Below the pieces are notes generated by a model. It made no database searches. It was not told the DNA's origin and saw only the letters and a list, made by a program, of their open reading frames with translations. 64,000 bases of DNA from the NCBI GenBank assembly GCA_965222605.1, contig OZ244960.1, positions 3,520,001-3,584,000 on the forward strand, written 5' to 3'. The stretch comes from Candidatus Latescibacterota bacterium (GTDB taxonomy: Bacteria; Latescibacterota; UBA2968). How positions within the stretch are numbered: position 1 is the stretch's first letter; each line of letters begins with the position of its first letter. Shown one piece after another: positions 1-64,000 of this stretch. The translations under genes were made by a program, and so were the position numbers.

Positions 1-1797
1 TATTACGACAAGGCGATGAAAGCGTATTCGCGGCAGATGGCGGTGAACCCCGGTCATCCCATTACGCCTGCGCGTCTGGCTTATGTGGCGATGCGGTTGA
101 AGAGCGCGGGGAAGGAGACCTATAGTCTGGACGACTTGGAGGCGATGGCAAAGACAAAGCCGAAAGAGTATTTGCCGCTTTTGGCCGAGATGTATATTGA
201 GCGGGGGGATTTTGTCCAGGCGCAGGCGGCTTTTGAACGTTATTTTCAGTTTTTGGATCCGACAGAACGAGGGTATTATCAGGATCTGTCTCTGGTGGCT
301 CCTGCCGAGGTGCTTTCCAAAATTCAGGGAGCTTTTGGTCGGTCGCTAATACGGCTTCGAGATGTTTTCTGGCTGGAGCAGGATCCCACGCCAACGACAC
401 AGGTGAACGAGCGCCGCGTTGAGCATTATCGGCGGGTGCATTTCGCGCGCTCAAATTTTGCCGAGGGCCTGGAAGAGTGGCACGGTCGGGGGTGGGACCG
501 GCGGGGCGATGTGTATATTCGGCTGGGGCATCCGGATCATCGGAGTTGGTCGGATTATCTGGTGTTTGAGACGGATGAGAAAGTCGCAAAGGTGAAGAAT
601 CGGCTGAATATGATGGCCGCAAACGCCCTGGAAGAAGTGATGCCGAGCAAGCATGTGCATGGGCAGTCGAGCGCGTCGTATGGATATGGGGCCGGTCCCG
701 AGACGGCTGAGTTGCGGGGTGTGCCGACTTTCCCGATACCGCGCAGGCGCAGTGTGATGCTTGATGGGTCTGAGCTGGGGTATAAGTGGGAGTCGTGGAT
801 TTATGCCGAGGTCGGCGGGGGGATTGAGATTACGTTTCTGGATCCTACGGGTAGCGGTTTTTTCGATTTCGCGCCTATTCCACCCAATTCGCCCAATCAC
901 GCGCTGTGGTCTCGGATGGCCCCCGAGACGGTTGTGGCGCGGGTTGTGTCCCATACGCCTTCGATTTATATGTATGATTACGGTGGTGAACCTCTGGACT
1001 TTTATATGTACACGGCAAATTTCCGCGCATCGGAGCGAGAGACGGCTATGGAGACGTATATGGGGGTGCCGATGGCCGCTTTGACGCCGTCGGGAAATTC
1101 ATATCTGATGCTGGATCGAGAGGTCGTGGTCTATGACCGGTCGCTGAAACCGGTTTTTCGGGATAGTGTGCGGGTGGCTGAAGCTATAAGTGGGCAGGCG
1201 GAGAAGGGGACACTAATGGTGGATCAGGCGCGTGCGGCACTGTCTCCTGGGCAGTATTTATTGGCGGCTCAGGTGCGCGATCCGATAAGTCGAAAAATTC
1301 AGGTGCATAAGACGTATGTCGCGGTTTCATCTTTCCGCGGTGAGGCGTTGGCTCTGAGCGATCTGGAATTGGCGGGGCAGATTGTTGAGGTGGGAGAGCA
1401 GGTAGGGAAGTTCCAAAAGGGGGATTTGCGGGTGGTGCCTCTGCCGTCTAAGATATTTGCGAGGGCGCAACCGGTTTATCTCTATTACGAGATTTATAAT
1501 TTGAGCCGAGATGCGTTTGGGCAAACCCGCTACCGCGTGGAATACAGGCTTAAGGGGATACAGGGCACGGGTCTGATTCGGGGATTGGGACGGCTGTTGA
1601 GCCAAACGCCACGGGCCGATGGGGTGCAGATTTCTTATGAGCATACGGGAACCGCGACCTCAGAGCCGCTTTATATTGCGCTGGATGTGCCCGAGGATAG
1701 CAAGGAGCAATTGGAAATTGAGGTGGTGGTGACGGATTTGAACAAACCGAATACGCCCAGCGTGAGCAAGCAGGCGCGGTTTGTGCTGGGTGATTGA
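1..1797 (+). CDS. GWxTD domain-containing protein with TPR-like N-terminus (5' end probably outside the window)
   Basis: Frame open from base 1; FWLEQDPTPTTQVNERRVEHYRRV and GWDRRGDVYIRLGHPD match the GWxTD-family motifs; C-terminal Ig-like beta domains. Confidence 0.85.
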   Translation, partial: YYDKAMKAYSRQMAVNPGHPITPARLAYVAMRLKSAGKETYSLDDLEAMAKTKPKEYLPLLAEMYIERGDFVQAQAAFERYFQFLDPTERGYYQDLSLVAPAEVLSKIQGAFGRSLIRLRDVFWLEQDPTPTTQVNERRVEHYRRVHFARSNFAEGLEEWHGRGWDRRGDVYIRLGHPDHRSWSDYLVFETDEKVAKVKNRLNMMAANALEEVMPSKHVHGQSSASYGYGAGPETAELRGVPTFPIPRRRSVMLDGSELGYKWESWIYAEVGGGIEITFLDPTGSGFFDFAPIPPNSPNHALWSRMAPETVVARVVSHTPSIYMYDYGGEPLDFYMYTANFRASERETAMETYMGVPMAALTPSGNSYLMLDREVVVYDRSLKPVFRDSVRVAEAISGQAEKGTLMVDQARAALSPGQYLLAAQVRDPISRKIQVHKTYVAVSSFRGEALALSDLELAGQIVEVGEQVGKFQKGDLRVVPLPSKIFARAQPVYLYYEIYNLSRDAFGQTRYRVEYRLKGIQGTGLIRGLGRLLSQTPRADGVQISYEHTGTATSEPLYIALDVPEDSKEQLEIEVVVTDLNKPNTPSVSKQARFVLGD

Positions 1798-1823
1798 TAG
1801 GCGCGATCAACAGGAGGAATGCC

Positions 1824-2276
1824 ATGATGCAAACAAGCAAAAGCATGTCCACCACAATTGAGGAAGACGTTATCCAAAGTGGCGAGGAGGTTGCAGACGA
1901 TGCCCGCGTCTTTGAGGGGACCGATGTGCCTGTGAAGAAACTTTTCTACTATCTGGAAAAAGGGTACAATCTGCACATTTTCTTAGACTATTTTCCATCA
2001 GTGAGCCGCGAGCAGGCGGTGGAGGAAATCGAAAAGAGGGTGCGCGAGAATGCGAGCGGTGTCGTTCACAGCCGCAAGGACACCATGAGCGGCCTGCCCG
2101 TGTTCAAAGGAACCCGCGTGCCTGTAAAAAATCTGTTCGACTATCTTGCAGCTGGAGATAATCTGGACGAGTTTTTGTGTGGCTTTCCAAGTGTGAGCCG
2201 TGAGCAGGCAGTGAAGGTACTCGATATGGCGAAAGAGGCTTTGGAGAGTTACGCTTATGAGAGTGCTTCTCGATGA
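1824..2276 (+). CDS. Tandem DUF433-domain antitoxin (VapB45-like)
   Basis: RBS AGGAGG before ATG 1824; two copies of the motif VFxGTxVPVKxLFxYLxxGxNLxxFLxxFPSVSREQAV. Confidence 0.85.
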   Translation: MMQTSKSMSTTIEEDVIQSGEEVADDARVFEGTDVPVKKLFYYLEKGYNLHIFLDYFPSVSREQAVEEIEKRVRENASGVVHSRKDTMSGLPVFKGTRVPVKNLFDYLAAGDNLDEFLCGFPSVSREQAVKVLDMAKEALESYAYESASR

Positions 2277-2577
2277 ATCCGTACCAAGACAGCTAAGACG
2301 CCATTTACCCGGGCATGTGGTGCGGACAGCGAGAGACATGCAATGGGACGGCAAGAGCAATGGTGAGTTTTTGGCTTTGGCCAGGGATAATTTTGATGCC
2401 TTTATTACTGCCGATCAGCATATAGAGCATCAACAGAACATAACCGAAGAGGATATTCCAATCATCGTGCTCATTGCAAGAGGTAATCGCATTGCGGACT
2501 ATCTACCGATAATCTCCGACATACTGAGTGCTCTATCTAATGTGAAACGCGGAGAAGTCGTCGGCGTTGGAGCCTGA
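2257..2577 (+). CDS. DUF5615 family PIN-like toxin (VapC45-like)
   Basis: MRVLLDESVP...NGEFL...FITADQ; overlaps the DUF433 gene, the usual pairing. Confidence 0.85.
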   Translation: MRVLLDESVPRQLRRHLPGHVVRTARDMQWDGKSNGEFLALARDNFDAFITADQHIEHQQNITEEDIPIIVLIARGNRIADYLPIISDILSALSNVKRGEVVGVGA

Positions 2578-2610
2578 TAGCTCGAGGAACTTGCTCCGAT
2601 CCATAGAGCT

Positions 2611-3630
2611 TTAATAGATGCGTTTGATAATGTGATACCCTGCTGGAGTTCTAACTGGTCCGCCGACCTTACCTGGTTCGATTTTCTTTACGGCCTGTTC
2701 AAATCCGGGCAAGAGTGTGCCGGGTAGAAAAGCGCCGAGGTCGCCGCCCCGTCGCCCCGATGCCGTGTCGGTAGAATAGAGCCGTGCAAGCGCTTCAAAT
2801 TTGGCACCTGAGTTGAGTTGTTCGAGCAATTTGTGGGCGTCGGCTTCGGTTTTGACGAGGATGTGTTGGGCGCGCATTTCTCCGGCTTCGCGTGCTCTTT
2901 GGAGCGTTTCTATGCGCGTTTTGGACTCTCGAAGATTTTCCTGAGCCAGCGGGTGATTGGGTTGGAGACGGACGGCGGTTTGAAAGTGTTGAATGGCGTC
3001 TTCATACTGGTCCAATTCGAGGTACGCACTGCCCATGTTATTGTACGCATCGGCAAAATTGGGTTTGTAGCGGATGGCTTTTTCGTATTGTGGGATGGCG
3101 TCTCGATACCGACCTTCGTAAGTGTAGAGCAGGCCCAGGTTGTGGTAAACGTCGGCGTAGTCGGGTTTGAGTTTGAGAGCCTGCTGGTAGCTGACTTCGG
3201 CTTCCCGGTGATTGCCAGCCATGGTGTGGGCAGCGCCCAGGTTGTTGTGGATTTCGTGGTTTTCGGGATCGTATTGGAGGGCGCGCTGGTACGCGACAAT
3301 GGCGCTGTCGAATTGGCTATGAGCGACATAGGCGACGCCCAGGTTGAAGTGGGCTTCGGCAAAGTCGGGTTTGGCGGCTATGGCTTTTTGATATTGTGCT
3401 ATGGCATTGGGATATTGGCCTTTTCCAACATAGAGATAACCGAGGTTGTTGCGGGCGTCAAACGCATCGGGACTCAGGGCGAGGATGGCTTTGTATTCTT
3501 CGATGGCGAGGTCGATTTTGCCTTCATGACGATATTTTTCGGCCTGTTCAAAGTGGATGCGGACCTGGCGTTCAGTGCAGCCGAAGAGCAGGATGGTTGA
3601 GAGGATCAAAAGGTAAGTGCGTGGAATCAT
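2611..3630 (-). CDS. TPR-repeat lipoprotein with C-terminal parvulin (PpiC) peptidyl-prolyl isomerase
   Basis: Lipobox LFGC; about six TPRs (AHFNLG, HNNLG); RAQHILV...GGDLG...GYHIIK parvulin motifs. Confidence 0.9.
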   Translation of the reverse strand: MIPRTYLLILSTILLFGCTERQVRIHFEQAEKYRHEGKIDLAIEEYKAILALSPDAFDARNNLGYLYVGKGQYPNAIAQYQKAIAAKPDFAEAHFNLGVAYVAHSQFDSAIVAYQRALQYDPENHEIHNNLGAAHTMAGNHREAEVSYQQALKLKPDYADVYHNLGLLYTYEGRYRDAIPQYEKAIRYKPNFADAYNNMGSAYLELDQYEDAIQHFQTAVRLQPNHPLAQENLRESKTRIETLQRAREAGEMRAQHILVKTEADAHKLLEQLNSGAKFEALARLYSTDTASGRRGGDLGAFLPGTLLPGFEQAVKKIEPGKVGGPVRTPAGYHIIKRIY

Positions 3631-3731
3631 AAATTAAAGGATGCCGATTTCGCGCAAGACGCGCAGTGTGTTGGGCAGGGAGTGTCTAATAAAAAATAGT
3701 GTGTTTTAGTCTTTGGGACAACTTAAAAGCG

Positions 3732-3818
3732 GATCAGGATTTTCAGGATTAAAGGATATTCAGGATTAAAACCCGGGAGATGGGCGGGCTGACCACTGAA
3801 AGCTTAAAGCTGAAAGCT
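3732..3818. repeat. Short-period tandem repeats (AGGATT-type and CTGAAAG-type)
   Basis: ggatcaggattttcaggattaaaggatattcaggatt and ctgaaagcttaaagctgaaagct in the divergent intergenic region. Confidence 0.7.
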
Positions 3819-3823
3819 AATTT

Positions 3824-6352
3824 ATGAAACTCCACTTCTTGGGTGGTGCCGATGAGGTCGGTGCTTCCTGCACATTAATTGAGATTGAAGGTCGGCGCAT
3901 TCTGGTGGATGCGGGTATTCGAATGGGGGCTGCACAGGGGTCGCAGTTGCCCAATTTTTCGGTGCTGGACGATGTGGGCATGCCCGATGAGGTGCTGATT
4001 ACACACGCGCATACCGATCATACGGGTGCGTTGCCGGTTTTGGTGAGTAGTTTGCCGGCGGGTGTGAAGGTGTATTGTACGCCTGCGACGAAGGCGATTA
4101 CACAGGTGTTGTTGTCAGATGCTGTGAAATTGATGGCGCAAGACCGGGATGGTGAGTTGCCTCTTTATCCGCCCGAGGCGGCCGATGAGGCATTGGGGCG
4201 CATGGTGGGCGTGCCGTGGCTTGCAACAGTGCCGATTTGTGACGGCGCGTTGACCGCGACCTGGATTCCCGCGGGGCATATTTTGGGTGCGGCATTGATC
4301 TATATTGAGGGTGTGCGAGAAAGTGTTTTGATGACGGGCGATGTGTCGGTTGCCAATCAGTTGACGATTCCGGGCATGGTTGTGCCGCAGTGTCGGCCCG
4401 ATGTGATGGTGATGGAATCGACGTATGGCAATCGCCAGCACGCGGATCGCGCTCAGCAAGAGGCCGCGCTCGCATTGCGCGTGGCCGAGGTGATTGAAGC
4501 GGGTGGCAAGGTGTTGATTCCCGCTTTTGCCGTGGGGCGTTCTCAGGAGGTTATTTTGATTTTGGCGCGGGCTATGCGGCGCAAGCAGATTCCCGAGTTT
4601 CCCGTGTTTGTCGATGGGATGGTGCGGTCGGTCAATGCGGTATATGCGGCTTTTGGGGATGATCTTTCGCCATCGGTGCGGCGCAGGGCAGAGCGCGATG
4701 AGGGTGTTTTTTATTCGGATACTGTGGGGGCGGTGTCGTCATCTGCTGATCGCCGCCGGGTTTTGTCGGGGCCGCCGTGTTGTGTTGTGGCGTCTTCGGG
4801 GATGTTGATCGGGGGCGCGTCGAGTTATTATGCGGAGCGTTTGGCTGGCGATGCGGCGAATTTGATTGCTATAACGGGGTATCAGGATGAGGAGTCTCCC
4901 GGGCGTGCGCTGTTGGATCTGATGCAGGCGAGAGATCCCGAGGAGCGCGTGTTGATGCTGAATGGACAGCGCGTGCGCGTGGCGTGTCAGGTGGAACCCT
5001 ATTCGCTTTCGGCGCATGCAGATGGGGGTGAACTTGCGGGATTGGTTCAGAGGTTGAAACCGCGTACCTGTTTTCTGGTACACGGCGATGTAGAGGCGCG
5101 AGGCGCGTTGTCTTCGATGGTGGATGTTTATTTGCAAGAGGGCGTGCAATTGCCGGAAAATGGCGGTGCATATACGGTGGAGACAGTGCAGAAGATGCGA
5201 CAACGCGGCTATGGTCGGCGCGTTTTGCGAGCGGGTATTGCAGGCGGAAGACCGCTGAGTGATGATACGCTTTCCGAGGTGCAAAATTATGTGGTGGAAA
5301 CTGGCGCGCAGGGGCCGTTTCGCGCGCAGGAATTGGCGGAGATTTGGTTTGGTACGGAGATGACGACGCCGTCAGAGGTGGAGGCTTTTCGGTTGTTGTT
5401 GTCGGATTCGCGGGAATTTTTTGAGCCGGATTATCGGCGCGCGTATTTGTTCCATCCAAAAGAGGTGTCAGAAGCCGGACCGATGGAGATGAATGAAGCC
5501 CGCGCGCGTATTATGTCGGTTTTTCCGCCTGAGGCGGGATTGTTTAAGTGCAGTGCGTATATAGATGACGGTGTGTATGAACTGTCTTTTTATTTTCCCG
5601 ATGTGGTTCGAGAGCAGTATGGCGAGACGCTGTCCAGATTAGAGAATGAAACGGGTTGGTCGCTCAGGCTGCGGGAAACGCCGCATCAGGGACGGCTTTT
5701 TGAAGAGGCGCAAGATGCAGTGCCCGCGGGTACAAGGGTTTTGAAAGCGCCAGCGTTGCATCTGGATCAAAAGGCGGTGGTATTGGCTGTTGCTGTATCA
5801 AAGGATGGAGTGGATGATTGGGAGCGGGTAAGCGGTGATGCGGCAGCGGGCTTTAAGGCAAAGACGGGTTTTGATTTGATATGGCGGCCGGATCATCAGG
5901 TGCAGACAAAGGTAAAGGCAGAAGTCGCAATGAAGCGAGCGGATGCATGGGAGATCAATAAAGCATACAGCGAGATCCGAAAGGCATTAGAGGACCAACC
6001 TCACGCGCCATCAAAAATGGGTCTGAAGAGCGGTTCGTATATTGAGGTGGCTTTTATTTCCTCTCAGGTGGGCAATCGCTATCGCGGATTGCTAAACGCG
6101 GTGGGCGAGAGGATTGGGTGGGAGATTCAGGTGCGTCCGTCAGCCAATCAAGATGAGATTGCCCGAGAAGCGCGTGCAATTACGCCAGAAGAATGTGTGG
6201 TGCGCGGCGCGGCGAAAATTTATTTGACTGAAAATCGCGTGGAGGTGCCGGTGGCGATAGTGCCAGAGGATGCAGATACACGCGCGACAGCGTTTGAAGA
6301 AAGTACAGGGTTTACAATTGAGTGGGAAGAGGCGAAAAGCAACCACAGATAA
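3824..6352 (+). CDS. MBL-fold beta-CASP ribonuclease (COG1236-like) with long C-terminal extension
   Basis: LGGADEVGASC, THAHTDH, AGHILG, TGD, MESTYG, GRSQE, LSAHAD and LVHG motifs. Confidence 0.9.
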   Translation: MKLHFLGGADEVGASCTLIEIEGRRILVDAGIRMGAAQGSQLPNFSVLDDVGMPDEVLITHAHTDHTGALPVLVSSLPAGVKVYCTPATKAITQVLLSDAVKLMAQDRDGELPLYPPEAADEALGRMVGVPWLATVPICDGALTATWIPAGHILGAALIYIEGVRESVLMTGDVSVANQLTIPGMVVPQCRPDVMVMESTYGNRQHADRAQQEAALALRVAEVIEAGGKVLIPAFAVGRSQEVILILARAMRRKQIPEFPVFVDGMVRSVNAVYAAFGDDLSPSVRRRAERDEGVFYSDTVGAVSSSADRRRVLSGPPCCVVASSGMLIGGASSYYAERLAGDAANLIAITGYQDEESPGRALLDLMQARDPEERVLMLNGQRVRVACQVEPYSLSAHADGGELAGLVQRLKPRTCFLVHGDVEARGALSSMVDVYLQEGVQLPENGGAYTVETVQKMRQRGYGRRVLRAGIAGGRPLSDDTLSEVQNYVVETGAQGPFRAQELAEIWFGTEMTTPSEVEAFRLLLSDSREFFEPDYRRAYLFHPKEVSEAGPMEMNEARARIMSVFPPEAGLFKCSAYIDDGVYELSFYFPDVVREQYGETLSRLENETGWSLRLRETPHQGRLFEEAQDAVPAGTRVLKAPALHLDQKAVVLAVAVSKDGVDDWERVSGDAAAGFKAKTGFDLIWRPDHQVQTKVKAEVAMKRADAWEINKAYSEIRKALEDQPHAPSKMGLKSGSYIEVAFISSQVGNRYRGLLNAVGERIGWEIQVRPSANQDEIAREARAITPEECVVRGAAKIYLTENRVEVPVAIVPEDADTRATAFEESTGFTIEWEEAKSNHR

Positions 6353-6488
6353 ACACAGATGAACACAGAGTGAGAGGTGAGAGGCTGGGGCTGTCTCACG
6401 TCTTATATCTTAGTGTGTGGAACTGCTGGTGAAGCGTCGCAGTTGTACACCGTTCCGTGTCTTTGTGTGAGGCCCTCTCACGTCTCAC
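6341..6488. repeat. CACAGAT tandem repeat plus 15-bp inverted repeat of heptamers
   Basis: ccacagat-aaacacagat-gaacacaga; gtgagaggtgagagg (6370-6384) pairs with cctctcacgtctcac (6474-6488) at 14/15. Confidence 0.7.
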
Positions 6489-6507
6489 GTTTTTTAGGAG
6501 GCATAAA

Positions 6508-7641
6508 ATGAGTGAATTTCCAAGTCCGTTTGCAAATCCGATGCCAGGGGTGCGTGTTGTGGAAGGCGCGCCGGCGCTTTCAAGGCCGACCAGGGAAGAG
6601 GTTGAAGCGTTTCCCACAGAGGCGGTTAAATTGCTGGATCAGCGGCGGTCGGCACAGCGCGCCGCTGTGGATAGATACGCGCTCAATTGGGCAAAGGGAC
6701 GACATTTTGTCATTATTGGTGGGACGGGGTTGGGCATTGGCTGTTCGGTGGCAGTGGCTTTGCTCGAGTTGGTTGCCGAGAGCGGAAGTCTGACGGTGGT
6801 GGCACGCGATTTGTCAAGGTCGCTGGGATATGCGACGGGTGAGGAGATGCAGATGCGCGCAGAGGCTGCTAATTTTGGCGACCGTTTTCATTGGATTAAT
6901 GATGGGTATGATCTGGAGGGGAGGGCATTGGACAAAATTGTCGCAGCGCTCAAAGCAGCCAATGCCGAGGATGTGATTTATATCAATTCAATGGCAGCAG
7001 CGAGTTCGGGCGTGTTGCCGGGTTATCCTCCAGCATTTGTGAAGGATGTCGATGCAGAGGGTTTGTTCCAGTGGCAATTGACACCTCTGCCCGAGCGGGC
7101 CGTTGAAGCGACCAAATTTGTGATGGGCGATATGGCTGTGCAGTTTACAGATGTGCTGATGGATTCGGAAATTTCCGTGGCTGTGACGGCTTTTTGCGAT
7201 TGGCGCGGTAGTTTGGATAAGCCGAGCCGCGATCCAAAAGCTGTGGAATACGGGCGCAATGGCGCGTATTCGACGAGTTTGTATTTGCCCAAGGACGCGC
7301 TTCATGCGGCGACTTCGGCGGCTTATGGTACAGATCGGAAGGTGATAGATGTGTTTTTTCCGGTGATGCGGACGCGCGCTTTGCCGTTTATTCCAGGCGG
7401 TACGACGATGTCTTATGTGTATGATAAATTGATGGAAAGAGCGGGTATCCGGCGCGTGGATGTGCCGGAGTTGGGATTGGGGATGCTGGATACGATTGGC
7501 AAGACATTGACGACGGATGATTTTAATCCTTTTCCGCGATTGGACGCGCATGAGATGTCGCTGGATTTGTGGTTCTATGAGGTGGTAAAGCAGTTGAATG
7601 AAGATGAAAATAGTCCGTTTTATTACAAGAGATGGTTTTAG
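6508..7641 (+). CDS. Divergent FabV/trans-2-enoyl-CoA reductase-like oxidoreductase
   Basis: RBS AGGAGG; Rossmann motif IIGGTGLGIG; FabV-like segments PVMRTRALPFIP, YDKLMERAG and RLDAHE. Confidence 0.5.
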   Translation: MSEFPSPFANPMPGVRVVEGAPALSRPTREEVEAFPTEAVKLLDQRRSAQRAAVDRYALNWAKGRHFVIIGGTGLGIGCSVAVALLELVAESGSLTVVARDLSRSLGYATGEEMQMRAEAANFGDRFHWINDGYDLEGRALDKIVAALKAANAEDVIYINSMAAASSGVLPGYPPAFVKDVDAEGLFQWQLTPLPERAVEATKFVMGDMAVQFTDVLMDSEISVAVTAFCDWRGSLDKPSRDPKAVEYGRNGAYSTSLYLPKDALHAATSAAYGTDRKVIDVFFPVMRTRALPFIPGGTTMSYVYDKLMERAGIRRVDVPELGLGMLDTIGKTLTTDDFNPFPRLDAHEMSLDLWFYEVVKQLNEDENSPFYYKRWF

Positions 7642-7724
7642 AGGAGAGGGAAAAAAGAAGACAGCGAAAAATTGGCATTGGCAAGACCTGTACTTTTCAA
7701 TACACCAGGATACACATTGAACAG

Positions 7725-7846
7725 GTGTATCCATCTGTTTACATAAGTGTATCCATCCGTTTACACCTATTTATATTTATATAAATCAGTCATTTATTTG
7801 TGTTTTTCTTAAATGAGCGATTATAAGTGTATCCTGTTGTTTACAC
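7725..7846. promoter_or_regulatory. Three 20-bp imperfect palindromes GTGTATCC-N4-GTTTACA(C/T); putative enhancer-binding-protein sites
   Basis: Copies at 7725-7744, 7747-7766 and 7827-7846; inverted half-site GGATACAC at 7708-7715. Confidence 0.65.
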
Positions 7847-7954
7847 TTGTAACTGACTGTCACATTTGCAACACAAATAATTCTTAAAATTTATCTCTTT
7901 GTTTTTCAAGCACTTGAGCGTCTTCAAGTGTTTTTTTTGTTTAAAAACGTTTTC

Positions 7955-7969
7955 AGGCACGCATTTTGC
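7955..7969 (+). promoter_or_regulatory. Sigma-54 (-24/-12) promoter
   Basis: AGGCACGCATTTTGC: GG at 7956-57, exactly 10 nt, GC at 7968-69; IHF-like sites and UAS upstream. Confidence 0.65.
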
Positions 7970-8151
7970 GCTATAAAAAGGGGAAGACCGTAAAGACACT
8001 AAATTTTTGCATGAAAGGAGGATAACATGACAACGGCAACGTGACACAAGCTGACTTTGAGCGGTTAATGACAGATATGGCTGACCTGTCTATACTTTGC
8101 AGGGACAGGATAAATACTTTTTGACACGAGCAACCCAAACAAGGAGATTAG

Positions 8152-8916
8152 ATGAAACGATTTTTGAAGCAATGGACGATACCCATTCTGGGATTAATTG
8201 TGCTGAGCCATACCGCCGAGGCACAACAATCTTTTCGTGCAAAGGCAATTGCTCAGATTGCAGAACAATTTCCCAATAGCGACAAGTCACCCCAACAGAT
8301 TTACGACGAAGGACTCATCTGGCATACTGCAAAAATATTTGTCAAACAATTCAGAAATTTCGAGTTGGGGGCATTGACAGGGCCAATTGACGAAGATAGT
8401 TACCGCACAGTGCCCGGACCAATGGGTTCAGTCACTGACAGTACAGCGACGCCTATGGATCCAGGATCTGTTCCCGGCGGTATAACCACAGATGATACCC
8501 CATCCGTTGGGGCGACTGAATCTGACTCTACCACTCATATCCTCACCCAGCGCATTGACCGGCGCTCTATATTCTTCAGTGAAGGGCACGCAGTGACCAC
8601 AACCGCCGAGCAAGATTATACTGAGGCGGAGCGTCGAGAGATTCGCAAGACCTTCCTGAGCATGTTTGATGGCTTGCCCCAAGACGTGCGTATCGTGATC
8701 GAGTTGGGAAGCATACAGTATCACGGTCAAACAGCCACGGTTACAGCGCAGTGGAAGTATGACATCGTAGGTCATGCCACGCGGTTGAGTCGTCCTTACA
8801 AAGACCAGTCTCCGGGTTCCCTCACACTGCAAATGTTGCGAGTGGGCGACAATTGGTTGGTGACAGACTTTCGCGGTTTGGTCAATGGTTTGAAAACCGA
8901 TGTGACAAGCCGCTAA
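8152..8916 (+). CDS. Secreted hypothetical protein (possible NTF2-like C-terminus)
   Basis: RBS AAGGAG; signal peptide ending AEA; C-terminal ATVTAQWKY...LRVGDNWLV pattern. Confidence 0.7.
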   Translation: MKRFLKQWTIPILGLIVLSHTAEAQQSFRAKAIAQIAEQFPNSDKSPQQIYDEGLIWHTAKIFVKQFRNFELGALTGPIDEDSYRTVPGPMGSVTDSTATPMDPGSVPGGITTDDTPSVGATESDSTTHILTQRIDRRSIFFSEGHAVTTTAEQDYTEAERREIRKTFLSMFDGLPQDVRIVIELGSIQYHGQTATVTAQWKYDIVGHATRLSRPYKDQSPGSLTLQMLRVGDNWLVTDFRGLVNGLKTDVTSR

Positions 8917-8931
8917 ATAGCGGAGGTTGCC

Positions 8932-9744
8932 ATGAGGTGCTTTTGGTGCATTTTGCTTGCGTTTTGTATCCTGAGTTGTGGTGATAAAGGTACTGGACCA
9001 GAAATAGAACCAGAGCCAGAACCCATCCCCAAACCTCTGACAAGTGACCTGATCATTGACCTGCCGGGCGGGGTAAGAATGGCCTTTATATGGGTAGAAC
9101 CGGGCACGCTTAGAGCGGAAATGCCAATTAGAAATCCATCGACAGGGAAAATTAGACACCATATTCGTATAATGGAAATCCCCAAAGGCTTTTATCTTGG
9201 GAAGTATGAACTCACGCAGCAACAGTGGGAGCAAGTGATGCACACCTTACCCTGGCCCCAAAGAGAGGAGACCGGTTTTACGGAACCGGTTTATCCTGCC
9301 TATAATATTTCTTGGGTTGATGCACAAGAGTTCGCGAAAAAGCTGACCGAACTTCAAAATGACAGCCTATACCGATTACCAACCTCCATGGAATGGGAAT
9401 ATGCCAGTCGAGCCGGTGCAAAAACAAACTGGTTCTTTGGTAGTAGCTCTGATTCTCTAAGTGACTACGCCTGGTGGGGCAAGAATGTGGATAGCGCGCA
9501 AATTGTGGGTACTAAGTTGCCCAATCCCTGGGGATTTTATGATATATATGGCAATGTGTGGGAGTGGACACAGAGTGGACTCGGGTCTCGAATAAATCCA
9601 ACACGTTATATAAAAGGCGGTAGTTATGATACGTCAGCGTTGGACGCGAGCTCTATAGGGTTTGTCCCTGCCGGTACTCCTGCGCGCAGTCCACAACTGG
9701 GTGTGCGAATATTGCGAGAAGGTCCAAAAGTCTCGCAGCCGTAA
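8932..9744 (+). CDS. FGE-sulfatase (SUMF1-like) domain lipoprotein
   Basis: Lipobox ILSC; FYLGKYELTQQQW, YRLPTSMEWEYASRAG, PNPWGFYDIYGNVWEW, KGGSY. Confidence 0.88.
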   Translation: MRCFWCILLAFCILSCGDKGTGPEIEPEPEPIPKPLTSDLIIDLPGGVRMAFIWVEPGTLRAEMPIRNPSTGKIRHHIRIMEIPKGFYLGKYELTQQQWEQVMHTLPWPQREETGFTEPVYPAYNISWVDAQEFAKKLTELQNDSLYRLPTSMEWEYASRAGAKTNWFFGSSSDSLSDYAWWGKNVDSAQIVGTKLPNPWGFYDIYGNVWEWTQSGLGSRINPTRYIKGGSYDTSALDASSIGFVPAGTPARSPQLGVRILREGPKVSQP

Positions 9745-9771
9745 AAAAGGCATCGAAAGAACAATCATTAT

Positions 9772-9828
9772 TTATCACTTTGTTTTTCAAGCACTTGAGC
9801 GTCTTTAAGTGTTTTTTGAAACACAAAC
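9772..9828 (+). repeat. Near-identical copy of the 7891-7948 segment (IHF-like site plus CACTTGA hairpin and T-tract)
   Basis: ttatcactttgtttttcaagcacttgagcgtctttaagtgtttttt versus ttatctctttgtttttcaagcacttgagcgtcttcaagtgtttttt. Confidence 0.85.
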
Positions 9829-9849
9829 CTTTGTATAAAGGAGAATAGA

Positions 9850-12800
9850 ATGCGTTGTAACAGACCGAAACCTATTTTTGGGATGTTTCATCTTTTGTGC
9901 GGAGTACTTATAGTCAGTGTGGTTCTTGGGATAAATGCGATTTCTTCTATTGAAGCGGTGACACAGATCGGTGCAGGAGATCGAATCTTTTTTCGCGGAG
10001 ATCAGTGGGCAACAAATCGCACCGCATCGCAGACTGGATTTGAGGTGATCCGTATATCGAGTGACAGATTAGTATCTGACATGAAATATATTAGAAACAC
10101 TCTCAATCTCAAACTGATGGTTGGATTAGGTTATGATGTCGTTCCGAGAGAAAAACCCTGGCCTGGCGATACGATGGATGAGAAATTATCCATATTTCGA
10201 GACAAGTTGGCAAATTGGCTCGGTACGCACAGTCTTGATATATCTGCCTTCCATTTTAATCTCGAATATGCGGAGAAGTTTTATACAGAAAGGCATCCCG
10301 ATAGTACCAGGCGGGTTGATGCATTGACAGATACCATGACATTAATCATAAAAAATTATCAGCGCACAATCCGTGAAGTATGCGATTCATTGACAGCAGA
10401 CGGCCATGCAATCGGTTCATACCCAAAACTTTGGGTTTTCGGTGCAAAAGGAACTGGTTATAGGACTTATGAAGAGTTTGGATGCGATTGGAATGCTTTG
10501 ACATCAGACCCTTATGCGATTGATGTCCCCACAATCGGGGTGGGCACCTCAACAGTCTCTGTAGTCCCAAACGAAGTCAATCCAACACCTGGAGTCATGA
10601 AGTGGATCCCAAATCTTGCGGATCTCAAGATTTGGGGAAGTGCAGAGCATATTAGAGATCTCAAAAACCTTACAAATGGAAAACCCGTTGTCATCCAATA
10701 CCACATCGATGGCAGCCAACTACATCGAAATTTGTACCACCTTTACTGGAACGATTTTCGAGAATTGGCGAGGCATTTCAAAGCGGTGAGCGAAGAAGGA
10801 ACATCACATTTTGGCGGCAATTATCCCGTTGGATATTATCAGCCATTTTATCGTGCAAAGATTCTCGACTCTGAAGGGATAGAACGTGAAGTACACTTCT
10901 CTCTGGATGAATCTGGTGACCCTCCCTCGGGTCCCATTCCCTGGGAGGATGGGCAGAAATATCCCGCACGTTTATGGGAAACAGGCGAGGAAGGGGATTG
11001 GGGATATGATGCTACGATGAATAAGCCCAATAAGTGGGAGCGTGAGTTTATTGCCAATATTCTGTCTGCAACTGGCACTCCCTTAACAGGACACACTGTA
11101 CCAGCAACCACACGCTGGAGTGGCGAGATTTATCTCATTGGCGATGTAGTCATTCCCAGTGGTGTGACTGTGACCATTGGGGAAGGGACGGTGATTAACT
11201 TTCGCCCGGGTACGGATGTTTACGAGTCGGGTTTGGACACAAATATCTCTGAAATTGTTATTCAGAATGGTGGCACTTTGATTGCTGATGGCTCTATCCA
11301 GAATCCCATTATTTTTCAGTCATCATTCAGGGCTGATGGCACTGATCCCAGCGGTGATGGTTGGGCGGGCATCAGGGTCGTAAATGGCGATACCTTGGAC
11401 ATCCTTTATAACCCCAGCAAAGACGATTGGGGTGGCATTCGCAACGAGGGCGGCACATTGACCCTCCAAAATTGTGTTATTAGCGATGCCGAAGTGGGTG
11501 TTGAAGTGACTTCTTATCAAGGCAAGACAACTATTTTTGAAACAGATTTGTCTGCAAATCACTTTGGTATGAAAGTACACGAAGGTGCCAGTGCAACTCA
11601 GTTAGAACTGATAAATATTGGTCTGTATCGCAATATGAAGGGTGTGAATGCATTTCTGTATGGGCCGGGTCATGTAGAAATGCGTAATGCCACTATTGCA
11701 GATAATTTACAAGGGTCAGGATTTATCGCCGCGGATGGAGATAATCTCTCCGTGAAGTTTAAAAACACCATTGTCGCTTTTAATACTGTGGGGATTTACA
11801 CAGCGGGTACAAACCTTAGCTCCCCAACCTTAACACTCCAATATTGCGATGTGTTTGGAGCACCGCCATCGGGGCTGATTTTCAGGGTGTATATACCGCC
11901 ATGCCAACCACCAGTGGGAATATCGGCAATGTTTCTTTTGATCCAGAATTTGTCGCTCGTGCATCCGAGACGTCCGAAGAGTACGATTATCACCTGCGGG
12001 TAACTTCACCTTTAATTGATACGGGTGATCCAAGCATGACAGAGGCTGATAATTCAACAATCAACATGGGCAGATATGGTGGGACTTCGGAATATACGTC
12101 TGTGCCTGGAAGTAACAATGGTGGTAACAGTGGTGGTAACAGTGGTGATAACAGTGGTGATAACAGTGGTGGTAACAGTGGTGGTAACAGTGGTGATAAC
12201 AGTGGTGGCAGTAACTCGGTGCCCGTATTCGAGGATTTCGAGGATGGTCAAGCACAGGGTTGGACTGCTTCGGCAGGCACATGGAGTATCAAGAGCGTGG
12301 ATGGCAGTAACCGATACGTGATGGCAAGTAGCACTGAGAGTATCAATCGCGCTTATAAGAATGTGTCAGGCTGGTCGGGCGGATATGTCATTGAAGCGAG
12401 AATGAAGATCAGGGCTGCCGAAGGCAAGGTGATATTTTCCCAGGCGAATCAGAATGAGAGCTATCGCCTGGATGTGATGACATCGAGCAATAATTTTCGG
12501 CTGGTAATCAACGATGCCCTGCACAATCACTACATGACCCTGAACACAAATACGTGGTATGATGTGAAGGTCGAAGTGACTTCATCGCATGTGAAGGCCT
12601 GGCTGAATGGCTCTCTTAAACACACCGTGAATGTCAGTGGTGCGCCAGATGGGTATATTGGTGTGGGATCATTCGGAAGTACAGGTTTGGTCGATCATGT
12701 TTATGTCGATGATGTAAGAGTCACAAGTGCGGGGAGTGGTGATAATAGTGGTGGTAATAATAGTGGTGGTGATAATAGTGGTGGTGGTAATGGTGGAGAC

Positions 12801-13022
12801 AATAGTGATGGTGGCGGATCAGAAACGCCTTCGTCCCCGATTACTGGCGATTTTAATGGCGATGGTGTAGTCGATACTTCTGATTATGCTTTATTTGTTG
12901 CGGTTTTTGGAACGAGTGAAGGGGATGCAAATTTTGATGCGCGTATGGACCTGGACGGAAATGGAGTCATTAATGTTGCCGATTTTTTAATTTTTGTGAA
13001 TCACTTCGGATCTACCTCATAA
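9850..13022 (+). pseudogene. Large secreted multidomain protein (N-terminal alpha/beta domain, right-handed beta-helix, ConA-like beta-sandwich, dockerin-like EF-hand), split by a frameshift near 11850
   Basis: ORF 9850-12003 and ORF 11844-13022 join as ...LQYCD-VWSTAIGADFQG...GNVSFDPEFV...DYHLRVTSPLIDTG...NMGRYGG, a typical beta-helix C-terminal motif, if 2 nt are removed from gatgtgtttgg. Confidence 0.75.
12112..12215 (+). repeat. 12-bp coding tandem repeat (GGNS/GDNS linker)
   Basis: ggtggtaacagt/ggtgataacagt units; a second Gly/Asn/Ser linker at about 12735-12815. Confidence 0.9.
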
Positions 13023-13039
13023 ACTCGTTTTGAAAAAAA

Positions 13040-13072
13040 TATGAAATGGACACTGGACATGTCCATTTCATA
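13040..13072 (+). terminator. 13-bp perfect hairpin after the secreted-protein gene
   Basis: TATGAAATGGACA-N7-TGTCCATTTCATA. Confidence 0.6.
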
Positions 13073-13104
13073 GCAGTTCCAGGGCCGCAAAATATTACGA
13101 TGAG

Positions 13105-13150
13105 GAGGTAAGCACGTACGCCATCAGCAAAATAGCTGATGGCGTTTTTT
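13105..13150. repeat. Palindromic element / intrinsic terminator, copy 1 of 4
   Basis: GAGGTAAGCA-N3-ACGCCATCAGC-aaaata-GCTGATGGCGT-T tract. Confidence 0.85.
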
Positions 13151-13219
13151 GTGTTGGGGGTTTGTGTCGCAAGTTTGTTTGGTCAACACCTGAGCCAACG
13201 CGAAAGGTATTAATAATTG

Positions 13220-13247
13220 TTGACAGTGTAACAAAGTATGTTACATT
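13220..13247 (+). promoter_or_regulatory. higBA sigma-70 promoter with palindromic operator; probably leaderless mRNA
   Basis: TTGACA-16 nt-TACATT; operator TGTAACA-aagta-TGTTACA (13227-13245); ATG 7 nt after the -10 box with no SD. Confidence 0.75.
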
Positions 13248-13254
13248 TCTATAA

Positions 13255-13530
13255 ATGATCATAAGTTTTAAGCATAAAGGTCTTGTCGAACTTTTCGAAC
13301 GCGGTCACAGCCGCCGAGTGCGTTGGGATTTGCAAAGGCGTTGCTTACGTCGTTTGGAAGTTCTCGATCAAGCGGAATCATTGACAGACTTGAATATACC
13401 GGGGTTCAATTTTCACGGTCTGCAAGGATTACCCAAACGTTATAGTATTCACGTCAATGGCCCGTGGTGTATTACGTTCGAATGGCAAGATAGTGATGCA
13501 CTCAGGGTCAATCTTGAGCAATATCATTGA
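13255..13530 (+). CDS. higB: HigB (RelE/ParE-family) toxin
   Basis: MIISFKHKGLVELFE...HGLQG...YSIHVNGPWCITFEW...LEQYH. Confidence 0.92.
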   Translation: MIISFKHKGLVELFERGHSRRVRWDLQRRCLRRLEVLDQAESLTDLNIPGFNFHGLQGLPKRYSIHVNGPWCITFEWQDSDALRVNLEQYH

Positions 13531-13537
13531 GGTGACA

Positions 13538-13867
13538 ATGGCCGAATATTCCGTCAAACGTCCGTTGAATCGCGCGCCTGTTCATCCGGGTGAGATTCTG
13601 CGCGAAGATGTATTGCCATCGCTTGAGTTATCGGTGAGTGAAGCTGCTCGACGACTCGGGGTTTCGCGTCAACAATTGCATCGCGTTCTGGCCTGTACGC
13701 ATCCGATTACAACAGAAATGGCACTTAGAATAGGGAAACTCGTCGGCAACGGTCCTGGACTGTGGTTGCGCCTGCAACAAGCTTGTGATTTGTGGCGTGT
13801 AGAGCAGTGTTTGAAAGACGAACTTGCAGAAATAAGACCTGCGAATTTGACGCACTCCCAGGGCTAA
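13538..13867 (+). CDS. higA: HigA antitoxin (HTH-XRE)
   Basis: PVHPGEILREDVL...AARRLGVSRQ...ITTEMALRI...WLRLQ; start at ATG 13538 after GAGG. Confidence 0.92.
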   Translation: MAEYSVKRPLNRAPVHPGEILREDVLPSLELSVSEAARRLGVSRQQLHRVLACTHPITTEMALRIGKLVGNGPGLWLRLQQACDLWRVEQCLKDELAEIRPANLTHSQG

Positions 13868-13880
13868 AGCATTACTATGT

Positions 13881-14112
13881 GGTTTGGTCAATGGGTTGAA
13901 AACCGTGTGACAAGCCGCTAAATAGCGGAGGTAAGCAAAAACGCCATCGGCAAATAGCTGATGGCGTTTTTTGTGTTGGGGGTTTGTGTCGCAAGTTTGT
14001 TTGGTCAACACCTGAGCCAACGCGAAAGGTGTTAATAGTGATTGACAGTGTAACAAAGTATGTTGCATTTTTGTAAATGATCACGAGTTTCAAGTATAAA
14101 GGGCTTGTCGAA
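13881..14112 (+). repeat. Composite duplication: 3' end of gene 8152-8916 + palindrome copy 2 + SelA-like 3' relic + higB promoter and first codons
   Basis: 13881-13932 matches about 8874-8927; 13928-14112 matches about 13105-13290. Confidence 0.9.
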
Positions 14113-14131
14113 TTGATACAGGAGAAGAAAC

Positions 14132-14503
14132 ATGCAATCTATTTATGTACAGGTCCCTGAAGATATTATACAAAATATCGTGCAGCAAATGTACGATGAT
14201 GGATATGTTTACGATAGTAAAAATGATTCTCAGTTTTTAAGTGATAGAGACCCTTTAATTGTAAAAATGTCGGATGGGGAATATAGAGAAGTAACTGCTT
14301 TACATTTACAAGAGGTTGTGGATGGCTTGATCGAAATCCAACTGGATCAAGCATTTAGAAAGTATAAAGAACAAAATGTGACATTGCCGATGTGGATGTA
14401 TAAGAGGTTTTTTCGAAAAAATATGTATGGATTGTATTGGGGTTTATTTATGTTTGCGATGGGTATTGCGATAGGTGTTTTATTTTCTCTGGATATACCG
14501 TAA
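14132..14503 (+). CDS. AT-rich hypothetical protein with C-terminal transmembrane helix
   Basis: RBS AGGAG; hydrophobic tail LYWGLFMFAMGIAIGVLFSL. Confidence 0.7.
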   Translation: MQSIYVQVPEDIIQNIVQQMYDDGYVYDSKNDSQFLSDRDPLIVKMSDGEYREVTALHLQEVVDGLIEIQLDQAFRKYKEQNVTLPMWMYKRFFRKNMYGLYWGLFMFAMGIAIGVLFSLDIP

Positions 14504-14526
14504 CCAGAAAAAGGAGTAGAGAAACC

Positions 14527-16866
14527 ATGTCTTACCAGATGCCACCCGAAGAACTCGCCGCGATTGTTGATGCGCCTCTAACACCTTCGTTTAGCATTGA
14601 TCCCACAAAGACAATGTTGCTGTTGATGCACCGTCCGGGCACACCGTCTATTGAAGAGGTGTCGCGGTCCGAGTTGCGTCTGGCAGGATTGCGCCTGGAT
14701 CCAGATGTCAATGGGCAAAGTCGCGTGGGATTTTACAATGGGCTGACGCTCAAGTGGATTGCCAATGGTCGTGAAATACCTGTGACGGGTTTGCCGCAAG
14801 ACGCGAAAATTGGACGGGCTTATTGGGCGCCCGATGGTCGGCGGTTTGCTTTTTCGGTGACGGGTGATAATGGGATTGATCTGTGGGTGGGCAATGCGAA
14901 GACGGGTCGGGCGCATCCGGTTGGCGATGTGAAATTGAATCAGGTGTTTGGCGGGGCAATCGTCTGGCTGCCCGATAGTTCGGGGCTGTTGGTGCGTGCG
15001 GTATGTGATGGTCGAGGCAATCCGCCCGGGGTGCCCCGCGTGCCCAAAGGTCCGGTGATACAGGAAAATGTGGGGGAACGGGCAGCACCATCGCGCACGT
15101 ATCAAGATTTGTTAAAGAATGCACATGATGAGTTGCTATTTGAATATTATGCCACTTCGCAGGTTGCACTTGTGCGCCTGAATGGCGATGTGAGACCTGT
15201 GGGTTCTCCCGGGTTGATTGGTCGCGCTGATCCGTCGCCAGATGGTCGTTATGTGCTGGTGTTGACTATTCACCGACCGTTTTCGTATCTGGTGCCTTCG
15301 TATCGTTTTCCAACAAAAGTAGCGATCTGGGATTTGGATGGGCGCGAGGTGCGCGAACTTGCTGATTTGCCATTGGCCGAATCTGTGCCGATTGCTTATG
15401 ATGCCGTGCCCGAAGGTGCGCGGTCATTTGGATGGCGCGCAGACGCGCCTGTGACCGTAACGTGGGTTGTGGCACAGGATGGCGGCGATCCCGAGGTGGA
15501 TATGGCGGTGCGGGATATTGTGTATGCGCTCGACGCGCCTTATGAGGGTGATGGGCGCGCGCTCATGTCGCTGGCGATGCGCTATGGTGGGTGTTCGTGG
15601 GGGACGGGTGATCTCGCGTTGGTTTCAGAACGCTGGTGGAAAACGCGGCGCGTGCGTACGTGGCGCATTCGCCCGGATGATTCGGACTTTGAACCACAGG
15701 TATTGTTTGACCGGTCGTGGGAAGATCGCTACAGCGATCCGGGCGCGCCGGTGTTCACGCGGTTGCCCAATGGTCGGTCTGTGTTGCTGACCGATGCGTC
15801 GCAACGCCATCTGTTTTTTGCAGGCGATGGTGCGTCGCCCAAAGGTGATCGCCCATTTTTGGATCGCTATGATCTGGAGACGGGCAAAGCAGAACGTCTC
15901 ATGCATTCTCAGGTGCCATTTTACGAGCGGCCAACGGTGATGATCGATGCCAATACGGTGTTGATGAGCCGGGAGGGCGTTGAGGAACCGACCAATTATT
16001 ATTTGCGGGATTTGGAGCGCAATGACATGCGGCAGCTCACGCATTTTGTTCATCCCATGCCGCAATTGAGAGCGGTACAGAAGTCGTTGATTCAGTATCG
16101 GCGCGAAGATGGGGTGCAATTGAATGGGACGTTGTATTTGCCGCCCGGATATAAAAACGACGATAGTCCACTGCCAGTGCTAATGTGGGCTTATCCCCGC
16201 GAATTTAAGAGTGCAGATGCCGCGGGTCAGGTGAAGGATTCTCCCTTTCGCTTTGTGCGTATCAGTCCGCATGGTGCGTTGCCTTTTTTGGCGCGGGGTT
16301 ATGCTGTGCTGGATGGTCCGGCGATGCCGATTGTGGGCGAGGGAGATAGTGAGGCAAATGATACCTACATCGCGCAACTTGCCGATAGTGCAAGGGCCGC
16401 GGTTGATGAGTTGGTGCGTCTGGGTGTGGCCGATCCCAAAAAAGTGGCGGTGGGGGGACATTCCTACGGCGGTTTTATGACGGCGAATTTGCTGGCACAC
16501 ACAGATTTGTTTTGCTGTGGTATTGCGCGCAGTGGCGCGTATAACCGCACGTTGACGCCTTTTGGTTTTCAGGCAGAAGAGCGCACGCTCTGGCAGGCAG
16601 CAGATATTTATGCGGCGATGTCTCCGTTTAATCATGTGCCCAAAATTAACGCGCCTTTGCTACTTATTCACGGCGAGGCGGACAATAATTCGGGCACGTT
16701 TCCCATGCAGAGCGAGCGATTTTACAATGCGCTCAAAGGACACGGCGTCATCTGTCGATTGGTGATGTTGCCGCATGAGAGTCACGGATACCGGGCGCGC
16801 GAGTCGATTATGCACGTTCTGTGGGAGATGTCAGAGTGGTTGGATAGATACGCTAAAAAGGAATAA
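14527..16866 (+). CDS. S9 family (prolyl oligopeptidase-like, glutamyl-type) peptidase
   Basis: GGHSYGG nucleophile; HGEADNNSGT and LPHESHGY triad motifs; start MSYQMPP after AAGGAG. Confidence 0.93.
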   Translation: MSYQMPPEELAAIVDAPLTPSFSIDPTKTMLLLMHRPGTPSIEEVSRSELRLAGLRLDPDVNGQSRVGFYNGLTLKWIANGREIPVTGLPQDAKIGRAYWAPDGRRFAFSVTGDNGIDLWVGNAKTGRAHPVGDVKLNQVFGGAIVWLPDSSGLLVRAVCDGRGNPPGVPRVPKGPVIQENVGERAAPSRTYQDLLKNAHDELLFEYYATSQVALVRLNGDVRPVGSPGLIGRADPSPDGRYVLVLTIHRPFSYLVPSYRFPTKVAIWDLDGREVRELADLPLAESVPIAYDAVPEGARSFGWRADAPVTVTWVVAQDGGDPEVDMAVRDIVYALDAPYEGDGRALMSLAMRYGGCSWGTGDLALVSERWWKTRRVRTWRIRPDDSDFEPQVLFDRSWEDRYSDPGAPVFTRLPNGRSVLLTDASQRHLFFAGDGASPKGDRPFLDRYDLETGKAERLMHSQVPFYERPTVMIDANTVLMSREGVEEPTNYYLRDLERNDMRQLTHFVHPMPQLRAVQKSLIQYRREDGVQLNGTLYLPPGYKNDDSPLPVLMWAYPREFKSADAAGQVKDSPFRFVRISPHGALPFLARGYAVLDGPAMPIVGEGDSEANDTYIAQLADSARAAVDELVRLGVADPKKVAVGGHSYGGFMTANLLAHTDLFCCGIARSGAYNRTLTPFGFQAEERTLWQAADIYAAMSPFNHVPKINAPLLLIHGEADNNSGTFPMQSERFYNALKGHGVICRLVMLPHESHGYRARESIMHVLWEMSEWLDRYAKKE

Positions 16867-16921
16867 AAATTCAAAAAAATGAATTTTTATTCTTGACTTG
16901 TGTTTGTTTCCGGTATATTTT
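16858..16921 (+). promoter_or_regulatory. Tandem ARG boxes overlapping the -35 of the argR promoter
   Basis: AAGGAATAAAAATTCAAA (16858-16875) and AATGAATTTTTATTCTTG (16878-16895) fit WNTGAATWWWWATTCANW with 2-bp spacing; TTGACT at 16893-16898. Confidence 0.8.
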
Positions 16922-16993
16922 TTTCCTCATATCATCTTTGAATAGGAACCACAATGCAGGTAAAAGTACCTCAGAACATGGAGGGGGAAAATT

Positions 16994-17650
16994 ATGAGTG
17001 CGAAAAAAGAACGGCAGCAGAAAATTTTAGAACTGATTACTGAGGGATCTATCACACGTCAAGAAGAACTGAATGCTGCGTTGCAGGAAGTTGGAATTTC
17101 GACTACACAATCGACCCTATCAAAAGATATTAAGGAACTGGGTATTGCAAAAGCACCTGATGGTGAAGGGGGCTTCCGATATCAAATTCCAGGGATTCCA
17201 ATAGGTTCAGAACGGATGTCGTTACATGGTGATGACCTGTTGAGGCGCGAGTTGCAAGACTTTGTTATTGGTGTAGAAGCGGTGGCTCATACGCTGATTT
17301 TGAAGACTATTACTGGACATGCTCAGGGTGTTTGTGAAGCAATTGATCAAGCAGAATGGGCAGAAGTTGCTGGAACGCTCGCTGGAGAAAACACCATTTT
17401 TATTATTTGTCGCTCATCAGAAGCATGTCAGGATCTTGAAAAGAGTATTTGGTTACAAATGAAAACTTGGTCGACAAATCAATCAGTAAGCGGTGTTGGG
17501 ATAAATTCTGTAAGTAATGAAAACCCATCAGTAGCACGTAAAGAAGGTATTCTGGTCATTCGTTCACAAGCACCTCAACCTCTTGGGAATACGTTGAAAC
17601 AAAGTCGCGAAGCACGGTTGAAAGGGCTGGCGGAGAAATCCGGTTTATGA
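16994..17650 (+). CDS. argR: Arginine repressor ArgR with about 60-aa C-terminal extension
   Basis: KKERQQKILELI...QEEL...TQSTLSKDIKELG; LKTITGHAQ...GTLAGENTIFI. Confidence 0.9.
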   Translation: MSAKKERQQKILELITEGSITRQEELNAALQEVGISTTQSTLSKDIKELGIAKAPDGEGGFRYQIPGIPIGSERMSLHGDDLLRRELQDFVIGVEAVAHTLILKTITGHAQGVCEAIDQAEWAEVAGTLAGENTIFIICRSSEACQDLEKSIWLQMKTWSTNQSVSGVGINSVSNENPSVARKEGILVIRSQAPQPLGNTLKQSREARLKGLAEKSGL

Positions 17651-18081
17651 AAATTTTGTTGGATACATCTGTGCTTATCGCCGCGATGGTTGAAGCCCAC
17701 CCCAATCACGACCGAGCACTGATGTGGTTAAAACGCGCACGGCAAGACGATGTTTCTGCATATATTGCGGCTCATACACTTGCCGAGTTGTATGCTGTTT
17801 TAACGCGTTTGCCAGTACAACCACGCATTTCTTCGGCCATTGCACTGCAACTTATCCAGGAAAATGTCGTCTCTGTATTTGAAATAATTGCATCAGACGG
17901 CGATGAATACAAAACGCTTTTGGTGCATCTCGCGCAACAAGGCATCACAGGTGGTGCAACCTACGATGCTCTGATTGCACATACAGCTTACCGGATTCGG
18001 GTTGATCATTTGATAACTTTTAATGAACGAGATTTTAAGGCTGTTTACCCAGATATTTCAGATCAGATTTTAGTACCTTGA
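17647..18081 (+). CDS. vapC: PIN-domain (VapC-type) toxin
   Basis: ILLDTSVL, LAELYAVLT, GATYDALI, TFNERDF: all acidic PIN positions present; ATGA overlap with argR. Confidence 0.9.
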   Translation: MKILLDTSVLIAAMVEAHPNHDRALMWLKRARQDDVSAYIAAHTLAELYAVLTRLPVQPRISSAIALQLIQENVVSVFEIIASDGDEYKTLLVHLAQQGITGGATYDALIAHTAYRIRVDHLITFNERDFKAVYPDISDQILVP

Positions 18082-18093
18082 AAGGGTTGTGCG

Positions 18094-19026
18094 GTGATTA
18101 AAATAGGTATTTACGGCGATACCGGGATGGTGGGGCAGGAACTCCAAAAGGTTTTGAAACACCACGATCGGGCAAATATCGCGTTTCGACAAAATTCAAG
18201 GCGTCGGGAAGGCAATTTGGCCGATTGCGATGTGGTGTTTTTGGCGACAAAAGATCCCGAGTCGATGACGTTTGCGCCCGAGGCACTGGCCGCAGGTGCG
18301 AGGGTTATCGATATGAGCGGTGCTTTTCGGTTGCCTAAAGAGGCGTTTGAAAAGGGTTATGGTCTGGCGCATACGGCGTCTGAGTTGCTCAAAGAAGCGG
18401 TTTATGGCATGCCCGCTTTGTTTGCCAAACATATTGCCAAAGCGCGTTTGGTGGGCAATCCGGGTTGTTATCCCACGAGTGTTATTTTGTCTCTGTATCC
18501 CCTCAAATCACTCGTGCAGGGGGAAGCGACGATTGTGGCGACTTCGGGCAATTCGGGTGCGCGAGCCGAGGTGGAGGATGTGTCAAATGAGATTGCGTAT
18601 AGCTATGGCAAGCGACACAAACATGTGCCCGAGATGGTGTTGTATTCGGGTTTTGAAGTGAATTTTACGCCTATTGTGCTGCGGTCGGTATTTGCGGGTA
18701 TCAATGCAAATATTCGAATAGAACTGGTTGATGAGTTGAAAGCGCTGGCGAATGAAGATGCCGCAGCGCAGTTGCGCGAGACCATTGCAAGTGCTTATGG
18801 CTCGGACGATCTGGTGCAGGTGGTCGAAGATTCCGACGCGCATTGGTGGGGTACGCGCGATGTGGTGGATACGCATAAACTGATTATCAAGTTGGGCGTT
18901 GATGACGGCTTTGCTTATATCAATGCCCTGGAAGACAATTTGCAAAAAGGCGCGGCTACTCAGGCTGTGGAAAATATGAATTTGATGCAGGCTCTGCCGC
19001 GGCTTTTTGGGATTACCAAAACGTGA
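18094..19026 (+). CDS. argC: N-acetyl-gamma-glutamyl-phosphate reductase
   Basis: GDTGMVG, VIDMSGAFRL, GNPGCYPT, DNLQKGAATQAVENMN. Confidence 0.93.
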   Translation: MIKIGIYGDTGMVGQELQKVLKHHDRANIAFRQNSRRREGNLADCDVVFLATKDPESMTFAPEALAAGARVIDMSGAFRLPKEAFEKGYGLAHTASELLKEAVYGMPALFAKHIAKARLVGNPGCYPTSVILSLYPLKSLVQGEATIVATSGNSGARAEVEDVSNEIAYSYGKRHKHVPEMVLYSGFEVNFTPIVLRSVFAGINANIRIELVDELKALANEDAAAQLRETIASAYGSDDLVQVVEDSDAHWWGTRDVVDTHKLIIKLGVDDGFAYINALEDNLQKGAATQAVENMNLMQALPRLFGITKT

Positions 19027-19928
19027 TGGAGAAAACCTTGGATCACAATATAGTTCAAAAGGCTGAGATTTTGATTGAGGCATTTCCGTATATTCGCGCA
19101 TTTCGCAACAAAATTATTGTGGTGAAATACGGCGGTAGCACACAGCCCGAAGAGGGCGGTTCCCCTACTATAATGGCCGATCTGGTGTTTATGGAGACCG
19201 TGGGTATGCGTCCTGTGGTTGTACACGGCGGGGGGAAGGATATTAACAGGCGTTTGGAAGCGTCGGGTATTGAATCGGAATGGGTCAATGGATTGCGGGT
19301 GACCGATAAGGCGTCGATGCAGGTAGTGGAAGATACGTTGTTTGGCGAGGTGAACAGGCGCATTGTCGATGGTCTGGAGATACTCGATGGACGCGCGCGC
19401 GGTATGTCGGCCAAAGACGCTGGCGTGATGTATGTGACGCGGCATTTTGCGACAGTAGAGAAGGAAGGCGGGAAGACCAGAGAGATCGATATCGGCTATG
19501 TTGGCGATGTCGCCCGAATTGATCCCGAACCCATCCGTTTGGCCTGTGAAGAAGGCATGATTCCCGTTATTTCGCCTGTTGGATTGGGGCCAGAGGGCGA
19601 GAGTTATAATGTGAATGCCGATACAGCGGCGGGTGAGATTGCGAGGGCACTGCAAGCGGAGAAGCTGGTGTTTTTAACGGATGTGAATGGCATTCGACGG
19701 TTTCCGGATGATCCGGATTCGCAGATTTCAACACTACATGTCAATGACGTGGAGATGCTGATTGAGAGAGGTATTGCCAGCGGGGGGATGATTCCCAAGT
19801 TGCGCGCGTGTGAACGTTCTGTGAAGGGCGGTGTTCACAAGACGCATATTATTGATGGCAGTGTTCCGCACGCGCTTTTGCTGGAGATTTTTACCCGCGA
19901 GGGTATTGGAACGCAAATTGTGCAGTAG
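19023..19928 (+). CDS. argB: Acetylglutamate kinase
   Basis: VVKYGG, VVHGGG, GLRVTD, YNVNADTAA, GGMIPKL. Confidence 0.95.
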   Translation: MMEKTLDHNIVQKAEILIEAFPYIRAFRNKIIVVKYGGSTQPEEGGSPTIMADLVFMETVGMRPVVVHGGGKDINRRLEASGIESEWVNGLRVTDKASMQVVEDTLFGEVNRRIVDGLEILDGRARGMSAKDAGVMYVTRHFATVEKEGGKTREIDIGYVGDVARIDPEPIRLACEEGMIPVISPVGLGPEGESYNVNADTAAGEIARALQAEKLVFLTDVNGIRRFPDDPDSQISTLHVNDVEMLIERGIASGGMIPKLRACERSVKGGVHKTHIIDGSVPHALLLEIFTREGIGTQIVQ

Positions 19929-19951
19929 CTTTTTAACCATAAGGACTTAGC

Positions 19952-21151
19952 ATGACGACTCGAGAAATTATTGATTTAGAACAGAAGTATATTCTGCAAA
20001 CCTATGGACGGCCCGAGTTTGTGCTGGAAAAGGGCGATGGGGTCCATATTGTGGATACGGACGGCAAGCATTATCTCGATTTTGTGAGTGGCTTGTCTGT
20101 CAATGCTCTGGGATATAATAATTCGATGATTCAAGAGGCTGCCAACGCGCAGTTGGGTAAGTTGATCCATGTTTCAAATTTGTATCACACGATTCCGGCG
20201 CCTCAACTGGCACAGTTGTTGTGCGAGCATTCGTTTGCAGATCGCGTGTTTTTCTGCAATAGCGGAACAGAGTCTATCGAGGCTGCGCTGAAGTTTGCGC
20301 GCAAGTGGGGGTACAAGAATTTTGAAGATGCGCCCAAGAATAAAATTATTGCGATGAATAATTCTTTTCACGGGCGAACGTATGGCGGGATTTCTGCGAC
20401 GGGTCAACCCAGATATCATCAGGGATTTGGGCCGATGTTGCCGGGTATTGAATTTGCCGATTTGAACGATTTGGAGTCGGTGGAGAAGCTGGCAGATGGC
20501 CAGACGGTGGCTGTTTTGCTGGAGCCGCTACAGGCAGAAGGGGGTATTCACTCGTCAGATCCGGAATTTTTGGAAGGTGTGCGCGCCCTGTGCGATGAGA
20601 TGAAGATGTTGTTGATTTTCGACGAGATTCAGTGTGGTTTGGGGCGGGCTGGTTCGCTGTTTTGCTACGAGCAGTACGGTGTGGCGCCAGATATTATGAC
20701 GCTTGCCAAACCCTTAGCTGGCGGGTTGCCGATTGGGGCGACACTTGTGACGCAGGATGTGGCCGATGCGGTGGAGCCGGGGGATCATGCCGCGACGTTT
20801 GGGGCGCATCCCGTGTCTTGTGCGGTGGCGATTGAGGTATTTAAGACGATATCTGATCCCGCATTTATTGCGGGTATAGAAGAGAAGAGTGCGTATTTGT
20901 TTGGGAAGCTGAATGCTTTGAAAGACAAACACGCCGGGAAGGTGACGGAAATTCGCGGCAGTGGGTTGATCGCGGGCGCGGTGCTGAAAGAGATATCGGC
21001 GGCGGATGCGATGAATGCGATTCGGGAAAATAATGATATTTTAGTATGTGTCGCAGGGCCAGATGTGGTGCGCTTTTTGCCACCACTGGTGATTGAGAAA
21101 GAACATATTGATGCGGCTGTGAATGCGCTGGATGAGTTTTTGTCCGATTAG
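19952..21151 (+). CDS. argD: Acetylornithine aminotransferase
   Basis: FFCNSGTE, SFHGRT, DEIQCGLGR, TLAKPLAGGLPIG. Confidence 0.93.
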   Translation: MTTREIIDLEQKYILQTYGRPEFVLEKGDGVHIVDTDGKHYLDFVSGLSVNALGYNNSMIQEAANAQLGKLIHVSNLYHTIPAPQLAQLLCEHSFADRVFFCNSGTESIEAALKFARKWGYKNFEDAPKNKIIAMNNSFHGRTYGGISATGQPRYHQGFGPMLPGIEFADLNDLESVEKLADGQTVAVLLEPLQAEGGIHSSDPEFLEGVRALCDEMKMLLIFDEIQCGLGRAGSLFCYEQYGVAPDIMTLAKPLAGGLPIGATLVTQDVADAVEPGDHAATFGAHPVSCAVAIEVFKTISDPAFIAGIEEKSAYLFGKLNALKDKHAGKVTEIRGSGLIAGAVLKEISAADAMNAIRENNDILVCVAGPDVVRFLPPLVIEKEHIDAAVNALDEFLSD

Positions 21152-22398
21152 CATTGAACGGTTTTTTCGATTACCTGACCATCACCGCAGTGGATAACGG
21201 CTTTCCATTCTCTGTCATCGTCTCGAACATCTATGCCGCCTTGCCGCCAGTTGGTCTGAAAATGTACGGAAAAGGGTTCGTCATACGCGGTATCGTAGAA
21301 TTTGCCATTCCGATAAAAATCGACATAGCTGATTGTTTCGGGATATAAGCTGGCCAGTCGAAGCCAGCGCTGGCCTCGATATTCCCAATTGGGTTCTAAG
21401 CCCTGGAGGTAATATTGGTCATCAATCGCATCTGTGTCGATTCCTATACCTTCTGCCATCCGGTGTGCAAAAAAGGTGTCTTCCCCAGTGGTGATTCCCC
21501 AGTCGGCGGGAGGCTCCTGTTTGGTCATGTTGTTGTAATATCCCCACGAGGTCTGCGTTTTATAGGCGACCTGGAGTTGACCAATGGCCTGAGAGTCTTC
21601 ATTGCACACGATGGGGCGGTTCAGGTTCCAGCTTTGCACTTCTCGAATCATGTTGTGATATCGCTGCCGCGTGCAGCCGTTTCCGTGAATGAGTATGACG
21701 TCGCTGGCTTCGGCGACTTCCCGGTTGTGATATCCACCGCCGCCGCTGCACCCACAGGGCAAGCCGCCCGATTCTTTTCGCGCGAGATCCAGTAATGCCG
21801 CCATTCCCTCAGGTTCTCGTATAATGGGATGGTTTGCGAATGATCCAATATTCATTTCATTTGCGACTTCTATGATGACATTGGGATATTCTTTTAAAAA
21901 GCGCGAAGCGGTTGTCACGGCATTGCGAATGGCTTTTCCATCTTTTAGCCAGCGCGTTTGCGAACCGTAAAAAAAACTGACGATGACGACCATTCCAACT
22001 GCATCTGCACCCCGGATCAATTTGTCCATCCGATCGGCGTAATCGGCGTCGAGGTTCAGGCCGTCTGCACCAAAGGGATTGTTTTGTATTGTGTGATTTG
22101 GGGTTGTAAAACACGGGCCTCCACCTTGAAATCCGGTTGTGAATGCGCGCAATCCATAGCGATACCATTCGGGCAATGCCGCAATGAGACGCTCGGTATT
22201 GGCTGTGGCATCCCATTCGCTGTGGCCCCACCGCGCAAAGCGGTCGGGTTCCATCGCGTCGTCAAAAATACCCTGGATAAATCGCGCGTTCATTAGCAGT
22301 CCATGGACACTGGCTCTCGTCCCATCAATGTCTGAATACGTCACCTTCTCGTTTATCAGAAATTTTTCGCCTTCAATTGTCAGGTGTGTTTTTGCCAT
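21148..22398 (-). CDS. Conserved hypothetical protein, possibly a TIM-barrel glycoside-hydrolase-like fold
   Basis: Long ORF with host codon bias; NVIIEVANE and PIVCNED resemble clan GH-A acid/base and nucleophile motifs. Confidence 0.55.
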   Translation of the reverse strand: MAKTHLTIEGEKFLINEKVTYSDIDGTRASVHGLLMNARFIQGIFDDAMEPDRFARWGHSEWDATANTERLIAALPEWYRYGLRAFTTGFQGGGPCFTTPNHTIQNNPFGADGLNLDADYADRMDKLIRGADAVGMVVIVSFFYGSQTRWLKDGKAIRNAVTTASRFLKEYPNVIIEVANEMNIGSFANHPIIREPEGMAALLDLARKESGGLPCGCSGGGGYHNREVAEASDVILIHGNGCTRQRYHNMIREVQSWNLNRPIVCNEDSQAIGQLQVAYKTQTSWGYYNNMTKQEPPADWGITTGEDTFFAHRMAEGIGIDTDAIDDQYYLQGLEPNWEYRGQRWLRLASLYPETISYVDFYRNGKFYDTAYDEPFSVHFQTNWRQGGIDVRDDDREWKAVIHCGDGQVIEKTVQC

Positions 22399-22407
22399 AT
22401 TTTCTCC

Positions 22408-23838
22408 TTAACGTTCGTAGAGGTATTCGGTGTAATCCCACTCGTAATCCCGGGAACTTCCCCATGCGCTTTCCGCATAGTATTTTTCTATAATTTCGTC
22501 GTGTTTTCGAGTGAGTTGATGCAGGTTTTCGGGATGTCTCAGGGCGTCGTTGGTTTCTTTTTGCCAGGTCTCAAGGCGATTTTTTAATGCCTGCAATATG
22601 TCGTGGTATGCCCGGTTATTGGATAGATTTTCAAATTCCCATGGGTCGTTTTGCAGGTCGTAGAGTTCGTATTCGGGTGGTCGTTCATAGAGTTCATAAG
22701 CTGCCTGAATGCGCTTATCTGCACCGGAAATTTCCTCTTGTGTCGCGCCGGATGCCCACCTTTGCGTTGTGTCCGAATATCCCAGCGCGCTCGGGCTTGG
22801 GCGGTCTTGTAGCAGGTTGGCGATGAGTTTGTATCGTTCATTTCGTACAGCGCGCTGTGGGAAATACGTGACGACGCCACCGCTTCCCCATTCGGCATAT
22901 AGATGGGTTCGCCATTCAATTTTTTGTCCTTTTAATAGGGGCGCAAAGGATGCACCTGCCACACCTATAGGACACGCAATTCCCAAAATATCTGTCGCGG
23001 TTGGCAAGATGTCGATCTGCGATACCAATTCGTCGCGTGTGTGACCTTCGAGGCTGATACCGGGGCATCGCACGATTAGCGGGATGTGCAATCCGCCCTC
23101 GTAGATCGATGTTTTTCCCCGAGAAAATTGGGCGCCGTGATCGGTTGTAAAAATCACGAGTGTATTTTCGGTTTTGCCCAGTGCTCTCAGTTGTTCTAAA
23201 ACCAGTCCTATGCCCGTATCCAATCTGGACATGCAGTTGTAATAGTCTGCGGTTTCCTCTCTGAGGCGGGGGGTATCAATACCGACAAATGGGAGCGGTT
23301 CGACGTCTTTGCCTTCCTGCGGTTGTGCTGGTACGCCGAATTGTTGGCGGTGGAATGGCAGGTGCGCGTCGGGAAAACTGATTTGTAAAAAGAATGGCTC
23401 GTCTGATGGTTTCATAAATTCACCGGCAATTTCGGCCATTTTGCGTACGTCGCGGTTGGCAAAACTGATAAATTCTTTCGGATTCCACCACAGGTCGTAG
23501 GGAAAAGCGTCTTCGGGGTTGATGTGCAGTTTGCCGATGAGCCCGGTTCTGTATCCTTCGTTTTTTAACAGGCGGGGCATATTGGGAAATGTATCGTACA
23601 GTGCGTATTTGTGGGTTGCCAACCCGAACTGGCCATTTTGATGTGGATATAATCCGGTTAGAATACTCGCCCGGCCCGGGCTGCACACGGCCTGCGTCGC
23701 ATACATATTTTCAAATCGCACGCCTTCAGAGGCCAGCTTGTCTATATGCGGTGTTTGTGCATAAGGGTCGCCATAACAACCGATGTGCTGCCCGTTGTCT
23801 TCCGAAATTATGAGCAGGATATTGTACCTGGATGACAT
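22408..23838 (-). CDS. Sulfatase (Cys-type; sulfamidase-like)
   Basis: CSPGRASILTG, GKLH, TDHG, ELYDL. Confidence 0.92.
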   Translation of the reverse strand: MSSRYNILLIISEDNGQHIGCYGDPYAQTPHIDKLASEGVRFENMYATQAVCSPGRASILTGLYPHQNGQFGLATHKYALYDTFPNMPRLLKNEGYRTGLIGKLHINPEDAFPYDLWWNPKEFISFANRDVRKMAEIAGEFMKPSDEPFFLQISFPDAHLPFHRQQFGVPAQPQEGKDVEPLPFVGIDTPRLREETADYYNCMSRLDTGIGLVLEQLRALGKTENTLVIFTTDHGAQFSRGKTSIYEGGLHIPLIVRCPGISLEGHTRDELVSQIDILPTATDILGIACPIGVAGASFAPLLKGQKIEWRTHLYAEWGSGGVVTYFPQRAVRNERYKLIANLLQDRPSPSALGYSDTTQRWASGATQEEISGADKRIQAAYELYERPPEYELYDLQNDPWEFENLSNNRAYHDILQALKNRLETWQKETNDALRHPENLHQLTRKHDEIIEKYYAESAWGSSRDYEWDYTEYLYER

Positions 23839-23943
23839 TTTGAACTCCTTTCTGAACTTAGAACCAAATTGACACAACGATTGCGATACCCTATCTTTTT
23901 GATCCTCGTTCTCCGTTTACTCACCTTTTGAGGAATAACCGAT

Positions 23944-25659
23944 ATGATCAAGGGTTTTGCTCCACAACTCGCCTTTTTGTTGGGAAAGCGCACAAACCGG
24001 CAAAATCTCGGTGTGCTGTTCAAACTTCTGCTGACTTTTTCTCTGATTGTTGCGGTTTTCAGTGTTCTTTTTCATGTGATCATGGTCAGAGAGGGCCAGG
24101 AGTTTAGCTGGTTTACGGGTCTTTATTGGACGCTTACAGTCATGTCAACATTGGGATTTGGCGATATTATCTTCCATGGAGATTTGGGGCGTTTATTCTC
24201 TATGCTGGTTTTGCTGACGGGCATGATTTTTCTGTTTATTGTTCTGCCGTTTACCTTTATTCAATTTTTTTATGCTCCGTGGATTCAAACCCAATCCGAA
24301 GCCCGCACACCGCGTCAGTTGCCCCGCAGCACGCGAGAGCATGTTTTGTTGACCCACCATGACCCCATTGCACAATCTCTTATCAACAAGCTGGATCGCT
24401 ACCACTATTCCTACTATCTCCTCACGTCAGATGTGGCGCATGCACAGCAGCTTTACGATCAGGGTATCAATGTTGTGGTTGGGGATTTAGACAACCCGGA
24501 TACCTTCAAGAAAATGCAGATTGAGCAAGCGGCTCTCGTTGCGGCAACAGATACCGACCCGATTAACACCCATATTGCATTTACTGTGCGCGATCTCAAT
24601 CCCACTGTGCCGATTATCGCCAGGGCAGATGACCCCAATTCCGTAGATATTCTCGAACTTGCGGGATGTACCCGTGTTCTTCAACTTGAAAAAATGCTCG
24701 GCGCATCTCTTGCGCGACGCACTCAAAGCGGGGATACCGCAGCGCATGTGATTGGTCAGTACGGAGACCTGTTCATCGCCGAGACCACGGCGGCCCATAC
24801 GCCCCTTGTGGGCAAAACTCTTGAGGAAATTGGCCTGCATAGAGAACTGGGCCTGACGGCTGTCGGTGTTTGGGAGCGTGGTATTTTTCAATCGGCATTG
24901 CCCGATACCCGTATTGGTCCCCACACTGTGCTGGTCATGACGGGGACACAGAGTCAATTGGATAGGTTTAACGAGTTGTTCTGTATCTACAAAGTTTCGA
25001 ATGTCCCCGTTGTCATCATTGGCGGTGGCGGCGTTGGCATGGAGGCTGCGCGCACCCTTGTCGAACAAGGGCTCGACTATCGGATTGTGGAAAAAGATGC
25101 GGATCAGGCTCAGAGGCTCGACAATTGCATTGTGGGAGATGCCGCGGATTTTGAGGTTTTAAAAAAAGCCGATATCATGAATGCGTTGACGGTTATTATC
25201 ACCACGCACGATGATGATATCAATGTTTATCTCACGGTTTATTGCCGAAGATTAAATCCGGAAATTCAGATTATTAGTCGCGTCACGCAAGAGAGGAATA
25301 TCGCGACTCTGCACCGTGCAGGCGCGGATTTTGTTATGTCTTATGCGTCGATGGGCGCAGATGCTATTTTTAATTTCTTAAAACGCAGTGATACTCCGAT
25401 GGTGGCCGAGAGCCTAAGCGTGTTTAGCGAGGATATCAGCGTGTTTAGAATGAAGATACCCTCTTCACTTATTGGAAAAACGATTGCAAATTCAGCCATT
25501 CGAAAAAATACGGGATGCACGGTTATTGCAGTTAATGACAACCACGAAATGCAGCTCAATCCCAATCCCAATGAACCGCTGCCAAGAGCGGCGGAGATCC
25601 TCCTTATTGGCAGTACGGAAGGGGAAAAGCGATTTTTGGATATGTATGTTCATGTGTGA
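23944..25659 (+). CDS. Potassium channel protein with TrkA-N/TrkA-C (RCK) domains
   Basis: Two TM helices with pore TVMSTLGFGD; two RCK modules including IIGGGGVG. Confidence 0.9.
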   Translation: MIKGFAPQLAFLLGKRTNRQNLGVLFKLLLTFSLIVAVFSVLFHVIMVREGQEFSWFTGLYWTLTVMSTLGFGDIIFHGDLGRLFSMLVLLTGMIFLFIVLPFTFIQFFYAPWIQTQSEARTPRQLPRSTREHVLLTHHDPIAQSLINKLDRYHYSYYLLTSDVAHAQQLYDQGINVVVGDLDNPDTFKKMQIEQAALVAATDTDPINTHIAFTVRDLNPTVPIIARADDPNSVDILELAGCTRVLQLEKMLGASLARRTQSGDTAAHVIGQYGDLFIAETTAAHTPLVGKTLEEIGLHRELGLTAVGVWERGIFQSALPDTRIGPHTVLVMTGTQSQLDRFNELFCIYKVSNVPVVIIGGGGVGMEAARTLVEQGLDYRIVEKDADQAQRLDNCIVGDAADFEVLKKADIMNALTVIITTHDDDINVYLTVYCRRLNPEIQIISRVTQERNIATLHRAGADFVMSYASMGADAIFNFLKRSDTPMVAESLSVFSEDISVFRMKIPSSLIGKTIANSAIRKNTGCTVIAVNDNHEMQLNPNPNEPLPRAAEILLIGSTEGEKRFLDMYVHV

Positions 25660-25668
25660 AATGAATAC

Positions 25669-26148
25669 CTACTCGTCTGCGATACTTCGATACTTCCCCC
25701 CATAATAGAGCAGTGGATTTCCCTCTCCTAATTCTCCCGCCAGTATTTCTCCTACAAACATATCGTGATCGCCTGCTGGCAAGATATTCACCAGCTTGCA
25801 GTCGAGATATCCCAGTGTTCCTTCCAAAATCGGCGCCCCTGTTTTGCTTTCGCGCAATGCCAGATCGGAAAAATTCTTTGGTCCCGGCACGGCAAATCGG
25901 TTGGATAAATGTTCCTGTTCTCGGGTCAGGATGTTGATTGCATAGTACTGTCCGTCAGATAAGGCGCTGTGCATGGTGGCCGATTTATCAACCGATACCA
26001 CAACGAGCGGTGGATCCAGCGATAAAGACATGACGGCATTGGCCGTCATGCCGGTTATGTCGCCATTTTTGTATCGCGTGGTGACGACGGTGACACCGGT
26101 TGTAAACTGCCCCATTATATCTCGTTGCAGCCGTGAATCAAATGCCAT
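25669..26148 (-). CDS. Flavin reductase-like protein
   Basis: FTTGVTVVT, GMTANA, SLSLDPP, GDHDMFVG, PLLY. Confidence 0.92.
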   Translation of the reverse strand: MAFDSRLQRDIMGQFTTGVTVVTTRYKNGDITGMTANAVMSLSLDPPLVVVSVDKSATMHSALSDGQYYAINILTREQEHLSNRFAVPGPKNFSDLALRESKTGAPILEGTLGYLDCKLVNILPAGDHDMFVGEILAGELGEGNPLLYYGGKYRSIADE

Positions 26149-26159
26149 AGATCCTCCTT

Positions 26160-27338
26160 TTACCAATCCCCCACACTGCCATCGGGATAAAATACCCGCT
26201 GTAACACTTCCTGTTCAAATGGATGTTTTGCAACTTCGGATTCGTCAATTTCTATGCCGAGTCCGGGGGCGTGCCACGGTTTTACTGTGCGGCCATTTTT
26301 ATTAACTGTATAACTTTCTGATACCACATCGTAGCGCCAGGGGACATCGGCGTGTACTGCTTCGCAGATGATGTACGATGGCGTGGCAAAGCCGAAGGCA
26401 AGGGAGGCCGCTGTGCTTACCGGTCCCTGGGGATTGTGCGGTGCGATTGCAATGCGATAGCATTCAGCCATTGCTGCTATGCGCCGGGCTTCACTTAGTC
26501 CACCGCAGTGGGTTATATCGGGTTGGATTACGCTGCATGCGCGCAGTTCAAATAATTCGCGGAAGTGGTGTTGAGAGACCAGGCGTTCGCCGGTTGCTAT
26601 TGGTGTGCTCACGGCGTTTTGGACCGCCGCGATATCCGCCATGGTTTCCGGCCAGCAGGGTTCTTCAAAGAAGTAGAGGCCATAGGGTTCAAGCGCGCGA
26701 GCAAACCGAATGCCCATTCGGGGCGATGGGCGGGCGTGGCAGTCAACCATGATGTCTATTTCAGGTCCTGCGGATTCGCGCATCGCGCTTACACAGGCTT
26801 CGGCGTAGTGAATCGGCGTTAGTCCTTCGATGGGCATCGTGGGTGGCACGGCCATGGATTTGAATGCGGTAAATCCGTCTTCTACTGCTTGCAGGGCCAG
26901 TTCGCCAAATCGCTTTGCATCTTTTGGGTGGGTTTCGTAGAACAATTCCATTTTTCCCCCGCCCAGATGGCAATAGGTGCGGATGTAATCGCGTACAGGC
27001 CCGCCCCAGAGTTCAAAACACGGTACGCCGTGTATTTTGCCCAGGATATCCCACAGCGCGATGTCAATGCCGCTGATTGCCGTGGCGCGTACAATACCAT
27101 TGCCGTGCCAGAAGTGCTGGCGGTACATGATTTGCCACAGGTGTTCAATGCGTCGGGGGTCTTCGCCGATCAATAGTGTTGACAGGTCTTCAATCGCGCC
27201 GACGACGGACCGCGTGTGCCACTCCAATGTCGCTTCGCCCCAACCCCACAGGCCGTCTTGATCGGTCAGGATTTTTACAAAGATCCAATTTCGCATGCGC
27301 GCATGACATACCAGTGTTTCTACACCTGTGATTTTCAT
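26160..27338 (-). CDS. dgoD: Galactonate dehydratase (mandelate racemase/enolase superfamily)
   Basis: [40 protein letters not shown]. Confidence 0.85.
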
Positions 27339-27339
27339 T

Positions 27340-28650
27340 TTACAGCCCCCGCAACCACTGTGCCGATGGCGAGTTGACCGATGCGTAATGTGCGGCGAGG
27401 TCGGCGGTCATGGTTGCGATCATTTCTCGGTGTTCGGGGGCGTCAAACAGGTTGTTCACCTGGTCGGGATCGTTTTGGCGATCAAAGAGTATGGCATCGT
27501 GGCCTTTCACATAGGCCAGTTCGTAATTGGGGGTGAATACGCCAGCTCTGTTCTGGTTGTGATGGATATAACAGACATCATCCCATTCGGTTTCTTCGCC
27601 GCGCAAGAGTGCGGATGCATCTCGTCCCTGCTCGCGTCCACAGGGTTCAAATCCCATGAAGGTCAAGATGGTGGGCATAAAATCGACGGAGCCGACCATG
27701 CGATCTATTCGCGTGCCAGCCGCGATTTTTTCAGGCCAGCGGATCAACATGGGGACGCGATACGCTGTTTCATAGAGTTGATTTTTGCCCATTAATCCGT
27801 GTTCGCCCAGATATTCGCCGTGGTCGGATGTGAAGACTACAATTGTGTTGTCCAGGATTCCCTTTTCGCGTAGTGCATCGAGCATTCTGCCAACGCAGTC
27901 GTCTATGAGTTTGACCATGCCGCAATAGTGGGCCGTGTGTTTGCGTAAGATATCATCTTTCGGAGCCTGTTTTTTGGGTACCCAACTGGGCTGGTTTTCT
28001 TCGTTGCGCGTGTCGGGCAATGGCATGTCTGCGGGATTGTACATGGCGTCGTAGGGTGCGCGTACAGGAAATGGCGGATGGGGATCGGGAATGCTGAGCA
28101 TAAAACAAAATGGGTTTTCGCGATCTCGCGTCAAAAATTCATTGGTTTTTTCGGTTAGCCAGTCTGTTGGATACGTTTTTTCGTCGCCCATGGTTTTGTA
28201 GCTGAATACTGTGGGTTGCACATCGCCCATATCGACATCTTCGATTTTTTTCCAGTGTCCGCGGTTGAACATGTATTCGGCGTCGTCAAAGCCCATTGTG
28301 CGTTCGGGGTGTACCCAGCCGGGGCGCGGGGGACCGTCCAGATGCCATTTGCCGGCGTATCCGGTGTCGTATCCACGGTCTTTTAATGCTTGGGCAAATG
28401 TGATTTCATCGCGGTTGAGGGGGATGTTGTTTTGATATGCACCGTGTACATGTTCGTAGCGTCCGGTGAGGAATACACCTCGGGATGGGGTGCATACGGC
28501 GACGTTGACCATGAAGTTCGTCAAGATTGCGCCTTCGTTTGCAAGGGAATCGATATGGGGCGTATCGACGAGTGTTCCGCCATACGCGCTCAATGTCCAG
28601 CAGCTTTGTTCGTCGGTGTGGATGACGAGGAGATTTGGAGTGTCTGCCAT
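27340..28650 (-). CDS. Sulfatase (Cys-type)
   Basis: [21 protein letters not shown]. Confidence 0.92.
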
Positions 28651-28659
28651 TTTTTCTCC

Positions 28660-30045
28660 TTATTGTTGGGTTAACCAGGGGTCGTCGTTTTTTTTCAGCC
28701 AGTTGTTCATTTCTTTCCCAAGTTCTGCGACAAGGCCGGGGTGATCGCCAGCGATGTTTTGTAGCTGATAGGGATCTGAGACATTATCGTGGAGGATTAT
28801 TTCTTCGCCTTCGCGCGTTCTCATGACGACATAAGTGTGTCGGTGTGTACGCACGCCGCGCGATCCGCCAGCGGGGTTGTTGGGGTTTACGTTGAGATAG
28901 AGCGCCGAGGTCGGGCGTGTGTTTTCTTTACCCAGGAGGATGTCGGAATAATCCGTTCCCTGGACGCTGTCGGGGACCTGTCCTACGCCCATGAGATTGA
29001 GCAATGTGGGCATTAAATCCGGCGTGCCGATTAACAGGTTATCTGTGCCGGGTGTGATTTTTCCGGGCCAGCGGATGATGAATGGTACAGCAAATGATTC
29101 TTCATAGTGTACGGTTTTGCCCATGAGGCCGTGGCTGCCCATCATTTCACCGTGGTCAGAGGTGAAGACTACGATGGTATTTTCTTCAAGACCCTCGGTT
29201 TTCAAACAGTCCAGTATGCGTCCGAAGTTTTCATCGACGCCGGTTACCATGGCGAAATAGTGTTTCGCGTTTTCGCGGGCGCTGTCGCCGCGTGTATCTG
29301 CGGGTACGTTGGGGCGCGTCAAGAGGTCTTCATGGGTGGCATCGCCGTATCGGGCGACGTATTCTTCTGGTACTTGTTTGAATGGCATGTGCGGTGGGTT
29401 GTGGGATATGACGAGTGAGAATGGTTTTTCGGGGTCCCGGTATTTGTCACCTTCATTGCGGATGTAGTTTATTGCGATGTCGGTTTCGTGTTTGGTGGAC
29501 CATTCCCGCGGGTCGATGCGTTTGTCAATGGGGTCATTGCCGGTCCAATAATGGGGATTGAAATGCCAATCGCAACAGCCGTAGGAATACCAGAAGTCAT
29601 ATCCGTGTCTGCGCGGTCCCGGCGGGGTATATGAATCCCAGATGACGCCATTTCCTCTGGGTCCTTCTGTGTATTGATATTGCTCATTGGGAGGATCGAG
29701 GTGTAGTTTGCCCAGGTATGCCTGATTGTAGCTAGCTTTGTGCAATACGTCTGAGAAGCACTGTGCGTTTTCCCGCAGGTAATTTTTGTATTGTACGGTC
29801 GTGGAATTGACGTTGCCGAGTACGCCGTTGGCGTGGGGATATTGTCCGGTGAATAGCATTGCCCGATATGGGCTGCATACGGGTCTGTTGCTTACGGCGT
29901 CGGTCAATACGAGGCTTTCGGACGCAAACCGGTCAATATTGGGGGTTATTACGGGGTCTTCGTTCATGAATCCCATGGCTTGTTTGCGATATTCATCGGG
30001 GAATACGAATACGAGGTTGGGATGATCAGGCATCTTTGTCTCCAT
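28660..30045 (-). CDS. Sulfatase (Cys-type); start 30045 or 30033
   Basis: CSPYRAMLFTG, GKLHL, SDHGE. Confidence 0.9.
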   Translation of the reverse strand: METKMPDHPNLVFVFPDEYRKQAMGFMNEDPVITPNIDRFASESLVLTDAVSNRPVCSPYRAMLFTGQYPHANGVLGNVNSTTVQYKNYLRENAQCFSDVLHKASYNQAYLGKLHLDPPNEQYQYTEGPRGNGVIWDSYTPPGPRRHGYDFWYSYGCCDWHFNPHYWTGNDPIDKRIDPREWSTKHETDIAINYIRNEGDKYRDPEKPFSLVISHNPPHMPFKQVPEEYVARYGDATHEDLLTRPNVPADTRGDSARENAKHYFAMVTGVDENFGRILDCLKTEGLEENTIVVFTSDHGEMMGSHGLMGKTVHYEESFAVPFIIRWPGKITPGTDNLLIGTPDLMPTLLNLMGVGQVPDSVQGTDYSDILLGKENTRPTSALYLNVNPNNPAGGSRGVRTHRHTYVVMRTREGEEIILHDNVSDPYQLQNIAGDHPGLVAELGKEMNNWLKKNDDPWLTQQ

Positions 30046-30137
30046 TTTAAATGCACGGGAACACACCGCCATAAATTGTATCAATAGTCGCTGCTGTCAA
30101 GGATTATACATTGAGGGTGAGGGTGCTCTGTATTTCT

Positions 30138-31265
30138 TTATTTGATCCCTACGACCCGATCGTAAATCGCCTCTAATTTTTTACTCTGTTTTTCCAGATT
30201 GTGTTGATTTTCGACGTGGGTACGACCAGCGCGGCCAAATTGTTCGGGGGTACTGAGCAGGGTGTCCAATCCCGCTGCGAGGCCCGCTATATCTCGTTCA
30301 GGAAATAATAGGCCGCATGTTTTGTCGATTACGACTTCGGGGATGTCGGCGTGTAGGGACGATACGATGGGGACGCCCATTGCCATGGCTTCGATTAGTG
30401 CGACGGGGGCGCCGCCTTCTGTGTCGCCGTCTGATGCTGTGACGCTGGGATAGAGGAGGATTGTTGCGCGTTTTAGTTCTTCAAGTGCTGCGGGATGGGG
30501 GAGCAGTCCGAGCATTTTTACGCGGTTTTCAAGGCGGAGATTTCGTATTTCGGCTTGTAGTTGCGGGCGCAAAGGCCCGTCACCTATCATCCGCAGTTGG
30601 GCGTCCGGGTATTTTTCCGCTATTTTTACAAATGCCTGGATTGCGTATTTCAATCCCTTTTTTTCACGAAATACAGCATAAGTCAATACGATGGGTTGTT
30701 TGGGTGTGTGGTCTGTTCTGAAGGGTATTTTGTCGAGATCTACGCCCAGGTGTTGTACGTTTACCCGATTGGCCGGGCATCCCAGTGCAATGAGTTGTTC
30801 GCCCATGAAGGGACCTTCGACGAGGAAGAGATCGCCTTCGGCAAAGAGGCGTTTGTATCGTTTTTGCCATTTTTTTTGTCGGGATAGTGCCGATACGTCC
30901 AGGCCGTAAAAGGTGGTGATCATGGGGATGTCTGCGCGCTGTTTTGCGGATAGACACCGGTATCCTTCTTGCCCAAAGTGCGCGTGGATGAGGGCGGCGT
31001 TGTGTTCGCGGAGCCAGTTTTCATAGCTGGCGTACGTGCCGCGTATTTTGCGAATGAGGCGCAGGGTTGTTCTGCGAGCAGGCGATATATCTTCGGCTGA
31101 TAAGACGGGTTCAATGGGAAACTGGTCCAGGTTCTGGCGCGTTTGTGTGAGGACGATGGGACGATATCGTTTTAACGCGCGAATCTGGTCGTATATCCAG
31201 GTGGCTGTTGCTGGCAAGAAGGGGTTGGCACTGTGCGCGACGACAGGTTCCATGCGATTTCTCAT
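30138..31265 (-). CDS. GT4 family glycosyltransferase (WcaL-like)
   Basis: IHAHFG, EKKG, GDTEGGAPVALIEAMAMG. Confidence 0.9.
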   Translation of the reverse strand: MRNRMEPVVAHSANPFLPATATWIYDQIRALKRYRPIVLTQTRQNLDQFPIEPVLSAEDISPARRTTLRLIRKIRGTYASYENWLREHNAALIHAHFGQEGYRCLSAKQRADIPMITTFYGLDVSALSRQKKWQKRYKRLFAEGDLFLVEGPFMGEQLIALGCPANRVNVQHLGVDLDKIPFRTDHTPKQPIVLTYAVFREKKGLKYAIQAFVKIAEKYPDAQLRMIGDGPLRPQLQAEIRNLRLENRVKMLGLLPHPAALEELKRATILLYPSVTASDGDTEGGAPVALIEAMAMGVPIVSSLHADIPEVVIDKTCGLLFPERDIAGLAAGLDTLLSTPEQFGRAGRTHVENQHNLEKQSKKLEAIYDRVVGIK

Positions 31266-31269
31266 AAAG

Positions 31270-31300
31270 AAACCCGTTGATACGCTCCATCAACGGGTTT
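31270..31300 (-). terminator. 12-bp perfect hairpin with U-tract on the minus strand
   Basis: AAACCCGTTGAT-N7-ATCAACGGGTTT. Confidence 0.7.
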
Positions 31301-31509
31301 GTAAATTCTGGCTTAATTCCACGGGGGCGCGGTCAGGTGTGGAAAAAAGCAATTTTTTTGCCTGTCGTCAACCTATCTCCATCTTGGTCCTGTTATCCAT
31401 GCAACAAATGAGTATCGACTTCCTTCACCCTGAACCGGTGCGGCGTGGTGGCATTACCATCGACGAGCAGACGTTTCAATACCTCAGTAGTCGAGTAGTC
31501 TTTCCTGAT

Positions 31510-31764
31510 CTAAAATTTTGCAGGCGTTCTCTCACGCACCATCAGCACTTGATCAGCACGTAGCGATTTAATCGCGGAAATGGGCACTGTGACCACAGAT
31601 ACGGATTCGCCAATGGCATTAAAAATCTCTAAAATTGCCCCTTCTTCTCCACCCGTAGGATGTGGTACATAATCGACCACGACAGCAACATCACCCTGTT
31701 TTAAATTTTCTTCGGGTATGTTGCGCGTTATTGCCACTTCCTCATATAATTTTGGTTTTGTCAT
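31510..31764 (-). CDS. DUF4926 domain protein
   Basis: LYEEVAITRNIPEENLKQGDVAVVVD...EEGAILEIFNAIGE. Confidence 0.85.
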   Translation of the reverse strand: MTKPKLYEEVAITRNIPEENLKQGDVAVVVDYVPHPTGGEEGAILEIFNAIGESVSVVTVPISAIKSLRADQVLMVRERTPAKF

Positions 31765-32090
31765 GATTCATCCTTGTCTGGTTTTAGGGTTACAAACCTG
31801 AACTTCCCATCTATAGCACGAACAATCCAGATTGTTACAACAGATAGTATTCCACTCGGCCCCACCAATTCACCACTTACCCGATAGAATATCCCATATC
31901 TGTTTTCTCTTTCTTGCACGACGTCATTCCGGGCAATTAAATCTCGGATGGCCTGTTCAAGAACAGCAGGATTTTCTGTTGTGAATCCTGCTTGTCCCAG
32001 AAATTTTGATTTATCATTACGCACCCGCGGAATAAGTAAATACCTGGTCAACTTTTCTGACGGAATAACAACGTCTGATGGATTTATCAT
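31761..32090 (-). CDS. DUF6883 domain protein (putative nuclease-type toxin)
   Basis: IPSEKLTRYLL...KSKFL...GF...YG...VTIWI...RFVTLKP; ATGA-coupled to DUF4926. Confidence 0.8.
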   Translation of the reverse strand: MINPSDVVIPSEKLTRYLLIPRVRNDKSKFLGQAGFTTENPAVLEQAIRDLIARNDVVQERENRYGIFYRVSGELVGPSGILSVVTIWIVRAIDGKFRFVTLKPDKDES

Positions 32091-32228
32091 ACTTATATCT
32101 CAGTCCGCCTTTCATCTTGGTCGGTTTCAATACCCCAGTAGTCGGGTAGTCCTTCCTGATCAGAACTACATGGATGCTGCTGTCTGAGAGGGCGATTCGC
32201 TACTCTTAGTTAGATACTCCTGTACCAT

Positions 32229-32429
32229 TCAGGGCAATGCTTCAACGCGTTCCACTTCCTCTGTCAAAATTTGATTCACCACTTCGCCCAAATCTTTGCC
32301 TCTTTTTTTCGCGATCTGTTCAAGCCGGTGCTGGAGTTTCGCATTGAGGTAAATTGGCAGCCGGATTGCAGCTCCCTTACGATAAAATTTTCCTCTTTCG
32401 GCTCTGGAAAAATCATATTCCGGTTTCAT
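32229..32429 (-). CDS. BrnA/CopG-like antitoxin (orphan)
   Basis: MKPEYDFSRAERGKF...IYL, RHH-like C-terminus; RBS GGAG; no toxin ORF upstream. Confidence 0.75.
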   Translation of the reverse strand: MKPEYDFSRAERGKFYRKGAAIRLPIYLNAKLQHRLEQIAKKRGKDLGEVVNQILTEEVERVEALP

Positions 32430-32656
32430 TGACTATCTCCGTTACATCCGTCAACTATAATTCAATCGCGAAAAATGAAATACTTGACACTTTGCAATCA
32501 CATCCTATAATAGCAATAAATAGTGTAAGCACAATGCGAAAAATCGAATCGCGGAATGATTTCTCGCACCCGTGCTGTGATTGCTCTTGTATTTATTTTT
32601 CACTGCCTCGCTCTCTTTTCCGTTACGGGGAGAGGCTGGGGGAGGAATGCCTTTTA

Positions 32657-32686
32657 TCTGTGTTTATCTGTGTCCATCTGTGGTTG
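32657..32686. repeat. ATCTGTG tandem repeat (reverse complement of the 6341 repeat family)
   Basis: atctgtgttt-atctgtgtcc-atctgtggtt. Confidence 0.7.
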
Positions 32687-32706
32687 CTTTTCATAATGGA
32701 GTTTTC

Positions 32707-34179
32707 ATGGCATCGACGACCAATTATCTCGCTTATGATTTGGGTGCGTCCAGTGGCCGGGCTGTTTTGGGGCGTTTTGATGGCGCGCGTCTCGATATTG
32801 AAGAGATTCACCGTTTTCCCAATCAGGGGATACCCATCGGCAATCATTATTATTGGGATGCGCTGCGGCTGTTTGACGAGATGTGTACGGGGTTGCGTCT
32901 CGCGGTTCGGTCTGGGGAACCGCTCAATGGCATGGGTTGTGATACGTGGGGGGTCGATTATGGCTTGCTCGATGCGCAGGACAATTTGCTCGGCAATCCC
33001 TATTGTTACCGCGATGCACGCACACAGGGGATGCTGGACATCGCGTTTGAGCGCGTTTCTCGCGAGGAGATATTTGAGCATACGGGTATTCAGTTTATGG
33101 AACTCAATACGCTCTATCAGTTGCTCGCGCAGCGTCTCGCGCGATCTCCTCAGCTCGATATCGCGCGTACGTTTCTCACGATGCCCGATTTGTTCAATTT
33201 CTGGTTTACGGGTATGAAGGTGTGTGAATATTCCAATGCCACTACCACGCAGTTCTACAATCCGCGCGAAAATGCCTGGGCAAAAGCGATGCTCAATGCG
33301 CTCGATATTCCCACTGATATGCTTCCGGATGTGGTGTCGCCAGGTACGGTGCTCGGTCCTGTTCGCAAGAGCATTGCGGATGAGATGGGTATTGCACCTG
33401 TTGACGTGATTGCACCGGCTTGTCACGATACGGGGTCGGCGGTTGCGGCTGTGCCCCTTTCTTCGCCCGATGCGGTTTATATCAGTTGTGGCACATGGGC
33501 GTTGATGGGTGCAGAACTGCCCGGACCCGCGATTAACAAAAGCGCGCTCGCGCACAATTTTACCAATGAGGGCGGTGTTGATAATACGATTCGGTTTCTG
33601 AAAAATATTTCGGGTCTGTGGATTGTGCAGGAATGCCGCCGCGTGTGGGCATTGGCGGGGAAAGAGTATTCGTGGGAAGAGTTGATGGGATTGGCGATGG
33701 CGTCCGATAGGCTCGTGTCGTTTATCGATCCCGATCACGCCGATTTTGGTACGCCCGGAGATATGCCGTCCCGTATTCGCGATTTTTGCAGGCGCACCGG
33801 TCAACTGCTACCCGATAGCGAAGGGGATATTATTCGCACGGCACTGGAGAGTCTGGCTCTCAAATGTCGCTATGTTCTGGGTCAGCTCGAAGACGCATTG
33901 GGCAAGACGCTCGGCGATATTCACATTGTGGGTGGGGGCATACACAATACGCTTTTGTGCCAATTTATCGCTTCTGCGACAGGGCGCGCGGTGCTGTCAG
34001 GTCCGGCCGAAGCTACGGCAATGGGCAATCTTTTGATGCAGGCGATGGGCAAAGGGCAGATTGGCTCGCTCGATGAACTGCGCGCTATTGTTCGCGCTTC
34101 TACTGCGATTAAAACATACATCCCGACGGATACGGACGCCTGGGACGAGGCGTTTGAAAAATTTCAACAAATAATATGA
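32707..34179 (+). CDS. rhaB: Rhamnulokinase (FGGY carbohydrate kinase)
   Basis: LAYDLGASSGR, DTWGVDY, HDTGSAV, FTNEGG, RFLKNISGLW. Confidence 0.9.
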   Translation: MASTTNYLAYDLGASSGRAVLGRFDGARLDIEEIHRFPNQGIPIGNHYYWDALRLFDEMCTGLRLAVRSGEPLNGMGCDTWGVDYGLLDAQDNLLGNPYCYRDARTQGMLDIAFERVSREEIFEHTGIQFMELNTLYQLLAQRLARSPQLDIARTFLTMPDLFNFWFTGMKVCEYSNATTTQFYNPRENAWAKAMLNALDIPTDMLPDVVSPGTVLGPVRKSIADEMGIAPVDVIAPACHDTGSAVAAVPLSSPDAVYISCGTWALMGAELPGPAINKSALAHNFTNEGGVDNTIRFLKNISGLWIVQECRRVWALAGKEYSWEELMGLAMASDRLVSFIDPDHADFGTPGDMPSRIRDFCRRTGQLLPDSEGDIIRTALESLALKCRYVLGQLEDALGKTLGDIHIVGGGIHNTLLCQFIASATGRAVLSGPAEATAMGNLLMQAMGKGQIGSLDELRAIVRASTAIKTYIPTDTDAWDEAFEKFQQII

Positions 34180-34727
34180 TTTATTGCCGCTTTGAGTTCT
34201 TTGGGGCTGAATCCATAAGGGCCATGTTTGCCTGCATACGCGATGTGGTTGTCCGTGCCGACCAAGTAGAGGCGTTCGGGCCATGCGACATAGTCGTTCA
34301 TGACGGCGTCATCCATGTCGTCAACATAAGTGCGAATGCCGTATTGCATGGCATCTTCGCACGTTTTTGCAACTTTTCGGCGTTCCGCAAGCGTTTTTGG
34401 GTCGTAGATGCCCGTGTCTTTGAGTTTCCAGCCGTCTTCTGGATGGGCTTCGCGGATGTAGATTACGAGAAAGTGTACCTGTTTGTGATATGTTGCATAG
34501 AGATCGCGGAGGCTAACTGCCTCGCGGACAAAAGGCGGTCAGGTAAAGCTGCCGAAGATGAGTGCAACGGGTTTGTCACTGCAAAGTTGCGAGAGGCGCA
34601 CGGGGTTTTCGCCGTTGATGTCCGATAGTTCAAAGTCGGGTGCGAGATCTCCGGCCTTGGGCGCATGGGGATCATTCTGGTGGAGCCAGGCAGAGGCTTC
34701 GGCGCGATTTTGGAAGGTTTTGGACAT
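34164..34727 (-). CDS. Iodothyronine deiodinase-like selenoprotein (thioredoxin fold), UGA at 34539-34541 read as Sec
   Basis: ORFs 34539-34727 and 34164-34349 are in one frame; read-through gives LIFGSFT-U-PPF...VIYIREAHPEDGW...YVAWPERLY, the deiodinase signature (187 aa). Confidence 0.88.
34505..34526 (-). promoter_or_regulatory. Bacterial SECIS hairpin
   Basis: mRNA CGCGAGGC-AGUUA-GCCUCCGCG; G-containing apical loop starts 20 nt after the UGA. Confidence 0.7.
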
Positions 34728-34819
34728 GGGGTATCCTCCGGGTTTGTTTTTTAATATTATGGATCGACAGGTCGCTTGTCAATATGTACGGTTAAGCTGA
34801 ATATAAAAAGGAGAGCGTT

Positions 34820-35935
34820 ATGGTCAGGTTCGGTGTGGTCGGCTTGAAGGGCATGGGCGGGCAGCATGTGCGGGAGATTTCAGAACTGGATCGGGCAGAA
34901 CTGGTGGCGGTGGCAGATTTGGATCTGGATTATGCGCGGCAGGTTGGAGAAGAACGGGGCGCGCGCGCCTGGGGCGATTACCGGGAGATGGTCGAGGCCG
35001 AGGATCTGGATGCGGTGGTGATTGCCACGCCGCACCATCTCCACGCGCCGATGGGTTTGCATTGTTTGGAGGCGGGGTTGCATACTTTTGTGGAGAAGCC
35101 AATTGCGAATACGGTTTCCGAAGCGGATAGGATGATCGAGGCGGCGCAGGCGCGGGGTCTGAAGTTGGCTGTGGGGCACAATTATCGCACGTTTCCCGGC
35201 AACCGCGCGCTGAAACGGCTGATTGATGACGGGGCACTGGGGCAGATTTACCGCGTGCTGTGGATGTGGATTGAAACGCGGCCAGAGGTGTATTACGACC
35301 GGGATATATGGCGGTGTACCTGGGAGCACGCAGGAGGTGGGGTGCTGATGAATCAGACGAGCCACGATCTGGATTTGCTTTGCTGGATGGTAGGCGATCC
35401 GGTTGCGGTGTCTGCGATGATGTGCAATTGGGGACATCGCGTAGAGGTTGAAGATACGGTTGTTGCCAATATCCGTTTTGCCTGTGGTGCCCATGCGAAT
35501 GTGCAGTTGAGTACGTGTGATAGGCGATTGAATTACAGACAGATTTCAGGTGATTTAGGTACGATTGAGTTTCGAGATGAGAAGAATGCCAATTCAAAGG
35601 TGCCAGATGTGTTTCGGTTGGGGCGGTACGAGGCACCTATGCGGGCGTTTATAAAAGATGATAAGAGGTCTGTCTGGCAGCCAAAGATCAGTTGGGAGGA
35701 TGTACCGTCCGATGAAGGTGGGCCAACACTGGTGGAGAGTTTTGTTTCCGCGATTCTGGATGGCGGGGAGGCGATTACAGATGGGGTGACGGCGCGGCGA
35801 ACACTGGAATTGATTAACGCGATTGTGCTTTCGGCTATGCGAAAAGAGGAGGTCGCGCTGCCGCTTGACCGAGGACGATACGATGAACTGATGGAAGAGC
35901 TGAAGCAAGGACAGACTCAGGTGTACAGGCCGTAG
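34820..35935 (+). CDS. Gfo/Idh/MocA family oxidoreductase
   Basis: GVVGLKGMG, ATPHHLH, FVEKP, GGGVLMNQTSHDLD. Confidence 0.92.
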   Translation: MVRFGVVGLKGMGGQHVREISELDRAELVAVADLDLDYARQVGEERGARAWGDYREMVEAEDLDAVVIATPHHLHAPMGLHCLEAGLHTFVEKPIANTVSEADRMIEAAQARGLKLAVGHNYRTFPGNRALKRLIDDGALGQIYRVLWMWIETRPEVYYDRDIWRCTWEHAGGGVLMNQTSHDLDLLCWMVGDPVAVSAMMCNWGHRVEVEDTVVANIRFACGAHANVQLSTCDRRLNYRQISGDLGTIEFRDEKNANSKVPDVFRLGRYEAPMRAFIKDDKRSVWQPKISWEDVPSDEGGPTLVESFVSAILDGGEAITDGVTARRTLELINAIVLSAMRKEEVALPLDRGRYDELMEELKQGQTQVYRP

Positions 35936-36045
35936 GCTCTATGAAGTCTGATGGTATTGTGGTTATTTTAGGGTGGGCAAAATGGATAGGCATCGCTATA
36001 CTTTGTACAGAGTTGTCGTTTATTACAAAGATTAGAGAGAATACA

Positions 36046-37170
36046 ATGCCATACGATATATCGGAAGCCAAACGGGAGTGGTATCGAGAGATTTCTACTC
36101 GATCCAGGCTCAGGAAAAAGGCCGCAATCAATGGTGAGTTGCAACATGAACTGGGCAGAATCAATAAGCCTGTTCTGAAACCAGAGAAGTTGATGCCAAA
36201 ACAACGACAAAACGGCTTGAGATCCCTCTCGCTCTTTTCAGGTGGTGGCGGTTTGGACCTTAGTTTTGAATATGCAGGTTTTGAGCATGTTGCCAGTTTT
36301 GATATCCTGGATATTTGTGGAACTACACTACAAAGAAACCGTCCACAATGGCGCGTTCTATGTGGCTCAAAGGGTGATGTTACAAAAGCAGACTGGCCAA
36401 CATATAAGGGTAAAGTAGATCTCATTCACGGCGGTCCTCCATGCCAGCCTTTTTCAATTGCCGGAAAGCAGAGTGGGAGCAAAGACGACAGGGATATGTG
36501 GCCAGCATTTATTGACGCTGTGCTGACGCTCATGCCCGAGGTTTTCGTTGCTGAGAACGTTCCAGGCCTGCTCAATCCAAAGTTCGATAAGTATGTAAAC
36601 GAGGTGATTCTCGCGCCACTGACACCGCATTACCACATCGTAAAGTTCGAAGCTGTCGCATCCGACTTCGGTGTACCACAAATCAGGAAGCGAGTTATAT
36701 TTGTTGGCTTTCGGTCTCTCAAAGTAGCCCATCGCTACAAAATTCCTGAACCAACCCATTTCCCCAAAGATAGCTTGTTCTACTCTGGCAGACATACGAT
36801 GGGAACGAGGGCTGCTTTGGGTCTGGAAGATATTGGTTTTGATTGCTTTGCGCCTACTCTTCGCTCTGGTTTCACTGGTCCCAGAAAATCGACCAGTATT
36901 TTGAATAGTAAGGCGAGTCAAAAGGTATGGGAGAAACTCCAGATTTGGCCCAATGGCGTGCAAAAGTCCAGAGAGGAAGCCCTGATGTTTCCCCCGGAGA
37001 ATGGTCATTTCAGGCTTTCTGTTCAGGATTGTGCGCTTCTTCAGGGATTCCCAGAAGATTGGATCTTTCAAGGCGCGGCTTACCAAATACTTGGGCAAAT
37101 TGGCAATTCTGTTTGTCCACCGGTGGGTTATGCAATCGCAAAATCTGTGTCAAGTGCGTTGGGAGTGTAG
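36046..37170 (+). CDS. DNA (cytosine-5)-methyltransferase
   Basis: Motif I LFSGGGG, IV GGPPCQPFS, VI ENVPG, VIII QIRKR, IX/X LQGFP...QIGNSV. Confidence 0.95.
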   Translation: MPYDISEAKREWYREISTRSRLRKKAAINGELQHELGRINKPVLKPEKLMPKQRQNGLRSLSLFSGGGGLDLSFEYAGFEHVASFDILDICGTTLQRNRPQWRVLCGSKGDVTKADWPTYKGKVDLIHGGPPCQPFSIAGKQSGSKDDRDMWPAFIDAVLTLMPEVFVAENVPGLLNPKFDKYVNEVILAPLTPHYHIVKFEAVASDFGVPQIRKRVIFVGFRSLKVAHRYKIPEPTHFPKDSLFYSGRHTMGTRAALGLEDIGFDCFAPTLRSGFTGPRKSTSILNSKASQKVWEKLQIWPNGVQKSREEALMFPPENGHFRLSVQDCALLQGFPEDWIFQGAAYQILGQIGNSVCPPVGYAIAKSVSSALGV

Positions 37171-37884
37171 ATGGCTGTCCAAGATGATCAACGAGAAAGG
37201 GAAATGTGTCAGATCATAGGGCTTAGAAAAGGAGAAGGCCGTTCTGATGTGGATGCCTTTCTCGATTTTGAGGCGTATGGACAAACCTTCACCGCGCCCA
37301 TAGAACTCAAATCGACAACACGCGGCTCCGTTTCAACTGCGAGAGATGTAGGCCCTGATCATATCGCAAAATGGCGTGCTCGGATATGGGTATTTGGCTT
37401 TTACGACGCTTCAGGAATAGAGCTACAAGGATTGCTCACGCTTGGACCTGATGATATGGAGGGCTGGATAGGCAAGGTCGAGAGTTATATTGCGCCTGAT
37501 TTTGCCATAGGAAGACGTATCGCGGATAAACTCAATCTTGAAGATTTGTACATTATTTGCGGTGAGAAGAGCAAATACAGTCTGAGTGATGCACAGGCAT
37601 TGCATAAACGACAGTGGAATCGGGATAGGTATGTTTCGGAAATGGATGATGATGAGGGCTATACGCCATCAAAGATGCTTGAGATACTCAAATTACGAGC
37701 ACGATATCTCATCCAACGCGGTTCGACTTTGAACAATCCTCATATACCGCGTTCATTTTTTCCGCAGTTCAGCGACCAGATGATTGACGTAAACAATAGC
37801 AGTGCAGAAGAAATATCAGTCGCTATACAAAGGGATATACGCGACATAACACTGGCTAACACAGCGTTGCAGTGGACGCTGTAA
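37171..37884 (+). CDS. Putative type II restriction endonuclease (PD-(D/E)xK)
   Basis: Directly abuts the MTase; DVDAF...IELKS motif. Confidence 0.65.
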   Translation: MAVQDDQREREMCQIIGLRKGEGRSDVDAFLDFEAYGQTFTAPIELKSTTRGSVSTARDVGPDHIAKWRARIWVFGFYDASGIELQGLLTLGPDDMEGWIGKVESYIAPDFAIGRRIADKLNLEDLYIICGEKSKYSLSDAQALHKRQWNRDRYVSEMDDDEGYTPSKMLEILKLRARYLIQRGSTLNNPHIPRSFFPQFSDQMIDVNNSSAEEISVAIQRDIRDITLANTALQWTL

Positions 37885-37912
37885 ATTTGCTGCTGAAATT
37901 TTTCAGTGAAAG
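37854..37912 (+). other. Degenerate integron attC-like site
   Basis: GGCTAAC-ACAGC-GTTGCAGT-GGAC...GCTGAA-atttttcagt resembles R''/L''/L' with a decayed R'. Confidence 0.45.
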
Positions 37913-37921
37913 CGTACGAGA

Positions 37922-38293
37922 ATGGCTAAAAAAGTTTTTCTTTCTTATGCATATCAGGACCGTGGTATTGCAGAACAGGTGTCCAGATTATTGGAGGAGC
38001 ATGGTTACGATACCGACGACATATCGTTTATCGATCCTCAAGTAGAGACCAAGATTGGTGACGATATTCGGGAGTCGATAAAGCAGCAGATGTGTAGCGC
38101 GAGTAACGTGGTAATTATTGTCACGCCGAATAGTGCCAAATCACAATGGGTGAACTATGAGGCTGGAATGGCATCTGCTCTTGACAAACCAATTATACTG
38201 ATTAGAAGCAAGGACGCAAAAGATGTTGATTTTGTGACCTCGCTTGCGGACGCCCAGTTCATCGAGATAGGCAACGGAACGGGTGAACAATAG
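37922..38293 (+). CDS. Stand-alone TIR domain protein
   Basis: KKVFLSY...D; SAKSQWVNYE with the catalytic Glu position. Confidence 0.88.
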   Translation: MAKKVFLSYAYQDRGIAEQVSRLLEEHGYDTDDISFIDPQVETKIGDDIRESIKQQMCSASNVVIIVTPNSAKSQWVNYEAGMASALDKPIILIRSKDAKDVDFVTSLADAQFIEIGNGTGEQ

Positions 38294-38357
38294 GATGCTA
38301 CCCATCTGCGAAAACTCCCTGAATAATTAGCGATACTATACGATCTTTGAAAGCACA

Positions 38358-38407
38358 GAGGGTAAGCATAAACGCCATCGGCAAATAGCTGGTGGCGTCT
38401 TTTTTTA
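38358..38407. repeat. Palindromic element / terminator, copy 3 of 4
   Basis: GAGGGTAAGCA-taa-ACGCCATCGGC-aaata-GCTGGTGGCGT-cttttt. Confidence 0.85.
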
Positions 38408-38408
38408 T

Positions 38409-39554
38409 TTATTCCAGGGTAGGATCAATCAATTCAAGAAGTCTGCGCCGGATCTCTCTGGAAGTTGCGTCGAGATTTACAGTGGCGAATCGTATCTTGT
38501 GGCCCTGTATGTCAACCGATTCGTCAACTGAGCAAGCAACAGCGGGATGCAGGAGCATTCCCGATGCCGTGTCCGCCAAAGGATCATTCAAACCCTCTTG
38601 GGATCTCAAGTAGGCATATATCTGGTATATGTGGCCTGAAGCCAATGTTTGGTCACGGTGAAACCCTGGTTTAAGGATAGATGTAAATTTGGTGTCTATG
38701 ATGATGCGGCGACTGGAAGCGGTATGGTCTAAAACAGTATCGGCACGCATTGAGGGAAGGATGGTACCAATTCCATCAGTCATATTACCAGTGTTCCAGT
38801 GGAGTGTCTTTTGAGAATGAACTCTCCATCCCCGCTGTGCAAGCGTGACGTCGTAGAATCCGGCGATGGCCTTTTCGTTAGTGAGCAGATCCTGGTTCCA
38901 TTGTTTAGAAAAAGCGTTGACAATTTTTTCTTTATGGCCTTGACTCATAATCGCTTCAAATTCATCCGGAAACAGAAGGTACAGAAAAGCGTGTCGAAAT
39001 TGACGGCCTTGGCAGTATTTCTGAGAGTCGAGCCATTCGGCAAAGTCCCAGGGATCGGTAAGTAGCGCTTTCCGATCCTCTGAGGAAAGGGAAAACCAGC
39101 TAATCATCGTGGTGATGAAGAAGCGGCATTCACGCCAACGGGAAGTATTATAAGCCTGGCCTGGATTTACAACCCCTTTTGCCAAGACTTCGCCCAGTGC
39201 CCAATGATTATCCGGAAGTTTCGACCCCGACCATTCCCAGACTTGCCTGATCTGATCGCGTTTTGTCTCTGGTTTAAGCATGCCGTGATAGACGATTAAA
39301 AAAAGTGCCCATGTCATCTCTGCCCACAGACACTTCGCATCGGGGGAGGCGGGGTCCAGTTGTTGCTCCAGTTTCTCGTAGAATTTACCCGATCCCTTAT
39401 CCAGATTCTCGACGAAGTAGATTCGGAGTTGGTCAAAGTTTTCTCGAGTCCAGAGCGATTCTTCTGAGAATAGCGATCCGCCATCCAAAAGGCAGTGCTG
39501 CTTCCACTTTTCGGCGGCGGCGAGAATGGCTTCGGCACTTTTCGATCGGCTCAT
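38409..39554 (-). CDS. In-frame fusion of an McrB-type N-terminal domain to an McrC C-terminal nuclease domain (deletion derivative of mcrBC)
   Basis: C-terminal EKAIAGFY...LPSMRADTVL...IIIDTKF...HIYQIYAYL...GMLLHP is McrC-like; no Walker A/GTPase domain; junction near 38880. Confidence 0.65.
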   Translation of the reverse strand: MSRSKSAEAILAAAEKWKQHCLLDGGSLFSEESLWTRENFDQLRIYFVENLDKGSGKFYEKLEQQLDPASPDAKCLWAEMTWALFLIVYHGMLKPETKRDQIRQVWEWSGSKLPDNHWALGEVLAKGVVNPGQAYNTSRWRECRFFITTMISWFSLSSEDRKALLTDPWDFAEWLDSQKYCQGRQFRHAFLYLLFPDEFEAIMSQGHKEKIVNAFSKQWNQDLLTNEKAIAGFYDVTLAQRGWRVHSQKTLHWNTGNMTDGIGTILPSMRADTVLDHTASSRRIIIDTKFTSILKPGFHRDQTLASGHIYQIYAYLRSQEGLNDPLADTASGMLLHPAVACSVDESVDIQGHKIRFATVNLDATSREIRRRLLELIDPTLE

Positions 39555-39630
39555 AGATATATCCTTTGTTGAATTCCAGGTCCTTTTGTCGAAGATTTTG
39601 AGTGTTTGATTCCCGGAAATATACTATATA

Positions 39631-40678
39631 ACGTGATGTGTGACTTTAAATAGCGAAAAAGAGGTTCCTCGGCTATCTTGAATTGTTCACTAAACAAGAA
39701 GCCATTCAACGAAAGGAACCTCCGATGTATAATTTAGACCTTTTTGTCATTGCAATCTACTGTTTTATTGAAGACGAACTCTATCCGGCTTTCTGTAAGG
39801 TGCATGGCAAGCCCCGTCGGGCAGGCTTTGACCCCGGTTTAAGTGATGCCGAATGCCTCACCATAGAAATCGTGGGTCACTTTTTGGGATATTCAAGCCA
39901 GAAAAAACTTTATGAGCAGATGAAAGAACACTTCATAGATTGGTTTCCCACTTTGAAAGACCGTCCTGCCTTTGTGCGTCAATGTGCCAATTTGTGGGTT
40001 GTCAAGATGTGGATGCAACAGCGGATTGTTGCCAGCTTGGAAGGGCATCAGGCATCCTGCCAGATCATAGATACGCTACCCTTACCGATCTGTAAACTGG
40101 CAAGGCGACATTATCGCAAGATATTTACAAGAGAGCCAGTCTTTGAGTTCCCTCCCCCCTCAAAAGGCTTTTGTGCCGCCAAAAGTGAAGCATATTTTGG
40201 CTTTAAGGGTGGCCTTAGGATCACGGATTATGGTCTTATTGTCCACGCGCCGATCCTGCAAGCGTATGGACACGACAAGAACTGCCGAGACGCACTCCTG
40301 AATGGTACGATGGGAGAGACAACCGTCTTGGCAGATGCGGCATTTATGGACTTGGACTGGCAAAAAAGGTGTTTTGATACCTACCGCATACGCATAAAGA
40401 CACCCTTAAAGTCCAATATGAAAGAAAATCCTGAACGCACCCCTTTCATTTTGCCCAAAGCGAAGAAAGCCACAAGGCGATTAGTCGAAACCGTTTATGC
40501 ACAATTGACAGAACGTTTACATATTGCCCGCATGAAAGTGCGAGATGCATGGCACTTATTGAACCTGTGGCATACCAAAATCTTAACCCATACCATGTGT
40601 GTCTTTCTCAATATTATCAATTACAGAGACCCGCTGGATTTTGACGGTCTCGTAAAATTTTGAAGTCACACATCGCGT
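39631..40678 (+). mobile_element. IS982-family insertion sequence
   Basis: TIRs ACGTGATGTGTGACTT / AAGTCACACATCGCGT (15/16); 8-bp TSD ACTATATA at 39623-39630 and 40679-40686. Confidence 0.9.
39683..40663 (+). CDS. IS982 family DDE transposase (start possibly ATG near 39725)
   Basis: LSDAECLTI, IIDTLPLPIC, YFGFK, LADAAF, RRLVETVYAQL. Confidence 0.88.
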   Translation: MFTKQEAIQRKEPPMYNLDLFVIAIYCFIEDELYPAFCKVHGKPRRAGFDPGLSDAECLTIEIVGHFLGYSSQKKLYEQMKEHFIDWFPTLKDRPAFVRQCANLWVVKMWMQQRIVASLEGHQASCQIIDTLPLPICKLARRHYRKIFTREPVFEFPPPSKGFCAAKSEAYFGFKGGLRITDYGLIVHAPILQAYGHDKNCRDALLNGTMGETTVLADAAFMDLDWQKRCFDTYRIRIKTPLKSNMKENPERTPFILPKAKKATRRLVETVYAQLTERLHIARMKVRDAWHLLNLWHTKILTHTMCVFLNIINYRDPLDFDGLVKF

Positions 40679-40693
40679 ACTATATATTGATTT

Positions 40694-42404
40694 GAGTGTG
40701 TATCAAAAGCAAGGCGTATGAAGGGTATAAGAAATAGGGAATTAGAATCGTGTGCAAAACATGATAGGACTCCTATATTGGCAAACATTCCGTTAGCAAA
40801 ACCATGTTTGCTTTCAAAAGGAGCCCTACCATGATGACAATATACGAAAAAGAAGCCTTGTTTGACCAGTTGGATGAAGAGTTTTCTCAAATCAAAAGGT
40901 TCGTTTGCCAAGCCGCAGGTCAAGTCGAAGTGCATGAAGTAGAGGGGAAGGTTTTTCGCCAACTTCAAGATTTGGGTCGCCAACTATTATCCCGTTTTGT
41001 CCAATTATGTGGCACAGGGTATGAGGCAAACGGTTTCAAAGAGCAAGGTAAGGGTCAAAAGATGCGCTACAAAGGTTGCCAATCGGTCTCGTATCTGTCC
41101 ATCTTTGGGTCTATCCCCATCTGTCGTGCGGCCTATGCCCGTGCCGATGGGAGCTATTTCTACCCCTTAGATGAGCACTTGAATCTGCCAGCTCACAAAT
41201 ACTCTTATCTGCTGTTAAAATGGTTGGCACAAGATGCGGCACAGCACGACTTTCGCCAGGCGGTGGCACGCTTCAATCAGATTTTCGATCTGTCTTTATC
41301 CGCCTCATTACCGCAGCGTTTGGGGGATGAGATCGCCGCATATGTCACGCCATTTTATGACGCACAGCCCGCGCCTGACCAGGATTTGGAAGGGAGCCAT
41401 TTGGCTATGAGTGCCGATTGTAAAGGTGTACGCATCCTAAAATCTGAACGGGCAGAGGGCGCGCTGGACACACCTGCTTGTGCCAGACGAAGGCGCGGTG
41501 AAAAACCGAGCCTGAAGAAAGATGCGGTTGTCGTAACCGACTTTTCATTTTATCCGCAAGCACGCACCGCACAAGAGATAGTCAAAGGCCTCCTCAATCA
41601 GTTTACCCAAAAAGAGAAAGACCAAGCCCGGAAGAATCGCCAAAAACGCACCGCATTGGGACTTTGCCACCCCCGCGAACCCATCCACAAGCATGTCTTT
41701 GCCACCATGAACGGGAAAAAAGAGGCTTTCGAGCATCTTATACGACACGTCCATAAACGAGACCCAACCCTTGAAAAACCGATCATCGCCCTAATAGATG
41801 GCGAACCGGCTTTAGAACGCAGACTCAAAGAATGTCTCGAAGCCTACAACATGACGGATCAACTTGATGCCATTATCTTGGATATTATCCACGCGACGGA
41901 ATACCTGTGGGATGTCGCCACCTGTTTGTATGGCGAAAAAAACAAAAAACGCACCGATTGGATGCAAGACAAATTATACGCCTTGACAAGCAGACCCGTC
42001 GGGTATCTCATCGGCGCACTCCGACAGATGATGACCAAGAATAAAATCCGATTTTCTACCTCACAGAAACAGGTGCTAAAAAAGACCATCACCTATTTTG
42101 ATAACCACCGTCATATGATGGACTATGCCACCTATCTGAAAAAAGGATATCCTATCGCTACTGGCGTCGTCGAAGGAACCTGTGGCTCCTTAGTCAAAGA
42201 CCGAATGGAACAATCCGGCATGCGATGGTCTCTCTCTGGTGCACAAGCCATTCTTGCTCAACGCGCTGTTGTCAAAAATGACGATTGGAACGCATTTTGG
42301 AACTTTTATATCGACTCTGAACACCAACGGTTATACCCCAAGGTAGGATACAAAACGCTATACCAACGAGCTGCTTAAGCTTGCCTGTCATTTTGTACAC
42401 ACTC
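40694..42404 (+). mobile_element. ISKra4-family insertion sequence
   Basis: Imperfect TIRs GAGTGTGTATCAAAAGCAAGGC / GCCTGTCATTTTGTACACACTC; 9-bp TSD TATTGATTT at 40685-40693 and 42405-42413. Confidence 0.88.
40831..42378 (+). CDS. ISKra4 family transposase
   Basis: SADCKGV, LIDGE, ILDIIHATEYLW, GYPIATGVVEGTC...KDRMEQSGMRWS. Confidence 0.88.
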   Translation: MMTIYEKEALFDQLDEEFSQIKRFVCQAAGQVEVHEVEGKVFRQLQDLGRQLLSRFVQLCGTGYEANGFKEQGKGQKMRYKGCQSVSYLSIFGSIPICRAAYARADGSYFYPLDEHLNLPAHKYSYLLLKWLAQDAAQHDFRQAVARFNQIFDLSLSASLPQRLGDEIAAYVTPFYDAQPAPDQDLEGSHLAMSADCKGVRILKSERAEGALDTPACARRRRGEKPSLKKDAVVVTDFSFYPQARTAQEIVKGLLNQFTQKEKDQARKNRQKRTALGLCHPREPIHKHVFATMNGKKEAFEHLIRHVHKRDPTLEKPIIALIDGEPALERRLKECLEAYNMTDQLDAIILDIIHATEYLWDVATCLYGEKNKKRTDWMQDKLYALTSRPVGYLIGALRQMMTKNKIRFSTSQKQVLKKTITYFDNHRHMMDYATYLKKGYPIATGVVEGTCGSLVKDRMEQSGMRWSLSGAQAILAQRAVVKNDDWNAFWNFYIDSEHQRLYPKVGYKTLYQRAA

Positions 42405-42468
42405 TATTGATTTTATGTCACTCAAACATATTGTTTTGTCAACGAAGAATAACGATAGGAGAATAAGA

Positions 42469-43254
42469 ATGAGACCTTCGTGGATGACTTATGGTGTTTT
42501 GAAGGATCTTTCCCGACGGGATTTGTTGCAGATGTTGAAAGATCACGGGTTTGAAGGGGTGGAATTTCGCACGGATGCCGGGCATGGTCACGGGGTGGAG
42601 GCGTCGATTGACGAAGCAGAGCGAGAGCAGGTGGTGGCAGATTGCGAGGCGATGGGGATCGATATCATGAGTGTTGCGACGGGCAATCGGTATCACGATA
42701 CGGATCCGGACGAACTGCGGGATCATATTGAGCAGACGATGGTTCGGATGGATCTGGCATCGGATCTGGGCGCGCCCCGCGTGCGCGTATTTGGGAATAA
42801 TTTTCCAACAGAAGTGCCCAGGGAACAGACGATTGCCCAGGTGGCAGAGGCACTGAAGACGCTGTGTGAGTACGGCGCTGAGAAGGGGGTGAAACCCTGC
42901 CTGGAGTTGCACGGTGAGTTCGATTGGCAGGCGTGCAGGGCAGTGGCCGAGCAGGTGGATCACGAGAATTTTGGGTTGATCTGGAATTCGGTGTTGCAAG
43001 ATGTGGTGGATGGGTCCCTGAAACAGGCGCTGGATACGGTATGGCCCTGGCTGGATCATGTGCATATGCACGATCTGGCGGGACAGGGCTATCCGTATCG
43101 CGAGTTGTTCCGGCTGCTGCACGAGAAGGGATACCAGGGGTACATGTCGGCGGAGGCAGAGCGTCGTCCCGATAAAGGGGTGGGCGATCTGTGGATGTTT
43201 GTGGCTTATTATTCAGATCTGTTCAGAGCGTATCGCGATCTCGCGCGAGGTTAA
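42469..43254 (+). CDS. Sugar phosphate isomerase/epimerase (xylose-isomerase-like TIM barrel)
   Basis: GFEGVEFR, CLELHG, HVHMHD, YMSAE metal ligands. Confidence 0.85.
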   Translation: MRPSWMTYGVLKDLSRRDLLQMLKDHGFEGVEFRTDAGHGHGVEASIDEAEREQVVADCEAMGIDIMSVATGNRYHDTDPDELRDHIEQTMVRMDLASDLGAPRVRVFGNNFPTEVPREQTIAQVAEALKTLCEYGAEKGVKPCLELHGEFDWQACRAVAEQVDHENFGLIWNSVLQDVVDGSLKQALDTVWPWLDHVHMHDLAGQGYPYRELFRLLHEKGYQGYMSAEAERRPDKGVGDLWMFVAYYSDLFRAYRDLARG

Positions 43255-43298
43255 AATAAAATGACGGATGTTACACCAATTTGCGAAAAGAATACATT

Positions 43299-44114
43299 AT
43301 GATCTATCGACTCAAAATTACTCTGGCGGGTTCCAGGCCGCCGATATGGCGGCGAGTTGAGGTTGATGGCAATATCTCACTTGGAGAACTACACCAGGTG
43401 ATTCAGATTGCGATGGGATGGACAGATTCTCATCTTCACCAATTCATCGTCAACGATACCTATTACAGCACCCCTTATCCAGGCATGGAAGACTGGGGAA
43501 TGATGGAGGATATCCGAGATGCAAATGAAATCTCTCTTCAGCAGGTCGCCGTTGAGGTGGGGGCACAATTTGTATATGAATATGACTTAGGCGATAGCTG
43601 GGAACACATTATTCGAGCTGAACAAATCAAGGAGCCAGAAGCCGGGGTGTTTTATCCTGTATGTTTGATGGGAAAACGCGCATGTCCACCAGAGGACGTG
43701 GGTGGAGTTTGGGGGTACGAAGAATGTTTAAGCGCGCTTCAGAACAAAAATCATCCAGAGCATGAGATGTATTCAGAGTGGATTGAAGAGCCATTCGACC
43801 CCGAAAATTTTGATCTTGAAGAAAGCAATCGGATGCTATCTTTTCTCGACTTCTACAAGGTCTTCAAGCGCGAGAAGGCACTCGTATATACCGATAGACA
43901 GGGACAATATCTGACATTTATCTATTATTATACGAAGTTGAACGGTTATCCCCCAGCTCAGGCGGACATACAGAGGTATTTTCGCATCACAGGTCCTTCC
44001 GTCAACAGCATGCTCAAAACCCTGGAAAAACGAGGTCTTATATCGAGAGTTCCCCGCCAACCGCGCTCAATCAAGTTGCTCCTATCCCGCGAGGAACTCC
44101 CCGATCTGGAATAA
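43299..44114 (+). CDS. Plasmid pRiA4b ORF-3 family protein with C-terminal LexA-like wHTH
   Basis: PPIWRR, MGWTDSHLHQF, YEYDLGDSWEH, GKRACPPEDVGG; tail YTDRQGQYL...PAQADIQRYF...LEKRGLISR. Confidence 0.85.
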   Translation: MIYRLKITLAGSRPPIWRRVEVDGNISLGELHQVIQIAMGWTDSHLHQFIVNDTYYSTPYPGMEDWGMMEDIRDANEISLQQVAVEVGAQFVYEYDLGDSWEHIIRAEQIKEPEAGVFYPVCLMGKRACPPEDVGGVWGYEECLSALQNKNHPEHEMYSEWIEEPFDPENFDLEESNRMLSFLDFYKVFKREKALVYTDRQGQYLTFIYYYTKLNGYPPAQADIQRYFRITGPSVNSMLKTLEKRGLISRVPRQPRSIKLLLSREELPDLE

Positions 44115-44138
44115 GTCGTAGCCATCCCACTCTCAATC

Positions 44139-44238
44139 CAGTTTCATGCCGTAAAAATATTGCGATACGGGGATAAGCACGAACGCCATCAGCTATTTTT
44201 CTGATGGCGTTTTTTGTGTTGGGATTCTGGGTCGCAAG
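44139..44238. repeat. Palindromic element / bidirectional terminator, copy 4 of 4 (loop inverted), with flanks homologous to 13074-13175
   Basis: GGATAAGCA-cga-ACGCCATCAG-ctattttt-CTGATGGCGT-tttttgtgttggg. Confidence 0.85.
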
Positions 44239-45372
44239 TTATCTGGTCAATACTTCGCGCAGGCGTGAGGTGACGATTTCCTGGTCGTCTTCGATGAAAT
44301 TGGTGACGGCGACGCGAAAGGTGTTTGCGCTGCCGCGTGTCCATACGGATGGGTTGCCCTGTCGAAGTTCTTCGATTATTTGCGCTGCGGTTTTGCCCAG
44401 TGCGGTTTCATCAACTGTGATGTGTACGCCATCGCTCAGGCTGCGCGCGTCGGCTACACACTGGACCGTGATGTGGGGGATGTTCTCCAGGTCTGATAGC
44501 AGCGCTTCGGATTTGCGTTTGTAGCCGGATAGGCGCGCTTCGTGGTCCATGCTGAACCATTCGCGCAGGGCAACGATGACGGCGATGACTTCTTGTCGAT
44601 CTACTTTCAGGGGTCGGCCTATGGTGTCGTAGGGAGAGGTTTCATAACCGATGAAGGAATGGAGATAGGCGGCGTCAATCAGGTCTTTGCGTCCGCACAA
44701 GATGCCCGTGGAGTGACACGAGCCAATGTATTTGGCGCCGTAGCCGATCAAATCTGCGCCCATGTCGGGATATTTTCGCATTGTTTCGAGGGGATAAACC
44801 TGGCTGGCTGCATCGACGATGACGGGAATATTGTTGGCGTGGGCAATGCGGACCACGTCTTCGGGTGATAAGACGCCTTCCTGGCCTCCGGGGGCAAAAT
44901 AGTGGATGGCTGCGGTCTGGTCTGAAATGGCGGCTTCGAGTTGGGCTTCGGTTGTTCCGTTTTCATCGCCGACTTCTATGAGTTTGGCGCCGAAAATGGT
45001 GAGTACCGGGTCGTAGTGATACCGCTGTTTTTTTTGTATCAAAATGTGATGCTTCAAGCCCGTTGTGTCGGGCAATTGTTCCATTTTTTCGGGATCACTG
45101 CCCGACATGCAGGCGGCTGTGCTAAGAGCTAATGCCGCCGCGCATCCGGGTGTGACCATTGCCGCTTCTGCGCCGAGGGTGTCGGCGATGATTGCACCGG
45201 TTTTTTTGAGTAGTTCTTCCATGTCCGCAAAGTAGCGATTCGCTATGTCCATTGCGGCTTGCACTTCTGTGCCCACACGCGACCCGCCAATAACGGTCTG
45301 ATAACCCGATGCGTTGATCACAGGGACAACGCCCAGGTCTTCGTAGATTTGACGCCCTTTGTCAATGCTCAT
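44239..45372 (-). CDS. SelA-like (DgaE-type) PLP-dependent enzyme
   Basis: IYEDLGVVPVINASG, VIVDAAS, YGAKYIG, IGRPLKVDRQE. Confidence 0.82.
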   Translation of the reverse strand: MSIDKGRQIYEDLGVVPVINASGYQTVIGGSRVGTEVQAAMDIANRYFADMEELLKKTGAIIADTLGAEAAMVTPGCAAALALSTAACMSGSDPEKMEQLPDTTGLKHHILIQKKQRYHYDPVLTIFGAKLIEVGDENGTTEAQLEAAISDQTAAIHYFAPGGQEGVLSPEDVVRIAHANNIPVIVDAASQVYPLETMRKYPDMGADLIGYGAKYIGSCHSTGILCGRKDLIDAAYLHSFIGYETSPYDTIGRPLKVDRQEVIAVIVALREWFSMDHEARLSGYKRKSEALLSDLENIPHITVQCVADARSLSDGVHITVDETALGKTAAQIIEELRQGNPSVWTRGSANTFRVAVTNFIEDDQEIVTSRLREVLTR

Positions 45373-45394
45373 GATTTTCCTCCATTTTTATTTT

Positions 45395-46630
45395 TTAGAC
45401 CGCGTAAGCTGAGTTTTTCCATACGTCTTTTGCCACGCGAAGGATATTGCCGCCGATGATTTTTGCGATGTCGTCGTCGCTGTAGCCCCGTTGCACAAGG
45501 CCGACAGTGAAGAGGGGCCAGTTGGTCCAGGTGAGGCTTTGTTCCTGGTGGGGTTGTCTCCATTCAGAGGAATGGAGAGGATCTGCGGGCGGCCAGAGGG
45601 CCTCCCAGCGGTTGCGCTGTTTGGGACGGGCGTTGAGTTTGCGGTTGGCTTCGGCGATGTATTTTGAAGGATAGCCTCGGTCCGTGCCGATGGTGACGGC
45701 GTCGGTGCCAAAGGTTTTGGCGACGTAGTCGATGTGATCGAGGAAGGCGTTGATGTCGCCGTTGCCGCCGAGGAATGCGGGTACATTGGTGATGCCCATG
45801 GTGCCCCCGGTGTCGAGTACCGCGCGGATGATGTTGTCGGGTTTGCTTCGGATGTGTTCGTTGAGTGTGCAGGCGACGGAGTGACTGACGACGACGGGTT
45901 GTGTGGATGCTTTTGCTGTGTCGAGGCAGGTTTGCCAGCCGGTGTGGGCGATGTCTATGATGATGCCGAGGCGGTTCATTTCGGCGACTGTGGCATGCCC
46001 AAAGTCGCTCAAGCCCGCGTCATTGGGTTCACCGCAGCCGTCTCCAATGGGGTTGCGGCGGTTGTACGTGAGGTGCATCATGCGCGCGCCGAGTTGTGCA
46101 AAGATGCGGATGTAGCGCAGTTCTTCTTCCGGGTTGGTCTGGTCGCCGGCGAGCGGAATGCCGTTGCAGGTGAGATAGGTGCAGCGTTTGCCCGCTTTAT
46201 GGGCTGCCGCGATGTCGTCGGGTGTGGTGGCGCGCTGGAGGAAGTTGGGCATGGCGTCGGTGTTGTACGTGTGTCGGGCAAGGCGTTTGATGAGGCGCAG
46301 GGGGTCGTTGCCTTCTTCGCCTGCGTTTTGAAAGGTGCAGGTGACGCCAGAGGTACGCCAGAGTTTCCGGTATTCTCGACGGAGTTCGGGTGTGAGTGCC
46401 CAGCGGGTCATGCCCATGTCTTCGGTGATGTCTTGCAGTTCGCGGTCAGACGCACCTGCTTCGATGGCTGCGTTGACGGGGTCGGGATCGATGGGTGAGC
46501 GCAGGCCCAGGCCGTAGGATTCGATGACGAGGGCGTGTTCGTGGAGTTCCAGGCCGTGTTCCAGGTCGCGTTGGGACGGTTTGAGGATGTTGAGTGCTAC
46601 GTCGCGGGCGTTTTGAATTTGGTCGTTCAT
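45395..46630 (-). CDS. Membrane dipeptidase (peptidase M19) family protein
   Basis: HLTYNRRN, GLSDFG, IIDIAH, VVSHS, IGTD, IIGGN. Confidence 0.88.
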   Translation of the reverse strand: MNDQIQNARDVALNILKPSQRDLEHGLELHEHALVIESYGLGLRSPIDPDPVNAAIEAGASDRELQDITEDMGMTRWALTPELRREYRKLWRTSGVTCTFQNAGEEGNDPLRLIKRLARHTYNTDAMPNFLQRATTPDDIAAAHKAGKRCTYLTCNGIPLAGDQTNPEEELRYIRIFAQLGARMMHLTYNRRNPIGDGCGEPNDAGLSDFGHATVAEMNRLGIIIDIAHTGWQTCLDTAKASTQPVVVSHSVACTLNEHIRSKPDNIIRAVLDTGGTMGITNVPAFLGGNGDINAFLDHIDYVAKTFGTDAVTIGTDRGYPSKYIAEANRKLNARPKQRNRWEALWPPADPLHSSEWRQPHQEQSLTWTNWPLFTVGLVQRGYSDDDIAKIIGGNILRVAKDVWKNSAYAV

Positions 46631-46689
46631 TGTTGTTCACCTATTTTATATGTCAAGTGGTTAGCGGTCAGCAATTCATGCGCTGTAGC

Positions 46690-46734
46690 GCCGTCATCGC
46701 GGCATGATTTTGAGCCGCGATCCAGAAGGTTTTT
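46690..46734. repeat. REP-like palindromic element, copy 1 of 2
   Basis: GCCGTCATCGCGGC-atgattttga-GCCGCGATCCAGAAGGTTTTT. Confidence 0.8.
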
Positions 46735-48677
46735 TACAAAAAATCTATCAGGTCGTCGTTTTTTAGACGGTCATTTTGTATGGTGAGGATCGCTTCGGGA
46801 TAAAGTGCATAGGCCGCTTCTGCCCATGAGGTGTCGAAGGCATCGCCCGTGTTGTGTAATAATAAATTATTCGGGGCGATGAGCGCGGCGGCATTGGGCA
46901 AGCCACCCGCTTTGAGAATGCCCGGGATGGGCAGGCGATTGAGGTAGTCGTTTTCGCTTGTGGTGTTGAATGCGCCGATGTCGGATACAATTTGTAGATC
47001 GGTGCGTTCTGAGAATGCACCTGCGATTATGGCCCAGAGTCCGGCATTGCCAAAGCCGACGATGTTTGCCCGACCACCGGGTATGTGGCGCAACGCGAGT
47101 GCGATATCGTATATGCGCTCGGCGGCGTCGGTGCGGTTAAAGGTGTTGAAGAATCTCCCGTTCCCGCGCGGTTCTTCGGGATTTTCTTGGTCGATATTTT
47201 GGCCTGTGTCGAAGGGGTCTATGGCATAGACGGTGTGACCTTTGTCGAGGAGGGCATGGATGATGGGTGAGTACAGGGCGTTTATGCCATGCGGGTGAAT
47301 TAAAAGGGTGGATGTATCGGAGGGGGATTCAGGTGTGAAGGTGCGGATGGGGACGCGCACTTTGCGGCGGTTGCCAATCAGTGTTCCGTCTTCACAGGTG
47401 AGGTGCGAGATCTGGGTTTTAGCGTTGTGTTGATAAGTGACTGTGGTGTGGTCGTAACCAATGGCGATGCACAGGGCTTCGCCCAGGGTGCGTCGATTTT
47501 CAGCGAGTGCGTCGGGTGTGTTTGGGCGATGGGTTTCCAGTGTGGTTTTGGATGCGGCGATGCACTGGCGAATGAGGTCTTCGTGTTGCGTAATTGCGCC
47601 GTCGGGCAGGCCATCGAAAAAGGCGAGCATGTCTTTGTGTTCTTCGAGTTCAAAGGGCGGTTCGCTAAAGTTGTCGTCAAAGGGCAGGTCGAGCCAGCGG
47701 GCAAACCAGCGGTACACGGCTTCGCGCATTTCGAGGTTGTAGCCGTGGGGCGCGTCAATCTGGATTTGAGAGATGCGGTCGTCGGCGTCGTAGAGGTCGT
47801 ATATGCGTTTGATGGCGGGGTATTCGACGTCGGGGGTGTGTTGCGTCCAGTCCTGTGAGGAACTGACGAGGATGAGGGGTTTGGGTGCGAAGGTGGCGCC
47901 GATATCGACGTTGTTGGTGTCAATGCGCAGGAGGGGCGCGTTTTCACAGACACAGCCTCCTTGCATGTAGGCGGAGACCATGCAGACGGGTGCGGCGACG
48001 TGCAGGCGGTCGTCAACGGCATAGAGGTTATAGGTTTGGGTCCCTCCGCCCGATTCGCCTGTGCAACCCAGGCGGTTGGTATCGACTTCGGGGAGTTCGC
48101 AGAGGAAGTCGAGTGCGCGGATGCTGTTCCAGAGTTGAAGCCCCAGGATGCCGATGTTCCAGAGCATTCGGTCGTCTTGTCTGTGGGGCCAGGGTGCGCG
48201 GTGTACAATACCGTAGGTTTCTTCCTGGTATGCGCCTGAGAGATGTCGGGCGCTGTCGTTGTAATCGACCATGTCCCACATGAAGGCTGTGCAGCCCATT
48301 CGGGCAAAGGTGAGGCCCCGGCCCGGATAGGATGTGTCGCCGTGTTGCAGGCGGCCGAGTTGTGCATGCCCGTGTGGGCTTAAGATGCCGGGGTGGTTTT
48401 TGGGTTGTGGGTTGAGGGGACGAAAGAGGCTGCCGCCCACGTAGAAGTTGGGCAAGCTCTGGAAGTAGGCTTTTTCGATGGTGTACTCGTCGCGCTCGAT
48501 GCGGTTGTAGATGTGGATGTCGAGCGGGGTTTTTTCGGGCATTGGGCAGAGGCCAGCGGCAAAGAGGATTTGCTTTTTGAGTCTCGCCTTTTCTCGTTCC
48601 CATGTTTCGCGGTTGGGATATGTTGCGGGCGTAAATTCGGTGTTGGTGTGCGGGAGGTTTTGCCATCGGGGGTCCAT
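46734..48677 (-). CDS. Alpha/beta hydrolase (acetyl xylan esterase-like), two-domain
   Basis: LSPHGH, GCTGESGGGTQT nucleophile elbow, GGCVCEN, APHGY. Confidence 0.8.
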   Translation of the reverse strand: MDPRWQNLPHTNTEFTPATYPNRETWEREKARLKKQILFAAGLCPMPEKTPLDIHIYNRIERDEYTIEKAYFQSLPNFYVGGSLFRPLNPQPKNHPGILSPHGHAQLGRLQHGDTSYPGRGLTFARMGCTAFMWDMVDYNDSARHLSGAYQEETYGIVHRAPWPHRQDDRMLWNIGILGLQLWNSIRALDFLCELPEVDTNRLGCTGESGGGTQTYNLYAVDDRLHVAAPVCMVSAYMQGGCVCENAPLLRIDTNNVDIGATFAPKPLILVSSSQDWTQHTPDVEYPAIKRIYDLYDADDRISQIQIDAPHGYNLEMREAVYRWFARWLDLPFDDNFSEPPFELEEHKDMLAFFDGLPDGAITQHEDLIRQCIAASKTTLETHRPNTPDALAENRRTLGEALCIAIGYDHTTVTYQHNAKTQISHLTCEDGTLIGNRRKVRVPIRTFTPESPSDTSTLLIHPHGINALYSPIIHALLDKGHTVYAIDPFDTGQNIDQENPEEPRGNGRFFNTFNRTDAAERIYDIALALRHIPGGRANIVGFGNAGLWAIIAGAFSERTDLQIVSDIGAFNTTSENDYLNRLPIPGILKAGGLPNAAALIAPNNLLLHNTGDAFDTSWAEAAYALYPEAILTIQNDRLKNDDLIDFL

Positions 48678-48695
48678 GGGGTGCTCCTGTGTGAG

Positions 48696-49964
48696 TTATT
48701 TTTTTTCAATCGCCGCTGGGGCGCCGAAGTATTTTTTCAGGCGTTTTGCGTCGTATTTTTCCCGGCGGTCATAGGTGTAGATGCCGTTTTGTTCTTGTTC
48801 GATGTCGGTGAGTTGCGTGTAGCAATACCCGGCGATGTTGGGGTGGTTGAGGAGTATGGCTGTGAGTTTTTCGATGCGGTGATATACTTCTTCGATGTCG
48901 GTGGGGCGTTTGCCATAGCCCCAACTGCTTTTGCGGTCTGCGGCTTGTTCTGTTTCGACGGCATTGGGATCCCACCATGTGCCGCCGTATTCATCGACGA
49001 CGTAGGGTTGTCCCTGATACGGTACACACATTTCGGGGAAGCGGATGGGTGTGTTTTCCCATACAAGGCGCAGGAAGATGGGGGTGTTGTTGAGGTAGAA
49101 TTTGTGGCCTTCGATATGAAATTTTCGCAGTCCGGCATAGCTGTTGACGGCGTCGATGGTGGTGTCGCCGTCGCAGAGTTCAAAGCGGAGGTCGTAGAGA
49201 TGGGGGTTGGCTGGCGACCAGGGTTGCGGGTTTTTGATGCGCAAAGACATGGCAGCGCCGCTTGTGGCGGGCATGGTGGAGACCGCGACTTCTTCTTTGC
49301 CGTTGAGGAGAACAGCGCGGAAGGTGTGTCCGCGATGCGCGTTTTTGAATGTGGGGGTGAGTACAAAGCGGCTGCTGTCGAGGTCGGGTACGATACGCAC
49401 AGAGTCGATGCGCGATTCGGGTACGGCTTCGAGCCAGACGGTTTGCCATATCCCCGTGACGCGCGTGTAGTGGCAGCCGCGGGAATAGAGGTCGGGGCAT
49501 TGTTTGCCCGATGGCTGATCGCCGGAGCGCGTGTCGTCATTGGCGCAGATGACGAGATGGTTTGCGTTAGAAGAGAGCGCGTCTGGGATGTCAAATGTGA
49601 AGGATGAACTGCCGCCGTAATGCTGTCCGATAAGATGACCATTGACCCAGGCTTTGCAGTGGTAATCGACCGCGCCGAAGTGCAGGAGAACGCGCTTGCC
49701 GGTCCATTCGTCGGGGATATCGAGGGTGCGATGATACCAGACCGAGGGCATGAAATCCGTGTATTGTATGCCCGAGAGGCTGGATTCTGGACAGAAGGGG
49801 ACGGTGATGGCGCGGTCTAAATCAGCGGGATTTTGGGGCCAGCCTTTGGCTTCGCCGGATTGTCCAACGTCAATGGCGAATTTCCAGGTGCCGTTGAGGT
49901 TTAACCATGTGTTGCGCTGAAATTGCGGACGAGGGTGTTCGGGTCGCGGTTGTGTATCGGGCAT
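48696..49964 (-). pseudogene. GH2 glycoside hydrolase with in-frame deletion of most of the TIM-barrel catalytic domain
   Basis: PRPEHPRPQ, LHFGAVDY and TGIWQTVWLE are present; PIFLRLV joins almost directly to GQPYVVDEYGG; LDQG...RLHQK...HPSI..W...NE segment absent. Confidence 0.72.
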
Positions 49965-49983
49965 GAAATGCTCCTTTAAAAAA

Positions 49984-50079
49984 GCTATCAGCAGTCAGCA
50001 GTCAGCAGTCAGCGAAGCATGTGCTACTCATTAAAGCCGTCATTGCGGCATGGTTTTAGCCGCAATCCAGAAGGTTTTT
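49984..50079. repeat. Heptamer (GCAGTCA)n repeat followed by REP-like element copy 2
   Basis: gctatca-gcagtca x3; GCCGTCATTGCGGC-atggtttta-GCCGCAATCCAGAAGGTTTTT (50036-50079). Confidence 0.8.
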
Positions 50080-50121
50080 GTTATTCCTGTCGTCTCTTCT
50101 CACCTTTTACGTCTAACGGAA

Positions 50122-51567
50122 TCAAAATCCTGCTTCCCTCCGTGGCAAAGGATCAACGGTCCAGGCCATGCGGTCGGCAAGGCGGGTCATGAGGTCGAGT
50201 CGTACAGAGGTGTAGTCGGGGTTGTTCCACTGGTTGTGCGTTTCAGTGGGATCGGTTTCGAGGTCGTAGAGTTCGCCGCCGCCCGTGCCGTGTGCGGCGA
50301 CGAGTTTGTAGCGGTCGGTGCGTACCATGGTGGCATGGGCTGGCGGGTTTTTATGGCCGGGCATGGCGTTGTAGTATTCGCAGTAGATGTCGTCGCGATG
50401 CTGGTCGAGGGGCGCGTCGCCTTTCAGGAGCGGGAGGAGGGTGCGGCCCTGCATGGCGGGGTGGATGTCGAGGCCGACCCATTCGAGGATGGTGGGTGCG
50501 AGGTCAACGAGTTCGACGAGTGCCGTGGAGCGCGAGCCGTCGTTGCGAAGGCCGGGTCCTGAGATGAGGAGGGGGACGCGCACAGCGGGTTCGTAGAAGA
50601 AGGGTCCTTTGAGATAGATGCCGTGGTCGCCGAGCATTTCGCCGTGGTCAGAGGTGAAGATGATGCAGGTGTTGTCGCGTTGACCGGTTTCTTCAAGGCA
50701 GGTAAGCAGGTGTCCAATTTGGCGGTCAATTACATCGACCATGGCCCAGTACGCTGCGGTGACCCAGCGGTGATCGGTGTCGGTCATTTGATCGTACGCA
50801 TACATACCTCTGCCGCCGTAGGAGCCACCGTGATCGATGCGTTGCCAGATGGGTTTGTCGTCGAGTTCGCCTTCGACGTAGTTGGGCAAGGGTAGGTCGT
50901 CAATTATATCGCGGTAGCGTTTGAGGTCTTCGCGCGGGGGATCAAAGGCGTGATGCGGGTCAAAGGGGTTGAGCGAAAAGGTCCAGGGTATGCCTTCTTC
51001 AGCGCATCGGCGGATGAAGGTGATGGCGCGTTGGATGCAATAGGTGGTCTGGCTGTGTTCTTCAGAGGGGAGTACCTGTACGTATCGAGAATCGGGAAAA
51101 GTCTGGATATCGCGCTTCAGGCCCTTGTCGCGCAACCACTGGTGATAGTCATTGGTGGGCCATCTGGGGGCGGGGTCGTGTGACCAGAAGAACTGGTCGT
51201 AGCCGTCGCCTATGCGGCGTTCTGTGCCGTGACACGCGCTGGGGTTGCATGCTGAGATGTGGAGTTTGCCCGATAGGCCGCATACGTATCCGGCGTCGTG
51301 GAGCATTTTGGTGACGGGGATTTCGTCGCTGGGAATGGATTGGCCGTTTTGTCGGCAGCGCGTGGTGCGCGGGTAGCGTCCGGTGAGAAAGCTGGATCGG
51401 CTGGGTGTGCAGACGGGACTTTGCGAGAAGGCGTATTCAAAGAGGATGCTTTGTTCGGCGAGGCGATCCAGGTTGGGGGTGTAGGTATAGGGATTGCCAT
51501 AACAGCCGAGGGTGTCAAAGCGCTGCTGGTCCGTGCAGATCCAGAGGATGTTTGGTTTGTCAGACAT
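50122..51567 (-). CDS. Sulfatase (Cys-type; choline-sulfatase-like)
   Basis: PNILWICTDQQR, CTPSRSSFLTG, GKLH, SDHGEMLGDHG. Confidence 0.92.
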   Translation of the reverse strand: MSDKPNILWICTDQQRFDTLGCYGNPYTYTPNLDRLAEQSILFEYAFSQSPVCTPSRSSFLTGRYPRTTRCRQNGQSIPSDEIPVTKMLHDAGYVCGLSGKLHISACNPSACHGTERRIGDGYDQFFWSHDPAPRWPTNDYHQWLRDKGLKRDIQTFPDSRYVQVLPSEEHSQTTYCIQRAITFIRRCAEEGIPWTFSLNPFDPHHAFDPPREDLKRYRDIIDDLPLPNYVEGELDDKPIWQRIDHGGSYGGRGMYAYDQMTDTDHRWVTAAYWAMVDVIDRQIGHLLTCLEETGQRDNTCIIFTSDHGEMLGDHGIYLKGPFFYEPAVRVPLLISGPGLRNDGSRSTALVELVDLAPTILEWVGLDIHPAMQGRTLLPLLKGDAPLDQHRDDIYCEYYNAMPGHKNPPAHATMVRTDRYKLVAAHGTGGGELYDLETDPTETHNQWNNPDYTSVRLDLMTRLADRMAWTVDPLPRREAGF

Positions 51568-51830
51568 GAAGACCTCAATTTGAAACGGGTGAGTACATCT
51601 CCCGCAGATATGATCCATGATTGTAGGAGAGGGACTATATAAGACCATCTCGCTCGTGATAGTCACTCATGCATGAAGGGTATTGGCTCAATGTGCAAGT
51701 CAAATATGACGTGTTGATTTGCTCTCTTGATGTTCTTTCCGTCTTGCATTGAATTGCATTTCAACATAACTTTGGGTATATTCCAAATCGTTGATGTGTG
51801 CTTTGGACTACATGGTGAGGAACGAATGCT

Positions 51831-52079
51831 ATGACCGATACATATACAGCAACTGGAACACTGGTTGATGGCCGTACAGTAACACTGAATAGGGAAATTC
51901 CGATACCAAAGGGCAAGGTGCGCGTTGTTGTCAAATCTTTGGAGGAAGTCTCAAAACGTCCTGTGCACGATGTGCTTTCAGATATTCATAAAAAACAAAA
52001 TGCCCGTGGTCACATACCTCCAGTGCGCGAGCAAGTAGATACATATTTGCAAGCAGAACGCGATAGTTGGAATGACTGA
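51831..52079 (+). CDS. Putative VapB-type antitoxin
   Basis: Short beta-rich N-terminus (ATGTLVDGRTVTL...KVRVVV); acidic C-terminal helix ending ERDSWND; immediately upstream of a PIN relic. Confidence 0.7.
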   Translation: MTDTYTATGTLVDGRTVTLNREIPIPKGKVRVVVKSLEEVSKRPVHDVLSDIHKKQNARGHIPPVREQVDTYLQAERDSWND

Positions 52080-52081
52080 TC

Positions 52082-52216
52082 ATGCGCCTGTATTTGGATA
52101 CAGCCCCGGTCATTTTATCTGGGGCGGCTATTATCTCGAAATGCGATATATTTTTGACGAATGATCGAAGGTTAGAGCGTTTTAAGGATACTCATATCAC
52201 GGTGAAAAGGATTTGA
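52082..52216 (+). pseudogene. Internally deleted PIN (VapC) toxin, 44 codons
   Basis: MRLYLDTAPVI-LSG-AAIISKCDIFLTNDRRLERF: PIN N- and C-terminal motifs joined with the core missing. Confidence 0.8.
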
Positions 52217-52298
52217 AGCCATGCTCAAAGTTGAGCGTGGCTTTTTGTATATTGACGTGGTCAATCAAAAGTTTTTGGTATAATGGAAAGGAGTTTGC

Positions 52299-53696
52299 AT
52301 GATAAGCAAGCCAAATATTATTTACTTGTTGGCCGATGACTGGGGGTACGGGGATGTGAGTTGTTTGAATCCCGATTCGAAGATTCCAACGCCGCATACC
52401 GATCAACTCGCGTCTGAAGGGATGATTTTTACGGATGCACATAGCAATTCTGCGGTGTGTACGCCCACGCGGTATGGGGTGATGACGGGGCGTTATTGCT
52501 GGCGGTCGCGGTTGAAGCGCGGGGTTTTAGGTGGATATTCTGATCCGTTGCTTGAAGATGGGCGGATGACTGTGCCATCGCAGTTGCGCGATGAGGGTTA
52601 TACGACGGCGTGCGTGGGTAAGTGGCATTTGGGGTTGGGTTGGCAGGTTAGAGATGGGGCTGAGAGGGCGAATGGGGAGACGGTGAATTTTTCCGCGCCG
52701 TTGACAAATGGACCCCATACGGTGGGTTTTGATTATTCGTTTATTATTCCGGCGTCGCTGGATATGGATCCGTATTGTTATATTGAAGATGGGGTGGTGG
52801 TGGAGCAACCGATTGAGGAGACTGCGGATTCGCCCAGGCCAGCATTTTGGCGAGGGGGTGCGTGTGCGCCCGGGTTTATGCATGATACGTGTTTGCTGGA
52901 GTTGACGATTCGCGCCGAGGGGTTTATCAATCAGCACGCGAAAGAGAATGAGGATAAGCCGTTCTTTTTGTATTTTCCAGCGCCTTCGCCGCATACGCCG
53001 CATTTTGCGCGGGGGCGATTTGCAGGGCGAAGCCAGGCGGGGGAATACGGCGATTATGTGACGGAGCACGATTGGAGTGTTGGGCGCATTTTGGCGGCGG
53101 TGAAGCGCAATGGGTTGGCGGATGATACGCTGATTATTGTGACGAGTGATAATGGCTGTCACGAAGAGCCGATAGGGCTGAAGGAGAAGTACGATCATTT
53201 GGGGAATTATATTTATCGGGGGCAAAAGTCCGATGCATGGGATGGCGGGCATCGCATTCCGTTTATCGCTTCGTGGCCGGGGGTGATTGCGCCGGGGTCG
53301 CGTTGTGATAAGACGGTGTGTTTGACGGATTTGCTGGCGACTGTGGCCGGGATTTGCGATGTGGATTTGCCGAGGGATGCGGGGGAGGATAGTTATAATA
53401 TTTTGCCGTATATGCGGGGCGATCAGGAGGAGACGATTCGGGAGGCGACGGTGCATCATTCGATTAGCGGGGAGTTTGCAATTCGCAAGGATCAGTGGAA
53501 GCTGGTGGCATGCCGCGGTTCGGGTGGGTGGAGTTTGAAAGAAGCAGATGTGCCAGCGGATGCACCGCCGATGCAGCTTTACGATATGGCTTCTGATCCG
53601 GAGGAGCAGAATAATTTATACGACGAAAAGTCAGAGGTGGCAGAAGAGTTGCTCGGGATTTTGGATCGGTATCGGGAAGGCGATAGGAGTACATAA
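52299..53696 (+). CDS. Arylsulfatase (Cys-type)
   Basis: PNIIYLLADDWGYGD, CTPTRYGVMTGR, GKWHLG, TSDNG. Confidence 0.93.
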   Translation: MISKPNIIYLLADDWGYGDVSCLNPDSKIPTPHTDQLASEGMIFTDAHSNSAVCTPTRYGVMTGRYCWRSRLKRGVLGGYSDPLLEDGRMTVPSQLRDEGYTTACVGKWHLGLGWQVRDGAERANGETVNFSAPLTNGPHTVGFDYSFIIPASLDMDPYCYIEDGVVVEQPIEETADSPRPAFWRGGACAPGFMHDTCLLELTIRAEGFINQHAKENEDKPFFLYFPAPSPHTPHFARGRFAGRSQAGEYGDYVTEHDWSVGRILAAVKRNGLADDTLIIVTSDNGCHEEPIGLKEKYDHLGNYIYRGQKSDAWDGGHRIPFIASWPGVIAPGSRCDKTVCLTDLLATVAGICDVDLPRDAGEDSYNILPYMRGDQEETIREATVHHSISGEFAIRKDQWKLVACRGSGGWSLKEADVPADAPPMQLYDMASDPEEQNNLYDEKSEVAEELLGILDRYREGDRST

Positions 53697-53707
53697 GAGG
53701 AGGCGTT

Positions 53708-53830
53708 ATGGAACGGGAAAAGTATGTTTTGCGGTTAAAGGTGATCGAGGTTTTGCGCCGTTATAGCAAGGTGCAACAGCATTTTTACATTATGCGGGAG
53801 TGGAAAAAACGCTGGATTCGTCCGAATTGA
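53708..53830 (+). CDS. Small 40-aa ORF or gene relic
   Basis: Strong RBS GAGGAGG directly after the sulfatase stop; MEREKYVLRLKVIEVLRRYSKVQQHFYIMREWKKRWIRPN. Confidence 0.35.
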   Translation: MEREKYVLRLKVIEVLRRYSKVQQHFYIMREWKKRWIRPN

Positions 53831-53850
53831 GAGTAGAGAACCCCTGATGA

Positions 53851-54633
53851 TCAGAACTCCTTGCGCGCACAGAAGTAGCCTTCGCTGAGCGATAATCGCA
53901 GGCCGCTGCGCCAGTTGCCTGCAAAACCGTCGGCGGCTATTTCGTGCACTTCCAGTACCGTGTAAGCGCCGTCGAAGAGCATGTCGTCTCGTCGATTGGC
54001 GTCTGCACCCAGGCGCAACAATATGCGGCGTGCGCCATCGCGGTCGCTTTCGAGTATGAGAACGCCCGGTGCTTGCGGGTCTTCACTATCGGGGTCGCCG
54101 ACCTCATAAGCACCAACTGCGCGGAGATTTATGTCTGTAAATCCGTATAATGGCGTCGCTGAATTGCCCAATGAGTCGAGTTCCGACGGTTGTTGGCGCA
54201 GGGTGAGTGTGCCCTGCGCGGAGCGGGCGTCGCTGCCGTTGACTACTTCTATAAGTGTTAGTCGGTATTGCCCAGCTCTGTCCGATAGGGTCACGTTGGG
54301 GTGCAGACTATTGGAAGTTGGCATGCAGGTGGGCGGCAGGCGTTTTACCTCTTTGCCGAAGTTATCGACAAAGATCAGAAAATCGGAGATCCCAATCTCG
54401 CCATTGCCGTCCAGGTCGTATGTTGACTCATACTCCTCTTGATCTTCCTTTGAGCCGAATGCCTCGACAAATAACAAAAAATCGGGAATCCCCACGACCC
54501 CATTTCCGTCAAAGTCCGGGGATGGGGGGCTGTTATTCTGGGAAAAAAGAGACCACGGGAAGAACAAGAGTATCAGGCTCAGCAGACTGGCAGTGCCGAG
54601 CGCGAGTGGGAATATTTTAATAATGCGCAACAT
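53851..54633 (-). CDS. Secreted protein with dockerin-like double EF-hand and C-terminal beta domain
   Basis: Signal/anchor helix; PDFDGNGVVGIPDFLLFV...YDLDGNGEIGISDFLIFV. Confidence 0.8.
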   Translation of the reverse strand: MLRIIKIFPLALGTASLLSLILLFFPWSLFSQNNSPPSPDFDGNGVVGIPDFLLFVEAFGSKEDQEEYESTYDLDGNGEIGISDFLIFVDNFGKEVKRLPPTCMPTSNSLHPNVTLSDRAGQYRLTLIEVVNGSDARSAQGTLTLRQQPSELDSLGNSATPLYGFTDINLRAVGAYEVGDPDSEDPQAPGVLILESDRDGARRILLRLGADANRRDDMLFDGAYTVLEVHEIAADGFAGNWRSGLRLSLSEGYFCARKEF

Positions 54634-57600
54634 TAGTTACCCGCTGGCTTTAGATTCAAGGTAATAGGCTCGGGCTTATCTGGCCCTGCGTCGGGGTGTA
54701 TTGTGATGGTACAGTTGATCGGGAGACCCTCAGCCGCTCTTACACCGGTAGTAGAGGAAGAGGAAGGTAGGGTGTACGCGTCGGCCTGCGTGACATCGAC
54801 GCGATAGCCTAAATCGGCGAGCGATTGGATCGTGATCGCGCTCATTGGGTATGGACCTGTCGAGGCTAATCTGGGCGTCATGAGTTCGTTGTCGAGCACA
54901 GATTCCCGCCAGTGACTGTCCCGGTTACCCGCTCCTCCGTACGAGTTCTCCACCGGCACCTTTGCGCCCATATAGCTCGACCCACCTGCGGCATTGAAAG
55001 CCGCAATCGCATTTGCACCCGAGAAATGCGTGTCGGGCGCGGGAACAATGCGGTTGTTATACACGTCGATGGATGGGTTCTTCAGCAGGTTGTGATCATC
55101 CCAGGGTTCAACGCCAAATCCCAGGGTGTGACCTATCTCGTGCAGGATAAGGGCTGCCAATAGTTGGTTAGACATAGTACCCAGGTCGTCCTCGTCAAGT
55201 TCGATGCCAGCTGCGATTGGCAGGGAGGACGGAATGCGCCACAGATCTGGTCCCGCTTGTCCGAGTGTGCCTCCTTCTCCGTCAATTTCCTCAATTTCCA
55301 CATAGATCCTCAGATCATCGACAACTTCGGGAGCGGTGGTCCCTGGATAAATTCTGTTCAAGAAGCTGCGGCTGCTACTGGACAAATGATGGTTGGGAAT
55401 GTCGCCCGCGATGATTTGCTCCCAACGCTGGGTAGCGGTTTCAACTGCTGTCCGGTATTTTGAGGAGATGCTGCCGACAAAGACAAGGTCGATATCGAAG
55501 GAAGGGGTTCCATCTGTGGTCGCTTCGGCAGTCGCGGAGCGAACGCCTATTACGCTGTCGCCACAATCCGTGCCGAGGTATCCGTAATCGGCCTCATAAG
55601 TGGTGCCTGGCTCAAAGAAATCGGAGATCAGGTCTTCCAGCGTTATCGGAAAGGTAGTGGGGATATTGTTATCGTTCGCGATGATAACGCACCCTGCAGC
55701 CCCCCCCGCGATAGGCGTCTTTTGCCGAACTCTGATCCGATAAGCCCGGATTTCGTTGGCTGCAAAATTATCGGTGAATCCAATTGTGAAGAGGTTCCCG
55801 CTGATGCTCAGGGTGGGGGCTGATAAGGTCGGTGTCTGGATATTCGCATCGAAGGTTGTTGAGGTGCTTGCACCCCAGGGATCGGTTGCCGTTACGGTAA
55901 TGGTCGCAGTGCCTGTGGCCACTGGGGTGATCAGGACCACGTTATTGCTCATCTGCACGGTCGCGGCGGCACTGTTGCTCGACGATGCCGTATATCGCAG
56001 GCGAGAATCGTCGGGATCGTCGAAGACGTCATCCACATCTACCCTCTCGACAGCACCCCCTGCGGGAAGCGTTACATCGTCGATGCTGCTGGCTATCGGC
56101 GAGGTATTGGGGATCGTCATCTCGGCCGAAGGAGACCACTCGCTCTCCCCTTCGTCATTGATCGCCCGCACCTGCACTTCATAAGTCTGGTTTCGATTCA
56201 ATTCCTCGATCCGCACCGGCCAGTCCCGGTCCGGGCCCAGGGTGAGGCTTGTGCTTTTGAAGTCGCCGGTGTTCACGACGCGATACTGAATGTCATAGGC
56301 GGTGATGTCAGGACCCGTATTCGTCGGCTGTGTCCGGCCCTGGCTCACCTCGATAATGGGAACTCTAACGCCGGAAAGAACCAGTATTGGTGCTGGTGGC
56401 TGTCCCGGCGGTTCATCTACATCATCTACGACGACGGTTATGGTCTGAGTCGCTGTTCTTTCTCTGGTGCCCGTGCCACTGGTCGCCGTGACCACGATGA
56501 CGTATCTGTTATTGCTCGCTGTGGTAGATGGTCGTTCGTAGTCGGGGGCGGTCACAAAGGTCAATACACCCCCGCTCGTGATCGAGAATAGCGCCTGGGC
56601 AGCACCGCCGGTAATCTCATAGCCCGTGATGTAGTCTCTCGCATCGGCATCTGTGGCGACTACCGTGCCGACCTCGGTTTCGTTTTCGTCTATATCAAAG
56701 ATATTGGCACTGGTGAAGACCGGCGAGTTGTTGGTGCTGACATCTACCTCTGCAATTGTCACGGTTACGTTTTCCGCGGTCACGCTTTGATAGTTTCCAC
56801 CGCTTACTGCGTGGGTCAGCGTGACCGTGTCATCCGTGTTATCTGTGTCGGTCTGTGTGGTGACAGTCACGGCTTGCGAAGTGTTCCAATTGTCCTGTGT
56901 GAATGTTAGTGGCGATGGGGACGCTGAGGCATCAGAACCTGTCGGTACGGTCACGGTGACGGTCACGTCGGCGGTCGGTTGCGAGGTCAGAACCGCTGTG
57001 TACGTGTCGCTGTTGCCCTCCGGTATGGTCAATGCGGTAGGATAGATGTTCACACCGGGTTCTGCATCTATCACTGTCAGTGGCAAGTCGGTGGATTTGA
57101 CGAGCGCGTATCCGCTGTCATCCGGAGGCAAGTCTGGCAATGTTCCGATGTCAGCGGTGACGGCAGCGGTGGTGCCTGTTGTGCGGGAAATTGTGAGGGT
57201 ATTGCTTTGTATGTTGCCCTGAGAGATTTCAATGCTGCTTGCGCCGCCGTCAATGGTGCCATTGACCACATAGAGTGGCAGGAGCATTGCAAAGGGCGCG
57301 CCGGTGTGTGCTTTAGCCCTGAATATACCGGAGGTAACTGATTCCAGGGAAATGGTAATGGGCAGGGGATCAACTGTGTTGCTCTCCAGTTTGAGCGTTG
57401 TCAGTTCGGTCAGTTTAAAAAATACGCTATCGGGCAGGCTGCTGAGGTTGTTATAAGACAGCTTGAGGGTTGTCAGCTCAGTTAGTTTGGAAAATACGCT
57501 ATTGGGCAGGCTGCTGAGGTTGTTGTTATCCAACCAGAGTGTTTTCAGCGCGGTTAGACCAGAAAATGTGTTCGCGTTCAGGCTGCTGAGTTCGTGGCTG

Positions 57601-60600
57601 GTTTGTTGGCCGTTGAGATAGAGTTCTTGAAGCGATGACAGTCCGGAAAAGAGATTTGCCAGCAAGCTGCTGAGTTGGTTTTCGTCCAGACGGAGCGTTT
57701 CAAGTGTTGTCAAGCTGGAAAATACACCCGTTGGCAGGGAGGTTGATTGTAGATCGTTCTCGTGCAGCCAGAGTGTTTCCAGCGCGGTTAGACCCGAAAA
57801 CGCGTTTGCATTCAGGCTGCTGAGGTCGTTTTCCTCCAGGTAGAGTTCTTCCAGTACCGACAGGTTGGAAAAGATATTCGCTGGCAGTGTGGTGAGTGTG
57901 TTTCTATCCAGGTCGAGCCTTTGTAGTGCCGACAGGTTGGAAAAGATATTCGCATCCAGACTGCTGAGGTCGTTGTTATCCAGGCCGAGCCTTTTCAGTA
58001 CCGACAGGTTGGAGAAGATATTCGCTGGTAGGCTGGTGAGTTCGTTGCTGGACAGGTAGAGTTCTTCCAGTGCCGACAGGTTGGAGAAGATATTCGCATC
58101 CAGACTGCTGAGTTTGTTACCGGGTGGAGAAAGTACTTTCAGTGCCGACAGATTGGAGAAGATATTCGCTGGTAGGCTGGTGAGGTCGTTGCTGGACATA
58201 TAGAGTTCTTCCAGTGCCGACAGATTGGAGAAGATATTCGCATTTAGGCTGCTGAGGTCGTTCCTGGATAGAGAAAGTTCTTTCAGTGCCGACAGGTTAG
58301 AGAAGATATTCGCATCCAGAGTGCTGAGGTCGTTGTCATGCAGGTAGAGTATTTCCAGTGCCGACAGATTGGAGAAGATATTCGCATTTAGGCTGCTGAG
58401 GTCGTTGTTGGACAGATAGAGTTTTTTTAGTGCTGTCAGTTCGGAAAATGCGTCCGCGTCCAAAGTACTGAGATCGTTGAAATTCAGGGAGAGTTCTTCC
58501 AGCGCAGTTAGCCCGGAAAAGACGTTATCGGGTAACGTGGTGAGGGAGTTAAAGGTCAGGATGAGGTCTTGCAACGCGATCATCCCGGAAAAGTCGTTGG
58601 CTTTTAGCGTCGAGATGTTTTCGTTAAACAGGGAGAGGCTGGTGATCGCAGACAGATGGTCCGCCGTGACAGCGCCGCAAGTGCTAACAGGCGATGCAGC
58701 TATAATTGCGTCGCGGACCTGTGCGGTGCGGCTGCAGACACTGACGATCTGGACCTGAGTCTCGTTCGCCACCGTCAGTGTCGTGAAGGCGACGGCCGGG
58801 TTATGCGCCCTGTCGCGGATCGGGTTGGTTCCCGGCGTGTAGGCCAGTATTACCGTCTGACCCGATGTTACGGCAGAGGCGAGGGTGAGTTCCACCTCGC
58901 TGCTACGCATCGTAACCGTAGAGACGCTCCTCGCCGTGCCATCTACGGTAACCGCAAAGTCGCTGGTCGCTGGTTTTGAATTGCTGTCGAGCACTTCGCC
59001 GTAGGTCAGTGCCAACTCGTCGTCCTTTACTTCTGCGTCGGTAAGCCCCGGCGCGATGCCATCGACCTTGTGGCTGGACTGATTGGTGCGCGCCGCGTGT
59101 ACCAGGTCCGCGGTTATGGCAGTATTGTGTCTGCGGATGCGCCCGCCGTTGAGCTTGAGGCCATTGGCGTTGATGGTTGCCCCGTCGGTGTCTTCGTCGG
59201 TGTTCTGCACGGTGTATTGGAATACGAGCTGGGTCGTGCCCGAGCCGCTTTTATAGTCGGCCTGGTGTACTGTTTTATCTATCGTGAGGTCAATCTGAGG
59301 TGTGCCTGTGACTGTTACCGCCTCGTTGAAGGTTACGGTGATATCCATTATGTCATTCAGCTTGTAGGTGTTGTTCTGCCCAGAGGCCGGGGCGGAGGTG
59401 AACGCGACGCTCGATACTGTCGGCGCGGTGAGCGTGGTTCCGCTGCCTATATTGGACCACGCGCCCTTCCCTTCGGCGTTCTCTGCCTGCACCTGTATCT
59501 GGTAGGTCGTGCCCGAGCGCAAGCCGGTGATGGTGCGGGTTCGGGAGGGACCAGTGTCTGACCAGTCGGTGAACGCACCACTTATGCGGTATTGCACATG
59601 GTAGTTCGTGATGTCGGGACCGGTGTTTGTCGGCTCGTCCCAACTCACGGTCAGGCTATTCTCCGTCTCGTTGCTCGCCGTGGGTGGATCGGGCTTGCCC
59701 GGCGGTTCGTCCTCATCTTCTACAGTGACAGTTATCTCTTGCGTTACTGTTCGCGCCCGGGTGTCCGCGCCGCCAGTCGCTGTGACCTCTATGATGTATT
59801 CGTTGTTGTTCCCAGAGTCCGCCGGACGCTCGAAGTCCGGATCATCCTGGAAGTGCAATTGATTCGTGTTGGTGATCTCAAACTCGTTCTGGTCGGATCC
59901 GCCGGTGACTTCGTAGCCTGTGATGCGATCGGCTCTGTCGATATCATCGGCAGCCATTCTGCCGACAAATTTGTTATTTTCTTTGACTGTGAAGGCATCG
60001 TCGCTGGTGAAATGGGGCAGTTCGTTCTCGTCGGTGACGGTGATGGTGATGGTCTGCGCTGCGGTCAGTGCGCGGCCACCCGTGCCGCCGGTTACTGTGA
60101 CCTCGACGATGTATGTGTTGTTCCTTCCGCTATCCGTGGGATTCTCAAAGTTGGGGGCGTCCTTGAAGGTCAAAGTGCCTCCGCTATTGATCTCGAGCAG
60201 GTCCCGGTCACTGCCTCCGGTGATGGTGTACCCGGTGATGCCATCGCCGCTATCGACATCCTCGGCATCCACCAGGCCAGCGAACTGGTTATTTTCTTCC
60301 GCCTCGAAGGTCGCATCGCTGATAAATGTGGGCGGTTCGTTGACATCGTTCAGGTCAATGAACACGGGGATGGCACTATCGCCGCTGTGCCCGTCGGTTG
60401 CTTTCACATCCACAAGATAGCTGGGTTGTGTCTCGTAGTCGTAGGTCTGACCCGATTTGGTGCGAATCTGACCGTTGCGTGTGTCAATGGTGAAGGCATC
60501 CTTGTCCTGTCCTTCGAGGCTATAGGCCAACGTGGTGTTCTCGGGGTCAGTTGCACTGATTGGATCACCGATGTTGTGGACGCCTGTGGTGTTTTCGTCA

Positions 60601-63600
60601 AAGCTGCGCGTGGCACTCGATCTATCGGTGAATACTGGCAACTCATTGGCACTGGTGCTTCCCGTGCCCGAGGTGGACCAGTCGCTCCAGCCTTCGGCGT
60701 TGTGCGCTCGCACCTGTGCCTCATAACTCGTGCCCGGGGTCCGACCAGTGATGGTCGCGGTGCGTTCCGTACTGTTGTGAGAATAGGAGGTGAAGCCGCC
60801 GCTGTCGCCTTCGCGGTATTGCACGTTGTAGCGATTGATGTCCGGACCGGTGTTTGTCGGCTCGTCCCAGGTCACAGTCAGGCTGGTCGATGAGGCCGCT
60901 GAGACGCTGGGAGGGTTTGGCGTCTCGGGTGGTTCCTGTTCGTCTATCAGGTTGATTGTCACTTCGATGGTGTTGCTGCCGCCCTGACCGTCTTCTACGC
61001 GCACTGTCACTTCATATCTGTTCTTCTCCTCAAAGTTGTAGATGACGCCCGATAGGGTCTGAAGCTGGTTGCCATCGAGAGAGAAGGAGGCCTGGTCCGT
61101 GCCTTCGAGGCGGTAGGTCAGTGTGCCTCCGTCGCGGTCAGTGGCGGTTATGGGGTTGCCGATGTTGTGGGTGCCAGTCGTGTTCTCTGCTATCCTGCGG
61201 GTAGTACTCGAACCCTCATTAAACGTGGGTGCCTGATTGGCGACAGTGCTCACAGTAACGGATTCGGACCACTGGCTCTGTCCTTCGGGGCTGCGTGCGA
61301 GGACTTGCACTTCGTATTGCGTGTTGGCCGTCAGGCTGGTGATGGTCGTACTTGTACTGCGACTGGTGTGTGGCCAGTCGGTGAATGTGCCACTGCTCTC
61401 CTTATACTGCACATCGTAGTCGTTGATGTTGGGACCGGGATTGGACGGGGCTGTCCAACGTATGGATAGGCTATTCAGTGTTGAGGCCGTCACCGAGGGA
61501 CGGTCAGGTCTGTCCGGTTGTTCGTTGTCGTCATCGGTTATGTCAATTGTCACTGTGATGGTCGTACGTCCGCCCTGATCGTCCGCTGCTTCTACCGTTA
61601 CCGAATAGCGATTTCGCGCCTCAAAGTTGTAATCAACGCCGGTTTGGGTCTGAAGTTGGCCGTTGCTTGAGAGGATGGCGAATTGATCTGTATCGCCGCC
61701 TGTAAGACGGTAGCTCACTGTGCGGCCTTCGGGGTCGGTCGCGCTTATCGGGGTACCGATGTCCTGGCTACCAGGGGTGTTCTCGGCGAGGCTGCGCGTT
61801 GGTGAGGTTTCGTCGAATACTGGCCGCTGGTTGGCACTGGTGGTGCCAAAGCCTGAGGAGGACCACAGGCTCGGTCCTTCGTCATTGTGCGCCTTCACCT
61901 GCACTTCGTAGCGCGTGTTCACGTCAAGGTCTGTGATGGTTGTGGTTATACTGGTGTTATTGTGCGGATGGGGGATGAAGCTGCCGCTGCCTGTTCGATA
62001 TTGTACGTCGTAGTCGTAGATGTCGGGACCGGTGTTTGTCGGCTCGGTCCATGTCACGGTCAGGCTGGTCGATGAGGCTGGCGCTACTTGTGGTCTGGCC
62101 GGTCTCTCGGGCGGTTCGTTTACATCGCCCACATAGATGGTCACGTCAATGGTGGCTGTGCCACCGCGATTGTCGTCTGCGGTTATTGTCACGTCATAGC
62201 TATTCTTTAGCGCTTCGTGGTCATAAGTGATGCCTGACCGGGTGCGAAGCTGACCATTGCTTGCGTTGATGGTGAAGGAATCGGCATCGTCCCCGCTGAG
62301 GCGGTAGGTCAGGCGGTCACGGTCATCATCAGTGGCGCTGACCGGGTGCTGGATGTTTTGATTGGGTGCCGTGTTCTCAGCCACACTGCGGGAGGTGTTC
62401 GCACCGTCGTTGAAGGTGGGAGCCTGATTAGGGCCCGGTGGAGGAGGGGGTGGCTGTGGTTGTGGTGGCTGTGGTTGTGGTGGCTGTGGTCGTGGTGGTT
62501 GTGGTCGTGGTGGCGGGGACGTCCCTCCTCCGCCCCCTCCCCCTCCTCCTCCGCCACTCAGCGCAGAGGTCGTCCACTCTCCAGACTCAGACCACGCACT
62601 CGTGCCTTCCTCGTTGTGCGCGCGCACCTGTATCGCATAGCGCGTGCTTGAAAATAGTCCCCTCAGGCGCACCGTCCGTCCTGTGCCGTCATAATTTGCA
62701 TCGATGAACTCATCACTGTCGGCTTGGCGGTATTGCACATCGTAGTCGGTGATCTCAGGACCGGTGTTTGAAGGTTCTGTCCAGATTACCGTCAGGGTTG
62801 TGGGCGCAATCGCCGAGACACGCGGTGGGGCAGGTTGCATAGGGGGTTCATCGATGTCGTTGATGGCAATACCGACAGCAAGGCTGGCCTCACCACCTTC
62901 GCCATCACTGACATAGACGATGAGGGAATAGTTGTCCTTCTGCTCAAAGTTATACGTCCCTTTTGTCTGAATGTGTCCTGTGCTCTCGTCTATGGCAAAG
63001 CTGTCTGCATCGTCCCCGCTGAGGCGATAGGTGAGGGTATCGCCATCGCCATCGGTTGCTAAGATGGGGTCGCCTATGGGCTGTCCGGAGGGGGTGTTCT
63101 CATCTACGGAGCGCGTCACGGGAGGTTCTGACGTGAAGACAGGTGCGCGGTTGACGACTTTGCCAAAGCTATCGACGAAGATCAGAAAATCGGGAATCCC
63201 AATCTCGCCATTGACATCCAGATCATATTTTGCCTTATACGCCTCTTGACCTTTTTGAGAACCAAACGCATCGACAAAGAGCAAAAAGTCCGGGATGCCC
63301 ACCGTTCCACTCCTGTCAAAGTCCGGAGAAGGCGGTTTGGCAATCCTCAAGGTAATGCTCAGGTCCATTGGTACGGTCTCAGTCTGTCCCTCTCGCACAA
63401 GTCTTGCACGCACCAATCGTATGTCTGTGCCTGAAAACGCATCGCTCGTGCGAAAGCGAATGGTGCCTATAAGACCGCTGATTGCATTGCCAGCCGATAA
63501 GGTTATCCCGATATTTGCAAAATCCTTTCCCGTAAGCGCAGAGGTGCCAGATACGATATTCGACCGCTTAAATCCTTCGTAAGCAACCTGCGTGGGATCG

Positions 63601-63851
63601 AATTCAACGCGCAGGGAGATATCGCTTGCAGACGCAATATCTGTGCCGAAGATTTGGATGGGAACCGTGCGATTGGGAAAGACATCGAGAGAGGAGACAG
63701 CTTGATCGCCTTCAGAATCGTCCAAATCCAGAGAAATGGAAAAGCTGCTGGTCTGGGTGGATAGGGACCATGGGAATAGCAGGAGCAGAAGGCTCAGCAA
63801 ACTGACGGTGACGAGCGCGAGTGGAAAAAATTTAACGCGGGAGGGAATCAT
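54633..63851 (-). CDS. Giant secreted/surface protein: cohesin-like + dockerin-like EF-hand, alternating cadherin/FN3 repeats, SwmB-like, LRR array, leishmanolysin-like (M8) zinc peptidase
   Basis: Cadherin motifs (ATDxDGD, INDxDE), FN3 (WTEPxNTGPDITDYDVQYR), 24-aa LRRs, HEIGH...H...ELMTP metzincin motifs; start MIPSRVK. Confidence 0.9.
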   Translation of the reverse strand: MIPSRVKFFPLALVTVSLLSLLLLLFPWSLSTQTSSFSISLDLDDSEGDQAVSSLDVFPNRTVPIQIFGTDIASASDISLRVEFDPTQVAYEGFKRSNIVSGTSALTGKDFANIGITLSAGNAISGLIGTIRFRTSDAFSGTDIRLVRARLVREGQTETVPMDLSITLRIAKPPSPDFDRSGTVGIPDFLLFVDAFGSQKGQEAYKAKYDLDVNGEIGIPDFLIFVDSFGKVVNRAPVFTSEPPVTRSVDENTPSGQPIGDPILATDGDGDTLTYRLSGDDADSFAIDESTGHIQTKGTYNFEQKDNYSLIVYVSDGEGGEASLAVGIAINDIDEPPMQPAPPRVSAIAPTTLTVIWTEPSNTGPEITDYDVQYRQADSDEFIDANYDGTGRTVRLRGLFSSTRYAIQVRAHNEEGTSAWSESGEWTTSALSGGGGGGGGGGGTSPPPRPQPPRPQPPQPQPPQPQPPPPPPGPNQAPTFNDGANTSRSVAENTAPNQNIQHPVSATDDDRDRLTYRLSGDDADSFTINASNGQLRTRSGITYDHEALKNSYDVTITADDNRGGTATIDVTIYVGDVNEPPERPARPQVAPASSTSLTVTWTEPTNTGPDIYDYDVQYRTGSGSFIPHPHNNTSITTTITDLDVNTRYEVQVKAHNDEGPSLWSSSGFGTTSANQRPVFDETSPTRSLAENTPGSQDIGTPISATDPEGRTVSYRLTGGDTDQFAILSSNGQLQTQTGVDYNFEARNRYSVTVEAADDQGGRTTITVTIDITDDDNEQPDRPDRPSVTASTLNSLSIRWTAPSNPGPNINDYDVQYKESSGTFTDWPHTSRSTSTTITSLTANTQYEVQVLARSPEGQSQWSESVTVSTVANQAPTFNEGSSTTRRIAENTTGTHNIGNPITATDRDGGTLTYRLEGTDQASFSLDGNQLQTLSGVIYNFEEKNRYEVTVRVEDGQGGSNTIEVTINLIDEQEPPETPNPPSVSAASSTSLTVTWDEPTNTGPDINRYNVQYREGDSGGFTSYSHNSTERTATITGRTPGTSYEAQVRAHNAEGWSDWSTSGTGSTSANELPVFTDRSSATRSFDENTTGVHNIGDPISATDPENTTLAYSLEGQDKDAFTIDTRNGQIRTKSGQTYDYETQPSYLVDVKATDGHSGDSAIPVFIDLNDVNEPPTFISDATFEAEENNQFAGLVDAEDVDSGDGITGYTITGGSDRDLLEINSGGTLTFKDAPNFENPTDSGRNNTYIVEVTVTGGTGGRALTAAQTITITVTDENELPHFTSDDAFTVKENNKFVGRMAADDIDRADRITGYEVTGGSDQNEFEITNTNQLHFQDDPDFERPADSGNNNEYIIEVTATGGADTRARTVTQEITVTVEDEDEPPGKPDPPTASNETENSLTVSWDEPTNTGPDITNYHVQYRISGAFTDWSDTGPSRTRTITGLRSGTTYQIQVQAENAEGKGAWSNIGSGTTLTAPTVSSVAFTSAPASGQNNTYKLNDIMDITVTFNEAVTVTGTPQIDLTIDKTVHQADYKSGSGTTQLVFQYTVQNTDEDTDGATINANGLKLNGGRIRRHNTAITADLVHAARTNQSSHKVDGIAPGLTDAEVKDDELALTYGEVLDSNSKPATSDFAVTVDGTARSVSTVTMRSSEVELTLASAVTSGQTVILAYTPGTNPIRDRAHNPAVAFTTLTVANETQVQIVSVCSRTAQVRDAIIAASPVSTCGAVTADHLSAITSLSLFNENISTLKANDFSGMIALQDLILTFNSLTTLPDNVFSGLTALEELSLNFNDLSTLDADAFSELTALKKLYLSNNDLSSLNANIFSNLSALEILYLHDNDLSTLDANIFSNLSALKELSLSRNDLSSLNANIFSNLSALEELYMSSNDLTSLPANIFSNLSALKVLSPPGNKLSSLDANIFSNLSALEELYLSSNELTSLPANIFSNLSVLKRLGLDNNDLSSLDANIFSNLSALQRLDLDRNTLTTLPANIFSNLSVLEELYLEENDLSSLNANAFSGLTALETLWLHENDLQSTSLPTGVFSSLTTLETLRLDENQLSSLLANLFSGLSSLQELYLNGQQTSHELSSLNANTFSGLTALKTLWLDNNNLSSLPNSVFSKLTELTTLKLSYNNLSSLPDSVFFKLTELTTLKLESNTVDPLPITISLESVTSGIFRAKAHTGAPFAMLLPLYVVNGTIDGGASSIEISQGNIQSNTLTISRTTGTTAAVTADIGTLPDLPPDDSGYALVKSTDLPLTVIDAEPGVNIYPTALTIPEGNSDTYTAVLTSQPTADVTVTVTVPTGSDASASPSPLTFTQDNWNTSQAVTVTTQTDTDNTDDTVTLTHAVSGGNYQSVTAENVTVTIAEVDVSTNNSPVFTSANIFDIDENETEVGTVVATDADARDYITGYEITGGAAQALFSITSGGVLTFVTAPDYERPSTTASNNRYVIVVTATSGTGTRERTATQTITVVVDDVDEPPGQPPAPILVLSGVRVPIIEVSQGRTQPTNTGPDITAYDIQYRVVNTGDFKSTSLTLGPDRDWPVRIEELNRNQTYEVQVRAINDEGESEWSPSAEMTIPNTSPIASSIDDVTLPAGGAVERVDVDDVFDDPDDSRLRYTASSSNSAAATVQMSNNVVLITPVATGTATITVTATDPWGASTSTTFDANIQTPTLSAPTLSISGNLFTIGFTDNFAANEIRAYRIRVRQKTPIAGGAAGCVIIANDNNIPTTFPITLEDLISDFFEPGTTYEADYGYLGTDCGDSVIGVRSATAEATTDGTPSFDIDLVFVGSISSKYRTAVETATQRWEQIIAGDIPNHHLSSSSRSFLNRIYPGTTAPEVVDDLRIYVEIEEIDGEGGTLGQAGPDLWRIPSSLPIAAGIELDEDDLGTMSNQLLAALILHEIGHTLGFGVEPWDDHNLLKNPSIDVYNNRIVPAPDTHFSGANAIAAFNAAGGSSYMGAKVPVENSYGGAGNRDSHWRESVLDNELMTPRLASTGPYPMSAITIQSLADLGYRVDVTQADAYTLPSSSSTTGVRAAEGLPINCTITIHPDAGPDKPEPITLNLKPAGN
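57390..58630 (-). repeat. 72-bp coding tandem repeats (24-aa LRRs)
   Basis: Repeated LxxLxLxxNxLxxLxANIFSNLSA units with high nucleotide identity. Confidence 0.9.
62440..62560 (-). repeat. Poly-Gly and (PQPPQ/R)n linker; 15-bp coding repeats
   Basis: ggtggctgtggttgt-type units. Confidence 0.85.
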
Positions 63852-64000
63852 AATTTTATGGTGCCGACGGGTTATCTTAAAAACTGATGTTACGCAGTCG
63901 TGCATTTATAGTGTTATATTCAAAGCAATGACTTAATCTGTTGGCACTATGATCATATTCAAAATCGCATGGTCAAGGGACTGAACCTCCTCAATTGTGT

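Follow-up and report, generated by a model that had tools for sequence, protein, structure and literature searches.

Why does the only arginine repressor of a bacterium carry a long C-terminal extension and precede a toxin gene within an arginine operon? The locus that raises this question lies in a 64,000-nucleotide stretch of DNA (the window) from Candidatus Latescibacterota bacterium, an uncultured soil or sediment bacterium. ORF calls on the plus strand place argR at 16994–17650 (218 amino acids), followed on the same strand by a VapC-type PIN-domain toxin gene at 17647–18081 (144 amino acids; PF01850, E = 3.1e-16), argC at 18094–19026 (N-acetyl-gamma-glutamyl-phosphate reductase, by Pfam and NCBIfam), argB at 19023–19928 (acetylglutamate kinase family, PF00696, E = 7e-43) and argD at 19952–21151 (class-III aminotransferase, PF00202, E = 2.8e-112). 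With two ARG boxes ahead of argR, this is the order described in an earlier interpretation of the DNA, the sequence-only reading, which was also correct that the argR stop codon and the PIN start codon share an ATGA (17647–17650), and the tail sequence that it quoted matches residues 180–218 exactly.

The first 152 residues of the argR product (16994–17449, plus strand) form a complete ArgR core. Pfam assigned residues 4–66 to the winged-helix DNA-binding domain (Arg_repressor, PF01316, E = 1.7e-18) and residues 87–152 to the oligomerisation and arginine-binding domain (Arg_repressor_C, PF02863, E = 9.7e-22), alignments to ArgR/AhrC structures in the PDB span residues 4–148, and the NCBIfam model TIGR01529 scored 127.7 bits, narrowly under its cut-off of 130.45. 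No other protein in the genome matches ArgR. The protein is unusually long, as had been noticed, considering that ordinary ArgR in this genus has 161–163 amino acids, and Pfam gave no match for residues 153–218. A second peculiarity had been noted alongside the fusion, namely GENT at residues 131–134 in place of GDDT, the arginine-binding motif of ArgR, in which the two Asp residues have a role. The substitution is real, since GENT aligns with the GDDT of AhrC (1f9n) and ArgR (1b4a), but it occurs in 24/24 relatives with an identifiable motif region in ArgR, tail-less ones included, and is therefore lineage-wide and not a feature of the fusion.

The nature of the extension became apparent from the neighbors of related PIN genes. 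We examined 85 loci with PIN homologues (35–59% identity) from other phyla, and at 84 of these a same-strand ORF ends at the PIN start, the remaining locus having just 70 nt of upstream DNA. The antitoxins encoded there are about 90 amino acids long and mostly of the AbrB/MazE type; among 72 unique ORFs scanned, 58 contain MazE/AbrB (PF04014), 4 DUF2281, 1 ParD and 1 an AF2212-like domain, and 8 have no match. A single C-terminal module of about 43 amino acids is common to the 82 ORFs retained for a tail profile, hence to the 72 scanned (L098 and L121, which lack the module, were dropped). This profile, built from 76 unique antitoxin tails with no ArgR fusion included, was compared with all 121,402 ORFs of at least 30 amino acids in the genome and found only argR (E = 2.3e-9, 39 bits, residues 176–216), the next best match having E = 3.3. 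The same search detected no second copy of the module in the genome, and an ORF scan of the argR–PIN locus revealed no separate antitoxin or other small ORF, in line with the earlier statement that the toxin has no antitoxin gene of its own. In the reverse direction, a profile of four ArgR tails recovered 25/84 upstream ORFs (E ≤ 1e-3), and apart from argR itself the genome yielded no match, the next best E being 0.16.

Pairwise comparisons led to the same result. In BLASTP, the tail matched antitoxins preceding PIN homologues with E = 6e-7 and 2e-4, and hhalign aligned it to the antitoxin module over 43 columns with 97.4% probability (E = 1e-11). The matched columns, 57–99 of 103, comprise everything beyond the AbrB domain, whereas hhalign detected no AbrB remnant in ArgR residues 153–174. 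These residues constitute a linker (17450–17515, plus strand; delimited by protein and DNA alignments), and the VapB-type toxin-binding module follows as residues 175–218 with the stop codon (17516–17650, plus strand; defined by the tail profile, hhalign and predicted PIN contact). The most conserved module positions are retained in the ArgR tail, i.e. R205 (67/67), V188 (65/67), R208 (61/67) and G185 (48/67), together with the conserved residues K183, L187 and E206. The resemblance to the toxin-binding C-terminus of AbrB/MazE-type VapB, which the sequence-only reading had offered from recall, is upheld by these homology comparisons, and its further suggestion that ArgR replaced the DNA-binding domain of the antitoxin gains support from the position of the match, exactly the part that follows AbrB.

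The PIN protein appears to be an intact VapC. Its AlphaFold2 model has a pLDDT of 96.5, and the best Foldseek matches in the PDB are VapC toxins (5x3t_B, E = 2.7e-6, TM 0.74; 7vwo_A, TM 0.79), while by sequence no solved structure is related to the subfamily at E < 0.01. Among 66 aligned subfamily members, D6, E47 and D107 are each present in 66/66 and N126 in 61/66; position 129 is Asp in 36/66, including the window's copy, and His in 27/66. In order and spacing, D6/E47/D107/N126/D129 would correspond to the active-site set Asp6/Glu40/Asp95/Asn113/Asp116 given for C. crescentus VapC1 in the active-site passages of PMC5389673, and all acidic catalytic positions are retained as had been claimed. 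The gene is under strong purifying selection (dN/dS 0.08–0.13), and the genome contains no second PIN of the same subfamily. In the PIN tree, ArgR-linked proteins nest among AbrB-linked ones, and the partner domain has changed at least 8 times, a count based on labels assigned partly by eye.

Modeling of the complex supports binding of the tail to PIN, as the VapC–tail model envisaged in the sequence-only reading gave an ipSAE of 0.74 (median of three runs), compared with 0.00 for the best control. In calibration, the ipSAE mark was reached by 116/157 solved complexes and 2/215 mismatched pairs, counts that hold only roughly here because our own alignments were used. Contact agreement between runs was at least 96% and partner pLDDT at least 72. 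The modeled interface comprises PIN residues E47, Y106 and N126 and tail residues 186–198 and 204–209, and likeness to solved VapBC complexes may account for part of this outcome. In the ArgR monomer model pLDDT falls below 50 from residue 159, which fits an antitoxin that folds on binding and equally a meaningless extension.

Upstream of argR, we scanned the 64-kb window with the pattern TGAATWWWWATTCA, which contains the ARG-box core, allowing at most one mismatch. The only matches are box 1 (GGAATAAAAATTCA, 16860–16873, plus strand, one mismatch) and box 2 (TGAATTTTTATTCT, 16880–16893, plus strand), 20 bp apart from center to center, whereas 0/100 shuffled controls had two or more matches. 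Across the whole genome the pattern has 9 single matches, and no other tandem pair occurs. Box 2 abuts the −35 element of a predicted sigma-70-like promoter found by consensus scan (TTGACT–17 nt–TATTTT, 16893–16921, plus strand), and the two putative boxes appear to overlap that element. The promoter is conserved across the genus and the boxes are kept in 11/11 aligned genus genomes. The ARG boxes noted earlier are thus present ahead of argR, but on this conservation they and the promoter are judged ancestral and older than the fusion, such that the toxin would have been inserted under an existing ArgR-controlled promoter.

The reading that best accounts for these data, with a probability of roughly 80%, is a chimeric type II toxin–antitoxin pair built into the arginine operon, in which ArgR takes the place of the VapB DNA-binding domain. 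The genome's only ArgR would retain its full DNA-binding and oligomerisation domains and be joined by a linker of about 22 residues to a VapB toxin-binding module of about 43 residues, and the next gene, probably translationally coupled to argR, would encode the cognate VapC RNase. According to the model, the tail would wrap around the PIN domain, with a β-strand at about residues 186–191 placed against the PIN helices, and the stretch with the invariant R205 and R208 would lie near the acidic active site and keep the RNase off; we infer that in this way the tail neutralizes VapC. The intact active site, the purifying selection and repeated toxin-first decay indirectly suggest that free PIN may arrest growth, as an RNase acting on tRNA or rRNA. 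If argR–vapC–argCBD is transcribed from the one promoter overlapped by the two ARG boxes, the arginine genes, argR itself and the toxin would all be repressed by ArgR, so that repression of the toxin, and any toxin release, may be arginine-dependent. The likely origin is insertion of an AbrB-VapB/VapC cassette between argR and argC, with loss of its AbrB part and a change of the argR stop at codon 163 to CAA. Several features count against this reading: ArgR should form trimers or hexamers, as is established for its family, while VapB acts as a dimer, and VapC dimers would have to satisfy six tails; 27/66 PIN relatives have His at the fifth active-site position; and, as described below, the tail is less constrained than the core and close relatives have repeatedly lost the toxin. 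With 218 amino acids and a complete ArgR as its N-terminal part, the protein also departs from the VapBC norm of a small antitoxin (about 70–100 amino acids) whose dimeric domain (AbrB, RHH, Phd or HTH) is dedicated to DNA binding.

A more far-reaching version, which we regard as speculative and rather unlikely, makes ArgR an arginine-gated antitoxin. Six tails would then sit on a hexamer that needs arginine for assembly and for DNA binding, so that the arginine level could set the amounts of VapC bound, produced and set free. VapC dimers might in turn bridge tails and serve as a protein co-repressor, altering operator binding by ArgR across its regulon. Such an arrangement would couple a brake on growth directly to the sensor of one particular amino acid.

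Considering that ordinary argR genes of the genus stop at a codon aligned with codon 163, one may ask whether the extension is an assembly or frameshift artefact, argR really ending near residue 162 with a separate small gene after it. This possibility is practically negligible. The junction was followed in other data and in related genomes, as the sequence-only reading had advised: contigs from three runs of three studies cover 16855/16870 to 18133 with 0 indels, and with 0, 10 and 26 substitutions in X1, X3 and X4, respectively, both frames are still open, although X1 possibly represents the source sample. The open argR–tail frame recurs in three further genomes, two protein clusters drawn from many assemblies (6 and 17 members) contain exclusively proteins of 218 or 231 amino acids, and the tail region has neither a start codon of its own nor a DNA-binding domain. 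The fusion is genuine. It is also improbable that an internal start at Met156 produces the tail as a free small antitoxin, leaving ArgR and antitoxin functionally separate. Met156 is present in 4/4 intact-tail genes, whereas G010 has Leu there and G016 lacks the residue, which would suit such a start, but one Met conserved in four close relatives is weak evidence; on reading the sequence, we found no GGAGG-like site at the usual distance before its ATG, and 0/84 upstream ORFs look like a bare tail, save those truncated at contig ends.

A more serious alternative, albeit still an unlikely one, is that a selfish VapBC insertion became fused to argR by accidental read-through, the tail merely keeping the toxin harmless, without arginine coupling or any gain for the host, and with the module on its way out. 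The relatives bear on both readings. In support of the chimeric pair, sister species G015 and G017 have the same arrangement with the ATGA overlap (ArgR 87% and 85% identical, PIN 95% and 94%). G018 retains the tail, but about 370 nt are deleted within its PIN gene and no PIN of the subfamily occurs anywhere in its 98%-complete genome, indicating that an open tail alone is no proof of current function. G010 and G016 contain remnants of PIN and tail with the stop back at codon 163, and in a strain variant an in-frame deletion of PIN residues 5–39 removes D6. Thus four different deletions, in three species and one strain variant, have eliminated or crippled PIN, which implies that the module is dispensable and weakens the earlier proposal that the toxin makes the arg operon addictive; on sequence comparison, the decay takes the toxin first, which speaks for the chimeric pair. 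Codon 163 (17480–17482) is CAA in the four fused genes, TAA in G010 and TGA in G016, as expected for read-through of an ordinary stop. The tail evolves under less constraint than the core (dN/dS 0.33–0.68 versus 0.03–0.16), a comparison that rests on very few sites (between G000 and G015 the tail has 4 synonymous and 7 non-synonymous differences). Low GC3 in argR–tail–PIN (0.30–0.37, versus 0.53–0.58 in argC) and a synonymous divergence between G000 and G018 that is lower in the tail (0.86) than in the core (2.26) hint at transfer of the module, and the ARG boxes predate the fusion. Against this, the intact arrangement persists in three species with 85–87% identical ArgR, its PIN under strong purifying selection, and with an ArgR-controlled promoter upstream some arginine-dependent expression is hard to avoid. 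The selfish scenario in any case differs from the chimeric pair only in benefit and coupling, the tail still being the antitoxin. Very improbable, finally, is a domesticated, non-toxic PIN RNase that the ArgR tail brings close to the operator, where it would process or degrade transcripts of the arg operon. ArgR would tether PIN at the promoter of its own operon, and a strongly conserved PIN within a biosynthetic operon would suit such a role, but all PIN relatives belong to ordinary two-gene pairs with a small antitoxin, some of them plasmid-borne, the tail is predicted to lie over the active site (E47 and N126 in the interface), suggesting inhibition rather than delivery, and repeated loss suits a toxin.

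The chimeric pair resembles VapBC systems with AbrB/MazE-type VapB in the D/E/D/N/D positions of its PIN toxin, in the antitoxin gene directly upstream that overlaps the toxin start and in the homologous C-terminal module with its invariant Arg, for which toxin binding is predicted here. The closest known pair by sequence is that of Allomeiothermus silvanus DSM 9946 plasmid pMESIL01 (WP_013159619.1/WP_013159618.1), and the closest by fold are M. tuberculosis VapBC26 (5x3t), R. felis VapBC2 (3zvk), Shigella VapBC and C. crescentus VapBC1. In those systems the antitoxin has a small dimeric AbrB domain and a TA-specific palindromic operator, whereas here a complete ArgR of 162 amino acids, with winged helix and ligand-binding oligomerisation domain, is combined with a predicted ARG-box pair, and toxin and antitoxin are genes 1 and 2 of a five-gene biosynthetic operon. 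Compared with B. subtilis AhrC (1f9n) and B. stearothermophilus ArgR (1b4a), the protein shares both Pfam domains, full-length alignment (E = 4.9e-26 and 1.9e-22, respectively), tandem ARG boxes over an arg-operon promoter and the status of sole ArgR in the genome; it differs in the 56 additional C-terminal residues with the antitoxin module, in GENT and in the TIGR01529 score below the cut-off. Antitoxins of the same subfamily with DUF2281-like, ParD/RHH-like or AF2212-like N-termini likewise combine the module with varied N-terminal domains, but these are small and dedicated, as opposed to a metabolite-sensing housekeeping regulator.

That type II antitoxins swap small DNA-binding domains is known. 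The survey of Makarova et al. 2009 (PMC2701414) names RHH, AbrB, PHD, COG2442, COG2886 and MerR as partners of PIN and describes COG2442–winged HTH fusions; 'ArgR' has 0 occurrences in its main text, and the literature searched contained no precedent for an ArgR–antitoxin fusion. What appears to be new, judging from sequence, is a full-size metabolite-sensing ArgR as the DNA-binding part of a type II VapBC antitoxin. If the pair works as proposed, expression of the toxin, and possibly its release, would be tied to one nutrient signal, and the debated link between chromosomal TA systems and starvation could be tested directly by means of a defined ligand. A single genus also offers the series of ordinary gene, fused gene with toxin, fused gene without toxin and gene reverted by a stop at the old position, and so illustrates the rise and decay of such chimeras. 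The fusion has escaped public annotation, in which one copy is named 'hypothetical protein' beside a 'VapC family toxin'. The 5' leader of argR (16922–16993, plus strand), in which GGAGG can be read at 16980–16984, 9 nt ahead of the ATG, has no significant fold (z = 0.07) and no Rfam match, and about 50–60 nt of it are found only in the three PIN-bearing genomes.

The argR gene (16994..17650, + strand; ORF of 218 aa) is followed on the + strand by a PIN-domain gene (17647..18081; ORF of 144 aa; PF01850, E 3.1e-16) and the argC (18094..19026), argB (19023..19928) and argD (19952..21151) ORFs; the stop codon of argR and the start codon of the PIN gene overlap as ATGA at 17647–17650. Two ARG boxes (16860–16873 and 16880–16893) were located with the ARG-box core pattern, allowing at most one mismatch; they are the only matches in the 64-kb window, lie 20 bp apart, and none of 100 shuffles contained two or more. 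A promoter-like TTGACT-17-TATTTT element adjoins the boxes. ORF, Pfam and pattern scans thus bear out the gene order, overlap and boxes described in the sequence-only reading, which also quoted the ArgR C-terminus exactly. The upstream gene (14437–16866) encodes an S9-family prolyl-oligopeptidase-like protein of 809 aa that contains a PD40 repeat; the stop of this gene (16864–16866) falls inside the first ARG box.

By its domains and operators the regulator, the sole ArgR in its genome, belongs to the ArgR family. Pfam places two ArgR domains at residues 4–66 and 87–152 and finds no match in residues 153–218. Compared with the family, the GDDT motif is missing and the score against the curated equivalog argR_whole (NCBIfam TIGR01529) narrowly misses its cut-off, 127.7 versus 130.45 bits. 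The earlier remark that GDDT reads GENT is correct as an observation, but not as a trait of the fusion: GENT is present in all 24 relatives in which the region was found and therefore says nothing about it. In what follows, residues 1–152 are the core, 153–174 the linker and 175–218 the tail.

The PIN protein was modelled with a pLDDT of 96.5, and the best fold matches in the PDB are VapC toxins, headed by Mycobacterium tuberculosis VapC26 (5x3t_B, E 2.7e-6, TM 0.74) and including 7vwo_A, Rickettsia felis VapC2, Shigella VapC and FitB. The fold search was needed because a PIN profile run against PDB sequences reached no VapC at E < 0.01; a cohesin-loader match from the profile search was spurious. 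NCBIfam returned VapC-family models, all below their cut-offs. D6, E47 and D107 are found in all 66 aligned members of the subfamily and N126 in 61; at position 129, 36 members have D, as does the window's copy, and 27 have H. The acidic active-site positions are thus indeed kept, as had been proposed. For Caulobacter crescentus VapC1 the active-site set is given as Asp6/Glu40/Asp95/Asn113/Asp116, with positively charged VapB residues entering that site (PMC5389673). Given the same order and N-x-x-D spacing, D6/E47/D107/N126/D129 probably correspond to this set. Also conserved in the alignment (window positions 17647–18078 plus 65 relatives) are H18 (66/66), H43 (65/66) and Y49, T53, P56 and G102 (66/66 each), a set unusually His-rich for VapC.

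To trace the origin of the ArgR tail, we collected relatives of the PIN protein and examined the ORFs preceding them. The genome scan returned 11 loci: two from sister species, titled Candidatus Latescibacterota, five with complete PINs of 37–58% identity from other phyla, and four that were set aside and stand outside all tail counts, namely two PIN fragments (L036 and L038) and two loci with 25–27% identity and another type of upstream ORF (L037 and L039). The metagenome scan gave 569 relatives, the best 80 of which were retained, and a second scan of genome contigs with the PIN alignment yielded no new loci. A same-strand ORF ends at the PIN start in 84 of 85 loci; the remaining locus has only 70 nt of upstream DNA. 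Among 72 unique upstream ORFs, Pfam assigned MazE/AbrB (PF04014, E ≤ 0.01) to 58, DUF2281 to 4, ParD to 1 and an AF2212-like domain to 1, leaving 8 without a match; four truncated ORFs (L074, L081, L101, L105) were left out of the Pfam and alignment sets. Two of the 84 upstream ORFs (L098 and L121), which lack the module described next and are probably out of frame, were omitted before profile building. Despite their varied N-terminal domains, the ORFs in the tail profile have in common a single C-terminal module of ~43 residues, made of a Gly-hydrophobic-Leu-Val strand and an invariant Arg in an R-E-E-R-like stretch.

The ArgR tail carries this module. In BLASTP it matched two of these antitoxins at E 6e-7 (ArgR residues 168–216) and E 2e-4. 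A profile of 76 unique 50-residue tails, including no ArgR fusion and searched without filters against the 121,402 stop-to-stop ORFs (≥30 aa) of the window's genome, gave the argR ORF as its sole match (E 2.3e-9, 39 bits, residues 176–216), the next best ORF lying at E 3.3. In the reciprocal direction, a profile of four ArgR tails matched 25 of the 84 upstream ORFs at E ≤ 1e-3 and 31 at E ≤ 0.01, and nothing else in the window's genome (next best E 0.16). Alignment of the ArgR C-terminal region with 31 full-length AbrB-type antitoxins by hhalign reached 97.4% probability (E 1e-11), pairing ArgR 175–217 with antitoxin columns 57–99 of 103, the whole of the part behind the AbrB domain; residues 153–174 had no match in these comparisons. 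The module positions most conserved in 67 foreign antitoxins, R205 (67/67), V188 (65/67), R208 (61/67) and G185 (48/67), are all present in the ArgR tail. Pfam on the tail alone gave nothing at E ≤ 1, and a word-based protein search gave no candidates among short proteins and four matches, all ArgR fusions, among proteins of near length. BLASTP, profile, reciprocal profile and hhalign thus agree with the suggestion that the tail is the toxin-binding C-terminus of an AbrB/MazE-type VapB, the matches being antitoxins upstream of PIN homologues.

No separate antitoxin gene accompanies the toxin, as had been noted. The window's genome has 27 PIN-domain matches, and the window's PIN is the sole member of its subfamily there (203 bits versus 40 for the next); a profile search of all ORFs of at least 30 aa found no second tail module in that genome. 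The ArgR tail is therefore the sole candidate antitoxin.

A stop or frameshift separating argR from a small antitoxin ORF would make the fusion an artefact, and the junction was checked for both; neither was found in the contigs that span it. Logan contigs from three runs of three studies cover 16855/16870 to 18133 with zero indels. They carry 0 (run X1, which may be the source sample), 10 (X3) and 26 (X4) substitutions relative to the window, and both the argR and PIN frames stay open despite the substitutions in X3 and X4. The sister species (genomes G015 and G017) have a 218-aa ArgR (87% and 85% identity), a 144-aa PIN protein (95% and 94%) and the same overlap. Indel-free contigs, open frames and sister species together argue against a split gene. 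The fused form is represented by public protein clusters of 6 and 17 members, all of 218 or 231 aa; one copy carries the annotation 'hypothetical protein', its neighbour being named a 'type II toxin-antitoxin system VapC family toxin'. In all three runs, more abundant contigs link the ARG-box region and argR start to argC, skipping tail and PIN and having a different sequence in between; these are co-resident relatives with ordinary argR in the same samples. Lineage labels conflict, with the sister genomes titled Candidatus Latescibacterota and an identical-cluster NCBI nr protein assigned to a Gemmatimonadetes/Gemmatimonadota bacterium.

Whether the tail would bind the toxin was addressed by modelling the PIN protein (66-row alignment) with the 46-residue tail (71-row alignment) in three runs with three controls. 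The median ipSAE was 0.74 versus 0.00 for the best control, contacts agreed among runs to ≥96%, and the partner's pLDDT was at least 72. Of 157 solved complexes 116 attain the tool's mark, as do 2 of 215 mismatched pairs; these counts hold only roughly here because our own alignments were used, and part of the score may reflect likeness to VapBC complexes, since such complexes have already been solved. The tightest contacts join tail residues 186–191 with PIN residues 13–17, 21, 25, 28, 57, 61 and 68–73; the interface also includes PIN T7, E47, Y106 and N126 and tail residues 204–209 with R205 and R208, which is what an antitoxin covering the active site would look like. The model thus supports a predicted tail–PIN binding. 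In an AF2 monomer of the full-length protein (15-row alignment, mean pLDDT 64), the ArgR domains are ordered (pLDDT 76–86) and residues 159–206 are not confidently folded, in a model of low confidence as a whole. Homology, junction checks and the complex model together support the proposed interpretation of a VapB tail on ArgR next to its VapC, and we put at about 0.8 the probability that this PIN toxin has its cognate antitoxin part in the ArgR tail.

The distribution of the fusion was examined by an ArgR protein search of 41 genomes, 21 of them, including the window's own, from the genus. The long form occurs in 4 of the 21 (the window's genome, G015, G017 and G018); in G016 and G010 the match runs past residue 160 through a stop, 14 have an ordinary ArgR with the match ending near residue 156, and G008 gave no ArgR match. 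A DNA alignment running from the 3′ end of argR to the beginning of argC showed that G018 keeps an open tail but has lost ~370 nt from within its PIN gene, of which a few nt at the start and the final ~55 nt are left. In G010 argR stops after residue 162, the tail is absent and ~50 nt of PIN are left; in G016 the stop falls at that codon as well, indels disrupt the tail and PIN is missing. Elsewhere in these three genomes (97–99% complete) no PIN of the window's subfamily occurs. Position 162 of the alignment is where an ordinary ArgR of the genus ends, and the four fused genes have CAA at codon 163 (17480–17482), where G010 has TAA and G016 has TGA; fused and unfused states therefore differ at the old stop position, CAA and TAA being one base apart in either direction. 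Inactivation is also seen in P0183, a 109-aa PIN variant found on 10 contigs, in which an in-frame deletion of residues 5–39 takes out catalytic D6 and H18. The toxin appears to be polymorphic for inactivation within a population, because the A64T and I65T substitutions of P0183 are those of the strain variant whose X4 contig keeps the full PIN.

In a tree of ArgR plus ArgC these genomes form two well-supported trios, the window's genome with (G015,G017) and G016 with (G018,G010), on a poorly supported backbone (67); an AU test did not reject the six tail or remnant genomes as one clade (p-AU 0.51), which does not show that they form one. In the tree of 66 PINs the ArgR-linked members are one clade nested among AbrB-linked ones, with at least 8 changes of the partner's N-terminal domain over the tree, some labels having been set by eye. 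The most parsimonious history is that an AbrB-VapB/VapC cassette would have entered between argR and argC, that the AbrB part would then have been lost with argR reading into the tail, and that the toxin would have been lost first in several lineages and the tail afterwards in two of those.

Nei–Gojobori dN/dS was 0.03–0.16 for the ArgR core, 0.08–0.13 for PIN and 0.33–0.68, from very few sites, for the tail; the tail is under constraint, though loosely. The three genomes with a PIN have a low GC3 of 0.31–0.34 in the core, 0.30 in linker plus tail and 0.37 in PIN, compared with 0.45–0.63 for the argR core of 17 other genus genomes and 0.53–0.58 for their own argC. Synonymous divergence between the window's genome and G018 is 0.86 in the tail, 0.60 in the linker and 2.26 in the core. 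The low GC3 of the unit and the low tail and linker divergence hint that argR-tail-PIN may have moved between lineages within the genus by recombination.

The ARG boxes and promoter are kept in all 11 aligned genus genomes, tail present or absent. Control of argR-argCBD by ArgR would on this evidence be ancestral, with the toxin brought under it. Judging from gene order and ARG boxes, toxin synthesis would be governed by arginine; arginine or DNA binding could in turn affect the tails' hold on VapC, or VapC could feed back on ArgR. Seven other single ARG-box-like matches in the genome, at or in mraW, dnaN, thyA, an IS transposase, a PhyH-family gene, an AbiJ-like gene and unnamed ORFs, include no arginine gene, so no regulon could be drawn. 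The 5′ leader (16922–16993) has no Rfam match, one at E 0.47 being far below gathering, and folds no better than shuffles (z 0.07). The three PIN-bearing genomes have an extra ~50–60-nt leader with a GGAGG site ahead of the argR ATG, a correlation without statistical weight because these close kin represent a single event. In the other eight aligned genomes, including the PIN-losing G018, G010 and G016, the ATG lies ~8–10 nt past the −10 hexamer, and argR mRNA there looks like leaderless mRNA. Near-relative contigs from one metatranscriptome run cover 16970–17277, 17911–18084 and 18077–18138; being contigs of an RNA library, they demonstrate neither transcription nor a shared transcript.

Compared with known VapBC pairs, argR-PIN has most defining features but no small dedicated antitoxin, a complete ArgR forming the DNA-binding part. 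The evidence supports a VapBC pair within the arginine operon, in which ArgR would serve as the DNA-binding and potentially the sensing part of the antitoxin. No precedent for an ArgR–antitoxin fusion was found in the openly accessible full texts searched. The main text of a 2009 survey of type II systems names RHH, AbrB, PHD, COG2442, COG2886, COG2856 and MerR as PIN partners, and 'ArgR' is absent from that main text (PMC2701414). Searching 1.84 billion representative proteins with a tail profile gave 766 matches at E ≤ 1e-3, and the best 150 of these are nearly all 44–140 aa. Pfam on the 26 longest among those best 150 found PF04014 in 13, no match in 12 and one full-size regulator, the ArgR fusion, which is recovered partly by construction because this profile included ArgR tails. 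Most of the 27 PIN loci in the window's genome have upstream partners of 70–107 aa; at five loci the upstream ORF is large (246, 330, 453, 465 and 492 aa), and three of these five ORFs overlap the PIN start by 1–4 nt.

What the first reader, a model, noticed from the sequence alone, without database searches (positions are those of the whole stretch)
31398..32429. A two-gene module occupies the spacer position between two CRISPR-type repeats in a cas-less mini-array
Seen: two 38-nt direct repeats (31473-31510, 32124-32161; 35/38 identical) read GATCAGGAARGACTACYCGACTACTGRGGTATTGAAAC on the minus strand. Two of the three differences are a compensatory pair in the stem (CUCG-ACUAC-UGAG vs CCCG-ACUAC-UGGG). 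Between them are 613 bp holding only a 33-nt leader with RBS and the coupled DUF6883-DUF4926 genes, whose TAG stop shares its G with the first base of the next repeat. Outside each repeat is a spacer-sized unique segment (37 nt, 31436-31472; about 32 nt, 32162-32193), then a weak repeat-like relic (31398-31435, 18/38; about 32194-32225). Genes and repeats are co-oriented, and a terminator follows at 31270-31300. Established: a hairpin plus an ATTGAAAC 3' end is typical of Cas6-processed class 1 repeats. Inference: either a toxin/immunity-type pair inserted into, or was acquired as, a giant spacer, or the repeats are kept so that a Cas6 encoded elsewhere cuts out the two-gene mRNA, tying TA expression to CRISPR-Cas.
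Basis: partly seen in the sequence, partly recalled or inferred. Interest (0 to 1): 0.82.

Follow-up and report, generated by a model that had tools for sequence, protein, structure and literature searches.

The report
Toxin-antitoxin pair in orphaned CRISPR remnant
Two genuine CRISPR repeats bracket a small toxin-antitoxin gene pair, and together they are the last leftover of a large type III CRISPR-Cas region that related bacteria still carry at this spot, so this is an interesting relic rather than a new kind of system.

Summary
The two repeats are real. The true unit is 37 nt, and these are the only two copies in the 6.34-Mb genome. They belong to a repeat family that forms long arrays in 10 of the 20 same-genus (Candidatus Latescibacterota) genomes searched; two more hold one or two copies. 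Where I examined them, the arrays lie beside type III cas genes.

In relatives, the interval between the FGGY-kinase and glycosyltransferase genes holds a 19-45 kb type III CRISPR-Cas island. Here it is 1.45 kb. I found no RAMP gene, no gene of two Cas6 families, and no relative of the islands' cas proteins. Only two type I-E systems are present.

The genes between the repeats form a conserved module:
- DUF4926 directly follows DUF6883 in 79 of 80 loci from other phyla.
- The DUF6883 model resembles CdiA-CT RNase toxins.
- Binding of the two proteins is predicted.
- dN/dS is 0.06-0.36.

The repeat-pair-repeat unit is orthologous in one relative (93.6% identity). The junction of the DUF4926 stop codon with the repeat is shared by five species.

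Coupling to Cas6 cannot operate in this genome.

An earlier scan note (e1-940339) describes a similar gene-sized "spacer" on other DNA.

The parts
32229..32429 (-). 66-aa ribbon-helix-helix ORF. It looks like a BrnA-type antitoxin with no toxin partner, and is a piece of the former island.
   Evidence: Weak Pfam RHH_1 match (0.0024). Homologues 82-95% identical lie inside the islands of G020, G015, G004, G005, G014 and G017. In G005 the homologue directly follows a BrnT toxin gene (PF04365, 1e-27). The only copy in G000 is this one.
32124..32160 (-). Upstream CRISPR repeat, 37 nt, matching the genus consensus at 36/37 with an intact ATTGAAAC 3' end.
32091..32123 (-). 33-nt leader between the repeat and the DUF6883 start codon. 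The last 15 nt (the ribosome-binding region) are shared with relatives. There is no room for a promoter of its own.
   Evidence: The only promoter-like hit on this strand overlaps the start codon.
31761..32090 (-). DUF6883 gene, 109 aa: the putative toxin, with a BECR-type RNase-like fold.
   Evidence: Pfam PF21814 at 1.5e-14. AF2 model with pLDDT 90.8. Best Foldseek match in the PDB is the CdiA-CT toxin 6cp9_A (E 3.5e-5, TM 0.68). dN/dS is 0.14-0.21.
31510..31764 (-). DUF4926 gene, 84 aa: the putative antitoxin. Its stop codon directly abuts the downstream repeat.
   Evidence: It follows DUF6883 in 79 of 80 loci. Predicted complex score 0.79 against a best control of 0.00. dN/dS is 0.06-0.36. 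The junction is shared by G000, G019, G011, G015 and G005.
31473..31509 (-). Downstream CRISPR repeat, 37 nt, matching the consensus at 33/37. Its predicted hairpin is lost.
31453..31472 (.). 20-nt junction segment with no match in the fetched loci at the E 1e-4 cut-off. It may mark a deletion scar.
   Evidence: It shows weak similarity to the flank of a terminal repeat in G019.
31327..31452 (.). Conserved region upstream of the glycosyltransferase gene.
   Evidence: 91% identical to G005. Also matched in G014, G004, G007 and G015.
31270..31300 (-). 13-bp hairpin just upstream of the glycosyltransferase start codon. It resembles a terminator but has a weak U-tract.
   Evidence: -18.2 kcal/mol, z -4.3. 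It lies inside a block conserved in G019 (96% identity). The terminator scan did not call it.
30138..31265 (-). Glycosyltransferase gene: the conserved anchor on one side of the variable island.
32716..34179 (+). FGGY carbohydrate kinase gene: the conserved anchor on the other side.

Best explanation
The locus is the eroded remnant of a type III CRISPR-Cas island.

In related species of this Latescibacterota genus, the interval between the FGGY-kinase and glycosyltransferase genes holds 19-45 kb. This comprises type III cas genes, a Cas6, long arrays of this 37-nt repeat, and often a primase-polymerase/Cas1/Cas2 adaptation module. In this genome the interval has shrunk to 1.45 kb.

What is left is an orphan BrnA-like antitoxin gene and one repeat-gene pair-repeat unit. 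The pair is a self-contained type II toxin-antitoxin module. DUF6883 is a small RNase-type (BECR-fold) toxin. DUF4926 binds it and masks its conserved face.

An ancestor of several species already had this pair in a spacer slot of the array region. In this genome the two repeats are non-functional relics, because the genome has no cognate Cas6 or effector. The pair works on its own, probably transcribed by read-through from upstream.

Inferred, not shown: the pair survived the erosion because losing a toxin-antitoxin module is counter-selected. It would then act as an anchor against deletion.
For: THE REPEAT FAMILY IS A GENUINE CRISPR FAMILY
- The 28-nt 3' core (up to 3 mismatches) occurs in 12 of 20 same-genus genomes and in 0 of 20 genomes from other genera of the family and order.
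- 10 of those 12 hold 8-177 copies. In the arrays listed or fetched the period is about 76 nt.

RELATIVES' ARRAYS SIT BESIDE TYPE III GENES
- Cmr1/3/4/6 in G007, Csm3 in G014, Csx10/Csx7 in G019.
- Cas6 (PF10040) in G007 and G019.
- A primase-polymerase match (5.7e-101) beside ORFs that read as Cas1 and Cas2 in G015.

SYNTENY
- The glycosyltransferase and sulfatase orthologues follow the array in G007 and G014.
- The kinase-to-glycosyltransferase distance is 1.45 kb in G000, against 19.2-45.1 kb in the eight genomes that carry cas genes and arrays.

ORTHOLOGY
- Window 32162-31473 matches G019 at 93.6% over 690 nt. The flanks match the two ends of G019's island.

G000 LACKS THE COGNATE CAS GENES
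- No RAMPs, no PF10040 and no PF01881.
- No tblastn hit for any island Cas protein apart from a CARF-sigma54 regulator homologue elsewhere in the genome.
- Only two type I-E loci are present.

TOXIN-ANTITOXIN NATURE OF THE PAIR
- DUF4926 follows DUF6883 in 79 of 80 loci.
- The DUF6883 model has pLDDT 90.8. Its best PDB matches are the CdiA-CT toxins 6cp9 and 6cp8. The profile search also ranks 6cp9_A first, at a weak E of 0.061.
- Predicted complex score (ipSAE) 0.79, against 0.00 for the best of 3 controls. That mark was reached by 58 of 80 solved complexes and 2 of 110 mismatched pairs. The runs share at least 91% of contacts, and the partner's pLDDT is at least 85.
- dN/dS is 0.06-0.36.
- DUF4926 also occurs alone in this genus, beside mnmA in 8 genomes and after VapBC in G015. 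This is typical of antitoxins.

SUPPORT FOR THE ANCHOR IDEA
- Two other genomes with no RAMP or Cas6 (PF10040) gene keep a few degenerate repeats next to antitoxin-type genes in the same interval. G005 has a PIN pair, DUF4926 and two repeats. G004 has an RHH gene and two repeats.

ASSEMBLY CHECK
- Contigs of run X1 bridge both repeats with 0 differences (records 2, 4 and 6). This run may come from the source sample.
Against: - No experiment shows toxicity, neutralisation or RNase activity.
- The fold match is moderate (TM 0.68, 21-23% identity). No catalytic residues were identified.
- The DUF4926 model on its own is poor (pLDDT 57.9).
- The anchor idea rests on three related genomes that are not independent. 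A plain neutral deletion history fits equally well.
- The order of the rearrangements could not be reconstructed. The pair lies at the kinase end in G019 but next to the glycosyltransferase in G011 and G005.
- No promoter for the pair was identified. Expression in this organism is not shown: the one RNA run held only pieces from other contexts.
- Cross-processing of these repeats by the resident Cas6e is not excluded.
Confidence: 0.78

Rival explanations
1. Functional coupling to CRISPR-Cas. The pair is transcribed as part of the pre-crRNA. Cas6 cuts inside the two flanking repeats and releases a defined two-gene mRNA. Toxin-antitoxin expression is thereby tied to CRISPR activity, acting as an addiction or sensor device for the cas genes. 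In this genome only a fossil of that arrangement would remain.
For: - The pair runs in the same direction as the repeats. It has only a 33-nt leader and no promoter of its own.
- The stop codon abuts the repeat in five species.
- Other cargo between repeats is mostly co-oriented. This holds for VapBC in G015, G019 and G014, the GTPase pair in G015 and the secreted-protein genes in G012. The intron and the IS element are oppositely oriented.
- Relatives encode a Cas6.
Against: - G000 lacks the Cas6 and the effector, yet keeps both genes under purifying selection. Neither viability nor maintenance of the pair needs the cas genes.
- The repeats flanking the pair are degenerate even where cas genes remain. 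They carry 6 and 8 mismatches in G011, which keeps a Cas6 gene and ORFs that read as Cas1 and Cas2. They carry 1 and 3 mismatches in G019.
- The downstream copy in G000 no longer folds.
- Stem covariation is not significant.
- In G005 the PIN pair is oppositely oriented.
- No RNA ends are available, because the runs hold contigs only.
Confidence: 0.12
2. Oversized spacer. The adaptation machinery (Cas1-Cas2, here linked to a primase-polymerase) once integrated a 0.6-kb DNA fragment carrying the pair at a repeat and duplicated that repeat. The fragment persisted because it is addictive.
For: - The insert sits exactly in a spacer slot, between an intact repeat 3' end and an intact repeat 5' start.
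- Homology to the copies outside CRISPR ends right at the stop codon.
- Gene-sized fragments between two repeats are reported elsewhere. One is an 899-bp plasmid-like fragment in S. solfataricus locus F (PMC4390879, passages read). Another is scan note e1-940339 (not checked by me).
Against: - No known adaptation system integrates fragments of this length.
- 18 nt of unrelated sequence lie between the repeat and the conserved ribosome-binding region. That also fits insertion into an existing spacer.
- Neither the repeat nor DUF6883 was found in viral contigs. A foreign source is therefore not indicated.
- Close paralogues exist in the same genus.
Confidence: 0.07
3. Chance or dispersed repeat. 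The 38-mers are ends of a mobile element or a non-CRISPR repeat.
For: There are only two copies in this genome, and their spacing is not array-like.
Against: - The same sequence builds arrays of 8-177 copies in relatives. The arrays I examined lie beside type III cas genes.
- No copy lies elsewhere in G000.
- No Rfam match.
Confidence: 0.01

Closest known systems
Orphan or degenerate CRISPR arrays left after loss of the cas operon
   Same: Genuine repeats remain without cognate cas genes at a site where relatives keep the whole locus. The repeats are decaying.
   Different: Only two repeats remain, and they enclose a pair of protein-coding genes instead of a spacer. I know the route 'loss of cas genes' from a survey of arrays away from cas genes. 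That is recalled, and the survey was not found.
Toxin-antitoxin pairs interspersed in type III CRISPR-Cas cassettes (vapBC in Sulfolobales; PMC4390879, passages read)
   Same: Type II toxin-antitoxin modules are embedded in type III loci and have been proposed to help keep the locus in the population. In this genus VapBC, BrnTA and DUF6883/DUF4926 all lie in the island.
   Different: There the pairs lie among cas genes. Here the pair lies in a spacer slot between two repeats, and it belongs to a different toxin family (BECR-like DUF6883).
Toxin-antitoxin cassettes in chromosomal integron arrays (PMC13108822, listing and abstract start only)
   Same: It works in a similar way: gene cassettes are bounded by direct repeats inside a repeat array, and addictive cassettes are thought to oppose loss of the array.
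   Different: There are no attC sites, and no integrase was looked for. The repeats are CRISPR repeats. This is not a member of that family.
CreTA and crRNA-like mini-arrays that safeguard cas genes (10.1101/2024.10.29.618823 and 10.1101/2024.01.05.574328, abstract starts only)
   Same: A two-repeat unit is linked to a toxin in a CRISPR locus.
   Different: Those units have a spacer-sized pseudo-spacer that guides the effector to repress a toxin. Here the 'spacer' is 613 bp of coding DNA, the antitoxin is a protein, and the effector is absent.
CdiA-CT BECR-fold tRNase toxins with their immunity proteins (PDB 6cp9, 6cp8)
   Same: Closest solved fold to DUF6883. It is a small RNase-type toxin neutralised by a tightly bound partner.
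   Different: DUF6883 is a free-standing 109-aa protein. It is not the tip of a contact-dependent delivery protein. Identity is 21-23%, and activity is untested.

Membership tests
CRISPR array of the genus's type III-associated repeat family | The repeat sequence matches repeats of bona fide arrays next to cas genes. | tested here: met
   36/37 and 33/37 matches to the consensus. Ten congeners hold 8-177 copies. The arrays examined lie beside Cmr, Csm or Csx genes.
CRISPR array of the genus's type III-associated repeat family | Repeats alternate with spacer-sized (about 39 nt) unique segments. | tested here: not met
   Start-to-start spacing is 651 nt, against about 76 nt in relatives. The proposed outer spacers and relics are at chance level.
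CRISPR array of the genus's type III-associated repeat family | Cognate Cas6 and effector genes are present in the genome. | tested here: not met
   No PF01881, PF10040 or PF03787 match. tblastn was negative. The genome is 98.68% complete in 1 contig.
CRISPR array of the genus's type III-associated repeat family | Transcription and Cas6 cleavage 8 nt before the repeat end. | not testable with these tools
   Only contigs of public runs were available. These cannot show RNA ends.
Type II toxin-antitoxin module | Two small adjacent genes, co-directional and translationally coupled, conserved as a pair. | tested here: met
   The genes overlap by 4 nt. DUF4926 follows DUF6883 in 79 of 80 loci across phyla.
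Type II toxin-antitoxin module | One partner has a toxin fold. | tested here: met
   Model pLDDT 90.8. Best PDB hits are CdiA-CT RNase toxins (E 3.5e-5, TM 0.68). Weaker hits are HigB2 and RelE.
Type II toxin-antitoxin module | The antitoxin binds the toxin. | tested here: inconclusive
   This is a prediction only. Score 0.79 against 0.00 for the best of 3 controls. The mark was reached by 58 of 80 solved and 2 of 110 mismatched pairs. Contacts agree at 91% or more, and partner pLDDT is at least 85.
Type II toxin-antitoxin module | The toxin arrests growth and the antitoxin rescues it. | not testable with these tools
   This needs expression assays.
CreTA-type crRNA-like safeguard | A spacer-sized pseudo-spacer with partial match to a toxin promoter, plus a resident cognate effector. 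| tested here: not met
   The insert is 613 bp and coding. The effector is absent.
Integron cassette array | attC recombination sites and an IntI integrase. | not tested
   Considered only as a functional analogy. The repeats are CRISPR repeats.

The most novel reading that the evidence does not exclude
In this genus, CRISPR repeats double as the boundaries of gene cassettes. Toxin-antitoxin modules (DUF6883/DUF4926, VapBC) sit in spacer slots in the same orientation as the array. They are expressed from the pre-crRNA, possibly released by Cas6. They can move between repeats by repeat-repeat recombination, and they act as anchors against deletion of the array and the island. This would be an integron-like use of a CRISPR array. 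It would explain why the repeat-pair-repeat unit is what survives when the island erodes.
Probability: 0.18. Interest if true: 0.72.

Novelty: new variant of a known kind. Interest (0 to 1): 0.42.

Why it matters
This locus gives a clear natural example of how a CRISPR-Cas locus dies. A 19-45 kb type III island is reduced to 1.45 kb, and the survivors are toxin-antitoxin genes and two repeats.

It also shows that, in one bacterial genus, whole genes repeatedly occupy spacer positions between CRISPR repeats. They include toxin-antitoxin modules, and the junction is conserved across species. If the embedded modules stabilise arrays or are expressed through crRNA processing, that would add a link between addiction modules and CRISPR maintenance.

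The locus also gives DUF6883/DUF4926 a testable role as an RNase toxin with its antitoxin.

Tried and rejected
SEARCHES THAT FOUND NOTHING
- Rfam scan of 30000-34000 at E up to 10: no match.
- Exact-pattern scan of genome contigs for the repeat core: none. Relatives were found only through the genome search with mismatches allowed.
- Two scans of metagenome contigs, one for the junction and one for the repeat core: none.
- Viral contigs: no repeat and no DUF6883 relative.
- PADLOC and NCBIfam: no family for the three small proteins.

RNA EVIDENCE: NOTHING ON EXPRESSION OR PROCESSING OF THE PAIR
- All runs were contigs.
- The single RNA-labelled run (X15) held three kinds of piece: one of a DUF4926 copy from a different context, one of an RHH gene from a different context, and ordinary repeat-spacer-repeat pieces.
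- 'Joints' that appear to skip the pair carry a normal 34-40-nt spacer between the repeats. They come from other organisms' arrays, not from excision of the pair.

STRUCTURE
- The DUF4926 single-chain model was too poor (pLDDT 57.9) to use for a fold search.

MY OWN IDEA, DROPPED
- I considered that the last 7 codons of DUF4926 derive from a split spacer (18 + 23 = 41 nt). I dropped it because the copies outside CRISPR are homologous right through to the stop codon.

LITERATURE
- The preprint 10.64898/2026.08.28.747851 mentions DUF6883 six times and DUF4926 three times in the search listing. It could not be opened. It may already describe the pair as a BECR toxin system.
- Three full-text searches found no paper describing a toxin-antitoxin pair between two repeats of an array.

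OTHER
- Non-CRISPR array-like signals near the pair in other phyla (L061, L121, L122) are tandem repeats, not CRISPR.
Full report
**1. What is in the sequence**

On the minus strand the region reads, in order:
- a 66-aa ribbon-helix-helix ORF (32429-32229);
- a repeat (32160-32124);
- a 33-nt leader;
- DUF6883 (32090-31761, 109 aa; Pfam 1.5e-14);
- DUF4926 (31764-31510, 84 aa; 5.7e-6, below Pfam's cut-off), overlapping DUF6883 by 4 nt;
- a second repeat (31509-31473), starting directly after the TAG stop codon;
- 207 nt containing a strong hairpin (31300-31270; -18.2 kcal/mol, z -4.3);
- the glycosyltransferase gene (31265-30138).

The FGGY kinase gene lies on the other side and points away.

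They are the only copies in the 6.34-Mb single-contig genome.

**2. The repeats are genuine CRISPR repeats of this genus**

The 28-nt 3' core, with up to 3 mismatches, was found in 12 of 20 same-genus genomes. It was found in none of 20 genomes from other genera of the family and order. Ten of the twelve hold 8-177 copies.

In the loci I fetched, the unit is 37 nt with a period of about 76 nt. Record titles place the genus in Candidatus Latescibacterota.

The arrays lie next to type III genes:
- Cmr1, Cmr3, Cmr4 and Cmr6 in G007, and Csm3 in G014;
- Csx10- and Csx7-type RAMPs in G019;
- a PF10040 Cas6 in G007 and G019;
- in G015, a CRISPR-associated primase-polymerase (5.7e-101) next to ORFs that read as Cas1 and Cas2.

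**3. The locus is the remnant of that island**

In G007 and G014 the array is followed by the orthologues of this window's glycosyltransferase and sulfatase genes.

The distance from kinase to glycosyltransferase varies widely across the genus:

| Genomes | Distance |
|---|---|
| G000 (this genome) | 1.45 kb |
| G007, G012, G014, G015, G017, G019, G020 (seen or read as carrying cas genes and arrays) | 19.2-45.1 kb |
| G005 (no RAMP or PF10040 Cas6 gene found, two repeats) | 20.7 kb |
| Seven genomes with no match to the repeat core in this interval | 2-11 kb |

In G011 and three others the two genes are on different contigs or are not neighbours.

Against G019, window 32162-31473 (repeat, pair, repeat) aligns at 93.6% over 690 nt. 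The outer flanks align to the two ends of G019's 25.6-kb island.

G000 shows no RAMP, no PF10040 and no PF01881 match. tblastn with all ORFs of at least 100 aa from the G007 and G014 islands found no Cas6 or effector. G000 does have two type I-E systems with their own 29-nt-type repeats and Cas6e.

**4. The outer 'spacers' and 'relics' are not supported**
- The best ungapped match of the consensus outside the two repeats is 17/37. All 500 of 500 shuffles of the interval reached at least that.
- Gapped alignment gave p = 0.14-0.98 downstream and 0.20-0.58 upstream.
- Window 31452-31327, which contains the downstream 'relic', is the conserved region upstream of the glycosyltransferase. It is 91% identical to G005 and is also matched in G014, G004, G007 and G015.
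- The region around the RHH gene is 84-91% identical to pieces of several relatives' islands. In G005 the RHH homologue follows a BrnT toxin gene. Here it is therefore an orphan BrnA-like antitoxin gene.

**5. The stem 'compensation'**

I tested both pairing registers on 52 distinct repeat variants from the fetched loci.
Two pairs change on both sides, one cell each. That count was reached by 59 of 500 shuffles, and the covariation score by 37 of 500.
- The register that the energy model prefers shows no signal.
- In that preferred register the downstream copy here loses its hairpin: -2.9 versus -7.3 kcal/mol.

The two substitutions are real, but they are not evidence of selection.

**6. The pair is a toxin-antitoxin-type module**
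- DUF4926 directly follows DUF6883 in 79 of the 80 best loci from genome contigs. These come from cyanobacteria, Chloroflexota, Acidobacteriota and others.
- The DUF6883 model is confident (pLDDT 90.8). Its best PDB matches are the CdiA-CT toxin domains 6cp9 (E 3.5e-5, TM 0.68) and 6cp8. Weaker hits are HigB2 and RelE. From memory, 6cp9 and 6cp8 are BECR-fold tRNases.
- The sequence profile also ranks 6cp9_A first, but only at E 0.061.
- The predicted complex scores 0.79, against 0.00 for the best of 3 controls. That mark was reached by 58 of 80 solved complexes and 2 of 110 mismatched pairs. The runs share at least 91% of contacts, and the partner's pLDDT is at least 85. This supports binding but does not show it.
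- The predicted interface covers invariant toxin residues K13, Y17 and D26.
- Among the island copies, dN/dS is 0.14-0.21 for DUF6883 and 0.06-0.36 for DUF4926.
- DUF4926 also occurs alone. It sits beside mnmA in eight genomes and after VapBC in G015.

**7. The unit is older than this species**
- The DUF4926 stop codon is followed at once by the repeat in G000, G019, G011, G015 and G005. The stop is TAA in G005.
- Homology to the copies outside CRISPR runs right up to the stop codon and ends there.
- Upstream, G000 and G019 share the intact repeat and the 33-nt leader. G011 has a different 80-nt leader.
- In the more distant G001 the pair lies among type III genes (RAMP, CARF, Cas10). Degenerate repeats lie upstream of it, and its 25-repeat array is 13 kb away.
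- One pair, in G009, has no repeat nearby.

**8. Genes in spacer slots recur in this genus**

I examined 10 repeat-holding genomes (G000, G005, G007, G011, G012, G014, G015, G017, G019, G020). I did not look at the arrays of G001, G016 and G018.

Seven of the ten have gene-sized inserts between repeats:

| Insert | Genomes |
|---|---|
| DUF6883/DUF4926 pair | G000, G011, G019 |
| VapB-PIN plus DUF4926 | G015 |
| VapB-PIN | G019 |
| VapB plus a truncated PIN | G014 |
| Oppositely oriented PIN pair plus DUF4926 | G005 |
| Reverse-transcriptase-like ORF that I read as a group II intron, and a dynamin-like GTPase pair | G015 |
| DDE transposase | G019 |
| Secreted-protein paralogues | G012 |

G007, G017 and G020 have uninterrupted arrays.

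Several repeats that precede inserts are degenerate at their 3' ends, as terminal repeats are. Some of these cases may therefore be genes lying between two neighbouring arrays rather than inside one array.

**9. Mechanism**

Shown:
- The repeats are orphaned CRISPR repeats.
- The pair is a conserved module under purifying selection.
- The cognate cas genes are absent.

Inferred:
- The pair now works as an ordinary type II toxin-antitoxin system. It is transcribed by read-through, because the leader has no room for a promoter.
- Its addictive nature helped this fragment survive.

Two other genomes fit that idea. G005 and G004 have no RAMP or PF10040 Cas6 gene, yet keep two or three degenerate repeats next to antitoxin-type genes in the same interval. 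These are related genomes, and a neutral deletion history is not excluded.

The Cas6-release idea remains possible for relatives. It cannot operate here. It is also weakened by the degeneracy of the flanking repeats in G011 (6 and 8 mismatches) and G019.

**10. Comparison with what is known**
- Orphan arrays left after cas loss are known (recalled from memory).
- vapBC pairs interspersed in type III cassettes have been proposed to maintain the locus. An 899-bp plasmid fragment between two repeats has also been described in Sulfolobales (PMC4390879, passages read).
- Toxin-antitoxin cassettes in integron arrays are a functional analogy (PMC13108822, listing only).
- Three full-text searches found no description of a toxin-antitoxin pair in a spacer slot.
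- A preprint on BECR RNases mentions both DUF families but could not be opened.
- Scan note e1-940339 reports a similar gene-sized 'spacer' in a decayed type III-A array on other DNA. I did not check it.

**Verdict:** the feature is real. Most of it is explained as a relic of a known kind of system, with one uncommon and recurrent twist.

Noticed in passing
L115:3735-4843; L101:3796-5279; L121:3683-4663: In three unrelated genomes (two cyanobacteria and one Chloroflexia MAG), the DUF6883-DUF4926 pair is bracketed by long direct repeats that are not CRISPR repeats. They are 159 nt at 91% identity, 82 nt at 93% identity, and 79-nt GATCG-rich units. This hints that the pair travels as a repeat-bounded cassette.
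   Followed up: partly
genus genomes, loci L021-L036: Copies of DUF4926 are nearly mutually exclusive by location. Five genomes have only the CRISPR-island copy. Seven have only a solo copy upstream of mnmA. G009 has the solo copy plus a full pair elsewhere. A solo chromosomal antitoxin could act as an anti-addiction gene that allows the island pair to be lost.
   Followed up: partly
L016:13664-16933 (G015); also G017, G019, G020: A CRISPR-associated primase-polymerase (NF040561, 5.7e-101) with a TPR N-terminus lies beside ORFs that read as Cas1 and Cas2 at the far end of the type III arrays.
   Followed up: partly
L016:7934-11819 (G015): Two large GTPase genes sit between repeats of the array. 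The second carries dynamin-family domains.
   Followed up: partly
L015:7486-8256 and 9198-9851 (G012): Two paralogous genes for proteins with signal-peptide-like N-termini each occupy a gap between repeats of one array. One was scanned against Pfam and matched no family.
   Followed up: no
L038:6324-8861 (G019): A type III RAMP protein (TIGR03986 family, 6.3e-83) carries an N-terminal cold-shock domain.
   Followed up: no
window 32546-32692: This 147-nt stretch has no matching segment in G019's alignment. Its first 40-45 nt recur at more than 90% identity at seven or more other places in the genome, so it may be a small dispersed repeat.
   Followed up: no
window 32484-32511 (+): A perfect sigma-70 consensus (TTGACA, 16 nt, TATAAT) faces the FGGY kinase gene. 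It lies back to back with the region upstream of the RHH gene.
   Followed up: no
G000:C1:2712458-2713543: A 41% identical homologue of the islands' CARF-sigma54 regulator (cas_NE0113 N-terminal domain) lies elsewhere in this genome, away from any type III genes.
   Followed up: no
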